Below are positions 1 to 64,000 of a DNA stretch of 64,000 nucleotides, one piece after another. The stretch is from Centroscyllium fabricii (taxonomy: Eukaryota), in NCBI GenBank assembly GCA_051313645.2, contig JBNRSN020000024.1, positions 87,792,001-87,856,000 of the forward strand, given 5' to 3'. The translations under genes were made by a program, and so were the position numbers. How positions within the stretch are numbered: the first letter of the stretch is position 1; each line of letters opens with the position of its first letter. The notes under the pieces were generated by a model. The model was given only the letters and a program-made list of their open reading frames with translations. It did not search any database and was not told where the DNA came from.

Positions 1-2
1 AA

Positions 3-2762
3 TTGACGGTACAATTAAACACGTATAGGTATGATATTGTGGCCATTACAGAAACATGGCTGCAAGGTGATCAGGACTGGGAGTTAAACATAGAGGGTTA
101 CTTGACAATCAGAAAAGACAGACAGGAAAGAAAAGGAGGTGGGGTGGCCTTTTTAATAAAGGATGGAATAACTGCAATAGAAAGGAAGGATAGTGGGTCA
201 AAGGATCAGGATAGTGAAACAGCTTGGGTACAGATAGAGAATAGTAAGGGGAAAAAAACACTAGTGGGTGTAATCTATAGACCTCCAAATAGTTGTGACT
301 CTGTTGGTCAGAACATAAATCAGCAAATAGTTGAAGCATGTGATAAGGGAACTGCTGTAATCATGGGGGACTTTAACTTTCATATCAACTGGGCAAATCA
401 AACTGGGCAGGGTAGACCAGAGGAAGAGTTTATAGAGTGTATTAGGGATGGGTTCTTAGAACAGTATGTCACTGAACCGACAAGGGGGGAGGCAATCTTG
501 GATCTGGTCCTGTGTAATGAAGCAGGATTACTTAAAAATGTCATAGTTAGGGACCCTCTTGGAACGAGTGACCACAATATGGTTGAATTCCATATTCAAC
601 TAGAGGGGGAGCAGTTTGAAACTCAAACCAGGGTACTTAGTCTAAACAAGGGAGATTATGAAGGTATGAGAACAGAATTGATTAAAGTAGATTGGGATAA
701 CGGACTAAAGAATAAGACGGTACATGAGCAGTGGTGTACTTTTAAGGAGCTAGTGTACAACCTTCAAGAAAAATACATTCCACTGAAGAAAAAAAGGGGT
801 AAAGGAAAGGACAGCCAACCATGGCTAAGTAAAGCAATAAAGGATAGTATTCGGCTAAAGGCAAGGGCATATAAGGTAGCCAGATACAGTGGGAAGACAG
901 AAGATTGGGAAGCATTTAAAAGTCAGCAAAAAATAACAAAGAGATTAATTAAGAAGGGGAAAATAGATTATGAAAGTAATTTAGCGAAAAACATAAAAAC
1001 TAATAGCAAGAGTTTTTATAGTTATATAAAAAGAAAAAGGGTGGCTAAGGTGAATGTTGGTCCATTGGAGGGTGAGACTGGAAATTTGTTGGTGGGGAAC
1101 ATGGAGATGGCAAAAGGATTAAACGAATATTTTGTATCAGTCTTTACCGTAGAAGACATTAAAAATATTCCAACGCTGGATAAACAGGGGGCTATAGGAA
1201 TGGAGGAGCTAAACACTATTAAGATCACTAAGGAGATGGTATTAGGTAAATTAATGGGACTGAAGGTGGATAAATCCCCTGGGCCTGATGGATTACATCC
1301 AAGGGTCTTGAGAGAAATAGCGGTGGGGATTGTGGATGCATTGGTGATAATTTTCCAAAACTCCCTGGAGACAGGAAGGGTCCCGGTGGATTGGAAAATG
1401 GCTAATGTAACACCTATATTTAAAAAGGGAAGTAGACAGAAGGCTGGTAACTATAGACCGGTTAGTCTAACATCTGTGGTGGGTAAAATGTTAGAGACCA
1501 TTATTAAAGAAACACTGACGGGGCACTTGGATAAACATGACTTAATCGGACAGAGTCAGCATGGTTTTACGAAGGGGAAGTCATGTTTAACTAATTTGCT
1601 CGAATTCTTTGAGGAAGTAACATCTCGGGTGGATAAAGGGGAACCGGTGGATGTGGTATACTTGGACTTCCAAAAGGCTTTTGACAAGGTGCCACATAAG
1701 AGACTATTGCTTAAAATAAAAAATTATGGGATTGGGGGAAATATATTAGCATGGGTAGAGGATTGGCTTTCAAATAGGAAGCAGAGAGTTGGGATAAATG
1801 GTTCATACTCGGGATGGCAATCGGTGATTAGCGGTGTTCCGCAGGGGTCGGTGCTGGGACCCCAGTTGTTTACAATCTATATAAATGATTTGGAGGAGGG
1901 GACCAAGTGTAATATATCAAAGTTTGCAGATGACACAAAAATGGGAGGAAAAGCAGGGAGTGAGGAGGACAGAAAAAGCCTGCAAAAGGATATAGATAAG
2001 CTAGGTGATTGGGCAGCAACCTGGCAGATGAAATTTAATACTGACAAATGTGAAGTTATACACTTTGGAAAAAAAAATCATAGGGCAAGTTATTTTCTAA
2101 ATGGGGAGGAGCTGCATTGTAATACAACGCAAAAGGACCTGGGGGTATTAGTGCATGAATCACAAAAAGTTAGTATGCAGGTGCAGCAAGTGATTAGGAA
2201 GGCCAATGGAGTCTTAGCCTTTATTGCTAGGGGGATAGAGTATAAAAACAGGGAGGTCTTGCTGCAGCTGTACACAGTATTGGTGAGACCACATTTGGAA
2301 TACTGTGTGCAGTTTTGGTGTCCATACTTAAGAAAGGATGTACTTGCCCTGGAGGCAGTGCAGAGAAGGTTTACACGGTTAATTCCAGCGATGAGGGGGT
2401 TGACATATGAGGAAAGGTTAAGTAGGTTGGGACTCTACTCTTTAGAGTTCAGAAGAATGAGAGGCGATCTTATTGAAACGTATAAGATCGTGAGGGGCCT
2501 TGATCGGGTGGATGCGCCAAGGATGTTTCCAATGATCGGGGAGACAAGAACTAGGGGGCATAGTCTTAGAATAAGGGGGGGCTCTTTTAAAACTGAGATG
2601 AGGAGAAACTTCTTCACCCAGAGGGTGGTTAATCTATGGAATTCACTGCCCCAGGGAGCTGTGGAAGCGGGAACATTAAATAAATTTAAAACCGAAATAG
2701 ACTGTTTTTTAGCTGACAAGGGAATTAGGGGTTACGGGGAGCGGGCAGGGAAGTGGACCTGA
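3..2762 (+). CDS. CR1 LINE ORF2 (AP endonuclease + reverse transcriptase), uninterrupted, start cut by the window edge
   Basis: 919-aa open frame with APE motifs (ITETW, YRPP, GDFN, LDLVL, SDH) and RT motifs (QHGF, YLDFQKAFDKV, GVPQGSVLGP, FADD); CR1-type C-terminus (RPHLEYCVQFW, FFTQRVVNLWN). Confidence 0.95.
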   Translation: MTVQLNTYRYDIVAITETWLQGDQDWELNIEGYLTIRKDRQERKGGGVAFLIKDGITAIERKDSGSKDQDSETAWVQIENSKGKKTLVGVIYRPPNSCDSVGQNINQQIVEACDKGTAVIMGDFNFHINWANQTGQGRPEEEFIECIRDGFLEQYVTEPTRGEAILDLVLCNEAGLLKNVIVRDPLGTSDHNMVEFHIQLEGEQFETQTRVLSLNKGDYEGMRTELIKVDWDNGLKNKTVHEQWCTFKELVYNLQEKYIPLKKKRGKGKDSQPWLSKAIKDSIRLKARAYKVARYSGKTEDWEAFKSQQKITKRLIKKGKIDYESNLAKNIKTNSKSFYSYIKRKRVAKVNVGPLEGETGNLLVGNMEMAKGLNEYFVSVFTVEDIKNIPTLDKQGAIGMEELNTIKITKEMVLGKLMGLKVDKSPGPDGLHPRVLREIAVGIVDALVIIFQNSLETGRVPVDWKMANVTPIFKKGSRQKAGNYRPVSLTSVVGKMLETIIKETLTGHLDKHDLIGQSQHGFTKGKSCLTNLLEFFEEVTSRVDKGEPVDVVYLDFQKAFDKVPHKRLLLKIKNYGIGGNILAWVEDWLSNRKQRVGINGSYSGWQSVISGVPQGSVLGPQLFTIYINDLEEGTKCNISKFADDTKMGGKAGSEEDRKSLQKDIDKLGDWAATWQMKFNTDKCEVIHFGKKNHRASYFLNGEELHCNTTQKDLGVLVHESQKVSMQVQQVIRKANGVLAFIARGIEYKNREVLLQLYTVLVRPHLEYCVQFWCPYLRKDVLALEAVQRRFTRLIPAMRGLTYEERLSRLGLYSLEFRRMRGDLIETYKIVRGLDRVDAPRMFPMIGETRTRGHSLRIRGGSFKTEMRRNFFTQRVVNLWNSLPQGAVEAGTLNKFKTEIDCFLADKGIRGYGERAGKWT

Positions 2763-2788
2763 GTTATGGTTAGTATAGTAAGACCTGA

Positions 2789-2907
2789 GTGATCTCCTGG
2801 ACAAGTTTCGATCGCCTGGATTGGGGTCGGAGAGGAATTTCCCGGATTTATTTTCCCAAATTGGACCTGGGTTTTTATCCGGTTTTTCGCCTCTCCCAGG
2901 AGATCAC
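2789..2907 (+). ncRNA. Candidate structured cis-RNA element in CR1 3' UTR (copy 1)
   Basis: 12-bp closing helix GTGATCTCCTGG/CCAGGAGATCAC, nested helices GGAGAGG/CCTCTCC and CCGGAT/ATCCGG, U-rich internal loops; covaries with the copy at 39472-39599. Confidence 0.6.
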
Positions 2908-3452
2908 ACGGTTCTTTGGGTGGGAGAAGGGTGATAGTGGTACGAAGGTTAGGGTAGGATCAGCAACGATCTTGATGGGGAGGGGGCGGGCTCGGGGGGC
3001 CGATTGGCCTACTCCAGCTCCTATTTCTGGGGTTCTAGTGTTCTTGTGTTCCTGTGTTCTTGTGTCTTCTGTTCTTGTGCTATTGTGTTGTGTTCTTGTG
3101 TTCAGCCATGAACGTATTGAGTGGCGGTGCGGGCTCGACGGACCGAGTGGTCTACTCCTGCACCTATTTTCTATGTTTCTATAACTAGGGCAGTAGACAA
3201 GGCTTTATACTAATAAAGGGAGGGGGGGGGGCGTTGGTGGGAGGATTCAAGAAAGAGTAAATTTAAAAGCAGCGAGAGAAATGTCAAGGCTCTAGAGCAG
3301 AACAGAGGTTTGGGTAAAAATAAGCAGAGTGGATCAGGAAGGAACAGAGAGAGTAACAAAGGTAATAGGGGATCCGTGACTACGGTGACATCCGGGAAAA
3401 ATAGAAAAAAGGTTGTAACTAACAGAATAGATAAGGGGGAACCAGAGGATGT

Positions 3453-3714
3453 TGATGCACGATCAACTACAGCTAATCAACAGAATTAGGTAATCAAGGC
3501 TTTTATTAACAAAAGAACTGAAGTACAGGTCTCAACATTATCTGGTTCCGGAATGTCAGGGGTCAGCAGGGCTGCCACCTTTATACCACAGCCTGTGGGT
3601 GGAGCCTGGGGGCGGAGCCAGCAGAGACATCCCAGGTAGATACAGTGGGACAAGAGGTAACTATATACAGCACAGTATAACAGTGATGGTAAACAGTATT
3701 ACAGGTTTACCACA
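3453..3714 (-). mobile_element. Gypsy-type solo LTR
   Basis: TG...CA ends; 5-bp TSD GATGT (3448-3452, 3715-3719); shares TGTGGTAA start, TATAAA and AATAAAAGCC with the LTRs of the full elements. Confidence 0.8.
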
Positions 3715-4448
3715 GATGTGTATTTGGACTTTCAGAAGACATTCGATAAGGTGCCACACAAGAGGTTATTAAACAAAATTAGGGCTCATGGGATTGGGGG
3801 TAATCTGGATTGAGGATTGGTTAATGGACAGAAAACAGAGAGTAGGAATAAATGGGTCATTTTTGGGTTGGCAGGCTGTAACTAGTGGGGTACCGCAAGG
3901 ATCAGTGCTTGGGCCTCAGCTATTCACAATCTACATCAATGATTTGGATGAGGGGACCAAATGTAATGTATCCAAGTTTGCTGATGATACAAAGCTGGGT
4001 GGGAATGTAAGTTGTGAGGAGGATGCAAGGAGGCTTCAAGGCGATATAGACAGGCTCAGTGAGTGGGCAAGAACATGGCAAATGGAATATAATGTGGAGA
4101 AATGTGAAGTTATCCACTTTCGTAGGAAAAATAGAAAATCAGAGTATTTTTTAAATGGTGAGAGATTGGGAAATGTTGGTGTTCAGAGGGACCTGGATGT
4201 CCTTGTACACAAATCACTGAAAGTTAACATGCAGGTACAGCAAGCAATTAGGAAAGCAAATGGTATGTTGGCCTTTATTACAAGAGGATTTGAGTATAAG
4301 AGTAAAGACGTCTTACTGCAATTATATAGGGCCCTGGTGAGACCACACCTGGAGTACTGTGTACAGTTTTGGTCTCCTTACCTATGGAAGGATATACTTG
4401 CCATAGAGGGAGTGCAACAAAGGTTCACCAGACTGATTCCTGGGATCT

Positions 4449-4585
4449 CACACACATACTCATGGGCAATTTTTTTTTAGTATCTCCAATTCACCTAACC
4501 TGCATGTCTTTGGGTGGTGGGAGGAAACCGGAGTACCCGGAGGAAACCCACACGAACACGGGGGAGAACATGCAAACTCCCGCAG
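4449..4585 (-). mobile_element. V-SINE core fragment inserted in CR1
   Basis: Reverse complement of the V-domain (GGGAGGAAACCGGAGTACCCGGAGGAAACCCAC) breaks the CR1 frame at IPG|MSYEERL. Confidence 0.7.
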
Positions 4586-5568
4586 ATGTCCTATGAGGAG
4601 AGATTGAATAGACTAGGCCTATATTCTCTGGAGTTCAGAAGAATGAGAGGTGATCTCATTGAAACATACAAAATTCTTACTGGACTTGACAGGGTAGATG
4701 CAGGAAGAATGTTCCCCCTGGCTGGGGAGTCTAGAACCAGGGGTCACAGTCTCAGAATAAGGGGTCGGCCATTTAGGACCGAGATGAGGAGGAATTTCTT
4801 CACTCCGAGGGTGGTGAATCTTTGGAATTCTCTACCCCAGAGGGCGGTGGAGGCTCAGTCATTGAGAATATTCAAGACAGAGATCGATAGATTATTGGAT
4901 ATTAAGGGAATCGAGGGATATGGGGATAGTTCAGAAAAGTGGAGATGAGGTCAAAGGTCAGCCATGATCTTATTGAATGGCGGAGCAGGCTCGGGGGGGC
5001 CGTGTGGCGGAGCAGGTTCGAGGGGCCGAATGGCTGACTCCTGCTCCTATTTCTTATGTTCTTATGATATGTTGATGGGGTTAGATGAAGATTGGTGGGA
5101 GGAGGCTGGTGTGGAGCATGGACCAGTTGGGCCGAATGGCCTGTTGCTGTGCTGTAAATACTATGTAATACTTTCAATCTTCTATTGTGAGAGGGTGGAA
5201 GGCACTACCCCAGAAGGCCACAGTTACAAAATTAATTGAGGTGTTTAAAAGCAAGAGAAGAGAGATACTTACCTTGAGAAGTAATGAGGTAATGGTATGG
5301 AGAAAAGGTGGGGAATTAAGATTTAAAAATGGCATGGGCTTCCAAAATAGCCGAATGGTCTACTCCTAATCCCCTGAGAGTTCGCCTTGCAGGTGGGTCT
5401 ATCCCAGCCTCCTTAGAGGCAAGGAAGACCTCTATTAAAACTCAAACCAGCCAGGTGTGGGCTGTGGAGAAAGAACGGTTAGCACAGGGAAAAGGAGAGG
5501 AAGGGAGAGGTGAAGGAAGGCAGGACCACTGCCTCCCGAGCGGTTTGTCATCTTGATTTTTATTCCAG

Positions 5569-5710
5569 AGCCGGGAGCAGGACGTTGCTAGGATCGTGTC
5601 CGCCCTTCACCGCTGTGTTGCTGCGCTGCCCAGAGAACGTCTCCGCCGGGTGGGCAGGATTGGCGTCTCGGGACAGATGCACGGAGTCATGCTGTGGAAA
5701 AGCAAGGAAG
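5569..5710 (+). CDS. SHPK: Sedoheptulokinase exon 2
   Basis: ttccAG acceptor, GTaact donor; encodes SREQDVARIVSALHRCVAALPRERLRRVGRIGVSGQMHGVMLWKSKEG with the FGGY-kinase GVSGQMHG motif; 142 nt. Confidence 0.95.
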
Positions 5711-5954
5711 GTAACTGCAGGAAGGCGGCAGAGGCGGGAGTCTGCCCGCTGCTTGTTACTCATTGGAGTCCAGCATGGACGCAGAACTCAGCACAGTGCA
5801 GAGGGAGCGCAGGTAACTGCGGCCTCCAGGTCAACCTGCAGGAAATTTAGACAAATGTTTAGAACCATCTGTATAATCCTTTTCTAATTTGCTAGCAGAT
5901 CTTTCTTGCCCATGCTCGTGGTTACTCTTAGAATTAGAATAAAGAAAGAAAGAA

Positions 5955-6275
5955 ATTTGTGCACAGCAATCTCCTATAGACAGCAGTGACCAGATCATCA
6001 GTACTTTAGGTGTTTGAGGGATAGATATTGGCCCCAGGACACCGGGGAGAACTCCCCTGCTCTTCTTCGAAATAGTGCCATGGGATTTTTTACACCCACC
6101 TGAGAGAGCAGATGGGACCTCAGTTTAATGTCTCATCTGAAAGATGGCACCTCCAACAGTGCAGCACTCCCTCAACACTGCACTGAAGAGCCAACCGATT
6201 TTGTGCTCAGGTCTCTGGAGTGGTTCTTGAACCCACGACCTTCTGACTCAGAGGTGAGAGTGCTACCCACTGAGG
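5955..6275 (-). mobile_element. tRNA-derived Deu-domain SINE (SacSINE1-like)
   Basis: Reverse complement of the tRNA-like head (CTCAGTGGGTAGCAC...GGTTCAAG) and central domain seen at 25871-26310. Confidence 0.7.
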
Positions 6276-6349
6276 TAAGGCTGGGTCTGTTTGAGTTCGC
6301 TGAGGGGAGACACGGGTTATATATTTTCTCTGTTCCCCCCCTGTTTTAG

Positions 6350-6533
6350 GTTGTATATGGCAGAGGACTGAAGCAGGTTTCACATTCCAGCCCGGGGAGA
6401 CTAGTCACCTGATCACATGGCAAGATGGCCGCTGCAGCCTCGAATTCCTCGCTTCACTCGCAGAGCCCGATTCCCATCTTAATCTTGCCAGCGGCTTTGG
6501 CTGTGCCACCATTTTCTGGTACATGAGAAACAG
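6350..6533 (+). CDS. SHPK: Sedoheptulokinase exon 3
   Basis: ttttAG acceptor, GTagac donor; encodes CIWQRTEAGFTFQPGETSHLITWQDGRCSLEFLASLAEPDSHLNLASGFGCATIFWYMRN; 184 nt; phase fits exon 2. Not in the ORF track. Confidence 0.95.
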
Positions 6534-6769
6534 GTAGACATCTCCAAACTTCTTTTCAAACACGACAGGTGACAAAAACGTTACGGCAGCTTTTATAAAG
6601 TTGAAGGGGTGCTCCTGATATTTTGCTCAATCGAGAAAGATCTAAATGAACATTAATAAGATGGGGCTGGGGAACACAGTGGGTCAGATACTGTCCTGTC
6701 ATCACTGACCCAGAATTTGAAACCAGGCCAACCTGGGGGCGAAACACTCTGAGAAGTATTTTAGTATGT

Positions 6770-7110
6770 GTATTCCCTGGAGTTTAGAAGTTTAAGGGCT
6801 GATTTGATCTAGGTTTTCAAAACATTATGGGGAACTGATAGAGAAACTATTTCCGCTGGTTGGGGATTCTGGGACTAAGGGATAAAACCTAAAAATTGGA
6901 GCCAGGCCTTTCAGGAGTAATGTTAGGGAACACTTCTCCACACAAAGGGTGGTAGAAGTTTGGAACTCTTTTCCGCAGACGGCAGTTGATGCTAAATCAA
7001 TTGCTAATTTTAAATTGGAAATTGATAGACCTTTGTTAACCAGAGGTATTAAGGGACGTGGGCCAAAGGCGGGTAGATGGAGTTAGGTCACAGATCAGCC
7101 ATGATCTCAT
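6770..7110 (+). mobile_element. CR1 3' fragment
   Basis: YSLEFRSLR...-type coding remnant and GATCAGCCATGATCTCATTGA end. Confidence 0.75.
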
Positions 7111-8031
7111 TGATATGTGAAGAGAAAAAGATTGGTGAAGTCAAGCGTAGGTCCCTTGCAGTCAGAATCAGGGGAATTTATGGGGAACAAAGAAATGGCA
7201 GACCAATTAAATACATATTTTGGTTCTGTCTTCACAAAGGAGGACACAAATAACCTCCCAGAGATGTCGGGGAACATAGGGTCTAATGAGAGGGAGGAAT
7301 TGAAAGAAATCAGTATTTGTAGGGAAATGGTGTTAGCGAAATTGACGGGATTGTTGGCCGATAAATCCCCAGGGCCGGATAATCTACATCCTAGGGTACT
7401 TAAGGAAGTGGCCCTAGAAATAGTAGATGCATTGCTGGTCAGCTTCCAAAATTCGCAGGGTGCTACAAAAATTTTTTTTTCATTTGCCCAGTCGGCCAAG
7501 TGGATTTCTAAAACACTTGCCCGAACACAAATTTCACTTGCCTGAAATTTTTAAAGAAATAAATAAAGATTTTACATTTTTATTAAAATGCTTCAATATA
7601 AAGCCATAGATTGTGATTGTGCCTTTAGTTGCATTAGCCCGGTTTCTGCCCCTCTCTGCCAGGGTGTCTCTCTCTCTCTCTCTCTACTCTGAACATTCTT
7701 CCCTCATTTACCAACCTTTCTATGAAGCCTCCACAGGCCACGGGCTCCCTCACGCTCTCTCCCCGCCTACCTTCATCCAGCAGCCACTCGGGTTTTTCTC
7801 TCCCCCTCAGCGGGTCGACGGCACTGACCGACTCTTGCTGCGCACCACCAGCCCGCTCCACCTGACCCGACTGCTGCCCTGTCCCCTGATTGAGACACCG
7901 CCTCCTCCAATCCCCACCGCACCCCCTGGCCCCCCCCCCTCCCCCCGGCCAATCTGCACCCGCCTCCAGGGCAGGATCCAACCACCCGTGCCCTTGATCA
8001 TCGAGCGGGCAAGCGGTTTTGTCGCGCCCTG

Positions 8032-8388
8032 GTCTGTCCCAGGATTTGGTCTCTGGGTGTCAGTGTCCCTGGATTTGGTCTCTGGGTGTCAGTGTCCCTG
8101 GATTTGGTCTCTGGGTGTCAGTGTCCCTGGATTCGGTCTCTGGGTGTCAGTGTCCCTGGATTCGGTCTCTGGGTCCCAGTGTCCCTGGATTCGGTCTCTG
8201 GGTCCCAGTGTCCCTGGATTCAGTCTCTGGGTGTCAGTGTCCCTGGATTCGGTCTCTGGGTGTCAGTGTCCCTGGATTTGGTCTCTGGGTGTCAGTGTCC
8301 CTGGATTCGGTCTCTGGGTGTCAGTGTCCCTGGATTCGGTCTCTGGGTGTCAGTGTCCCTGGATTTGGTCTCTGGGTGTCAGTGTCCC
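8032..8388. repeat. 29-bp minisatellite, about 12 copies
   Basis: Unit GGATT(T/C)GGTCTCTGGGTGTCAGTGTCCCT. Confidence 0.95.
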
Positions 8389-8561
8389 CGAGAGGAAGCT
8401 CGCTGTCACCTCATCCCAGTCCCTTCAGTCACCATCTGTTCATCTTTTTCTCAGTTCTTTCTTTTTTGCAGCCTTTGTGGTTTTCTCCTTTTAATGAGGT
8501 GAGGGCCGGTAGGGTGTGGTGGTTGTCGGGGGTGGGGGGTGGGGGGGAACGAGGCGGGGCT

Positions 8562-8660
8562 TCTATATTTCTCTCCACCGACGCTGCCTGGCCTGCTGAG
8601 TTTTTCCAGCATTTTCTGTTGTTATTTCGGATTTCCAGCATCTGCAGTATTTTGCTATTG
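8562..8660 (+). mobile_element. Penelope-like element 3' end fragment
   Basis: CTCTCCACCGACGCTGCCTGGCCTGCTGAG...CCAGCATTTTCTG matches, in reverse complement, the sequence next to the hammerheads at 16652-16753 and 40005-40110. Confidence 0.6.
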
Positions 8661-10476
8661 CCCTCGCTTTCCTGCTCGGTTCACTGAGGTGTTGCAGCGT
8701 CAGGCGGCCGGCCGGCCGGAGCGAGCTATGATTGGCTGAGCATGGGGAGGGGGCGGGGCGCAGCGCTTCAAACCCACCAATCGCCGGAGCGCGAGAAAAC
8801 TGCCGGGCTGTGATTTGCTGAGCTCGGGCGGGGCAGAGTTCAAAACCCATCGGCCGAAGTGCACCCGGCCCCCCGGCCAATCTGCACCCGCCTCCAGGGC
8901 GGGATCCACCCACCCGTTCCCATGTCCTCGATCATCGATGTGATCGCACTTGTCCTGCGGCGCATTTTGCTCGCTCCGGGCAAGCGGTTTTGTCGCGCCC
9001 TGATTCAATAGACTCTGGAACAGTACCCATGGATTGGAGGGTACCTAATGTTACTCCATTATTCAAAAAAGGTGGTAGAGAGAAAATGGGGAATTATAGA
9101 CCAGTAAGCCTGACATCAGTAGTGGGGAAAATGCTAGAGCCCATTATAAAAGATGTAATAGCAGAGCACTTGGAAAACAGTGACCGGATCGGACAGAGTC
9201 AACATGGATTTACAAAAGGTAAATCGTGCTTGACTAATCTACTGGAATTTTTTGAGGATGTAACTGGTAAAATAGATAAGGGAGAACCAGTGGATGTGGT
9301 GTATTTGGACTTTCAAAAGGCGTTCGATAAGGTCCCGCATAAGAGATTAGCGTGTAAAGTTAAGGCAAATGGGATTGGGGCAAGGTATTGACTTGGAAAG
9401 AGAACTGGTTGGCAGACAGAAAGCAAAGACTTGGAATAAACGTTTTCTTCTGAGTGGCAGGCAGTGACTAGTGGGGTACTGCAGGGATCGGTCCTTGGAC
9501 TCCAGCTATTCACAATATATATTAATGATCTAGATTATGTAATATCTCCAAGTTTGCAGACGACACAAAGCTGGGTGGGCGTGTGTGCTGTGAGGAGGAT
9601 GCAGAGAAACTCCAGTATGATTTGGACAGGTTGGGTGATTGGGCAGATGTATGGCAGATGCAATATAATGTGGATAAATGCGAGGTTACCCACTTTGGTG
9701 TAAAAAAATAGGAAGGCAGATTATTATCTGAATGGCAATAGATTGGGAGAAGGGGAAGTGCAACGAGACCTGGGTGTCCTTGTGCACCAGTCGCTGAAGG
9801 TGAGCATGCAGGTGCAGCAGGCGGTTAAGAAGGCAAATGGTATGTTGGCCTTCGTAGCGAGAGGGTTTGAGTACAGGAACAAGGATGTCTTGCTGCAGTT
9901 GTACAGGGCCTTAGTGAGACCACACCTTGAGTATTGTGTACAGTTCTGGTCACTTTATCTAAGGAAGGATGTTCTTGCCATGGAGGGAGTGCAGCGAAGA
10001 TTCACCAGGCTGATACCTGGGATGGCAGGAATGACGTATGAGGAGAGATTGGGTCGATTGGGCTTATACTCGCTGGAGTTTAGAAGAATGAGAGGGGATC
10101 TTGTTGAAACTTATAAAATTCTAAAAGGACTGGACAGACTGGATGCAGGAAGGATGTTCCCGATGGTCGGGGAGTCCAGAGCCAGGGGTCACAGTCTAAG
10201 GATAAGGAGTAAGCCATTTAGGACAGAAATGAGGAATTTCTTCACCCAGAGAGTGGTGAACCTGTGGAATTCTCTACCACAGAAGGCCGTAGAGGCCAAT
10301 TCATTAAATATATTCAAGAAGGAGTTAGCTATATTTCTTAAGGCTAAAGGGATCAAGGGATATGGGGAGAAAGCAGGGACAGGGTACTGAGTTTAGATGA
10401 TCAGCCATGATCTCATTGAATGGTGGAGCAGGCTCGAGGGGCCGAATGGCCGACTCCTGCTCCTATCTTCTATGCT

Positions 10477-10711
10477 ACAGAGCAATTTGCACCCGCACGA
10501 CTAGATTTCAGAACAGCTTCTTCCCCAGGGCTGTCAGCCTCCTGAACTCTAAAAAGAAACTCCGGTACCTGCACGCCTGATAATGTACTCGACTGTATGC
10601 AATTTGCATGTAATTTATTTATTTTATTTGCACTACTCTCGGGAGAGTCGAGTCTTCGTCTCGTTGTATTGTACTAGTACTCTGCAATGACAATAAAACT
10701 TGAATTGAATT
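10477..10711 (+). mobile_element. Rex1/Babar-like LINE 3' end
   Basis: RAICTRTTRFQNSFFPRAVSLLNS C-terminus, AATAAA and (TTGAA)n tail; near-identical to the inverted copy at 11800-12060. Confidence 0.7.
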
Positions 10712-11799
10712 CTATTGAATGGCAGAGCAGGCTCGAGAGGCTGAATGGTCTCCTCCTGTTCCTGTGTTCGTATGAGGAATGATATAGATATGTACGTTTT
10801 TGTAAAACTCTCCTCTCTGCTAGCTGCAAGGGTTGCCGCGGTTAGACAAGGAGAAATGGGCCCATATTACAAAACTCTCTCCAATTCTCACAAAACCTAT
10901 TTTGATAAGGTGTTTGTTGGGTTTCTATCGCACCTTCCACATTCCCAGGACACCCCAAATCGCTTCACAGGCAATAAAGTACTTCTGAGGTGTTGTCACT
11001 GTTGATTTCTGGGCAAACATAGCAGCTAATTTGTGCACAGCAAGGTCCCATAAACAACAATTGAGATAAATGACCAGTTAATCGGTTTACGTTTTTGATG
11101 TTGGTTCAGGGATAAATGTTCTACATAGAAATTATAGCACAGAAGCAGGCCATTTGGCCCATCCAGTCCGTGTCAGTGCCTACCACCCAAACAGTCCGAA
11201 CCACATTTACCCATCCAGTTTCCATGTCGTTTCATTCCCTTTTCCTTCATCCAACCTGATCTTGAATGTTAGTACAGTTTGTGCCGCAACCACTGACCCT
11301 GGGAGTGAATTCCATAGCCTCACGACTCTCCGTGCAAAGATGTTGCTCCTGCCCCTTACACTCACTATCTCGACCATCATCGTGGACCAGGAGAGCACTC
11401 CTGTTCTGCTTCAAATAATGCCAGGGGATGTTTTTTTATGTCAACTTGGCCAGGTAGACAGGGCCTTGCTTTAACATCTTATCTGAAGAATGTACTCCTG
11501 ACAATGCAGCTCTCCCTCAGTACTGCATTGAGGGCTGCCTGGATTAGGTGTTCAAGTCCTGGAGTGGAGCTTGAACCCACGACCATCTGACTCAGAGGTG
11601 GGTGCTGCCTACTTGGCCAAGCTGGGTGTTGTTTTGAATTTAGTGGGTATTATATTGGATTGAGTAGGTTTTATATTGAATTTAATAGTTTTTATATTGG
11701 GTTTAGTGGGTTTACATTGAATTTAGTAACTGTTATATTGGATTCATTGGGCGTTATTTTGGATAGAACAATTCTATTTGGGATTTAGTGGGTTTTATT

Positions 11800-12205
11800 T
11801 AATTCAATTCAATTCAATTTCAATTCAAGTTTTATTGTCATTACAGAGTACTAGTACAATACAACGAGACGATGACTCGACTCTCCCGAGAGTAGTGCAA
11901 ATAAAATAAATAAATTACATGCAAAATGCATACAGTCGAGTACATTATCAGGCGTGCAGGTACCGGAGTTTCTTTTTAGAGTTCAGGAGGCTGACAGCCC
12001 TGGGGAAGAAGCTGTTCTGAAATCTAGTCGTGCGGGTGCAAATTGCTCTGTAGCATCTCCCGGAGGGCAGGGGGGCGAACAGACTGTGGCTGGGGTGTGT
12101 GGGGTCTTTAATAATGTTCAGAGACCTCCGTAAGCAGCGTTTGAGGTAGATGCTTTCCATTGACGGTAGCTGTGTACCGGTAATTCGTTGGGCAGTTTTG
12201 ACTAC
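11800..12205 (-). mobile_element. Rex1/Babar-like LINE 3' end
   Basis: ORF 11948-12160 (IIKDPTHPSHSLFAPLPSGRCYRAICTRTTRFQNSFFPRAVSLLN); (TTGAA)n tail. Confidence 0.75.
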
Positions 12206-12231
12206 CTATTTTGACTTACTATTTAGCAAGT

Positions 12232-12657
12232 TGAGTAGATTGGGCCAATAGTCTCTGGAGTTTAGAAAAATAAGAGGTGAACTCATTGAAACATTTAAGA
12301 TTCTGAGGGGGATTGACAGGGTCGATGCCGAGAGGTTGTTTCCCCTGGCTGGAGAGTCTAGAACCAGGGGGCATAGTCTCAGGATAAGGGGTCGGCCATT
12401 TAGGACTGAGAGGAGGAGGAAATTCTTCACTCAGGATGGTGAATCTTTGGAATTCTCTACCCCAGGAGGCTGTGGAGGCTGAGTCGTTGAGTATATTCAA
12501 GGCTGAGATCGATTTTTGAACTCCTGGGGAATCGAAGGAAATGGAGATCAGGCGGGAAAGTGGCGTTGAGGTTGAAGATCAGCCATGATCTTATTGAATG
12601 GCGGAGCAGGCTCGAGGGGCCAAATGGCCGACTCCTGCTCCTAATTCTTACGATCTT
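12232..12657 (+). mobile_element. CR1 3' fragment
   Basis: SLEFRKIRGELIETFKIL... remnant and CR1 terminal stem-loop. Confidence 0.8.
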
Positions 12658-12714
12658 AACCCTAGTCTAGGCCACCTGTCCTCATAATTTAATCCTTTTA
12701 TACCCAGTATCATT

Positions 12715-13482
12715 CTGACCCCTTAGACTGAGACTGTGACCCCTGGTTCTAGACTTTCCAGACACCAGGGGAAATAACCTCTCAGCATCTACTCTGTCAA
12801 TCCCCCTCAGAATCTTATATGTTTCAATTCTTCTAAACTCCAGAGAGTATCGGCCCATTCTACTCAGTCTCTCCTCATCGGACAACCCTCTCATCCCAGG
12901 AATCAATCAAGTCAACCTTTATTGCACAGCCTCTAAGACAAGTACAGGTCCGACACCGTTAATCCGGCACGGTCGGGACCAGGCCGGTGCCGGTCTAGTG
13001 AAAAATCTGAATGACTGAAGCTTCAGCGAGCGCATGCCGGTGACCATTTTGAATGGTCTGCGCATGCGCTCGCCGAAGCATCAATCGTTCGGACTAACTC
13101 ACTCGGAGTCGGGGAGAGGCCCGGGCATGCGCAGCCAAGCGCGGCGGCCATTGTGCGCATGCGCAAACCAGTCGGGGAGAGGCCCGGGCACGCGCAGCCA
13201 AGCGCGGCGGCCATTTTGCGCATGCGCAGACCAGTCAGGGGGAGGCCCGGATTCGTGCCGGATGACTGAAGATTCCGGATTAACGGTGTCCGGATTAACG
13301 GTGCCGGACCTGTACATCCTTCCTCAAATAAGGAGACCAAAACTGCCCAGTATTCCAGGTGTGGTCTCACCGAAGCCCTGTACAATTGTAGCAAGACTTC
13401 CTCACTCTTATACTCCAACCCCCTAGCAATAAAGACCAACATGCCATTTGCCTTCCTAATTGCTTGCTGTACCTGCATGCTA
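12715..13482 (-). mobile_element. CR1 fragment interrupted by a MITE
   Basis: ORF remnants 12682-12906 and MQVQQAIRKANGML...RPHLEY on the minus strand. Confidence 0.75.
12945..13312. mobile_element. Tc1/mariner (Tigger-like) MITE
   Basis: 23-bp TIR CAGGTCCG(A/G)CACCGTTAATCCGG; TA on both flanks; GC-rich interior with GCGCATGCGC repeats. Confidence 0.85.
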
Positions 13483-13549
13483 GCTCTCTGCTGTCCGGAT
13501 GGGCGGGCGACAACGACCAGGAAGCTTGCCGAGTTTGGAACCCTGCCTG

Positions 13550-13710
13550 CGGCTATGAGGACTTGTGGTCGTGACCCCTGCCTTGTGGGCATGAGGGCTT
13601 GTGACTTTTACCCCTGCCTTGTGGGCATAAGGACTTGAGACTTTGACCCTTCCCTCGTAGGCAGGAGGGCTTGAAACTTTGACCCCTACCTTGTGGGCAT
13701 TGGGGCTTGG
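13550..13710. repeat. About 37-bp degenerate tandem repeat, about 4 copies
   Basis: GACCCCTGCCTTGTGGGCATGAGGGCTTGTGACTTT-like units. Confidence 0.75.
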
Positions 13711-13834
13711 GAGTTTGCCGCGGCTCAAGTGCGGTAATGTGGGGGTTTTATTTTCTTTTGTGAATGTTTTAAGTAATGATATTTTTGTAATTGGTTTTAA
13801 ATAAAAGAGTTCTCTGTTGTATTCCCATGAATAG

Positions 13835-14215
13835 ATTTTAAGGGGTGATCTAATTGAGCTATTTAAGATGATTAAAGGATTTGATCGGGTTAATCGAGAG
13901 AAATTATTCCCTCTGGTGGGGGGAGTCCAGAACAAGGGGGCAGAACCTTCAAATTAGAGCCAGGCCGTTCAGGGGTGATGTCAGGAAGCACTTCACACAA
14001 AGGGGGGTGGAAATCGGGAACTCTCTCCCCCAAAAAGCTGTTGAGGCCGGGGGTCAATCAAAAATTTTAACACTGAGGTGGATGGACTTTTGCTTAGCAA
14101 GGGTATTAAGGGTTATGGAACCAAGGTGGGTGGATGGAGTTAAGATACAGATCAACCATGAGCTAGTAGAATGGCAGAACAAACTCGAGGGCTGAATGGC
14201 CTCCTCCTGTTCCCA
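13835..14215 (+). mobile_element. CR1 3' fragment
   Basis: GESRTRGQNLQIRARPFRGDVRKHFTQR remnant; a similar copy lies at 39732-40000. Confidence 0.75.
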
Positions 14216-14794
14216 TAATCACCACCTTCTATCACCATTGATTTACCAGCCCACATCACTGCACTGGAGTCCCAGGTTTGCAGGTCCGTCAGCATCTGAG
14301 ATCTGGAAAGTTGATGGTCCCCTGAAAAATCATGAGCCTGGCTTACAACAGAAATTTAGTTGCTGACCCATCCCTATTGCCCCATCCCTGGTTGCCCTCG
14401 AGAAGGTGGTGGTGAGCCGCTTCTTGAACCGTTGCAGTCCATGTGGTGAAGATACTCCCACAGTGCTGTTAGGGAGGGAATTCCAGGATTTTGACCCAGT
14501 GACCATGAAGTTGCAGTGTGCAGTCTGATAATCAGATAAAGAGCCTTATTTCAGACATATTGGAGCATGGATTGATAAACATTTGCTGGTCCATTCACAT
14601 TCTTTAAGCAATTGAATTGAGGCTATTGCTTTGTGTTCCATTCTATGGGGTACTCTACTCTTGTTACTTAACTTGTGTCCTTTTAAAAGCAGTAGGAATC
14701 AAGAATTATTTTACAATTTATTTTGAACACAAATGTACTTATTAGTGCTATCTTAGAAATGAGGATAGTGCGGGAAAGTGGAGTTGAGATAGAT

Positions 14795-15134
14795 CAGGGG
14801 TCCCCAACGACCGGGCCGCGGACCGCTACCGGGCCGTGGATCATTTGGTACCGGGCCGCACAGGAAAAAATAAAAACATTTAAAAAAAAATTCCATTTTA
14901 TTGACTAAATATTTTGATTAAATATTTGAAAAAAATATGTTTAAAAAATATCAAAGAGCCACAGGTAGATGTGCCAAGAGCCGCATGCGGCTCGCGAGCC
15001 ACACTTTGGCCACCCCGGTTATATAATATGCACTTTATTGTGTTTTGTTATGCGCGTGATTCTTCCCCCCGGTCCGTGGAAAAATTGTCCTGCATGAAAC
15101 TGGTCCGTGGTGCAAAAAAGGTTGGGGACCGCTG
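14795..15134. mobile_element. hAT (Charlie-like) MITE
   Basis: TIR CAGGGGTCCCCAAC / GTTGGGGACCGCTG; 8-bp TSD AGATAGAT / AGGTAGAT; inserted in a CR1 tail. Confidence 0.85.
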
Positions 15135-15278
15135 AGGTAGATGATCAGCCATGATCTTATTGAATGGCGGAGCAGGCTCGAGGGGCTGAATGGCCGACTC
15201 CTGCACCTCATGTTTATGTTCTTATAACATATTAAGTTGTATCTATATCAGTGACAGTCGTGCTGTTTTGTTTTCCAG

Positions 15279-15431
15279 GCCCAAATTTCTGGAGCCCTAC
15301 AATGCAGCAGGGACCATCCATGACTACGTTGTTGCTGTCTTATGTGGGCTTCAGAAACCCTTGATGTCAGTCCAGAATGCTGCCAGTTGGGGGTATTTTA
15401 ATACCAGATGTGGAACTTGGAATCTGCAAAT
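15279..15431 (+). CDS. SHPK: Sedoheptulokinase exon 4
   Basis: ttccAG acceptor, GTaagc donor; PKFLEPYNAAGTIHDYVVAVLCGLQKPLMSVQNAASWGYFNTRCGTWNLQ; 153 nt. Confidence 0.95.
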
Positions 15432-15692
15432 GTAAGCCTGCATTTCATCCTGTGTTGGAAAGCCAGGGGACTGACGCTATCACGCACCCATAACACACAA
15501 ATACTGTGCACCATCTCTGCCGGACTGCATTCCTCTAATACAGGGGTTGGAATCATGTCCCAAGGGGTTACTCTGTGAAACCTTGAGCTTGTCCTGATGT
15601 TAATGCCAGGGAATGGACAACCTTGCATGCCAACATCAAGCGTCCCATGGTCAGGTGTATGGGTTAGGCGCAGAGTAAAGCACCGTCTACCC

Positions 15693-16445
15693 ATAAGAAC
15701 ATAAGAAATAGGAGCAGGAGTCGGCCATTCGGCCCTTCGAGCCTGCTCCGCCATTCAATGAGATCTCGGCTGATCTTCTGCCTCAACTCCATTCACCGGC
15801 CCTATCGCCATATCCCTTGATGCCCTTACTAGTCAGAAATCTATCGACTTCTGTTTTCAATATACTCAATGACTGAGCCTCCACAGCCCTCTGGGGTAGA
15901 TAATTCCACAGATTCACCACCCTCTGTGTGAAGAAATTTCTTCTCATCTCAGTCCTGAATGGCCGACCCTTTATCCTGAGGCTGTGGCCCCTGGTTCTGA
16001 ATCCCCAGCCAAGGGAAACATTCTCACAGCATCCATCTTATCAAGCCCTGTAATAATTGTGTATGCTTCAATGAGATTCCCTCTCATTCTTCTGAATTCA
16101 AGAGAATACAGGCCGAGTTTACTCAATCTCCTCTCATACGACAGTCCCGCCATCCCAGGAATCAATCTCGCGAACCTTCGTTGCACTCCCTCTTTGGCAA
16201 GTATATCCTTCCTTAGGTAAGGAGACCAAAACTGTCCACAATACTCCAGGTATGGTCTCACCAGGGCCCTATATAATTGGAGTAAGACTTCTTTACTCCT
16301 GTACTCAAATCCTCTTGCAATGAGGGCCAGCATACCATTTGCCTTCCTAATGTCTTGCTGCACCTGCAAATTCACTTTCAGTGACTCATGTACAAGGACA
16401 CCCAGGTCCCTTTGAGCATCTGCATTCCCCAATCTTTCACCCCTA
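15693..16445 (-). mobile_element. 5'-truncated CR1
   Basis: ORF 15971-16501 carries the CR1 C-terminal region; 3' stem-loop and TTCTTATG tail near 15693. Confidence 0.85.
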
Positions 16446-16651
16446 CTCTTGTAGAGGGGCCACCTACAGTACTGCAGCACCCAGTGTGCCGATTTCCCCA
16501 TCTCCCACTCTTGCTCTCACCTGCCTGAGTGGGAACTGCCTTCAGAGCCACACCCCAAACCATTTCACACAGGAACCTTCCAGCCCGTGGACCGAGGGTA
16601 CTGTCCCAACAGCCTGTACACTAGATCAGAAGCCAGTTGCATGAGGTGAAA

Positions 16652-16753
16652 TAAAAACAGAAAATGCTGGAAGCAGACAGCGGGTCAGGCAGCGTCTGTG
16701 GAGAGAGAAAGACAGTCAGCGTTTCAGCTCGATGACCTTTCGTCAGAGATCTT
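16652..16753 (-). mobile_element. Short Penelope-like insertion with minimal hammerhead motif
   Basis: Minus strand CTGACGA-AAGGTCATCGAGCT-GAAACGC; flanked by 15-bp direct repeat TTGCATGA(G/A)GTGAAA (16637-16651, 16754-16768). Confidence 0.7.
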
Positions 16754-17147
16754 TTGCATGAAGTGAAAGGTCATTGTGCAGTGCACTGTCCCACCCACCC
16801 AGCCCCCCAACTACACCTCATTAAACCGAACCTGTTCTCCGTGTTGTACCTCATTTATACAGTAGACACATCCCATGTCTACTTGCAGTGAAAGAACACT
16901 TAAAACAATTTCTTGTTCTTGTCCTGATACCTCCTCGGCAGTGCCACGCCCACCATCTTGGATTAGGTTATCTTGCATTGGGTGCACCAGTGCACAAACT
17001 AAATGTTGTTTCTTAAAAGGGCCTGCGACTAGAATTTACAAGGGGTAAGGATTCGGTGATTGCTTTAGTAGTTTAAAGGATCTTAGACCACTTCAGCATC
17101 TACATCTTCTTTAAAACATTTTCCCACCAAAGTTATGCCTCTCCAAT

Positions 17148-17419
17148 TAGGGTTGCCAACCCTCCTGGATTGGCCTGGAGTCTCCAGGACTTCAAGATTA
17201 ATCCCCAGGACACGGCTGCGGGCAAAAAACATGGGAGAAAAGTCATCGGAGGAATTTTTAAAAATAGTGTGTGTTTTTAATTTTCATTTATTAGTTATAA
17301 AAATATTTAAGCAGCATTTTAAAAAAGGCTGTTTGACCTGACCAGGCAGGATGGTGGGAGGCTTCAGGTCATGCGATAAAACCTCCAGGAATACGTCCAA
17401 CCAGAGCTGGCAACCCGTA
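17148..17419. mobile_element. hAT (Tip100-like) MITE
   Basis: TAGGGTTGCCAAC ... CTGGCAACCCGTA ends; related copy at 38174-38381. Confidence 0.65.
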
Positions 17420-17524
17420 CTCTCCGTCAGTTAGATGTTAAAACCACGGTCCTGTTTGCCAGCATTGGTCGTTTTGGTGCAAGGAAGGGTCTCACGGCAC
17501 CATTTGAAAATAGAAAAATAAATC

Positions 17525-18122
17525 ATCGAAATAGATATTTACGGCACAGAAGGAGGCCATTCGGCCCAATGTGTCTGTGCCAGCAGAAAACGAGCTCTCC
17601 AGCCTAACCCCACTTTCCAGCTCTTGGTCCGTAGCTTTATAGGTTGCAGCACTTCAGGTACTTTTTAAATGTGATGAGGGTTTCTGCCTCTCCCACCCTT
17701 TCAGGCAGTGAGTTCCAGACCCCCACCACCCTCTGGGTGAAAAACATTCTCCTCAACTCCCCTCTAATCCTTCTACCAATTACTTTCAATCTCTGCCCCC
17801 TGGTTATTGACCTCTCTGCTAAGGGAAAGTTCACTCTATCTAGGCTTCTCATAATTTTATAAGAACATAAGAAATAGGAGCAGGAGTAGGGCCAGACGCC
17901 CCTCGAGCCTGCTCCGCTCAATCGAGTCTCCCCTCAGCCTCTTCTTATCCAAAGAAAACAACCCCAGCCTATCCAAGCCTTCCTCATAGCTAAAATTCTC
18001 CCGTCCTGGTAACATCCTCGTAAATCTCCTCTGCACCACCTCCAGTGCAAGCACCAATGTGGTGACTAGAACTGCACACAATATCTAGCTGTGGCCTAAC
18101 TAGTGTTTTATACAGTTCAAGC
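17525..18122 (-). mobile_element. CR1 3' fragment of a second subfamily
   Basis: LELYKTLVRPQL / RRFTRMLPG / FFTQRVVGVWNSLP remnants. Confidence 0.8.
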
Positions 18123-20930
18123 ATAGAAACATAGAAAATAGGTGCATGAGTAGACCATTCGGCCCTTCGAGCCTGCACCGCCATTCAACACGTTCATGGC
18201 TGAACATGCTACATCAGTACCCCGTTCCTGCTTTCTTGCCATATCCCTTGATTCCCCTAGTTGTCAGTATTACATCTAACTCCCTTTTAAATATATTTAG
18301 CGAACTGGCCTCAACAACTTTCTGTGGTAGAGATTCCACAGGTTCACCACTCTCTGGGTGAAGAAGTTTCTCCTCATCTCGGTCCTAAATGGCTTACCCC
18401 TTATCCTTAGTCTGTGACCCCTGGTTCTGGACTTCCCCAACAATGGAAACATTCCGCCCGCATCTAACCTGTCTAAACCCGTCAGGATTTTAAACGTTTC
18501 TATGAGATCCCCCCTCATTCTTCGGAACTCCAGAGAGTACAAGTTCAGTTGATCCAGTCTTTCTTGATATGTCAGTCTGGCCATCCCGGGAATCAATCTA
18601 GTAAACCTTCGCTGCACTCCCTCAATAGCAAGAATGTCCTTCCTCAAGTTAGGAGACCAAAACTGCACACAATACTCCAGGTGTGGTCTCACCAAGGCCC
18701 TCTGCAACTGTAGCAACACCTCCCTACTCCTGTACTCAAATCCCCTCGCTATGAAGGCCATCATGCCATTTGCTTTCCTAACTGCCTGCTGTACCTGCAT
18801 TTCCACCTTCAGTGACTGATGTACCATGACGCCCAGGTCTCGTTGCACCTCCCCTTTCCCTAATCTGTCACCATTCAGATAATAGTCTGTCTTTCTATTT
18901 TTACCACCAAAGTGGATAACCTCGCATTTATCCACATTGTACTTCATCTGACATACATTTGCCCATTCACCTAACCTGTCCAAGTCACTCTGTAGCCTCT
19001 TAGCATCCTCCTCGCAGCTCACAATGCCTCCCAATTTAGTGTCATCCGCAAATTTGGACATACAACATTTAATCCCTTCGTCCAAATCATTAATATATAA
19101 TGTAAACAGCTGGGGCCCCAGCACCGAACCTTGCGGTACCCCGCTGGTCACTGCCTGCCATTCTGAAAAGTACCCATTTACTCCTACTCTTTGTTTCCTG
19201 TGTGCCAACCAGTTCTCAATCCACATCAACACATTACCCCCAATCCCATGTGCTTTAACTTTGCACACCAATCTCTTGTGTGGGACCTTGTCAAAAGCCT
19301 TCTGAAAGTCCAAATACACCACATCAAGTGGTTCTCCCTTGTCTATTCTATTGGAAACATCCTCAAAAAATTCCAGAAGATTTGTCAAGCATGATTTCCC
19401 TTTCACATGTAGCCCAGTCAATCCGTTCCGTGAATTGAGGGGGCCCTGAGTTCTTTAACTCTATCTTTCGTTAGTGAATCTTGGATCCTTTATAACTACA
19501 ATTCCAGTAAATTTGAATACAATGAGCAAACACTCTTCAGTCTCATACTTTCAAGACTAAACATTAACCTCTACAACAATTAACACTCAGAAACTATTTT
19601 AACAATTAAAACAGTAACTTGAATATTTTACCTTGCAAATAAATTTACAACAGTCAAAGTAAACCTTAGCACATTTCTAACTTTTTGTCTTTAACCAAGA
19701 ATTTAGAGTTACAGCATTCAGTTACCTTAATCTCTTTTCAGTCAATGAGTTAAAATAATTTAGACTTTACGTTACATCAATGAACTCACACACCTTGTGC
19801 CCATTACTATCAACTATACTCCAAGCCGGCAGATTGAATTTACAAAATGGAAAAGCGTAGCAGGCCTGTTAAGTTGCTTGCAGACTTTGTAACTCAAACG
19901 TAAAGGTTCTTCACTCTCATTAGAGCAATAAACAATCAATAGATCTTGGACCAGGAACAAACAATCAGCAGCTTGGCCTTTCACGAAGTGTTGAGTAAAT
20001 CCAGCGTAGCCAGAGGAGTTTTTGAGCTGTCTCCAGGTCACTCAAAACGCTATCTGGTTATAATGGTTCATTCCGCTCAGGAATATTCTGAACCAAGCTA
20101 CTGCCCCAAGCTCCACAAGTATTTTACAGCCTCAGTCAGCCCACATCACTGCTTAAACTCTGTTAACTAGTCGAACATCTTCTCACGAGTTATCGGTATT
20201 AAACTTTGGTTCAAAGCCCTCTATAATCTCGTTAAAGCATATTCCCAAGACCAGTTATGGCTTAAAGGAGTCCACTGCTCTCCAACTCCTTCCCCCTTCT
20301 CTCTCAATGGTATACTGCCTCTCCGGGCTTCTGCCGCTCTGGGGTTCGCTCTGTGCCACTCAGAGGTAGCCCAGTGGCTCCAGGAAGACTGCTGAGCATT
20401 ACACAGCCCTCTATCCGACGACTGCTACTCACGGCTTAGGAAAACTGCTGAGCATTACACAGTCCTCTATCCGACGACTGCTACTCACGGCTTAGGAAGA
20501 CTGCTGATCATTACACAGCCCTCTATCCGAGGACTGCTACTCACAGCTTCCAGCTCTGCTCCCTTACCCAGACTCCAAAAAGCTCCTTCTCTCCTTCAGC
20601 CTATGCTCCAAAAAGCTCCTTCTTCTCTCCTGCCCAGACTCCAACCTCCTCCGGCAGACTCCAACTTAAACTGCCTGTTTTATACTCCTCTCCTGGGGTC
20701 ATGTGACCCCTTTTTGCACTCCTGTTTTAATTATCAACAGCTGCTGGCTCTGGGCTGTTTGTGTCTGTGTCTCCCAGGTCCTAAAGTCCACCCCCTTAAT
20801 AGCCCAATTATTCACACGGCTACACACAAATCCATGCTGACTTGGACCTATCATGTCACCACTCTCCAAATGGTCTGCTATGATATCCTTAATAATTGAT
20901 TCCATCATTTTACCCACTACCGATGTCAAG
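18123..20930 (-). mobile_element. Truncated CR1 split by a 1.4-kb insertion
   Basis: RT ORF 18297-19421 continues SQHGFV|KGKSCLTNL across 19408-20824. Confidence 0.85.
19408..20824. mobile_element. 1417-bp solo-LTR-like insertion
   Basis: Inverted ends TGTAGCC...GGCTACA; 4-bp TSD CACA; no recognisable coding content; about 59-bp x3 tandem repeat at 20380-20550. Confidence 0.75.
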
Positions 20931-21025
20931 CATAACCTCCTGCTCTTATATTCTATGCCTCAGCTAATAAAGGAACATATCCCGTATGCCTTCTTAACCA
21001 CCTTATCCAACTGTCCTGCTACCTT

Positions 21026-21418
21026 CACGGTGGCACAGTGGTTAGCACTGTTGTCTCACAGCACTGGAGACCCGGGTTCAAATCCAGCCTCGGGTACTAT
21101 CTGTGTGGAGTTTGCACATTCTCCCCGTGTCTGCGTGGGTTTCCTCCGGGTGCTCCGGTTTCCTCCCACAGTCCAAAGATGTGCGGGTTAGGTTGATTGG
21201 CCATGATAAATTGACCTTTAGTGTTAGGGGGATTGAATGTGTGGGGTTGCGGGGATAGGGTGGGATATGTGTCGATGCAGGTTCGATAGGGATGGAGGGA
21301 TATGGGGAGAGGGCAGGGGCGGGGGGCTGGGTTTGGATGATCAGCCATGATCTCATTGAATGGCGGAGCAGGCTCGAAGGGCCGAATGGCCTACTCCTGC
21401 TCCTAGTTTCTATGTTTC
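21026..21418 (+). mobile_element. tRNA-derived V-SINE (HE1-like) with CR1-derived tail
   Basis: A box GGTGGCACAGTGG, B box GGTTCAAATCC, V-domain TCTGCGTGGGTTTCCTCCGGGTGCTCCGGTTTCCTCCCAC, CR1 3' end. Confidence 0.9.
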
Positions 21419-21695
21419 AGGGACCTGTGGACATGCACTCCAAGGTCCCTCTGATCCTTTGCACTTCTCAGTATCCTACCATTTTTTGTGTATTCTCTTG
21501 CCTTGTTAGCCCTCCCCAAATGCATTACCTCACACTTCTCCAGATTGAATTCCATTTTGCCACTTTTCTGCCCACCTGACCAGTCCATTGATATCTTCCT
21601 GCAGTCTACAGCTTTCTGCCTCACTATCAACCATATGGAGAATTTTTGTATCATCTGCAAACTTCTTAAACATGCCCCCTACATTGAAGTCAATA

Positions 21696-22017
21696 CAGGT
21701 TGAGCACTGGTAATCTGGCAGCTTCAGTGGTCCGGCACAATTGGAAACCGGCGCTCTTCATTTTGCAGAGCAGCCGCTCGGCGGCACCACCGTTTCCCGC
21801 GATGGGTGGGCGAGTGCCGAAGACGCCAGGTGTTTGGGTTTCTGCTTTTTTAGGTTTTGTAAGTGTTCTATCCCCGGGCTCCCTCCTGGGGTGCGCTCTA
21901 CCGGGCCCTGGGGCGCGCTCTACCACGCGCTCCCACCGAACCTTCAGTGGTTCGGAATTTTCAATGGTCCGGCACCGGCCTGGTTCTGAGGGTGCCGGAT
22001 TAACGGTGCTCCACCTG
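21696..22017. mobile_element. Tc1/mariner (Tigger-like) MITE within a minus-strand CR1 fragment
   Basis: Imperfect TIR CAGGTTGAGCACTGGTAATCTGGCA / TGCCGGATTAACGGTGCTCCACCTG; related to 12945-13312. Confidence 0.7.
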
Positions 22018-23217
22018 CACCACAAAAAGCAAGGCACCTCGTACTGAGCCCTGCGGAACCCCACTGGAAACAGCCTTCCAGTTACAAAAACACCCGGCGA
22101 GCATTACCCTTTGCTCCCTGCCACTGAGTCCATTTTGGATCCAACTCGCCATTTTCCCTTGTATCTCATGGGCTTTAACTTTTCTGACCAGTCTGCCACG
22201 TGGGACCTTGTCAAAAGCCTTGCTAAAATCCATGTATACTACATCAAACGCGCTACCCTCATCGCCCTCCTTGTTAACTCCTCAAAAAATTTGAAAGAGA
22301 GCAGTGAGTTCTCGTGGTGCCCTGGGCCAAAGCTCTTCCCTCAACCAACACTGCCAAAAAATAATTAATCGGTCATTCACTTCATTACTGTTTGTGGAAT
22401 CTTGAAGTGTGCAAAATGGCTGTCGCGACTGACAACATAATGCCAGTTACTGTACTTCAAAGTAATTTATTGCATGTGAAACATCCTGTGACATTCCCGT
22501 GTGATGTGGTAAGATGGTCTTTAAACGCAAGTCTTTTCTCTCTTTCCTTGGTCCTGTTTTTTGGCTGCTACTGATTTTAAATCCCCCCTTTCCATTTGCA
22601 ACTTATAGCAGACAAGAGTTTAATGCAGACTCATTAACCTGAACCCTGAGAATTAAATGCCCTGGCGATTACATCACTTGCTTTGGGAGCTAATGGCCAC
22701 TGATTGATCGATGAAACTTTAGGACTGGCTCACCAAAGACGTGTAATCGGCGGAGTCCAGGACAAGGAGGCATAACGTTAAAATCAGAGCCGGGCCATTC
22801 AGGAGAGAATTTAGGAAATACCTCTTCACACACAGGGTGGTAGACGTGTGGACCTCTCTCCCATAAGAAGCAGTCAATGCCAGCTCAACTAATCATTTTA
22901 AACCTGAGATCGATAGATTTTTGCTCTACAAGGGTATAACAGGATATGGAGCCAAGGCAAGAGAATAGAGTTAGGCTGCAGATCAGCCATGATCCCATTG
23001 AATGGCGGAACAGGCTTGAGGGGCTCAATGGCCTCCTTTTGTTCCTATATAGTGCCCCTGACTGTTAAAGGTGCTTCATAGCTGATCCTTCTGTTGTTGT
23101 TGGTTTGAGTCGGTCAGAATGAGAACTGAAAGCAGCTCAGTTGCACCCAGCCACGTTTGTCCTCTCTCTGAAGGCCCAAGGCCACTCTCACAGGAATTTC
23201 CTTAACTCCTCTTCCAG

Positions 23218-23393
23218 ATTAAGGGATTCTGGATTTCCCACATGCTTGCTGCCTGCAGCTGTGGAATCTGGTGCGATTGCTGGAAAGACAACTCATGAAT
23301 GGCACGGTGTGCCAGAGGGGACGGAGGTTGGTGTGGCCCTGGGTGATTTCCAGTGCTCTGTGTACTCCTGCCTGATGGAGAAGACAGATGCAG
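23218..23393 (+). CDS. SHPK: Sedoheptulokinase exon 5
   Basis: ttccAG acceptor, GTaagg donor; LRDSGFPTCLLPAAVESGAIAGKTTHEWHGVPEGTEVGVALGDFQCSVYSCLMEKTDA with the ALGD motif; 176 nt. Confidence 0.95.
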
Positions 23394-23544
23394 GTAAGGA
23401 CAGAAATGGGCTTTGCTTTGCTTCATAAAACAATTATATTTCAGCCCTGTGTCCAAACACGTACCTGACTGTTCTTAGAGGTCCACTACTTCTGATGTTG
23501 CCTAAAGGATAATTTGTCAAAGTGTTTATCACAATTCTAGTGCA

Positions 23545-24068
23545 GATCATAGAATCATACAGCACAGAAGGAGGCCATTTGGCCCATCGTGCCTGTGCTG
23601 GCTGTTTGAACGAGCTCTCCGATTAGTCCCCGCTCCCCCGCTCTTTCCCCATAGCCCTGCACATTGGTCCCCTTCAAGTATTTCTCCAATTCCTTTTTGA
23701 AAGTTATTACTGAATCTGCTTCCACCGCCCTTTCAGGCAGCGCGTTCCGGATCATCATAACTCGCTGCGTAAAAAATAAAAAAATCTCCTCATCTCCCCT
23801 CTGACTCTTTTGCCAATGACCTTCAATCTGTGTTCTCTGGTCACCGACCCTCCCACCACTGGAAACAGGTTCTCCTTATCTACTCCAGCAAAAGCCTTCA
23901 TGATTTTGAACACTTCTGTTAAATCTCCCCTTAACCTTCTTTGCTCCAAGGTGAACAATCCCAGCTTCTCCAGTCTCTCCACATAACTGAAGTCCCACAT
24001 CCCTGGTACCATTCTGGTAAATCGCCTCTGCCCCTTCCCCAAGGTCTTGACATCCTTCCTAAAGTACA
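23545..24068 (-). mobile_element. CR1 3' fragment
   Basis: ORF remnants 23755-24069 and 23555-23758; ATTCTATG tail. Confidence 0.8.
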
Positions 24069-24267
24069 AACTGGATGGTTTGCGCCCAGCTTTGTGTTGT
24101 ACCGCAGGGATTGGTGCTAGGACCTCAGCTATTCATGATATATAATGATCCAGACAAGGAAACTAGATGTAATATCTCCAAGTTTGCAGACGACACAAAG
24201 CTGGGTGGGCGTGTGTGCTGTGAGGAGGATGCCGAGAAACTCCAATATGATTTGGACAGGTTGGGTG

Positions 24268-24555
24268 TGTGGTAATCATGATTACCAGTGTATATAGTTG
24301 AGTACACTACAGACCAGCATGTATAGTGGCTGGGTGCATTGTATATAGTTTTGTATAACGACACTGTCGCGAGGTCAGGTCAGCCACACCTCTAACTCCT
24401 CCCCTTAGGTGAGAGCCTTATAGGTGAGGTCCGACCTGCCCCCATTCATTCTGTACTCAATGTTCGACTGGAGACTAGCTCCATTCTATAGTGATTAAAA
24501 GCCTATAGTGAAGGTAACTACTCGTCTTTGTCTTATTTTTATTGACGATACGTCA
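24268..24555 (+). mobile_element. Gypsy-type solo LTR
   Basis: TGTGGTAA...ATTGACGATACGTCA; TSD GGGTG; similar to the LTRs of the 40911-45992 element. Confidence 0.9.
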
Positions 24556-25228
24556 GGGTGATTGGGCAGATGCATGGCAGATGAAATATAACGTGGATAC
24601 ATGCGAGGTTATCCACTTTAGTGGCAAAAACAGGAAGGCAGATTATCTGAACGGCAATAGATTGGGAGAAGGGGACGTGCAACAAGACCTGGGTGTCCTT
24701 GTGCACCAGTCGCTGAAGGTAAGCATGCAGGTGCAGCAGGCGATTAAGAAGGAAAATGGTATGTTGGCCTTCATAGCGAGAGGATTCGAGTACAAGAGTA
24801 AGGATGTCTTGCTGCAGTTGTACAGGGCCTTGGTGAGACCACACCTTGAGTATTGTGTGCAGTTTTGGCCGCCTTATCTGAGGAAGGATGTTCTTGCCAT
24901 GGAGGGAGTGCAGCGAAGATTCACCAGGCTGATACCTGGGATGGCAGGAATGACGTATGAGGAGAGATTGAGTCGATTGGGTTTATACTCACGAGTTTAG
25001 AAGAATGAGAGGGGATCTCATTGAAACTTATAAAATTCTAACAGGACTGGACAGACTAGATGCAGGAAGGATGTTCCCGATGGTCGGGGAGTCCAGAACC
25101 AGTGGTCACAGTCTAAGGATAAGGGGTAAGCCATTTAGGACAGAGATGAGGAGGAATTTCTTCACCCAGAGAGTGGTGAACCTGTGGAATTCTCTACCGC
25201 AGAAGGCCGTAGAGGCCGGTTCACAATA

Positions 25229-25590
25229 CAGGTACACAATCCCTTATCTGCAACTCCAAAAACCAAAAAGCTCCGAAAACCGAAGTCCAGGGTTGTGCCA
25301 ACATAATAATTTGTTTCTTAAATAAATTGAAGCTGCAGCAGAAAAAACACGTTCCTACCCCGATCTCGTGCTGTTGATGCCGTGCTGAGGAAAAAAACGG
25401 CCGATCTCCCCCTGCAAACGGCCGATCTCCCATTCCAAACGGCCGATATGCCGTTCCCCGACTGTGAGCTGGGCTGCAAACACGGAAATGCGCATGCGAT
25501 CTGCGCATGCACACTGGGCCAACTCTAAAAAACGTATTTATCCGAGACCCGCCCGGTCTCGAGGTTTTCGGATAAAGGGTTGTGTACCTG
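25229..25590. mobile_element. Tc1/mariner (Tigger-like) MITE
   Basis: TIR CAGGTACACAATCCCTTATC / GATAAAGGGTTGTGTACCTG; TA flanks. Confidence 0.85.
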
Positions 25591-25870
25591 TATATTCAAG
25601 AAGGAGCTGGATATATTTCTTAAGGCTAAAGGGATCAAGGGATATGGGGAGAGGGCAGGGACAGGGTACTGAGTTTGGATGATCAGCCATGATCTCATTG
25701 AATAGCGGAGCAGGCTCGAGGGGCCGAATGGCCGACTCCTGCTCCTATCTTCTATGTTTCTATGCTTGAAACTGGACAATGATTCGTGCAACACCCAAAT
25801 AATAAATGTTAATTAGGTGCCCTTCCTTTGACGGCGTATAGTTCAGTAAGGTCAGTGATAGAGTGTCAGC

Positions 25871-26310
25871 CATGGCTCAGTGTGTAGCTCTCTCGCCTCC
25901 CAGTCAGAAGGTCATGGGTTCAAGTCCCACCCCAGAGACCTGAGCACAAACATCCCGGCTGACACTCCAGTGCAGTACTGAAGGAGTGCTTCACTGTCAG
26001 AGGTGGTGTCTTTTGGATGAGACGTTAAACCAAGGCCCCACCTGCCAGGTGGATGTAAAAGATCCCCAGGCATTATTTCGAAGAAGAGCAGGGGAGTTCT
26101 CCCCGGTGTCTTGTGGCCAATATTTATCCCTCAATCAACATCACTAAACCAGATTATCTGGTTATTGTCACATTGCTGTTTGTGGGAGCTTGCTGTGCGC
26201 AAATTCGCTGCCGCATTTTCTACATTACAACAGCGACTACACTTCACAAAAAGTACTTCATTGGCTGTAAGGTGCTTTGGGATGTCCTGAGGTAGTGAAA
26301 TGTGCTTCTT
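25871..26310 (+). mobile_element. tRNA-derived Deu-domain SINE (SacSINE1-like), near full length
   Basis: TGGCTCAGTG A box, GGTTCAAGTCC B box, GCAGTACTGA...GGATGAGACGTTAAACC...GTAAAAGATCCC central domain; related pieces near 10910-11620, 22310-22530, 33585-33750, 46030-46650 and 49670-50000. Confidence 0.75.
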
Positions 26311-26356
26311 TCTGGTCACTGTTAAATGGTTGATTAAGATCCTTCTTATTCTCTAG

Positions 26357-26557
26357 TTTTGAACATCAGCACTTCTGCCCAGCTGACCTTTGCCCTGACC
26401 CCTGCATTCCAGCCACCAACTCGTCCCAATTCCGCCGCTAGCATTGCGTACTACCCATACCTGGACGGGACATACTTGGCTGTAGCAGCCGCTCTGAATG
26501 GTGGCAATGTGCTGTCCGCTTTCGTTGGGATGTTGAAACAGTGGATGCAGGAATTGG
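26357..26557 (+). CDS. SHPK: Sedoheptulokinase exon 6
   Basis: ctctAG acceptor, GTaaga donor; LNISTSAQLTFALTPAFQPPTRPNSAASIAYYPYLDGTYLAVAAALNGGNVLSAFVGMLKQWMQELG; 201 nt. Confidence 0.95.
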
Positions 26558-26632
26558 GTAAGAAACATTTGGCATTTGTGCAAAATGCAACTCACTACAG
26601 ATCCTGCGATGCAAGAAAACAAAACACCAGAT

Positions 26633-26873
26633 TTGGAGTGTGGAGTTTGCACATTCTCCCCGTGTCTGCGTGGGTTTCCTCCGGGTGCTCCGGTTTCCTC
26701 CCACAGTCCAAAGATGTGCGGGTTAGTTTGATTGGCCAGGATAAATTGACCCTTAGTGTGAGGGGGATTAAATATGTGGGGTTACGGGGATAGGGTGGGA
26801 TATGTGTCGGTGCCGGCTCGATGGGCCGAAATGGCCTCTATCTGCACTGTAGGGATTCTATGATTCTATGATT
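26633..26873 (+). mobile_element. 5'-truncated V-SINE with short tail
   Basis: V-domain followed by GGCTCGATGGGCCGAAATGGCC and (ATTCTATG)n. Confidence 0.85.
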
Positions 26874-26879
26874 ACGAGC

Positions 26880-27215
26880 ATCTATCCCTCTATCTCTGTC
26901 CCTTCACTCTATCCCTCTATCTCTGTCCCTTCACTCTATCCCTCCATCTCTGTCCCTTCACTATCCCTCCATCTCTGTCCTTCACTCTGTCCCTCTATCT
27001 CTGTCCCTTCACTATCCCTCCATCTTTGTCTTTCACTCTGTCCCTCTATCTCTGTCCCTTCACTATCCCTCCATCTCTGTCCTTCACTCTGTCCCTCTAT
27101 CTCTGTCCCTTCACTATCCCTCCATCTTTGTCCCTTCACTATCCCTCTATCTCCATCCCTTCAGTTTCTCTATCCCTCCATCTCCATCCCTTCAGTTTGT
27201 CTGTCCCTCAGTCTC
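26880..27215. repeat. Pyrimidine-rich minisatellite, about 25-27-bp units
   Basis: CTATCCCTCTATCTCTGTCCCTTCA-like units. Confidence 0.9.
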
Positions 27216-27628
27216 TGATTGTTTAGTCATTTTCCCCTTGCTTTTTGTTGGATTTTTATTGGATCTATAATAAGGGTAGAAAATGTTTAGAAAACTCTTT
27301 AGAAAATACCAGTTTCCGAGCACTATCTGTCCCAGGATTGTTTTCAAGAAAACAGTATAATGAAAAAGCAAAATAATTCAGTTATCAGAGTTAATGAAAA
27401 TTGTGTCTTTTTAAAATCTGATTTCACTAAAGATTGGGTGATTTTGAAGTCTTTCGTCCAAGTGTCTTAGAATGACAAAGCTTAATGGGAGTAATTAGTG
27501 TCATAATTATATCAGGACACACAGTTACTGGTACGGGGAACCTTGGGACTGTCAGGTGTAAACGTCAGTGTCCCCCGTGGGTTTTGGGCAGTTGCAGACA
27601 CTGACACCGGTTTTATTCACTCCCACAG

Positions 27629-28023
27629 GTCTGGAGGTCCCAGAGTCCGCCATCTACTGCCGATCGATACACGCTGCTCGAAACGTTGCTCGCACTGACC
27701 TGGCGGTGCAGGCAACCATATTTGGAGAGAGACATTCGCCCGGCCAGCTGGCTTCAGTCACCGGCATCTCCCCGTCCAACCTCTCCCTGGGTCACGTCAC
27801 CAGAGCGCTGTGCCGCGGCATTGCGGAGAACTTGCACTCCATGCTACCGTGCCAGCGGCTGGTTGAGTCAGGGGTGCGGAGGATTATGGGCAGCGGAAGT
27901 GCTCTGACCAGGAACGAGGTGCTGAAGCAGGAAGTGGAGAAGGTTTTCACACTCCCTGTGGTGTATGGGGCGACCGTAGATTCAGCGGTCGGCGTTGCTA
28001 TGGTGATGCTTGACCGGAAATAG
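27629..28023 (+). CDS. SHPK: Sedoheptulokinase exon 7, last coding exon
   Basis: ccacAG acceptor; LEVPESAIY...IFGERH...LSLGHVTRALCRGIAENLHSM...MGSGSALTRNEVLKQEV...DSAVGVAMVMLDRK then TAG. Confidence 0.95.
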
Positions 28024-28976
28024 GGAAGGAAAAAAAAATCCCCAAATGCGAAAATGTGAGAAGGTAAATCAACGTCCAATCCGAATGTATGTGTTACTGA
28101 TCATAATGTTTGGCCACTGATTAAGGGGAGGGTATGAAAGATGACATGAATCAGTCACTCATGAAAGAAAGACTTATGAAATAATACTGAGCGGCCTGCT
28201 GGTGGCGCTGTCCAGGGAGAGTATAAATACTCGGGCTCGGGCCCAGCTTGCTCAGGACATTCTTTAACAGGAACTAGTGAAGGACACAACTCGACCTCCA
28301 TGTTGTAAAACAGTTGATTAAAGCTTTGTTTAACACTCAGACCAAATGCCTAGTAGATTTCTTACATCAAAAAAGTTGGCAGGAGCACCTCCCAGCAGCT
28401 TCTCCAGCCGTCTCTTCCCCAGCATAGCTTGGACGTAATCAGCCACGTGAAGGAGCTGAGTGTAACAGAGAGCTTGGTACCGACACAGGGCAACACCACA
28501 GCCCGTCCTTCTTGACCTAGATGTTGACCTGGTGTCAACGCTGAAGAAGGCCCAGCGTTTTACTGTACAGGCTACGTTCCAAATTGCTCCCTCGCTGACA
28601 CCAAAGACCAATGTTCGAAGAGGACACCTGCAAAGCTGGAGCCAATTCTAACCCTCTGTGGAAAAACAAGGAGGAGGAAAAGAAAGCAAAGGGCAGCGTG
28701 AGATCGCTGGAATTTTTACATCAGGCAGCGATCATGGTCTCCAGAGCACCACGATAACATGACACACAGTTGATCCAACCCTATTGTTGCTGCACCCCTG
28801 AATTTCTCCTCCCCTTGCACATGCCTCCCCCATCCCACATGTGTCTCCCACTCCTGCTGCATCAGCCGTTGCGTATTTAACTTTCGGAAGCATGCAGTGA
28901 ACAGACTCCTAGCTCTCTGCCGCGAGGGGTGAAGCTTGAGGTGCATCTGCATTTTTCTGCCAGGCTCCTCCCTCAG

Positions 28977-30330
28977 TCAATCCCGTCTCAGTCCTGCGTC
29001 AATCCTGTCTCAGCCCTGCCTCGGTCCTGCGTCAATCCTGTCTCAGTCCTGCCTCGATCCTGCGTCAATCCCGTCTCAGTCCTGCGTCAATCCTGTCTCA
29101 GTCCTGCATCGGTCCTGCGTCAATCCCGTCTCAGTCCTGCGTCAATCCTGTCTCAGTCCTGCATCAATCCTGTCTCGGTCCTGCGTCAATCCCGTCTCAG
29201 TCCTGCATCAATCCCGTCTCGGTCCTGCATCAATCCTGTCTCGGTCCTGCGTCAATCCCGTCTCAGTCCTGCGTCAATCCTGTCTCAGCCCTGCCTCGGT
29301 CCTGCGTCAATCCTGTCTCAGTCCTGCCTCGATCCTGCGTCAATCCCGTCTCAGTCCTGCGTCAATCCTGTCTCAGTCCTGCATCGGTCCTGCGTCAATC
29401 CCGTCTCAGTCCTGCGTCAATCCTGTCTCAGTCCTGCATCAATCCTGTCTCGGTCCTGCGTCAATCCCGTCTCAGTCCTGCATCAATCCCGTCTCGGTCC
29501 TGCATCAATCCTGTCTCGGTCCTGCGTCAATCCCGTCTCAGTCCTGCGTCAATCCTGTCTCAGTCCTGCATCGATCCTGTCTCAGTCCTGCATCAATCCT
29601 GCCTCGGTCCTGCGTCAATCCCGTCTCGGTCCTGCGTCAATCCTGTCTCAGTCCTGCATCAATCCTGTCTCAGTCCTGCGTCAATCCTGTCTCAGTCCTG
29701 CATCAATCCTGTCTCAGTCCTGCCTCGGTCCTGCGTCAATCCCGTCTCAGTCCTGCATCAATCCCGTCTCAGTCCTGCGTCAATCCTGTCTCAGTCCTGC
29801 ATCGATCCTGTCTCAGTCCTGCATCAATCCTGCCTCGGTCCTGCGTCAATCCCGTCTCGGTCCTGCGTCAATCCTGTCTCAGTCCTGCATCAATCCTGTC
29901 TCAGTCCTGCGTCAATCCTGTCTCAGTCCTGCATCAATCCTGTCTCAGTCCTGCGTCAATCCCGTCTCAGTCCTGCATCAATCCTGTCTCGGTCCTGCAT
30001 CAATCCTGTCTCGGTCCTGCGTCAATCCCGTCTCAGTCCTGCATCAATCCTGTCTCGGTCCTGCGACAATCCCGTCTCAGTCCTGCGTCAATCCTGTCTC
30101 AGTCCTGCCTCGATCCTGCGTCAATCCCGTCTCGGTCCTGCGTCAATCCTGTCTCGGTCCTGCGTCAATCCCGTCTCGGTCCTGCGTCAATCCCGTCTCA
30201 GTCCTGCGTCAATCCCGTCTCAGTCCTGCGTCAATCCCGTCTCAGTCCTGCGTCAATCCCGTCTCAGTCCTGCGTCAATCCTGTCTCAGTCCTGCGTCAA
30301 TCCTGTCTCAGTCCTGCCTCGATCCTGCGT
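28977..30330. repeat. 22-bp minisatellite built from two 11-bp subunits, about 1.35 kb
   Basis: TCAATCC(T/C)GTC + TC(A/G)GTCCTGC(G/A), with occasional extra 11-mers. Confidence 0.95.
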
Positions 30331-31064
30331 CCGTCTTGTCGAGAGGAAGAGCAGATTTCCCATCAACCTTCATATTTGTATTTTCAGCCACATGTAGAGC
30401 AGAACATTGTGGCCAACAGCAGGGATCTATAACTGAACCACAGGGTACTGATCATTGTGTACATGTAAGAGAGAATATTAATCAACAGTGCAAATAAAAT
30501 GTGCCAGAAAAATTATTTTTGTCATGATTCCTATAATTTCAAAACTGAGCAATGCTATTACGGTGTGCAAATATTTATTATGATATACGTATATACATTA
30601 CAATGCAACTATTTATCGCACTATGTATATATTCATTACAGTGTGTGAATATTGCGCTTTGAATATTTTGTTACTTTGTGAATATATATTACGCCGTGAA
30701 TATTTACTATGCTGTGCATATATTTATTACACTTTGTGAATATATTTTTTTTCCAATTCATCACTGGCAAAGCCAGCATTTATTGCCCATCCATAATTGC
30801 CCTTGAGGAGGTGGTGGTGAGCTGCCTGCTTAAACCGCTGAAGGCCACCTCAGAGGGTGGTTCAGAGTTAACCACATTGCTGTGGGTTCTGGAGTCACCT
30901 CGGCCAGACCGGGTAAGGGCGGCAGATTTCCTTCCCTAAAAGACATTAGTGAACCAGATGAGTTTTTACAACAATCCGGTAGTACCTTGGTCACCATTAC
31001 TGATGCTAGTTTTTCATTCCAGATTTTTTTTTTTTAATGAATTTGAATTACCCTGCTGCTGTAT

Positions 31065-31459
31065 CATAGAAACATAGAAGATAGGAGCAGGAGTTGGCCA
31101 TTCGGCCCTTCGAGCCTGCTCCGCCATTCAATGAGATCATGGCTCATCATCCAAACCCAGTACCGTGTTCCTGCCTTGTCCCCATATCCCTTGATCCCTA
31201 TCGAGCCTGCACCGACACATATCCCACCCTATCCTCGTAACCCCACATATTCAATCCCCCTAACACTAAGGGTCAATTTATCCTGGCCAATCAACCTAAC
31301 CCGCACATCTTTGGACTGTGGGAGGAAACCGGAGCACCCGGAGGGAACCCACGCAGACACGGGGAGAATGTGCAAACTCCACACAGATAGTACCCGAGGC
31401 CGGATTTGAACCCGGGTCTCCAGTGCTGTGAGGCAACAGTGCTGACCACTGTGCCGCCA
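31065..31459 (-). mobile_element. V-SINE with CR1-derived tail
   Basis: Reverse complement of the 21026-21418 type. Confidence 0.9.
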
Positions 31460-32099
31460 TAGTGGGATTTAAACTCCCGTCTCCCGGATCATTAGTCCAG
31501 GCCTCTGGATTACTAGTCTAGTAACAACCACTGCGTTACCATTCCCTCATAATATATATCACACTGGGAATATTTATTATGCTGTGCATATTATTTAATG
31601 ATAATGTTTGTTAGCTGTGTGAATGCTTAATATCTCCATTTAAACAACAAAGGGATGTCACGTGAATATGTTAAGCATTTACCATGGATATTCATAGTGC
31701 GTAATCTGAAGACCCTACTGTTTTAACTCCACTCACTTCAGGATAAGAGTTTAATTGTGCCTTGATACCTTAATACATAACCAAGAGTCTGCACTGAGGT
31801 CAGTGACCATTACTGTACTCAGGAGGCAGAAGTGAAGCCATAAGCATCTTGTGGGATGCTAATTGTCCATATCAGTGAGCAAATGAGCACATTAATATCG
31901 CCAACAGTCCTTTAGAGCCTATTGCATTACGCTGAGTAAAACCTTTTCTCTGATAGCTGCCAAAGACAAAGCTCCAGTTATCGTACTCAGTGCTTACTCA
32001 CTCAAGGCTATGCTGGAGCCTCCTGATATACCCGGGAGACTCCGTGCGGGAGATCTCACTGTCGAGCATTGTATTATCTCTCTCCCTTTCTATTTTAGG

Positions 32100-32328
32100 C
32101 AAATAACGTCACATCCCATATTAAAAAACACACGGATCGGCTGGGGAGTTAACCTCTCCCACTCTGCTCTCTGTCCATTCAGTTACTCCTTCCGATGAAG
32201 ATACCTCCTGCTGAAACCTGCTCCGACTGCGCCGGGTTTAGGAGAGGAAGCACTCTGCAAAAGGCGATTGATTGCCTTTTGCCCTGTCCACCAGGACGAT
32301 CGAGAAGCAGGTGTGACCCACCAGACGT
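32100..32328 (+). promoter_or_regulatory. Possible promoter / non-coding first exon of the downstream gene
   Basis: Island without recognised repeats; CRE-like TAACGTCA (32104-32111), AT-rich ATATTAAAA, consensus donor GTAAGT at 32329. Inference only. Confidence 0.3.
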
Positions 32329-33165
32329 GTAAGTATGTCAGTTAAAGACCACCCTCTCTCTGCGGTCGTTTGCCCTTCAGATCTTTCTGCACACTGTCGC
32401 TGTCTTTGCGTGTCCCACTCCAGGTCTTGTTGAATTTGGGCGGTGGAGGTATCTTAGTTTAAAAAACTTGGTTGGGTTTATCCAGTCCTTGGTTGCAGCT
32501 AATTTCAGCTGCCGAGAAAGCGATTTTTACCAAAGCTTAGTGTGACCGGAAATCAAACTCTGCAGTTTGTATCGTTTTATTTCAGTTTGAGCCCCCCCAC
32601 TCCCTCCGTCCCCAGTTCTGCCGATGCCACTCTGCGCATCAACTGCTTTGAGGTACCTGCCTGCCTCCCATTTTCTGTTTAATCTCTCCCACCTATACGC
32701 TCCCTGCTAGGTGTCTCCATCAGGTGGTCTTAATAATGCCGGCACAGGCACGATGGGCCGAATAGCCTCTTTCTGTGCTGTACAATTCTGTGATTTCCTG
32801 AACTCAACGTAACTGTTTTAAAAAAAACATTTATTTCGGGAATCATTCTGTGATAGCGGAACTTAAATTATGCGCCACAGCAAAGCGACTCCATGCTATC
32901 CCCACCAGTGGAGGATGGGACTTAGTTTACCATGAAGGCTCCCCTCTACTTACTCTCTCACAGCTGGGCCAATAAAGCCATAGCCTATATCCATCGCAGC
33001 TCTGGCTGAATGTATTCCTGCAGGTTTCATCATATGACCTAACACCCCACCCCGTCCGGTCAAACAACCTTTATTCCCATCTCCAATATTTTAATACATA
33101 ATGTTAGAATATTTTAACATTGGTTTACATCTAAGAAAGTAGTCAAGCATCGCGCCAGCAGTGAT

Positions 33166-33425
33166 CTCCCAGACCCAAATCCTCAACTCCTGCCGGTCTC
33201 CCAGACCCAAATCCTCAACTCCTGCCGGTCTCCCAGACCCAAATCCTCAGTTCCTGCCGGTCTCCCAGACCCAAATCCTCAACTCCTGCCGGTCTCCCAG
33301 ACCCAAATCCTCAACTCCTGCCGGTCTCCCAGACCCAAATCCTGCCGGTCTCCCAGACCCAAATCCTCAACTCCTGCCGGTCTCCCAGACCCAAATCCTC
33401 AACTCCTGCTGGACTTCCAGACCCA
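33166..33425. repeat. 32-bp minisatellite, about 8 copies
   Basis: CTCCCAGACCCAAATCCTCAACTCCTGCCGGT. Confidence 0.95.
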
Positions 33426-33944
33426 CAGCTCAACATCTGCTGGCACCCTGGTTTAAAGCAAGCATCAGAGCTGAATGGTTATCAACAATAACAACATCTT
33501 GCATTTATATGGTGTCTTTATCGACATGGCCCTGGTATTGTGCATTTAGCTGATAGCTACTTATTCTCGAGGGCTTGCTGTACCAGCTTGGCTCAGTTGG
33601 GAGCACTCTCACATCCGAGTAAGAAGGTGGTGGGTTCCAAGTCCCACTCCATGATTTGAACCCAGAATCTAGGCTGCCAGTGTAGTGACCTACTGAGGGG
33701 AGTGCTTCCTCGCCCTTTCAGTAAGATGTCACACTGAAGCCCCGTTCAGTGACTGCCACAAAACTGTGCCAGGAAGAGGCTGGGGTTGATATTGGGGAGG
33801 ATGAGATCTGAAAGCTGCTTTCATCCAATTGAAGAACCCAGAATCTATGAAAGATCAATTAAAAACACTCAAATTATAAACTAACCCCAACTCCCATGAA
33901 AATTCTACCAGATAATCAAAGTGCAGATAATTCTAGGAAAGACA

Positions 33945-34622
33945 GAGGATCAGAGGGACCTTGGTGTGCATGTACATAGATCCCTGAAGGCAGCAGGACG
34001 GGTAGATAAGGATACTTACCTTCATTAGCCGAGGCATAGAATATAAGAGCAGGGAGGTTATGATGGAGCTGTACAAAACGCTAGTTAGGCCACAGCTGGA
34101 GTACTGTGTGCAGTTCTGGTCGCCGCACTATAGGAAGGATGTGATTGCCTTGGAGAGGGCGCAGAGGAGATTCACCAGAATGTTACCTGGGCTGGAGCGC
34201 TTCAGCTATGAAGAGAGACTGGACAGGCTGGGGTTGTTTTCCTTGGAGCAGAGAAGGCTGATTGAGGTGTTCAAAATTATGAGGGGCATAGATAGGGTAG
34301 ATAGAAAGGAACTGTTTCCCTTAGCAGAGGGGTCAATAACAAGGGGGGCATAGTTTCAAGGTAAGGGGCTGGAGGTTTAGAGGGGATTTGAGGAACAACT
34401 TTTTCACCCAGAGGGTGGTTGGAATCTGGAACTCACTGCCTGAGAGGGTGGTAGAGGCAGGAACCCCCAACATTCAAGAAGCATTTAGATGAGCACTTGA
34501 AACGCCATAGCGTACAAGGCTACGGACCAAGTGCTGGAAAATGGGATTAGAATAGACAGGGTTTGATGGCCGGTGTGGACACGATGGGCCGAAGGGCCTC
34601 TTTCTGTGCTGTATAACTCTGT
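33945..34622 (+). mobile_element. CR1 3' fragment
   Basis: ORF 34060-34353 (MELYKTLVRPQLEYCVQFW). Confidence 0.85.
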
Positions 34623-34701
34623 GGGCTGGAATTTAATTGAAGAGTCGGGTAGGAGGCGGGACTACAACTTTCAGGATTGTAGTCCCGCCTCCATCGAGTT
34701 A

Positions 34702-35245
34702 CATAGAAGATAGGAGCAGGAGTAGGCCATTCGGCCCCTCGAGCCTGCTCTGCCATTCGACGAGATCATGGCTGATCATTCAATTTCAGTACCCTGTCCC
34801 TGCTTTCTCCCCATATCCCTTGATCCCTTTAGCCTTAAGAAATATATCCAACTCCTTCTTGAATATATTTAATGAATTGGCCTCCACCGCCCTCTGTGGC
34901 AGAAAATTCCACAGGTTCACCACTCTCTGGGTGAAGAAATTCCTCCTCATCTCTGTCCTAAGTGGCTTACCCCTTATCCTTAGACTGTGACCCCTGGTTC
35001 TGGACTCCCTGGCCATCGGGAACGTCCTTCCTGCATCTAGTCTGTCCAGTCCTGATAGAATTTTATAAATTTCAATGAGATAAGAACATAACATAAGAAT
35101 TAGGAGCAGGAGTCGGCCATTCGGCCCCTCGAGCCTGCTCCGCCATTCAATGAGATCATGGCTGATCTTCGACCTCATCTCCACTTTCCCGCCCGATCCC
35201 CATATCACTTGATTCCCCTCGAGTCCAAAAATCTAACTATCTAAA
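34702..35245 (-). mobile_element. Two adjacent CR1 3' ends
   Basis: ORF 34786-35208 and two terminal stem-loops. Confidence 0.8.
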
Positions 35246-35384
35246 TTATTCCATCTGACATTGCATTCTGATCTCCCAAATGATTCAGCTAATGGTTTCA
35301 TTTATATTTAGAGTGTATCCTCCTCTGCAAGTAGTCTAGAAACTTTTACTAGTCTAGGTTGTATACCTCTCTGGCTCCCTTTCC

Positions 35385-35772
35385 CGATTTAGAAATTCTC
35401 ACCGTTGTTTTCAAATCCCTCCATGGCTTCACCCCTCCCTGTAACCTCCTCCAACCCTCTGAGATCTCTGCACTCCTCCAATTGTGGCCTCCTGCCCATT
35501 TCCCAATTTTAATTGCTCCACCATTGGCGGCCGTGCCTTCAGCTGCCTGGGCCCTAATTTCTGGAATTCCTTCCCTAAACCTCTCCGCCTCTCTACCTCT
35601 CTCTCCTCCTTTAAGATATTCTTTAAAATCTATGTCTTAGGTTAAGCTTTTGGTCACCTGTCCTAACAGCTCCTCATGTGGCTCGGTGTCAAATTTTGTT
35701 CGATAACGCTCCTGTGAAGCGCCTTGGGACGTTTTACTATGTTAAAGCCGCTATATAAATGCAAGTTGTTGT
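35385..35772 (+). mobile_element. L2-like LINE 3' end
   Basis: ILTVVFKSLHG remnant, GGCCGTGCCTTCAGC...TCTGGAATTCC, ending GCTATATAAATGCAAGTTGTTGT. Confidence 0.6.
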
Positions 35773-37532
35773 CATTGGGGTGCATCTCCTATAGAAAAGC
35801 CCATGTTTCTTTGTCGGGGGGAACCGTTGATAGGACAGAGTTAAACTTTTGGATGGTAATTATCTGAACCATATCAACATTGCTCGCTAAAGACAGGAGG
35901 AATTTCCTGGCCGCTGGCTGTGTCGAGTTTCATATTCTGTACGAATGTCGTATCTCAAATTGAAAAAAAATATGTGCTGAGAAATGCTTCGTGTTAGAGG
36001 GTTACACAGCATGAGGAACTGGATTTCCCCCCGTCCTGGTGCTGTTTAATGGGGTCGTTACCCAAGATATTTGCCAAGCATCGTTATGTCTGCTGGTCAT
36101 TTTCCCACTATTGCTTCCCTACCATGTAGATTCCTGGTGCAGACTCACGATAATGGATCCCCTCTCATTCTTCTAAACTCCAGCGAGTTATAGCCAACCC
36201 ACGCAATTTTGACTTGATTGACCTTGTTCAGCCCGCCCAGCGGGCTCAGCAGGCCAATTAAGGGCCACTCGGCAACAGGTGACGTCACTGACCTTTTGAC
36301 AGATGAAATATCGGCGTTTGACAGCTGACGATCTGTACTAGTTAATTCCTTCCTCAAAGGATGATGTAGAGATCGCCTCGGAACAGAAAGCTGAATGCCG
36401 CAATTTTTGACAGCTCGCAGGCTTTCTGCTTTCTGTGCCGGTGAGATGAGGGACTCCTGAGACCTGGAGGAAGGAAGGCTGTAAAGATAAGTAGAACTTC
36501 TTTAAACTCTTTACACAGACCAAACACACTTATCTCTGCACTCATGCACCCATCAGTCACATGAACACCAGACATCTCGAACCCTCCAAGCCCTTCATCC
36601 CGACAGTCCACCTCCTCTAACGTGGTTTGGAGCCGTCGAAAATCCCACATTTCAACATTAAAAATAGGGATTAGGCTAAAAACTGCCTATCAACTACCTG
36701 TTAACAGGCAGTTAATTGGCACTAATCCCCTTCCTGCCTTGAGGAGGTGGGTCGCAGCGCGGGGCGGGTACCCGCCTCCTTTGAAACTGACAGGGAGGCG
36801 GGATGGGGTCGGGACCCCCGATTTGGGGATTTCAACCCTCCACACGCCTCCAATCCCGCCTCCACGGCCCAATGAAGATCCTGTCCTGTGACTCTAATTG
36901 AGGTCCTGCCATAAAACAAAGCCTCAGAATCTAATCCTACAGTACTTAATGTTTTATTTTTATGTGTTTAAATATTTAATAAGATCTGATTTGTGAGTAA
37001 TATTTTTTTTGTGAGCGTACCATTCCCCCGCCCCACTATTTTCTCTCTGGTGTCCCCAGGGGATGCATCGACTGGGACCTGCCCTCGCCGGTACCTTGCT
37101 TAGATAACCACGAGGAGGTGCACACAAGGTAGTCGAACAATGATTTCCCCTCCAATTCTCCAGCTGCCCCCATTAGGAATTTGCTGTCTCCTAGAATCAT
37201 AGAATCATACAGCACAGAAGGAGGCCATTCGGCCCATCGTGCCTGTGCCAGCGCTTTGAAAGAGCAATCCAGTTAGTCTCACTCCCCTCTGCTCTTTCTC
37301 TATAGCCCTATTGCAAGTTACTATTGAATCTGCTTCCACCGCCCTTTCAGACAGCGCATTCCAGATCACAACAACGCGCTGCCTAAAAACATTTCTCCTC
37401 GTCTCGCCTCTGGCTCTTTTGCCAATCACCTTAACTCTGTGTCCTCTGGTTACCGACCCTCCTGCCACTGGGAGCGCTGACCACGCCCTGTCATTCAATA
37501 CCATTCTGCCCTGATTCCCCCTCATTTTACTC

Positions 37533-37792
37533 CCAGTCCAAAGATGTGCGGGTTAGGTTGATTGGCCATGATAAATTGACCCTTAGTGTTAGGGAGATTG
37601 AATATGTGGGGTTACGGGGATAGGGTGGGATATGTGTTGATGCAGGCTCGATAGGGATCGAGGGATATGGGTAGAGGGCAGGGGCGGGATACTGGGTTTG
37701 GATGATCGGCCATGATCTCATTGAATGGCGGAGCAGGCTCGAAGGGCCGAATGGCCTACTCCTGCTCCTATCTTTGATGTTTCTATGTTTCC
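37533..37792 (+). mobile_element. 5'-truncated V-SINE with CR1-derived tail
   Basis: Matches the 3' part of 21026-21418. Confidence 0.8.
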
Positions 37793-38781
37793 AATTCCCT
37801 CTTTGCATTAATCTCGGAAAAGCCAAGGGTAGGGTTGCTGCAACTGGTCTCAGAGCCACTGGACTAGGGAGGGCGAGAACAGCCAGGGTTCCACTCCTGT
37901 CAAGTTGATTCCTTACATATCCATGCACCCCCCCCCCCCCCCCGATGTCTTCCAGCACCTCACCAAAAGGCTTATTACTGCTGTGAGGCCATGAGGGGCA
38001 TCACCGATCATCCACACGCTCACCTCCAGTTGGGGTTGGGATCAGGAAACTCATCCACTCCTAGCAGTTCCTAAACTACGTCTCCTACCTGTGCCACCCT
38101 TTAAGGTAACTGAATGGATTCCATTTCAGCCCCAGTCTAGTTTTATGGGATTATAAGAAAAGTCAAGGACCAATAAGGTCGCCAACTCGGGTTGGACGTA
38201 TTGCTGGAGGTTTTATCACCTGACCTCCTGCCTTGAACCGCCCCACCCGGTTAAACAGCCTTTTAGCACACAATTCTTCCAATGAATGGTTTTCTCCCGG
38301 GTGTTGCTCGGAGCCGTGTCCTGGAGATTAATCTTCAATTTCTGGAGACTCCAGGGCAATCCTGGAGGGTTGGCAACCCCAGGGACCAGGCAAGGCCACT
38401 CAGCCTATTCAACTTGCGCAGCCTGGGCTCTTCCTGAATCTTAAATGACCCACATGTCTTTGACACCACTCCCTCACCTGGTAGATCTTTCCATATATTC
38501 CAGGGCTAAAAGGGTTAACTTATGAGGACAGGTTGCATAGACTGGGCTTGTATTCCCTGGAGTTTAGAAGATTAAGGGCTGATCGAATCGAGGTGTTTAC
38601 GATGATTAAAGGATTTGATACATACTTGATACATACATACTTGCTCTCGAGGCAGTGCAAAGAAGGTTCACTAGGTTAATTCCGGGGATGAGGGGGCTGA
38701 CATATGACGAGAGGTTGAGTAGATTGGGCCTCTACTCATTGGAGTTCAGAAGAATGAGAGGCGATCTTATTGAAACATATA

Positions 38782-39179
38782 ACATAGAAACATACATAGA
38801 AGATAGGATCAGGAGTAGGCCATTCGGCCCCTTGAGCCTGCTCCGCCATTCAATGAGATCATGGCTGATCATCGAAACCCAGCACCCCACCCCTGCCTCG
38901 TCCCCACATCCCTCGATCCCTATCGAGTCTGCACCGACACATATCCCACCCTATTCCCGTAACCCCCATATTCAATCCCCCTAACACTAAGGGTCAATTT
39001 ATCCTGGCCAATCAACCTAACCCGCACATCTTTGGACTGTGGGAGGAAACCGGAGCACCCGGAGGAAACCCACGCAGACACGGGGGGAATGTGCAAACTC
39101 CACACAGATAGTCACCCGAGGCTGGATTTGAACCCGGGTCTCTAGTGGTGTAAGGCAACAGTGCTAACCACTATGCCAC
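38782..39179 (-). mobile_element. V-SINE with CR1-derived tail
   Basis: Head to tail on the minus strand; CATATAA repeated at both flanks. Confidence 0.85.
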
Positions 39180-39471
39180 AATAAGATTGTGAGAGGGCTT
39201 GATCAGATGGATGCGGTGAGGATGTTCCCAATGGTGGGTGAAACTAGGACGAGGGGGCATAATCTTAAAATAAGGGGCTGCCATTTCAAAACTGAGATGA
39301 GGAGAAACTTCACTCAGGGTGGCGGGGCTGTGGAATTTGCTGCCCCAGAGAGCTGTGGAAGCTACTACGTTGAATAAATTTTAAACAGATAGACAGTTTC
39401 CTGGAAGTAAAGGGAATTAGGGGTTATGGTGAGCGGGCAGGTAAGTGGACGCGAGGCTAGGTTCAGATCGG

Positions 39472-39599
39472 CCATGTGATGATCTGGACCAGTTTTCGAT
39501 CGCCTAGATGGGTCGGAGAGGAATTTCCCAGATGTTTTCTCCCAAATTGGCCACTGGGTTTTTTATCTGGTTTTTCGCCTCTCCCGGGTGATCACATGG
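39472..39599 (+). ncRNA. Candidate structured cis-RNA element in CR1 3' UTR (copy 2)
   Basis: CCATGTGAT/ATCACATGG closing helix, GGAGAGG/CCTCTCC, CCAGAT/ATCTGG. Confidence 0.6.
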
Positions 39600-40004
39600 G
39601 TTTGGGCGTGATGGAGAGTGAAAGTAGATTTGAGGTTAGGATCGGATCAGCCATGATCTTGTTGAACGGTGGAGTGGGCTCGAGGGGCCGATTGGCCGAC
39701 TCCTGCTCCTATTTCTTATTTCTTATGTTGATGGGGTCGATCGAGAGAAACTATTCCCTCTGGTGGGGGGAGTCCAGAACAAGGGGGCAGAACCTTCAAA
39801 TTAGAGCCAGGCCGTTCAGGGGTGATGTCAGGAAGCACTTCACACAAAGGGGGGTGGAAATCGGGAACTCTCTCCCCAAAAAAGCTGGTGAGGCTGGGGG
39901 ACAATTGAAAATTTCAAAACTAAGATTGATCGATTTTTGTTGGGTCAGAATATTCAGGGTTACGGAACCAAGGCGGGTAAATGAAATTAAGATATAGATC
40001 AGTA

Positions 40005-40530
40005 ATAACAACAGAAAACGCTGGAGAAACTCAGCAGGCCAGGCAGCATAGGTGGAGAGAGAAACAGAGTTGACGTTTCAGGTCAATGACCTTTCTTCAA
40101 AACTAGAGAAGCCGGGAGGGGGGGGATAGATTTTAAAGCTTGTGGGGGCTGGGGAAAGGGGGGGGGGGCTGAAAGAACAAAGGAAAGATCAGCAACATGC
40201 TGGAAGGCGGGGGAGATAAGAGATATTCGGAGAAATTGAAGGAACACAGGATGGCCCGGAATAGGTGTGAACAGCTTTAGCAGAGTAAAGAAAAAAGCCC
40301 AGAGCAAAGTGTGGATTGAAATAAGAGAGAAAATATATATATGTAAAAAAGTGTGGTAGGGGCCGAGGTTATGATCTCAAATTGTTGAACTCTGTGTTGA
40401 GTCCAGAGGGCTGTAGAGAGCCTGAGCGAAAGATGAGGTGCTGTTCCTCGAGTTTACGCTGAGCTTCCGTGGAACAATGCAGCAGGCCACAGACAGTGAG
40501 GTCTGAGTGGGAGTGGAGCGGAGAATTAAA
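40005..40530 (-). mobile_element. Penelope-like element 3' fragment
   Basis: Minus strand encodes GLLHCSTEAQRKLEEQHLIFRSGSLQPSGLNTEFNNLRS*, resembling a GIY-YIG endonuclease C-terminus, followed by a degenerate hammerhead (TTGAAGA-AAGGTCATTGACCT-GAAACGTC, about 40065-40105). Confidence 0.75.
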
Positions 40531-41910
40531 GTGCAGATCAGCCATGAGCTCATTGAATGGCAGAACAGACTCGAGGGGCTGAATGGCCTCTTCCTGTTCT
40601 CATTTATCACCCTTTGAGTGAAAACATTTTTTTTCTCCAATATCCATCTGTTTTAAATTTACCGTTTATTCGTTTCAGTCGCCGTTCTTCGGTTTGGTGT
40701 GACTGTCCTTAAATCACTAAACCGCAATGCAAACTGCTGTAATGATCAGTTCCAGTCAGGTAGTGATTGGATTAGTGTGTAGCCGCACACAACCCTCCCT
40801 GTAGCTGAGCTTTCCTTACTGAATTACAGATTTCTTTAATTCAATCAACCTGACAAATTTGACAAAAGGCCAGTTTCAAAAACATTAAGAAAGGTTTGTG
40901 TTAATATGAGTGACGTATCGTCAATTCTCTCAATAAAAGACTTAGACGAGTAGTAACCTTAACTACGGGCTTTTATTAACTAACTTTGGAGCTATACTCC
41001 GAACGAACATCCAGAACAGAATGAGGGAGCCCGGCCAGTCCTCACCTATAAAGGGCCTCACCTGGGGGAGGAGTTAGAGGTGTGGCTGACCTGGCTCCAC
41101 GACAGTGTTGCAAACATGATAACAGAACAGCCAATATTGGCGACAATATTACAGTAAAACTATGTATAATACGGTTACCACATTCACCCCTTCTTGAAAA
41201 TTTAAGTCCGGCGGGGTGAATGGACAGAGCAGTTCATTATAAGTTTGTCCGGCGGTCGCGTCTGTCTGGAGGACCGCCGGGGCTCTGGCAGAAGTTCATT
41301 ATGTTCCGTCCCGCTCGGGTCCGGTGGTGGTGACGGTGGCTTTGGTGCCGAAACTTCGGATGCTGGTGGTCTCGGTTGATCTGAGCCATCGGAATGGTGG
41401 TCGTGGGCCGGCCACGGCTGGGGATCTGGATACCTCGGAGGCCACTGTAGATGCAGGGGGTGTTCAAAATACCGTGGCTGGGCGGGCTGCTGCCCGACCA
41501 GTGGCTCTGCTGTGGTGCTCCCGGCGGGCGCTAGGTCCCTGATGGAGACGGTGTCCTCGCGCCCGTCCGGGAACTGTACGTAGGCGTATTGGGGATTCGC
41601 ATGCAGGAGCTGCACCTTGTCCACCAGGGGGTCGGTCTTGTGGCCACGGACGTGCTTTCTAAGGAAGACCGGCCCCGGTGTCGTGAGCCATGGAGGAAGA
41701 GCTGTCCCCGAAGTCGACTTCCTGGGAAAGGAAAACATCAAGTCATGAGGGGTGGCGTTAGTGGCCGTACATAAAAGAGAGCGTATTGAATGCAGCGCGT
41801 CTGGGAGGACTGCCTGCCAATGGGCCACTGGAAGGCCTCTGGACTTCAGAGCCAGGGTGACCGCCTTCCAGATGATCCCATTCTCCCTTTCTACCTGGCC
41901 ATAACCCCCG

Positions 41911-42339
41911 AGTACTCGTTGGAGTTTAGAAGATTGAGAGGCGATCTCATTGAGACGTATAAAATTCTCAAAGGTCTGGACAGGTTAGATTCAGAGAGAA
42001 TGTTTCCAATGGCGGGGGAGTCCAGAACCAGGGGCCACAGTCTAAGAATAAGGGGTAAACCATTTAGGACAGACATGAGGAAGAATTTCTTCACTCAGAG
42101 AGTGGTGGGCCTGTGGAATTCCTTGCCACAGAGGGCGGTGGAGGCCAGTTCATTAAACATATTCAAGAGGGAATTGGATATATTTCTTCAAGCTAAAGGG
42201 ATTAAAGGTTACGGAGAAAAGGCGGGGACAGGGTACTAGCTTGCTAAAGATCAGCCATGATCTCATTGAATGGCGGAGCAGGCTCAAAGGGCTGAATGGC
42301 CTACTCCTGCTCCTATCTTCTATGATTCTATGATTCTAC
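41911..42339 (+). mobile_element. CR1 3' fragment inserted in the Gypsy A integrase
   Basis: YSLEFRRLRGDLIETY... and (ATTCTATG)n tail; breaks the RTTSYNPRGNGQ motif. Confidence 0.9.
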
Positions 42340-45300
42340 AACTGGTCGTTCTGCTCGAGGCAACCCCTTTCTGGAGCAGAAACTGACGCAGTTCGTCGCT
42401 CATGAACGACAACCCCCGGTCGCTATGGATGTAGCTGGGGAGACCGAAAATGGCGAACAGCATGGTGAAGTGTTTTATCACCGTTGCGCTCGTCATATCT
42501 GGGCAGGGGAAGGCGAAGAGGAAGCGGGAGAACTCATCTACGACTGTGAGGAAGTATGAGTTGCGGTCGGTGGTGGGGAGGGGGCCTTTGAAGTCCACGC
42601 TTAGACGTTCAAATGGGCGGGTGGCCTTTATGAGGTGCACCGTGTCTGGCCGGAAAAATTGGGGTTTGCACTCGGCGCAAACAGGGCACTCTCGGGTCAT
42701 AGCCTTGATCTCCGTGATGGAGTAGGGGAGGCTACGGGATCTAACAAAGTGGGCGAGTCTGGTGACACCCGGGTGACAGAGGCGATCGTGGAGATCCTTC
42801 AGCCGGTCTAGCTGGGCACTGGCGCATGTTCCCCTGGACAGTGCGTCCGGGGGTTCATTGAGTTTACCTGGTCGGTAAAGAATGTCATACTCGTAAGTCG
42901 AGAGCTCGATCCGCCACCGCAGGATCTTATCATTCTTGATTTTACCCTTTTGTTTATTATTAAACATAAACGCGACCGACCGTTGGTCGGTGAGCAGGGT
43001 AAAACGCTTACCGGCCAGGTAATGACGCCAGTAGCGCACGGCCTCCACGATGGCCTGGGCCTCCTTTTCCACTGCAGAGTGGCGAGTTTCGGGTCCCTGT
43101 AGGGTGCGGGAGAAAAACGCTACGGGCCTGCCTGCCGGATTCAGGGTGGTGGCAAGAGCAAAGTCCGAAGCGTCACTCTCCACCTGGAAAGGGATGGATT
43201 CATCAACGGCGTGCATGGTCGCCTTGATAATATCTTCCTTGATCCGGGCGAATGGCGTTTGGGCTTCTACCGAGAGGGGGAAGACGGCAGACTTAAGGAG
43301 CGGTCTGGCCTTATCCGCGAACTGGGGAACCCATTGTGCGTAGTAGGAGAAAAATCCTAGGCATCTCCTCAAGGCTTTGGGGTTGTGAGGAAGGGGCAGT
43401 TCTTGTAGGGGGCGCATACACTGTGGGTCGTGGCCGAGGACCCCATTCTCCACCAAGTATCCGAGGATGGCGAGTCGGTCTGTATTAAAGACACATTTGT
43501 CCTTGTTATACGTAAGGTCCAGCTTTTCCGCCGTGTCAAGGAATTTGGCCAGATTGGCATCGTGGTCCTGCTGGTCATGGCTGCAGATGGTCACGTTGTC
43601 CAGGTAAGGGAAGGTGGCCCGCAACCCGTTCTGGTCAACCATGCGGTCCATCTCCCGCTGGAATACCGACACTATGTTGGTCACGCCGAAGGGGACCCGG
43701 AGGAAGTGGTAGATCCGACCGTTCGCCTCGAAGGCGGTGTACGGGCGGTCGGCTTTCCGGATCGGGAGTTGGTGATACACCGACTTAAGGTCGATCGTGG
43801 AGAACACCTTATATTGGGCGATCTGGTTGACCATGTCCGAGATGCGGGGGAGGGGGTAGGCATCGAGCCCGGTGTAGCGGTTAATAGTCTGGCTGTAGTC
43901 AATAACCAGCCGCTGTTTCTCGCCAGTCTTCGCCACTACTACCTGGGCCCGCCAGGGGCTGGTGCTGGTTTCAATTATCCCCTCCTTCAGCATACGCCCG
44001 ACCTCCGACCTGATAAACGTGCGATCCCCCACACTGTACCGCCGACTCTTAGTAGCAATAGGCTTGCAGTTGGGGTCGAGGTTGGTGAACAATGAGGGGG
44101 GGTCGATTTTCAGGGTGGAAAGGCCGCAGGCCGGGCTCCGCTTTGGGAAGGGACTGTCCCGGCTACCGACGGTGAGGGGGGGCAAGGTCCCGCCGAACTC
44201 CATTGTCACGCTCTTGAGGTGGCACTGGAAATCCAGACCTAGTAAGGCTGGGGCACACAACTGTTTGAGGGTGTACAACTTAAAGTTACGGTACACACAA
44301 CCCTTGACTGTGAGCGTGACGGAGCAGTAGCCGGTGACGTCCGCGGTGTGGGACTGTGAAGCAAGGGAGACTTGGTAGCGCGTGGGCAGGATCTGCAGTC
44401 CGTAGCGCTGCGCTGTATCAGGGTGGATAAAGCTCTCTGTGCTTCCAGTGTCGAACAGGCAATTAGTAACATGGCCGTTAATTTGGATCGGCATGATCGA
44501 GTTCGATAGGTTGTGTGGCCTAGCCTGGTCAACTTTAGGTATGGCTGAGGCCGAAGTGTGCCTTTGTGTGTGGGGGCCCCTTGCTGGTTGGGGCTGTACA
44601 CAAGATGGCGGCACCCGTGGCTCGCACATGGTGGGGCGCTGGAGACAAGATGGCGGCGCAGAGGGGTCGCACATGGTGGGCCGCTGGAGACAAGATGGCG
44701 GCGCCCGTGGTTCGCACGCAGCGAGCCGCGGTGGTTGGGTTGGCGGTGCCTGTGATTCGCACGCAGCGGGCCGCGCTGGGTGTGCTGCTGGCGTTGGGGG
44801 GTCGCGCATGGCCGGCTGTGGCTGAGCTTGGCGTGCTGTGGGTGCAGCCGGCCTTTGCCGCATCAGGGTGGGAGATGGGAGCGCTTTTCTTCTACCCCCG
44901 GACCATCGCTGGATCGCGCTGCTATTGCAGCTTACCTGAGGCCTGGCGGAGCTTTCACAGGCTGCGCTGTTGTACCTGGAGTTGGGCGCTGTTGGTGCTG
45001 ATCTGCAGGCCTTCGCATAGTGTCCCTTTTTGGAGCACCTCTCACAGGTCGCGGTCCTCGCTGGGCATCTCGCTCGTGGATGCAGTCCCTGACCGCAGAA
45101 GTAACACCGTTTGTCTGCCTTTGCGGCTGTCGCAGCCATCGTGGGGGTCTCGACCCGTTGTGGTGCTGCCCAGGCCCGGGCCCGTTGTGGCGCTGCCCAT
45201 GCGTCGTAGACCTGCGGGTTTGTGCCGCTGTACGCCTGCAGCTTGTTACGTGCCCCTTCTACAGAGTTTGATATGGAGATCGCCTCCTCTAAGGTCAAAG

Positions 45301-45658
45301 AGTCTTTCTCAAGCAGCCGCTGGCGGGTTTCAACGCACCTCAGGCCTGTTACGTAGGCATCACGGACGAGGAGATTTGCCTCCTCTTCTGCTGTCCGTGC
45401 TTGGCAGCCACAGACCCGTACCAGGGCTTGGAGTGCTTGTTCAAATTGTTCATTTGTCTCACCCGGTAGTTGCGGTCTGGTCGCGAGCACATGTCTGGCG
45501 TAGACCGAGTGGACCGGGCGCTCGTAGCATTTCCGCAGTTTCTCCACTGCCGCTGGGTATGTTTTGGCGTCTCGGATGAGGGAGAATACTCGGCTGGAGA
45601 TCCTAGACCGGAGAACTTGCAGTTTGTTCCCGTCGGTTGTAGCCTTGGCGGCGTCCAT
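42340..45658 (-). pseudogene. gag-pol of Gypsy A (single long frame; integrase interrupted, C-terminal part at 41202-41910)
   Basis: Two CCHC knuckles (CYFCGQGLHPRARC, CERCSKKGHYAKAC), protease LFDTGS, RT YLDN, RNase H ESDASD, integrase HHCC and VDFKGP/HSDRG; gag N-terminus appears deleted relative to element B. Confidence 0.85.
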
Positions 45659-47524
45659 ATAGGCCTCCAGGAGACCGCACCGCTCTCCATTTCAAATTTT
45701 TCTTAGTTAATAAAATTGACGTATCGTCAATTCTCTCAATAAAAGACTTAGACGAGTAGTTACCTTAACTACGGGCTTTTATTAACTAACTTTGGAGCTA
45801 TACTCCGAACGAACATCCAGAACAGAATGAGGGAGCCCGGCCAGTCCTCACCTATAAAGGGCCTCACCTGAGGGAGGAGTTAGAGGTGTGGCTGACCTGG
45901 CTCCACGACAGTGTTGTAAACATGATAACAGAACAGCCAATATTGGCGACAATATTACAGTGGGTAAAACTATGTATAATACGGTTACCACAATGAGCAC
46001 CTTATCGCATCTCAGAATCATCTCAAAAACACTTTGGTTACAACGATGTACTTTGAATGGCAATGGCAAGCACAGCAAGATCCCACACAAAGCAGTGATG
46101 CGAATGGTCCATTAATTTTTTTTTTTACCTTTTTGCCGGTGTTTGTTGAGGGAGGAATGCTGGGAAACCGAGAGAACTCCCTGATTTTCATCTGCTAGTG
46201 CAAAGAGAACCAGCCAGAAGACAAGGCCTGGGTTTAACATCCCGTCCAAAGAGCAGCACCTACGGCAATACTGCACCCCCTCAGTGCTGCCTTCAAGTCT
46301 TGGCTTTGCCCTGAGCCCACTAACCTTCTCATCAAAGGCAAGAGTGCCGTAAAACTGAGGCTGCTGCTCCTCCTCTTCCTCCAACTGCCCCTCCAACCAG
46401 AGCAAACTGGCAATAATGGAGCCCATGATAATCAGATAAAACTTGCCAACCATTATCCCGCCAACAACATCACTAAAGACAGATTATCTGGTCTTTTTTC
46501 TCTCATTGCCGCTTGTGGGAGCTTGCTGTGCGCAAATTGGCTGCCGTGTTTCCCACGTTACAACAGCGACTACACTTCAGAAAGTACTTAATTGGCTGTA
46601 AAGCGCTTTGGGCCTTCCTGAGGTGGTGAAAGGCGCCATAGAAATGCAAGCCAATACCGTTCAGGGGTGATGTCAGGAAGCACGTCTTCACACAAAGGGT
46701 AGCGGAAATCTGAAAACCTCTCCCCCAATACACTGTGGATGCTGGGGGTTAATTGAAATTCTCAAGACCAAGATCGATGAGATTTTTACTGGGTAAGGGT
46801 ATCGGGGCATGTGGAGCTAAGGCGGGAAAATACAGTTGAGGTGCAGATCAGCCACCAATAGAATGGCGGAACAGGCTCGAGGGGCTGAATGGCCTCCTCC
46901 TGGCCCTGTGGAGGGTATAATCGGACAGGGTGTCAAACGGGCATTCGACAGAAGTTTGGCTGCTGCTGATAAATGGCTCTGAATTTTTGGTTTGGTTCCG
47001 GAGATGCTGAATTTCTGCCTACTCTTGGTTTAAAAAAAAAAGTGAACTCATGTTGAGTATTGAAGTATTTTGAGGCGACTCAGACATTGAACTAGTCAAA
47101 GGAAGTGGTTGGAGAGATGCTGCACAGAACCATTGAACAGTGCTGATGGCAATGGTTTGCAAAAGCAGATTGATAATTCACTGACCACAATAGCAAGGGA
47201 CTGGCAAAGGGAGGCTGGTTAAAGGGGAATCGATGAAGCATCTCTACTCCGAGACACCCCGACTGGTTCAAGCCATCGACCGAGAATCAGTGCCGCCTTC
47301 ACTCCGCACTGTCCCAGTCAGTGGGAGTACGTATAGTTTTCCTGAAGGCAGGGGAAAAACTGACTGTCCCATTTGCAGTTTCAAAATTTGCGTTTTGTTT
47401 GCGTGCAAGAGGGAATCTCAATTTTGGGAAGTGAAGATCGGCGGTTTCACATTCAGTGCCACTGGCAGTGATCACTCAAAGCCCATCTCAGCACAAACTG
47501 CGGCTGATGTTCTGCATCACTGCC

Positions 47525-47865
47525 CCACAGACAGGGAGGCAAGGAGAAGGATTTGGACAGACTAGACAGGGAGGAACTGTTTCCACAGGCAAGACCAGAG
47601 GACTCAGATTGACGGTAATTGGCAAAAGAACCAGGAGGGGAGATGAGGAGAATGTTTTTTACGCGGTGAGTTGTTGTGATCTGGAACGCGCTGCCTGAAA
47701 GGGCGGTGGAAGCAGATTCAATAGTAACTTTCAAAAGGGAATTGGAGAAATATTTGAAAAGGAAATCTTTGCTGGGCTGTGGGAATGGGCAGGGGAGTGG
47801 GACGAATTGGAGAGCTCGTTCAAAGAGCCGGCACAGGCACGATGGGCCTCTTTCTGTGCTGTTCC
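47525..47865 (+). mobile_element. CR1 3' fragment
   Basis: IWNALPERAVEADSIVTFKRELEKYL remnant. Confidence 0.75.
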
Positions 47866-48089
47866 ATTCAATGAAGGTAGAGAAATCACTCTGGTACAAT
47901 TGTCGGAAGATCGGGTCTCCAGGATGATCCATCTTTCGGTGGTCGGGAGCTGCGCTGTAGAAATGAGCGTGTCTTGTTTCTTTCTTTGATTTTAAGTGCC
48001 ACAGAATCGGATGCAATTTACATGAAGGGCCTGTTATACAAAGATCATATTATGCAAAGCCAGCGTTATTCTATAATTAAACCACACAG

Positions 48090-49665
48090 AAACCCTCGAT
48101 TAGACCCCAGCCTGTAACTCACTCCCGGGTATCTGTTATTCTATATATATACCCCCGAACCCCTCGATTAGATTCCAGCCTGTAACTCACTCCCGGGTAT
48201 CTGTTATTCTATATATAAACCCCCCGAACCCCTCGATTAGATTCCAGCCTGTAACTCACTCCCGGGTATCTGTTATTCTATATATAAACCCCCCGAACCC
48301 CTCGATTAGATTCCAGCCTGTAACTCACTCCCGGGTATCTGTTATTCTATATATAAACCACCCGAACCTCTCGATTAGATTCCAGCCTGTAACTCACTCC
48401 CGGGTATCTGTTATTCTATATATAAACCCCCGAACCCCTCGATTAGATTCCAGCCTGTAATTCACTCCCGGGTATCCGTTATTCTAGATATAAACCCCCT
48501 GAACCCCTCGATTAGATTCCAGCTTGTAACTCACTCCTGGGTATCCGTTATTCTAGATATAAACCCCCGAACCGCTCGATTAGATTCCAGCTTGTAACTC
48601 ACTCCCGGGTATCCGTTATTCTATATATAAACCCCCTGAACCCCTCGATTAGATTCCAGCCTGTAACTCATTCCCGGGTATCTGTTATTCCATATATAAA
48701 CCCCCCGAACCCCTCGATTAGATTCCAGCTTGTAACTCACTCCCGGGTATCTGTTATTCTATATATAAACCCCTCGAACCCCTCGATTAGATTCCAGCCT
48801 GTAACTCACTCCCGGGTATCTGTTATTCTATATATAAACCGCCCGAACCCCTCGATTAGATTCCCGCCTGTAGCTCGCTCCCGGGTATCCGTTATTCTTT
48901 TTATAAAACTCCCTGAACCCCTCGATTAGATTCCAGCCTGTAACTCACCCCCAAGTATCTGTTATTCTATATATAAACCCCCTGAACCCCTCGATTAGAT
49001 TCCAGCCTGTAACTCACCCCCAGGTATCCGTTATTCTATATATAAACCCCCTGAACCCCTCGATTAGATTCCAGTCGGTAACTCACCCCCAGGTATCCGT
49101 TATTCTATATATAAACCCCCTGAACCCCTCGATTAGATTCCAGCCTGTAACTCACTCCCGGGTATCTGTTATTCTATATATAAACCCCCCGAACCCCTCG
49201 ATTAGATTCCCGCCTGTAGCTCGCTCCCGGGTATCTGTTATTCTACATATAAACCCCCCTGAACCCCTCGATTAGATTCCAGCCTGTAGCTCGCTCCCGG
49301 CTATCTGTTATTCTATATATAAACCCCCCGAACCCCTCGATTAGATTCCCGCCTGTAGCTCGCTCCCGGGTATCCGTTATTGTATATATAAACCCCCCGA
49401 ACCCCTCGATTAGATTCCCGCCTGTAGCTCGCTCCCGGGTATCCGTTATTCTATATATAAACCCCCCGAACCCCTCGATTAGATTCCCGCCTGTAGCTCG
49501 CTCCCGGGTATCCGTTATTCTATATATAAACCCCCCGAACCCCTCGATTAGATTCCAGTCGGTAACTCACTCCCAGGTATCTGTTATTCTTAATATAAAC
49601 CCCTGAACCCCTCGATTAGATTCCAGCCCATGACTCACTCCCGGGTATCTGTTATTCTTAATGTA
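48090..49665. repeat. 69-bp tandem repeat, about 23 copies
   Basis: AACCCCTCGATTAGATTCCAGCCTGTAACTCACTCCCGGGTATCTGTTATTCTATATATAAACCCCCCG. Confidence 0.95.
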
Positions 49666-51333
49666 AACTGCTGCACAGTCGGAGATGCCGTCTTTCGGAT
49701 GAGATGTCAAACCAAATCCCCGCCTACTCTCGGGTGGACGTAAATGATGCCACGGCGCTATTTCGAGGAAGAGCAGGGGGAGTTCTCCTGGGGCCAATAT
49801 TTATCCGCCAGCCAACATCACTAAAAACAGATTATCTGGTCATTATCTCATTGCTGTTTGTGGGAGCTTGCTGTGAGCAGATTGGCTGACACGTTTCCTA
49901 CATTACAACAGTGAGCACACTTCAAAAAGTGCTTCATTGGCTGTAAAGTGCTCTGGGATGTCCTGAGGTTGTGAAAGGCTCTGGAGAAAGGCAAGTTCTT
50001 TCATTAAACGATGTACATTGGGTTTGAACTCTCATCTCAGGGGAATAAGACAATATGCTACACGTTCCATCACCTGTACTGAGAGGGATTCTGGTCTGTC
50101 TGTATTACCCAGTACTAGACTAGGCTGAACCAAAAACCCCTGTCCCATGAGGCAAGTGCATTAGCGAGCAGACCCTGGGTATGAACACTCAGTGTTGTTT
50201 CCTGGTTTTGAATTTCACACTGGTTTAACTTGTACCAGAGCAAGTGTCTCTGTTCCTGTTGACAAGCTTGTTTGTGTGTCTTTTTGGTCAGACTGACTCA
50301 AATTCTCCCAGTTTTAGAGAGGAAACTGCATCACCCCTTCGGCAGTTCACACGCACACACAGCACCGCCACTGTGCTGCCCCGCTCTGTTATCCCAAACA
50401 GTTTCCCACTGACCCGAGGCAACACTCGAGAAACAGAGGCTTCATTTTCTTTCAGAATCACACGTTCAGTCTCCTTCGTGCTTCTGCCGTCTCCCTCAAC
50501 AGCCTTCTCCTTTAAGACTCTCCATAACATCTACCTCTTTGACCAATAATATAAGAACATAAGAAGTAGGAGCAGGAGTCGGCCACTTGGCTCCACGAGC
50601 CCACTCCACCATTCAATGAGCTCATGGCTGATCTTGGGCTCAAAGCCACTTCCCCGCCCGCTCCTCATAACCCTTCACTCCCTTATCTTGTAAAAATCTG
50701 TCTATCTCCACTTTAAATGTATTTAATGACCCAGTCTCCACGTCTCACTGGGGCGGAGAATTCCACAGATTTATGACACTCTGAGAGAGGAAATTGCTCC
50801 TCATTTCAGTTTTACAAGTGTAACCCTTTATTCTGAAACTATGCCCCCGAGTTCTAGATTTCCCCACAAGGGGAAACATCCTCTCTGCATCTACCTTGTC
50901 GAGCCTCCTCAGTATCTTATATGTTTCAATAAGATCCCCTCTCATTCTTCTAAACTCCAATGAGTATCGGCCCAACCGGCTCAACCTTTCCTGATAAGTC
51001 AACCCCCTCATCTCTGGAATTAACCCAGTGAATCGTCTCTGAACTGCCTCCAATGCGAGTATATCCTTCCTTAAATAAGGAGACCAAAACTGTACGCAGT
51101 ACTCCAGGTGTGGTCTCAGCAATACCCTGTACAGTTGTAGCAGGACTTCCCTGCTTTTATACTCCAACCCCTTTGAAATAAAGGCCAACATTCCATTTGC
51201 CTTTTTGATTATTGCTGTTAGCTTTTTGTGTTTCGTGCACAAGGACCCCCAGGTCCCTCTGAACTGTAGCATTTTGTAATCTCTCTCCGTTTAAATAATA
51301 ATTCGCTTTTTTATTTTTCCTGCCAAAGTGGAT

Positions 51334-51576
51334 TGTAACCGTCAATAACGTCTTCGGAGTCGAATAGTAGGTTATAATAATCAGGCTTTTATTAACTACG
51401 TTAGAGATACTCAACCGAGCTGACTGTCCCCAGAATGGCGCGGGGGATGGGGAACAGTCCCTTATATACCTCCTCCAGCGGGGGAGGAGTCATGGGCGGC
51501 GCCAGGTCTGTCCCTGGGATCTCATACAGGTATTACACGGTATTACAGGTATTATAGTGATATACAGTTTATCACA
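51334..51576 (-). mobile_element. Gypsy-type solo LTR
   Basis: TG...CA; TSD TGGAT; GTTAATAAAAAGCC and ATTGACGGTTACA end on the minus strand. Confidence 0.8.
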
Positions 51577-52296
51577 TGGATAACCTCGCACTTTCCCACA
51601 TTATACTCCATCTGCCAAATGTATGCCCACTCACTTAGCCTGTCTATATCCCTTTGTAGATTTTTTGAGTCCTCTGCACAACGTGCTTTCCCACCCATCT
51701 TTGTATCATCTGCAAACTTGGCTACTTTACATTCGCTCCCTTCATCCAAATCAGTAATGCAGATTGTAAATAGTTGAGGCCCCAGCACCGATCCCTGTGG
51801 TACCCCACCAGTTACCATTTGCCAACTGGAAAATGACCCATTTATCCCGATTCTCTGCTTTCTGTTAGTTAGCCAATTCTTGATCCATGCTAATATATTA
51901 CCCCCAATCCCATGAGCTCTTATCTTGTGCAGTAACCTTTTATGTGGCACCTTATCGAATGCCTTCTGGAAATCCAAATACACCACATCCACTGGCTCAC
52001 CTTTGTCCACCCTGCTCGTTACATCCTCAAAGAACTCCAGCAAATTTGTTAAACACGATTTCCCTTTCATAAAACCATGCTGACTCTGCTTGACTGTATT
52101 ATGATTTTCCAAATGTCCTGCTACTGCTTCCTTAATGAAGCACTCCAGCATTTTCCCAACAACCGATGTTAGGCTAACTGGTCTATAATTTCCTACTTTC
52201 TGTCTCCCTCCTTTCTTGAATAGGGGAGTTACATTTGCAGTTTTCCAATCTGCTGGGACCTCTCCAGAGTCCAGGGAATTTTGTTATATTGCAACC

Positions 52297-52587
52297 TGAC
52301 GTATCGTCAATAATACAATAATACTAAAGACAAGTAGTTACCTTAACTATAGGCTTTTATTAGCTTTACAAAGGAGCTACGCTCCGGTCGAACATCAGGT
52401 ACAGAATGAATGGGGGCAGGTCAGACCCCACCTATAAGGCACTCACCTGAGGGGAGGAGTTAGAGGTGTGGCTGACCTGACCCTGCGACAGTGTCGTTAT
52501 ACAAAACTATATACAGTGCACCCAGCCGCTATACATGCTGGTTTATATTGTGCTTCACTATTACAGTGGTAAATAACGGTTACCACA
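52297..52587 (-). mobile_element. Gypsy-type solo LTR
   Basis: TGACGTATCGTCAAT...TTACCACA; TSD CAACC; similar to 24268-24555. Confidence 0.9.
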
Positions 52588-52697
52588 CAACCAATGCATC
52601 CACTATCTCTGATGTGGAGGTGCCGGTGTTGGACTGGGGTGGACAAATGCAAGAAGTCACACAACACCAGGTTATAGTCCAACAGTTTTATTTTAAA

Positions 52698-52736
52698 TCA
52701 CAAGCTTTCGGAGCTTCTGCCCCTTCGTCAGGTGAA
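52698..52736 (-). ncRNA. Minimal type I hammerhead ribozyme motif (mirror copy)
   Basis: Reverse complement of 52848-52887. Confidence 0.75.
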
Positions 52737-52847
52737 AGAGAGAGACTGACTTAAAGAACGCACATATGGGAGGAAGAGAGAAATGAGATGTGGGAGATCA
52801 GATTTCTCTCTTCCTCCCATATGTGCGTTCTTTAAGTCAGCTTCTCT

Positions 52848-52887
52848 TTCACCTGACGAAGGGGCAGAAGCTCCGAAAGCTTGTGAT
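52848..52887 (+). ncRNA. Minimal type I hammerhead ribozyme motif
   Basis: TCAC-CTGACGA-A-GGGGC-AGAA-GCTCC-GAAA-GCTT-GTGA: both conserved boxes, stem I TCAC/GTGA, 5-bp stem II, palindromic AGCT stem III. Confidence 0.75.
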
Positions 52888-52985
52888 TTAAAATAAAACT
52901 GTTGGACTCTAACCTGGTGTTGTGTGACTTCTTGCATTTGTCCATTATCTCTGCAGCCACTTATTTTAAGACCCTGGGATGCAGG

Positions 52986-55900
52986 TGTGGTAAACCACTG
53001 TATTACCACTGTACTGTATATACTGTGTGATAAGCTCACTGCATGTAACCTGTCTGGACATGCCCTCTGCTGGCCCCACCTGTGGCTCCTCCCCCAGACC
53101 CAGGTATAAAGGTGACTGTTCCCCAACCCCCCTTCAGTCTCGGACCAGTCACTCAGCAGAAAGGCATGCTTCCTTCTTAGTGAATAAAAGCCTATCTGTT
53201 CTTCGCATAGCTTCTAGTCTTTGGAGTTATTGATAGTGTATCAATTTTATTCACTAAATTTTGTACCATGAAGCAAATACTGAAACCCGCATTGCTCGAA
53301 CTGGATCCGCAATCGGCAGAAGCTTCGTACACCTTCGAACACTGGCTGAGCTGTTTTGAAGCTTTTCTCCAAGCATCCAGCACGACCGTCCGGACAGACG
53401 CCGAAAAACTACAGGACCTCAACTCCCGGGTAGGCCCTCGGGTGTACCTAATGATCAGAGACGCCACGTCCTACCCTGAAGCGATCAGGCTCTTAAAAGG
53501 CCAGTACACGAAGAAGATCAACACGGTCTACGCCAGGCACCTCCTGGCCACCCGCAAGCAACAACCCAGTGAGTCAAGTGACGAATACCTGCGGGTGCTG
53601 CGAATCCTTGGTCGGGCCTGTGACTGTACAGCGGTGACGGCCACAGTGCATACCGAAAGTCTGATCAGGGACGCCTATGTCGCCGGCATCAGGTCGGGCT
53701 ACATCCGACAAAGACTGTTGGAACAGGGTGGGCTCGACCTGCAAAAGACTTTTGAGCTCGCGGACTCGCTAGACGTGGCCCTCAGGAACATGGATGCCTA
53801 TTCCCCTGACCACGCGGCCGCCTCGTGGACATCGCGGGCGCCGCCATCTTGGGACTCGGGAAGGCCGCAGGCCTGCACCACGCCATTTCCGTCACGATCC
53901 ACCAGTGACCCGACGGCAGCGGCGATACCGGGCAGCCCGAAGTGCTACTTCTGCGGCCAGGCCAAGCACCTTAGACAACACTGCCCGGCAAAGGACGCGA
54001 TCTGCTCCAGGTGCGGTAAGAAGGGGCACAACGCCAAGGTGTGCAGAGCCAAACCGGCCCCCAAATTAAGCAGCGCCGCGTGGGGGGGCGCCATCTTGGG
54101 ACCAGGCGCCATCTTGGACACCGCCGGCCACGTGTGAGCCGCGCAGGCCGCCATCTTGGGACCAGGCCCCCGACTCCCCCACCGCCTCAACGGAGTACGA
54201 CTCATCGAACCCAACGCTGGCCTCCATCACCCTGGACCAATCCAGGCCTCATCAACTCGCCAGGTCTATGATGGCCATTAAGGTAAACGGCCGCGCAACG
54301 AACTGCCTATTCGACAGCGGGAGCACAGAGAGTTTCATCCACCCGGATACGGTGCAGCGCTACTCTCTGCCGCTATGGCCAGCAAGCCAAAAGATATCGA
54401 TGGCCTCAAAATCCCATACAGCGGATGTCTGCGGCTACTGCATAGCGACTCTGACGGTGCGGGGCACGGAATATAAAAACTTTAAACTCCTCGTGCTGCC
54501 ACAGCTCTGCGCTGCCGTGCTACTGGGGCTCGACTTCCAATGCCACCTCCAGAGCGTGACAATGGAGTACGGTGGGCCCTTTCCCCCTCTCTCTGTCTGC
54601 AGCCAGCAGGTTTTAAACCGCCCGCAGCACACCATCTGCAGCCTCTCGACCCTTAAAGTCACCCCTCCGCTGTTCACGAACCTCACCCCAGACTGTAAGC
54701 TGGTTACCACCAAGAGTAGGCGGTACAGTATCGGGGACAGGCACTTTTTTAAGTCTGAGGTACAGCGGCTCCTGAAGGAGGGGATCATCGAGGCTAGCAC
54801 CAGCCCCTGGAGAGCCCAAGTGGTGGTGGTCAAGACTGGTGAGAAGCACCGCATGGTCATTGACGACAGTCAGACCATTAATCGATATACGCAGCTGGAT
54901 GCGTAGCCCCTCCCCCGCGTATCTGACATGGTCAATCAGATTGCACAATATTGGTGGTTCTCCGCCATCGATTTGAAGTCTGCGTACCACCAGCTCCCTA
55001 TCCGCCCGGAGGACCGCCAATAAACTGCCATCGAGGCAGATGGCCGTCTCTATCATTTCCTTAGGGTCCCCTTCGGCGTCACTAATGGGGTCTCGGTCTT
55101 CCAGCGGGAGATGGACCGAATGGTTGACCAGAATGGGCTGCAGGCCACATTCCCGTATCTGGATAACGTCACCATCTGCGGCCATGACCAGCAGGATCAC
55201 GACGCCAACCTCCAGAAATTTCTCCACACCGCCAAACTCCTGAACCTGACAAAAAAGGAGAAGTGTGTATTCCGCACAACCTGCCTCGCCATCCTTGGTT
55301 GTGTCGTGGAGAATGGAGTCATCAGCCCCAACCCCGACCGCATGCGCCCCCTCCTGCAGCTCCCCTCCCTCACTGCCTCAAAGCCCTGAAATGATGCCTG
55401 GGCTTCTTTTCATACTACGCCCAGTGGGTCCCCAATTATGCGGACAAGGCCCGCCCCCCTCATCAAGTTCACCTCCTTTCCCCTGACGGCAGAGGCGCGC
55501 CTGGCTTTCAGCGGTATTAAGGCAGACATTGCCACGGCCGCGGTGCACGCCGTGGACGAATCCACCCCGTTCCAGGTGGAGAGCGATGCATCCGATTTTG
55601 CCCTGGCCGCTACCCTTAACCAGGGGGGCAGACCCATGGCCTTCTTTTCATGCACACTCCAGGGCCCCGAAATTCGACACTCCTCTGTTGAAAAGGAGGC
55701 CCAGGCCATTGTAGAAGCCGTACGACACTGGCAGCATTACCTGGCCGGCAGACGATTTACCCTGCTGACTGACCAACGCTCAGTCGCTTTCATGTTCAAC
55801 AATAAGCAGCGGGGCAAAATTAAGAATGACAAGATATTGAGGTGGAGAATCGAACTCTCCACCTACAACTACGATATCTTGTTCCAGCCCCGGAAGCTCA

Positions 55901-57376
55901 ATGAGCCCTCAGATGCCCTATCCCGCGGTACATGTGCCAGCGCACAAGTAGACCGACTGCGGGCCGTCCACGACGACCTCTGCTACCCGGGGGCACCAGG
56001 TTTTTCCACTTTATCAAGGCCCGCAACCTACCTTACTCCATCGAGGAGGTTAGGACCATGACCAAGAACTGCCAGATCTGTGCGGAGTGCAAACCGCACT
56101 TTTATCGGCCAGACAGAGCACTCCTGATAAAGACCACCCGCCCCTTTGAACGCCTGAGTGTCGATTTCAAAGGGCCCCGCCCCTCCTCTGACCGCAACGT
56201 GTACTTCCTCAATGTCATTGATGGGTACTCACATGTCCCCTTTGCCATCCCCTGCTCGGACATGACCTCCTCCACGGTCATTAAGGCCCTGCACAGCCTC
56301 TTCACCCTGTTTGGGTACCCCAGCTATATCCATAGTGACCGGGGGTCCTCTTTTATGAGTGATGAGCTGCGTCAGTATCTGCTCGCCAGGGGCATCGCCA
56401 CGAGCAGGACTACCAGCTACAACCCCCGGGGGAATGGACAGGGAGAGAGGGAGAACGCGACCGTCTGGAAGGCCGCCCTGCTAGCCCTGAAGTCTAGAGG
56501 CCTTCCAGTCTCCTGCTGGCAGAACGTCCTCCCCGACGCGCTCCACTCCATCAGATCGCTCCTCTGTACAGCTGCCAATGCTACCCCTCACAAGAAAATG
56601 TTCGTCTTCCCCAGGAAGTTTGCCTCAGGGACCTCGCTGCCGTCATGGTTGACATCCCCAGGACCCGTCCTACTCCGGAAGCACGTGAGGGGCCATAAGT
56701 CGGACCCCCTGGTCGAGAGGGTGCATCTCCTCCATGCCAACCCTCAGTACACCGATGTGGCGTTCCCTGATGGGCGGGAGGACACGGTCTCCATCAGAGA
56801 TCTGGCACCCTCCGGAGCCTCCGAGACTACCGCACCCCCCACCACCGCCCACGATGCACCAGTGCCACGGTATGTTCTCCCAGACCCTGTGGACAGCACG
56901 CCAATGCCCCGGGATCCGTCGCCACTCACCCGCCACCTCGACGCAGAAGAAGACGACATTCCGGTGCTCCAGACCACCCAGGACCGCTCAACACCGGAAC
57001 CCGCACCACAGCCGGCACGAAGACGGTCGCAGTGGCGGACCAGACCCCCCGACCGCCTCAACATATAGTGACTGTAATCCGCTTCACCCCGCCGGACTCT
57101 TTTTAAACAAGGGGTGAATGTGGTAAACCACTGTATTACCACTGTACTGTATATACTGTGTGATAAGCTCACTGCATGTAACCTGTCTGGACATGCCCTC
57201 TGCTGGCCCCGCCTGTGGCTCCTCCCCCGGACCCAGGTATAAAGGTGACTGTTCCCCAACCCCCCTCCAGTCTCGGACCAGTCACTCAGCAGAAAGGCAT
57301 GCTTCCTTCTTAGTGTATAAAAGCCTATCTGTTCTTCGCATAACTTCTAGTCTTTGGAGTAATTGATAGTGTGTCA
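52986..57376 (+). mobile_element. Full-length Gypsy/Ty3-type LTR retrotransposon B
   Basis: 258-bp LTRs 52986-53243 and 57119-57376 (7 substitutions by eye); TSD GCAGG; PPT AAGGGGTGAA. Confidence 0.95.
53268..57068 (+). pseudogene. gag-pol of Gypsy B, disrupted by stops and frameshifts
   Basis: gag 53268-54137, protease LFDSGS, RT YLDN, RNase H ESDASD, integrase 55932-57068; premature stops at 54904 and 55021. Confidence 0.9.
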
Positions 57377-57877
57377 GCAGGACTTGTCGTCTTTTAGTCC
57401 CATTATTTTACCAAGTACTATTTCCTTAGTGATAGTGATTGTCTTTCGTTCCCCCCTCCCTGTGGTCCCGTGATTATCCATTATTGGGATGTTGTTAGTG
57501 TCTTCTACCGTGAAGCCAGATACAAAATATTTGTTCAGAGTCTCTGCCATTTCCCTGTTCCCCATTATTAGTTCCCCAGTCTCATTCTCTAAGGGACCAA
57601 TGTTTACTTTAGCTTTTTATATACCTGTAGAAGCTCTTACTATCTGTTTTAATATTTCTTACCAGTTTACTCTCATAATTCATCTTCTCTCTCTTTATTA
57701 TTTTTTTAGTCATCCTTTGCTGGTTTTTAAAACTTTCCTAATCCTCTGGTCTCCCACCAATCTTGGCAACATTGTATGCCTTTGTTTTCAATTTGATACC
57801 ATCCTTTATTTCCTTCGTTAGCCACGGATGGTGCTCCCTTCTCTTAAAACCTTTCTTTCTCACTGAAATATATTTTT

Positions 57878-58389
57878 AGAAACATAGAAGATAGGAGCAG
57901 GAGTCGGCCATTCGGCCCTTCGAGCCTGCTCCGCCATTCAATGAGATCATGGCTGATCATCCAAACCCAGTACCCCGCCCCTGCCCTCTCCCCATATCCC
58001 TTGATCCCTTTAGCCTTAAGAAATATATCCAACTCCTTCTTGAATATATTTAATGAATTGGCCTCTACTGCACCCTGTCCCTGCCCTCTCCCCATATCCC
58101 TCGATCCCTATCGAGCCTGCACCGACACATATCCCACCCTATCCCCGTAACCCCACATATTCAATCACCCTAACACTAAGGGTCAATTTATCCTGGCCAA
58201 TCAACCTAACCCGCACATCTGGACTGTGGGAGGAAACCGGAGCACCCGGAGGAAACCCACGCAGACACGGGGAGAATGTGCAAACTCCACACAGATAGTA
58301 CCCGAGGCTGGATTTGAACCCGGGTCTCCAGAGCTGTGAGACAATAGTGCTAACCACTATGCCACCGTGCTAACCACTATGCCACCGTT
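57878..58389 (-). mobile_element. V-SINE joined to an extended CR1 3' end
   Basis: SINE head at 58300-58389 (partly duplicated), V-domain, then about 190 nt of CR1 3' end (AVEANSLNIFKKELD...). Confidence 0.8.
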
Positions 58390-59524
58390 GAGAATTATGA
58401 AATATCTCCTTAAATGTCCACTACTGCATTTCAATTGTCTTACCCTTTAATTTATTTTTCCAGTACTCTTTAGCCAGTTCTGCCCTCATGCCATTATAAT
58501 TGTCGTTGGGTCAAAACTCTGGAACTCCCTCCCTAACAGCACTGTGAGAGCACCTTCACACGGACTGTAGCGGTTCAGGAAGGCGGCTCACCACCACCTT
58601 CTCAAGGGCAATTAGGGATGGGCAATAAATGCCGGCCTTGCCAGTGATGCCCACATCCCGTAAATGAATAAAACAAAACCATAACTGAACTGAACCAAAC
58701 CAACCAAGAACACCTATCGGGTTACAAACTGGGGACCAGAGGCTCCAGGGTGTGTCTACCATAGGGGTGATCAGATTTCTGTCAACCCCAGGGCAGGACA
58801 TACAACAAGATATGGGCCCGATGTATGAAACATTCTGTATTTTCTGATTCTTGACTAGCTAGTACATTATTTCTGTTGCTAAACCCTTAATAAAGACACT
58901 TAATAATAATGACGACAGCATTGTCCCCCTTTGGATAGTTGACACTGTCTCTCCAGAGTCAACTGCGGGTTTGTGAGGTCCCTGGGATTATTGGCATCTG
59001 GTCCCTGGGTCGCTGAACAGAAAAGTTCAAATCCTTGTACATCTTGTGAATTTAAACACAGCCAACGTTGAGGGAAATGGTAACAGTGCAACAGCAACTT
59101 GCATTTATCTCGCACCTTCTCCGCAGAGAAACGTCGCAAAGGCTTTCACACAGTACCCAATAACAGCAAAGAATTCCAAGCCGAGATAATGCTTCCATAT
59201 ATTATATAACACGCCGTGTGTTACTGTTGTTTCGGATGACGGGAAAGATTTATAATGGGATGTCTAGCTTGGCTGGCCATTCGTTGGCCTCCTGAGATGC
59301 TGAGTGGGTAAATGAGCTGCTTCCTGCAACAGATCTTAGTGGGCATGCGTCCCACCATTCCGTCCATCTGGATCGTGGGTCGATACCAGCTGAATGAATA
59401 TTGGCTGCTGTTTCCTAGAATGGCTGGCGCGATTTTAGGCACCTTTGTGGTGGTTTTTTCAAGTCTTCATAATTGGCAAGGTGTGTAGTACTGGGTATAA
59501 TGCTCCAATTATATATAATGGCCC

Positions 59525-59801
59525 TGTTCCTGGGACTAGGGACAGGGTCACTGGCTAAGGCTTGGAAGCTAAGCAGAGCCAGGCCTGGTTAGTACTTGGA
59601 TGGGTGACCACCAGGGAATGCCAGGTGCAGAAGGTCACGAAAGGAGCCCCGGGGAGGGGCGGTTGGCTGAAGATTGTCGGAATGATGGAAAGATGGAATG
59701 GCGGCGCGCACAGACGCAGCGGCTTTGCTGGACTCTTGGGAGCTTGCAAGATCACATTTCGTTGTTCATAATGACAATAAAGTTGAATTATTATTATTAT
59801 T
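59525..59801 (+). mobile_element. 5S rRNA-derived SINE-like insert (SINE3 type)
   Basis: 59561-59634 matches the 3' two-thirds of vertebrate 5S rRNA (GGAAGCTAAGCAG...GCCTGGTTAGTACTTGGATGGG); ends AATGACAATAAA and (ATT)n. Confidence 0.65.
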
Positions 59802-60484
59802 AGAAATTCGGGTTGGAGGCTTCCCGCGAGTGCAAGCCTCCAAACCACACTTACGGACCGCGCTGGCCGCTGAGCAGTGCAACCGCATGAAATCCCGATG
59901 TTGGGCTCTGCTGAACTGCCGGCGCGCCGCGCTCCTGGATCTGAGCGGCGCAGTTAGTGCGAGGCTCCGCGCGGGATCACGTGGGCCTCGGAGAGCCAAT
60001 CGGAGCACAGAATGCTCCATTCATAGGTTTGACAGGAAGACCTGTCAAACTTATGAATACTACAACCCCTGAACCTCAGTAAATCTTAAAATAAAATTTT
60101 AAAAAACATCACATTTTTAAATTAACTATCAATTAAATAAATTAGCTATTTTAAACAAAAATTTGAAAAAATAATTAACATATTTAACGGGGCTAAAAAT
60201 CAACTTATCATTCTTTAAAGTATTTAAAAATGAAAAACCTGTGGAAAAAAAATGTTTAAATTGAATTAAATCTCCACTTACCTGATGAAAAGGGGTCTTT
60301 GCGCATGAAATAAGCAGACGTATATTTCTTCATACTTACCCGGATAAAAACCTGTGAATAAAATCGGAAGTTCATTGCGCACCCGCTGCCACGCACGTGA
60401 ACAAGTTCTGACTCCTGACCCCTTCTTTCAGGGGATCGGAAGTGCCAAGCCCGTACTCACGCGTTGCGACCCTAATTTCTGGCC
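59802..60484. mobile_element. Probable TIR-type non-autonomous element
   Basis: AGAAATTCGGGTTG ... CGACCCTAATTTCT(GGCCC) inverted ends, GC-rich arms and AT-rich centre. Confidence 0.5.
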
Positions 60485-60498
60485 CATTATATAACACA

Positions 60499-61260
60499 TG
60501 GGGCAAAATTCGGTTGCGCCCCGTTTGGGGCAGAAACCGAGTTATCACCGGGGATTTCGCGCTCGGCACGGAAGTACCACCCCAGCAGCTAAGTTCGGCT
60601 TACCGCCCCGGCGAGGAAGAGGGTCGCTATCTCGGGTGCTCCACTTCCTCTCAGGGCGGTGTCGCGGGCGCAAAGTGCGGTAGCGCCGGAGCGCTATGCA
60701 GCCGCTCTGCGTAGCGCTGACGCGTTTCAGTGTCCCTCCCCTCCCGTTAAAGGGGAGTGACGCTGCGAGCTCTGCAGAGCTTCCGATGGCCCCCGAACTC
60801 CAGGGCGGCGTGGTGCCATGGCTGTAGCCTGGCACCGAGATGCAGTGCCGGGCTGTACGATGGCGGCCACCGACCATGCCAAAGACTGCCACGGAGGGCC
60901 GACCTAAAAAATTAAATGGCGGCGCGGGTGGCGGCCGCACCTCCCTTTAATTAGTGCCCCGCTAGCGGAGGTCAGCCCAGCTCGTGACCCGCGAGGCTGA
61001 CGCTGACACTGCCCGCAGCGACCTCGCGGGGCGCAGCCGAATTTCTGCCGTGGGGCACGAAGGGGTCACGGCACACCGCGATGATGTCATCGCCGGTGGC
61101 ACAGCTGCCTAGGGCCCAACCGGCAGGGGCGCGGTGCTATCAGCTAGCACCCCGCCGAATTTCTCAGGAGGCCCCCACTCAGGCAATAAACCCTTTGCGT
61201 CTCGCCAACGCCCCTTGGAGACGCTAAGGGCAGGTGCAAAAGAGCCGAATTTCACAACCA
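60499..61260. mobile_element. Probable GC-rich MITE
   Basis: GGGGCAAAATTCGGTTGCGCCCCG ... GTGCAAAAGAGCCGAATTTCAC imperfect inverted ends. Confidence 0.5.
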
Positions 61261-61430
61261 CAGTGTGTTATTGGGAATAATGCTGCAGAGTATACTATAA
61301 AGCTGTACCTTGAATTTATTTTTTATTGAATGTGGGTTTTTTTCAGGATATCTGAAGTTTGCCACGAGCCCTCTTGCAAACTTTCTCCTTGTTGAATGAC
61401 TCTGTGGATTTTGTGGTGTCCTCTGTTGGA

Positions 61431-61729
61431 ATGAAGCGGTTGCGTAGTGATGATGCTGATCAGTCTGAAGTCATTGGTTTGAATCCGCACACGGATGACA
61501 TGTTCACCGAGCATGATGAGCTGGAATTTTCCTTTTCCGCTCTCGGGCAGTCCACTGTGTCCAAGGGCCCATTGTCTTCTCCTCACAACATTTTGAAAAA
61601 GCCAGCTCATCGCTACCACTTTCGCGAAGGTGACGCCTCAAAAGCCAAGGCACCAATGGATTCCATTTTCTCGAAAGGTTATCAAACTTCACCAAAAGCT
61701 AGTGGAGCGGAAGTCCAGGAAAATGTAAA
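61431..61729 (+). CDS. TRPV1: First coding exon of a TRPV channel, probably TRPV1
   Basis: tttcAG acceptor at 61345-61346, ATG at 61431, phase-2 GTAAGT donor at 61730; MKRLRSDDADQSEV...GDASKAKAPMDSIF resembles the avian TRPV1 N-terminus (APMDS motif) as recalled; lies downstream of SHPK on the same strand. Confidence 0.75.
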
Positions 61730-61837
61730 GTAAGTGGGCAGCTCGTGATGGGTGTATGATTGAGTAAAAAGAAGTTACTGGGCAGTGCAAAAAACATGGG
61801 TCAGAGGACACAAAGAACCATGACATTAAAGCTGGTG

Positions 61838-64000
61838 GGGGTTTATACACAGTGCAGCCTGTATAGGGTACTCGAGGCGTTTATACACAGTGCAGCCTGT
61901 ATAGGGTACTCGAGGGGTTTATACACAGTGCAGCCTGTATAGGGTACTCGAGGGGTTTATACACAGTGCAGCCTGTATAGGGTACTAGAGGGGTTTATAC
62001 ACAGTGCAGCCTGTATAGGGTACTCGAGGGGTTTATGCACAGTGCAGCCTGTATAGGGCACTCGAGGGGTTTATACACAGTGCAGCCTGTATAGGATACT
62101 CGAGGGGTTTATACACGGTGCAGCCTGTATAGGGTACTCGAGGGGTTTATACACGGTGCAGCCTGTATAGGGTACTCGAGGGGTTTATACACAGTGCAGC
62201 CTGTATAGGGTACTCGAGGGGTTTATACACGGTGCAGCCTGTATAGGGTACTAGAGGGGTTTATACACGGTGCAGCCTGTATAGGGTACTCGAGGGGTTT
62301 ATACACAGTGCAGCCTGTATAGGGTACTCGAGGGGTTTATACACGGTGCAGCCTGTATAGGGTACTAGAGGGGTTTATACACGGTGCAGCCTGTATAGGG
62401 TACTCGAGGGGTTTATACACAGTGCAGCCTGTATAGGGTACTCGAGGGGTTTATACACAGTGCAGCCTGTATAGGGTACTCGAGGGGTTTATACACAGTG
62501 CAGCCTGTATAGGGTACTATAGGGGTTTATACACGGTGCAGCCTGTATAGGGCACTCGAGGGGTTTATACACAGTGCAGCCTGTATAGGGTATCGAGGGG
62601 TTTATACACAGTCCAGCCTGTATAGGGTACTCGAGGGGTTTATACACAGTGCAGCCTGTATAGGGTACTCGAGGGGTTTATACACAGTGCAGCCTGTATA
62701 GGGTACTCGAGGGGTTTATACACAGTGCAGCCTGTATAGGGTACTCGAGGGGTTTATACACAGTGCAGCCTGTATAGGGTACTCAAGGGGTTTATACACG
62801 GTGCAGCCTGTATAGGGTACTCGAGGGGTTTATACACGGTGCAGCCTGTATAGGGCACTCGAGGGGTTTATACACAGTGCAGCCTGTATAGGGCACTCGA
62901 GGGGTTTATACACGGTGCAGCCTGTATAGGGTACTCGAGGGGTTTATACACGGTGCAGCCTGTATAGGGCACTCGAGGGGTTTATACACAGTGCAGCCTG
63001 TATAGGGCACTCGAGGGGTTTATACACGGTGCAGCCTGTATAGGGTACTCGAGGGGTTTATACACGGTGCAGCCTGTATAGGGTACTCGAGGGGTTTATA
63101 CACAGTGCAGCCTGTATAGGGTACTCGAGGGGTTTATACACAGTGCAGCCTGTATAGGGTACTCGAGGGGTTTATACACAGTGCAGCCTGTATAGGGTAC
63201 TCGAGGGGTTTATACACAGTGCAGCCTGTATAGGGTACTCGAGGGGTTTATACACAGTGCAGCCTGTATAGGGTACTCGAGGGGTTTATACACAGTGCAG
63301 CCTGTATAGGGTACTCGAGGGGTTTATACACAGTGCAGCTTGTATAGGGTACTCGAGGGGTTTATACACAGTGCAGCCTGTATAGGGTACTCGAGGGGTT
63401 TATACACAGTGCAGCCTGTATAGGGTATTCGAGGGGTTTATACACAGTGCAGCCTGTATAGGGTACTCGAGGGGTTTATACACGGTGCAGCCTGTATAGG
63501 GTACTCGAGGGGTTTATACACAGTGCAGCCTGTATAGGGTACTCGAGGGGTTTATACACAGTGCAGCCTGTATAGGGTACTCGAGGGGTTTATACACGGT
63601 GCAGCCTGTATAGGGTACTCGAGGGGTTTATACACAGTGCAGCCTGTATAGGGTACTCGAGGGGTTTATACACGGTGCAGCCTGTATAGGGTACTCGAGG
63701 GGTTTATACACAGTGCAGCCTGTATAGGGTACTCGAGGGGTTTATACACAGTGCAGCCTGTATAGGGCACTCGAGGGGTTTATACACAGTGCAGCCTGTA
63801 TAGGGTATCGAGGGGTTTATACACAGTCCAGCCTGTATAGGGTACTCGAGGGGTTTATACACAGTGCAGCCTGTATAGGGTACTCGAGGCGTTTATACAC
63901 AGTGCAGCCTGTATAGGGTACTAGAGGGGTTTATACACGGTGCAGCCTGTATAGGGTACTCGAGGGGTTTATACACAGTGCAGCCTGTATAGGGTACTCG
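61838..64000. repeat. 38-bp minisatellite, about 57 copies, runs off the window end
   Basis: GGGTTTATACAC(A/G)GTGCAGCCTGTATAGGGTACTCGAG. Confidence 0.97.

Follow-up and report, generated by a model that had tools for sequence, protein, structure and literature searches.

How does a Ty3/Gypsy element prime its reverse transcription when the position just past its 5' LTR carries no tRNA motif and complements the LTR itself? Element A raises this question; it is one of five insertions, each flanked by 5-bp target duplications (elements A and B and three solo LTRs of A's clade; Table 1), in a 64-kb stretch of the Centroscyllium fabricii genome, hereafter the window. Its LTRs, target duplication and domain order (protease-RT-RNase H-integrase) make A a Ty3/Gypsy type; it has decayed, having lost a short piece close to the gag start and gained a LINE fragment within its integrase region (~41913-42335). 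Our main reading, to which we give a probability of about three in four, is that the capped first ~52 nt of the element mRNA would be cut at AAAA^GCC and serve as primer for reverse transcription; that A's lineage is self-priming in some form we regard as close to certain.

Table 1 Features of elements A and B and of related solo LTRs, in positions of the window
Feature	Position	Strand	Description
Gypsy element A	40911..45992	-	5.1 kb; 5-bp target duplication CTCAT
5' LTR of A	45717..45992	-	276 bp, TG...CA
TATA-like box TTTATAGG of A	45851..45858	-	Assigned by sequence; spacing matches related families
Putative 52-nt primer of A	45777..45828	-	Initiator A 45828 (CTCA+1TTC) through S end; suggested by run-on and truncation peaks
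Small hairpin GGAG-TATAG-CTCC	45794..45806	-	Just upstream of S; by eye, unscored
Segment S TTAGTTAATAAAA	45777..45789	-	Putative 3' end of primer; holds AATAAA hexamer
GCC...GGT helix	45762..45776	-	Directly after putative cut (between 45777 and 45776)
U5-terminal hairpin TTGACG-ATA-CGTCAA	45714..45732	-	Includes 1-nt spacer A at 45716
P, primer-binding position TTTTATTAACTAA	45703..45715	-	Complement of S; without TGG tRNA motif
gag-pol frame of A	42320..45691	-	Two CCHC knuckles, protease, RT (YLDN), RNase H, integrase core (interrupted)
Polypurine tract CAAGAAGGGGTGAA of A	41183..41197	-	Precedes 3' LTR
3' LTR of A	40911..41182	-	272 bp; S at 40971-40983, no P following
Gypsy element B	52986..57376	+	LTRs 52986-53243 and 57119-57376; target duplication GCAGG
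Element B S and P	S 53177-53189, P 53245-53257	+	
Solo LTR, same clade as A	3453..3714	-	
Solo LTR, same clade as A	24268..24555	+	
Solo LTR, same clade as A	52297..52587	-	

The window also contains an extra LTR fragment of the same clade (~51400-51505, minus strand) with a TATA, an initiator-like motif and an S-like segment; a near-perfect (95%) 305-bp palindrome between a solo LTR and element B (52640-52944); and tandem arrays at ~28870-30450 and 61720-64000, with units of 11 bp and 38 bp.

A fold-back between the LTR and the primer-binding position

As the original prediction stated, S and P of A are exact complements on the minus strand, and the LTR closes with a hairpin, AATTGACG-ATA-CGTCAATT; P begins one base past the LTR-terminal CA. 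The accompanying observations also hold: element B carries the G-C version of the base pair that is swapped in A (TTAGTGAATAAAA / TTTTATTCACTAA), the 1-nt spacer is the same in both elements, and all three solo LTRs terminate in TTGA-N-TCA. The leader region of A folds at z = -3.07 (200 shuffles), with predicted pair probabilities of 0.57-0.99 for the 13-bp S-P helix; the terminal hairpin competes with this long helix, because the last two pairs of the 8-bp hairpin take the first two T of P. A search of Rfam gave no match at E <= 1.

Among 26 representatives of the clade, P lies directly after the LTR end and a short spacer, S mostly terminates in AAA and is followed by RCC, and three positions within the junction hardly ever pair. 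In 15 of 20 families, against 5.4 expected, a helix (RCCU/AGGY) abuts the end of S; the GCC...GGT helix measures 3 bp in element A and at least 4 bp in most families. Across copies, the small hairpin before S keeps its stem while its loop varies (by eye, unscored). A documented tRNA primer had been named as grounds for giving up the original interpretation; judged by the motif at the primer-binding position, none of the 26 elements has a tRNA site, in that none starts TGG, and 25 start TT. Two other primers were considered and rejected: a common external primer, since P differs by family, and the poly(A) tail, since the paired A's are encoded by the LTR and their number matches that of the T's.

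S and P change together

Pattern counts over the 7.2-Gb genome gave 3,068 exact family A matches with A at position 8 of P and 766 with another base, which was G in 99 of 100 among the matches listed; joint counts of S and P alleles rest on fetched samples. In these, S had C in 30/30 copies with P=G and T in 27/30 copies with P=A; one of the other three had S replaced by an insertion, and two had S=C with T in the 3' LTR, so that their changes arose after insertion. Linkage between S and P reached r2 = 0.92, every site between them having at most 0.78, in 125 family A copies (after removing 4 with foreign U3); mapping on these copies, which is noisy, found no hot spot of strand transfer or recombination. 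A looser pattern returned 18,214 matches from other families. Thirty of these copies were fetched, one without S, and positions 8-9 both matched in 25/29, all four mismatching copies being CpG-type transitions.

In an alignment of 23 leaders, the two helices are 96.8% paired with 36 double-change cells, a score reached by 0/500 shuffles, and slid controls are 30-45% paired. Double changes fall on three pairs of the S-P helix and two of the terminal hairpin, and a C-G / U-A change in the U5-terminal hairpin is seen in 7 of the 23 rows. Rare P variants, compensated in 2/14 (probably one duplicated event) and 0/30, show the pattern expected of decay after insertion and are no demonstration of templating.

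More distant relatives, comprising 80 metagenome and 9 genome-contig loci, extend this. The gag start was located in 39 of the 89, three of which lay too near a contig end, leaving 36 to be scanned for stems: a strict Watson-Crick stem of 11-18 bp in the same register was found in 27, and one of 7-10 bp in 9, with L073, counted as a miss from a wrongly picked gag, having a stem of 15 bp. Stems of P with its own LTR measure 11-25 nt, and when P was swapped among 20 families the mean fell to 4.7, with 8/380 combinations reaching 10-11. The loop between S and P is 24-70 nt in this clade. The representatives have no G-U pairs at S-P positions 1-14, an absence partly built in because they were picked for strict stems.

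Selection on RNA structure had been proposed as the cause of the compensatory changes, to be dropped if wider alignments showed no covariation. Covariation is present clade-wide, and selection stands as the explanation for the small helices (the U5-terminal hairpin and RCCU/AGGY). It does not fully account for the S-P helix, where P seems to be copied afresh from S at every replication cycle, S being the putative 3' end of the primer; matched changes would thus arise without a second independent mutation.

Several individual copies deserve mention. Variants at P position 10 include many transversions (14 A, 12 G and 16 T; n=42) with S unchanged, which may reflect error-prone copying near the primer end. 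L036, compared with L035, L043 and L044, has ~19 nt of complementarity, gained through a change of position 14, as though the leader had been overwritten by a primer copy of slightly greater length. In four family A copies (L014, L158, L202 and L004), other elements are inserted between S and gag. The one in L014 is CsRN1-like and tRNA-primed, and the LTR end there shows a 4-bp duplication, CAAT; we rejected nested insertions as the source of the L014 junction pattern, which is a plain insertion with that duplication.

Run-on copies point to a probable 5' end for the primer

Related families carry a TATA 69-77 nt before S (23 of 30 copies). An initiator-like TCA(T/G)TC stands at about TATA+30, whether the TATA is at -70 or -77; this spacing, together with the initiator near +30, would place S inside the transcript. 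We compared the resulting start site, fixed from the motif (TATA+30) independently of what follows, with the ends of run-ons, that is, copies in which P continues as an inverted copy of the LTR. Three patterns gave 36 + 385 + 10 = 431 matches, ~1-2% of normal copies (with denominators from different patterns); they are blind to run-ons under ~24 nt. Of 145 matches examined, 132 were kept, after 12 false ends at which the LTR resumes and one duplicate had been dropped.

The 132 run-ons end before the start site in 36 cases, within 1 nt of it in 24, in the next 49 positions in 7, further into U3 in 9 and near the LTR start in 56. The start-site peak amounts to 8.0 ends per position against 1.38 before it and 0.14 after it (Poisson p = 2e-11). 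An RNA 5' end gives a reason for stopping there, and a DNA template gives none. The 25 start-site run-ons have 24 distinct junctions and an identity to their own LTRs of 1048/1094; only 6 of them join element ORF sequence within 60 nt. In L238, a 54-nt inverted LTR copy (53/54 matches) runs from the S end exactly to the initiator A, after which gag ~150 nt downstream is joined by microhomology. A C follows 9/17 run-ons ending at +1 or the base before, against 7/36 shorter ones, which is no more than suggestive of an extra C copied from the cap.

Not all run-ons share one cause, since 56 of the 132 traverse U3 to the LTR start and so stem from DNA fold-backs or other templates. The best reading of this long class is plus-strand DNA folded back on itself: of 21 testable cases, 12 consist of palindromic LTR pairs flanked by a 5-bp duplication. 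Some run-ons pass through U3 into the complement of the polypurine tract. Palindromic insertions composed of LTR, primer site and inverted R-U3, with 5-bp duplications, occur at L335, L337, L356, L362, L364, L373, L374, L405, L407, L409, L412 and L440, and are apparently fold-back cDNAs inserted by integrase through two U3 ends.

TATA and initiator scans of non-shark relatives gave no fixed distance to S, which confines support for the 52-nt length to the families of this genome. Six such relatives (L062, L096, L098, L112, L093 and L031) have a splice-acceptor-like pyrimidine tract and AG within 110 nt upstream of the S end, and the 5' part of the primer in non-shark relatives may be spliced at these AG sites.

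Truncated copies point to a probable cut site

If the template is cut at the S end, strong-stop DNA would end there, and a wrong jump would leave an LTR beginning with GCC. Among 144 aberrant copies, the left end lies within -1 to +4 of the S end in 12 and at the start site in one; another 14 ends are spread over the 45 positions between, 17 lie further into U5, and 100 copies are truncated further upstream or whole. Copies without their own S region begin at the S end in 13 of 37 cases (p = 2e-5). In several S-end truncations, the DNA upstream is internal element sequence; in L444/L445 (G000:C822, ~30,006,400-30,010,900), a short derivative, both LTRs begin with sequence of the gag-protease spacer, which replaces U3 and most of R and is joined at a shared AGCC. 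A genome-wide count of S-end truncations gave just 4 matches, with 1 for the control, and three of the four are at loci already in the sample; numbers this small lend no further support.

The chief uncertainty concerns the start-site peak, which could instead come from P-ended plus-strand DNA re-annealing to S of another, uncut RNA molecule; against this, the truncation peak speaks for a template that has been cut.

A model for self-priming

The pairing and its covariation, the missing tRNA site, the distance from TATA to S and both scar peaks were observed; on them we build the following scheme, whose start site, cut and poly(A) site are deduced from the DNA sequence. Transcription would start at the initiator 30 nt after the TATA, ~40 nt upstream of S, as the motifs indicate and the run-on ends support. 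S, whose partnership with P is established by covariation, is predicted to form with it a helix stacked on RCCU/AGGY and beside the U5-terminal hairpin. Cutting of the RNA at the S end, a site to which the truncation scars point, would leave a 3'-OH paired on P; the nuclease is probably the element's own RNase H, by analogy with Tf1 as set out in parts of PMC4600332 and PMC5341516, and RNase H catalytic motifs are present. Minus strong-stop DNA, running from the LTR end as far as the cut, would then span only ~55-60 nt and would transfer to the 3' R through the stretch between S and the poly(A) site. Plus-strand synthesis would copy the primer, rewriting P from S every cycle and normally keeping 13 nt; in the observed run-ons, copying would have continued, often to the cap. 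Candidates for the retention of only 13 nt are the small hairpin upstream of S and trimming of a 3' flap. As a likely second effect, with modest support, S-P pairing would hide AAUAAA in the 5' LTR only.

If this is true, RT or RNase H must cut RNA at an internal helix junction, copying must normally stop after 13 nt of a 52-nt primer, and a large animal lineage outside Tf1/sushi would be independent both of host tRNA and of silencing by tRNA fragments. Run-on and truncation scars used as a primer map would be applicable to other elements without a tRNA site, and priming mechanisms would be readable from assemblies alone.

Other explanations

The scars and motifs bear on two further forms of self-priming. 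A primer supplied by the 3' R copy, or in trans by a separate short LTR transcript, with the 5' end of the template left uncut, would suit the presence of S in both LTRs, the thousands of LTR copies that could yield short transcripts, and the run-ons that reach the polypurine tract complement via U3. With an uncut template, however, strong-stop DNA that transferred wrongly would be expected to produce truncations at the start site, where a single one was seen against the dozen at the S end, and long run-ons mostly stop at the LTR start with 5-bp duplications in the proportion given above, which fits DNA fold-back plus integrase; we consider this origin of the primer unlikely, though a transcript acting in trans and starting at that same site could have supplied it. 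Still less likely is a short primer in the style of Tf1, in which a second transcript of 13 nt would start at the first base of S and the TATA transcript would be only mRNA or a bystander template. Complementarity does normally stop sharply at 13-14 nt, Tf2 has alternative start sites that differ in priming ability (reported in part of PMC5341516), and a 13-nt class would be invisible in run-on data that leave lengths under ~24 nt unsampled; but no TATA lies 30 nt before S, unlike in sushi-like elements of the same genome, S starts with U, and the run-ons go unbroken from P to the upstream initiator.

Alternatively, the helix might have no role beyond masking the 5' poly(A) signal (or regulating translation or packaging), and a host RNA might be the primer. 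S contains the hexamer A(A/T)TAAA (AATAAA or ATTAAA) in 12 of 20 families, P is found only at the element's 5' end whereas S is in both LTRs, and the predicted unpaired probability of AAUAAA is 0-0.15 in the 5' LTR. In the 3' LTR, however, AAUAAA is also predicted to be largely paired (unpaired 0.14-0.78), making the contrast modest; the other 8 families keep the helix without a hexamer in S; no single host RNA fits a P that varies by family, 1 nt from the LTR end; and the run-on and truncation peaks are left unexplained. We hold this explanation to be improbable. A chance origin of the helix is already refuted, and chance complementarity or an assembly artefact is scarcely credible as an account of the whole: S and P are AT-rich and palindromic run-on copies can trouble assemblers, but the swap and shuffle controls, the thousands of copies and the independent assemblies speak against both, and against an artefact stand also the near-complete distinctness of the start-site junctions, their less than 100% identity to the LTR and the target duplications.

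Relation to known elements

The RT phylogeny called for by the original prediction, a quick IQ-TREE of RT-RNase H, sets a 47-row clade (SH-aLRT 100) on a branch apart from 7 chromodomain-type rows; the comparison is with this genome's own chromodomain-type elements, named Tf1 or sushi sequences not being among the rows, and identity to them is 28-30%. None of 12 full-length relatives matches Chromo at E <= 0.05, A's own integrase end being interrupted.

Self-priming has been shown experimentally in fission-yeast Tf1 and is regarded as a hallmark of Tf1/sushi chromoviruses. According to portions of the literature (bioRxiv 10.1101/2022.12.06.519325, PMC4600332, PMC11042837, PMC5341516), Tf1, Tf2, Tj1 and Tf1/sushi elements are primed from their own mRNA without a tRNA site, and their PBS, complementary to a segment of the 5' LTR and copied into the cDNA end, lies in a multi-helix junction. 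A's clade is like them in lacking a tRNA site and in a PBS that complements the element's own 5' LTR. It differs in that the Tf1/sushi self-primer is the very 5' end of the mRNA, whereas the paired 11-18 nt of this clade would be the 3' end of a ~52-nt piece, and in lacking a chromodomain, in the poly(A) hexamer often present in S and in its short loop. For the three-duplex 'pretzel' of Tf1/sushi, with PBS-adjacent sequence paired with LTR sequence (as outlined in part of bioRxiv 10.1101/2022.12.06.519325), the comparison gives a mixed picture: this clade does have two extra helices near P (RCCU/AGGY and the U5-terminal hairpin), but both are local hairpins, and that particular arrangement was not matched.

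Sushi-like copies of the same genome have an 11-nt self-complement ~30 nt after TATAAA, with a loop of ~410 nt (4/8 regions). In the sushi-like chromoviruses L266, L267, L269 and L270, 11-nt self-primers covary with the primer site (GTCGGAGTGTT vs GTCGGATTGTT), and two of these regions hold tandem copies sharing one LTR. CsRN1-like, tRNA-primed Gypsy elements of this genome (L274, L275) resemble A's clade in a primer site right after the 5' LTR that is rewritten from the primer each cycle, as P would be; unlike that clade, they have the site TGGTGACCCCG, a separate RT branch and a host primer.

By features, A's lineage resembles the Cigr-1 clade ('Gypsy-Cigr' in RepeatMasker), to which Cigr-1 of Ciona intestinalis belongs: it has two CCHC arrays and a single ORF of ~1,200 aa, the length also of the Cigr-1 ORF, its integrase follows RNase H, and chromodomain and env are both absent. 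Such an architecture of two CCHC arrays and integrase after RNase H, with neither chromodomain nor env, is described for the Cigr-1 clade in part of PMC2774666, where the Mag and Osvaldo clades likewise carry two CCHC arrays; the label Cigr-1 for A's lineage would thus be a placement by matching features alone. The main text of mollusc and annelid surveys that list Cigr (PMC6238403, PMC8556966) does not mention a PBS. In plants, self-priming has been predicted from PBS-LTR complementarity for TAR Copia (Houba, Osr-1) and for Tcn1, and TAR shows that it arose outside chromoviruses (both from part of PMC6317226); TAR belongs to another superfamily, Tcn1 is a chromovirus and the hosts are plants, whereas the present clade is animal Gypsy.

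Within the parts of the literature covered, which also include parts of PMC3601003, PMC6934838, PMC8220671 and PMC5445492, we found no account of self-priming by an animal Gypsy clade other than chromoviruses, nor of a long self-primer; the pairing could already be remarked on in Repbase reports or by Butler et al. 2001, which lay outside the search. The putative ~52-nt self-primer is likely much longer than that known from yeast Tf1. We lean towards, rather than assert, the broadest reading: that a widespread non-chromovirus animal Gypsy lineage would be self-priming independently of Tf1/sushi, with a new structured, capped ~52-nt primer whose cut would fall at a helix junction directly behind the poly(A) hexamer; that one helix would both make the primer and hide the 5' poly(A) signal; and that hundreds of mis-copied elements would record both primer ends.

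The clade has >20,000 5' ends in this genome. A database scan found no relatives in viral contigs; among named proteins, those of sharks and rays come nearest (77-80% identity), ahead of ones from corals, a sea anemone, a nematode and a psyllid. Many members, element A among them, have YLDN as their RT motif, and others have YLDD (for example L051, L052, L058 and L096). Complete animal-type Gypsy elements also occur in prokaryotic genome bins (L111-L118), and are probably host DNA carried into the bins.
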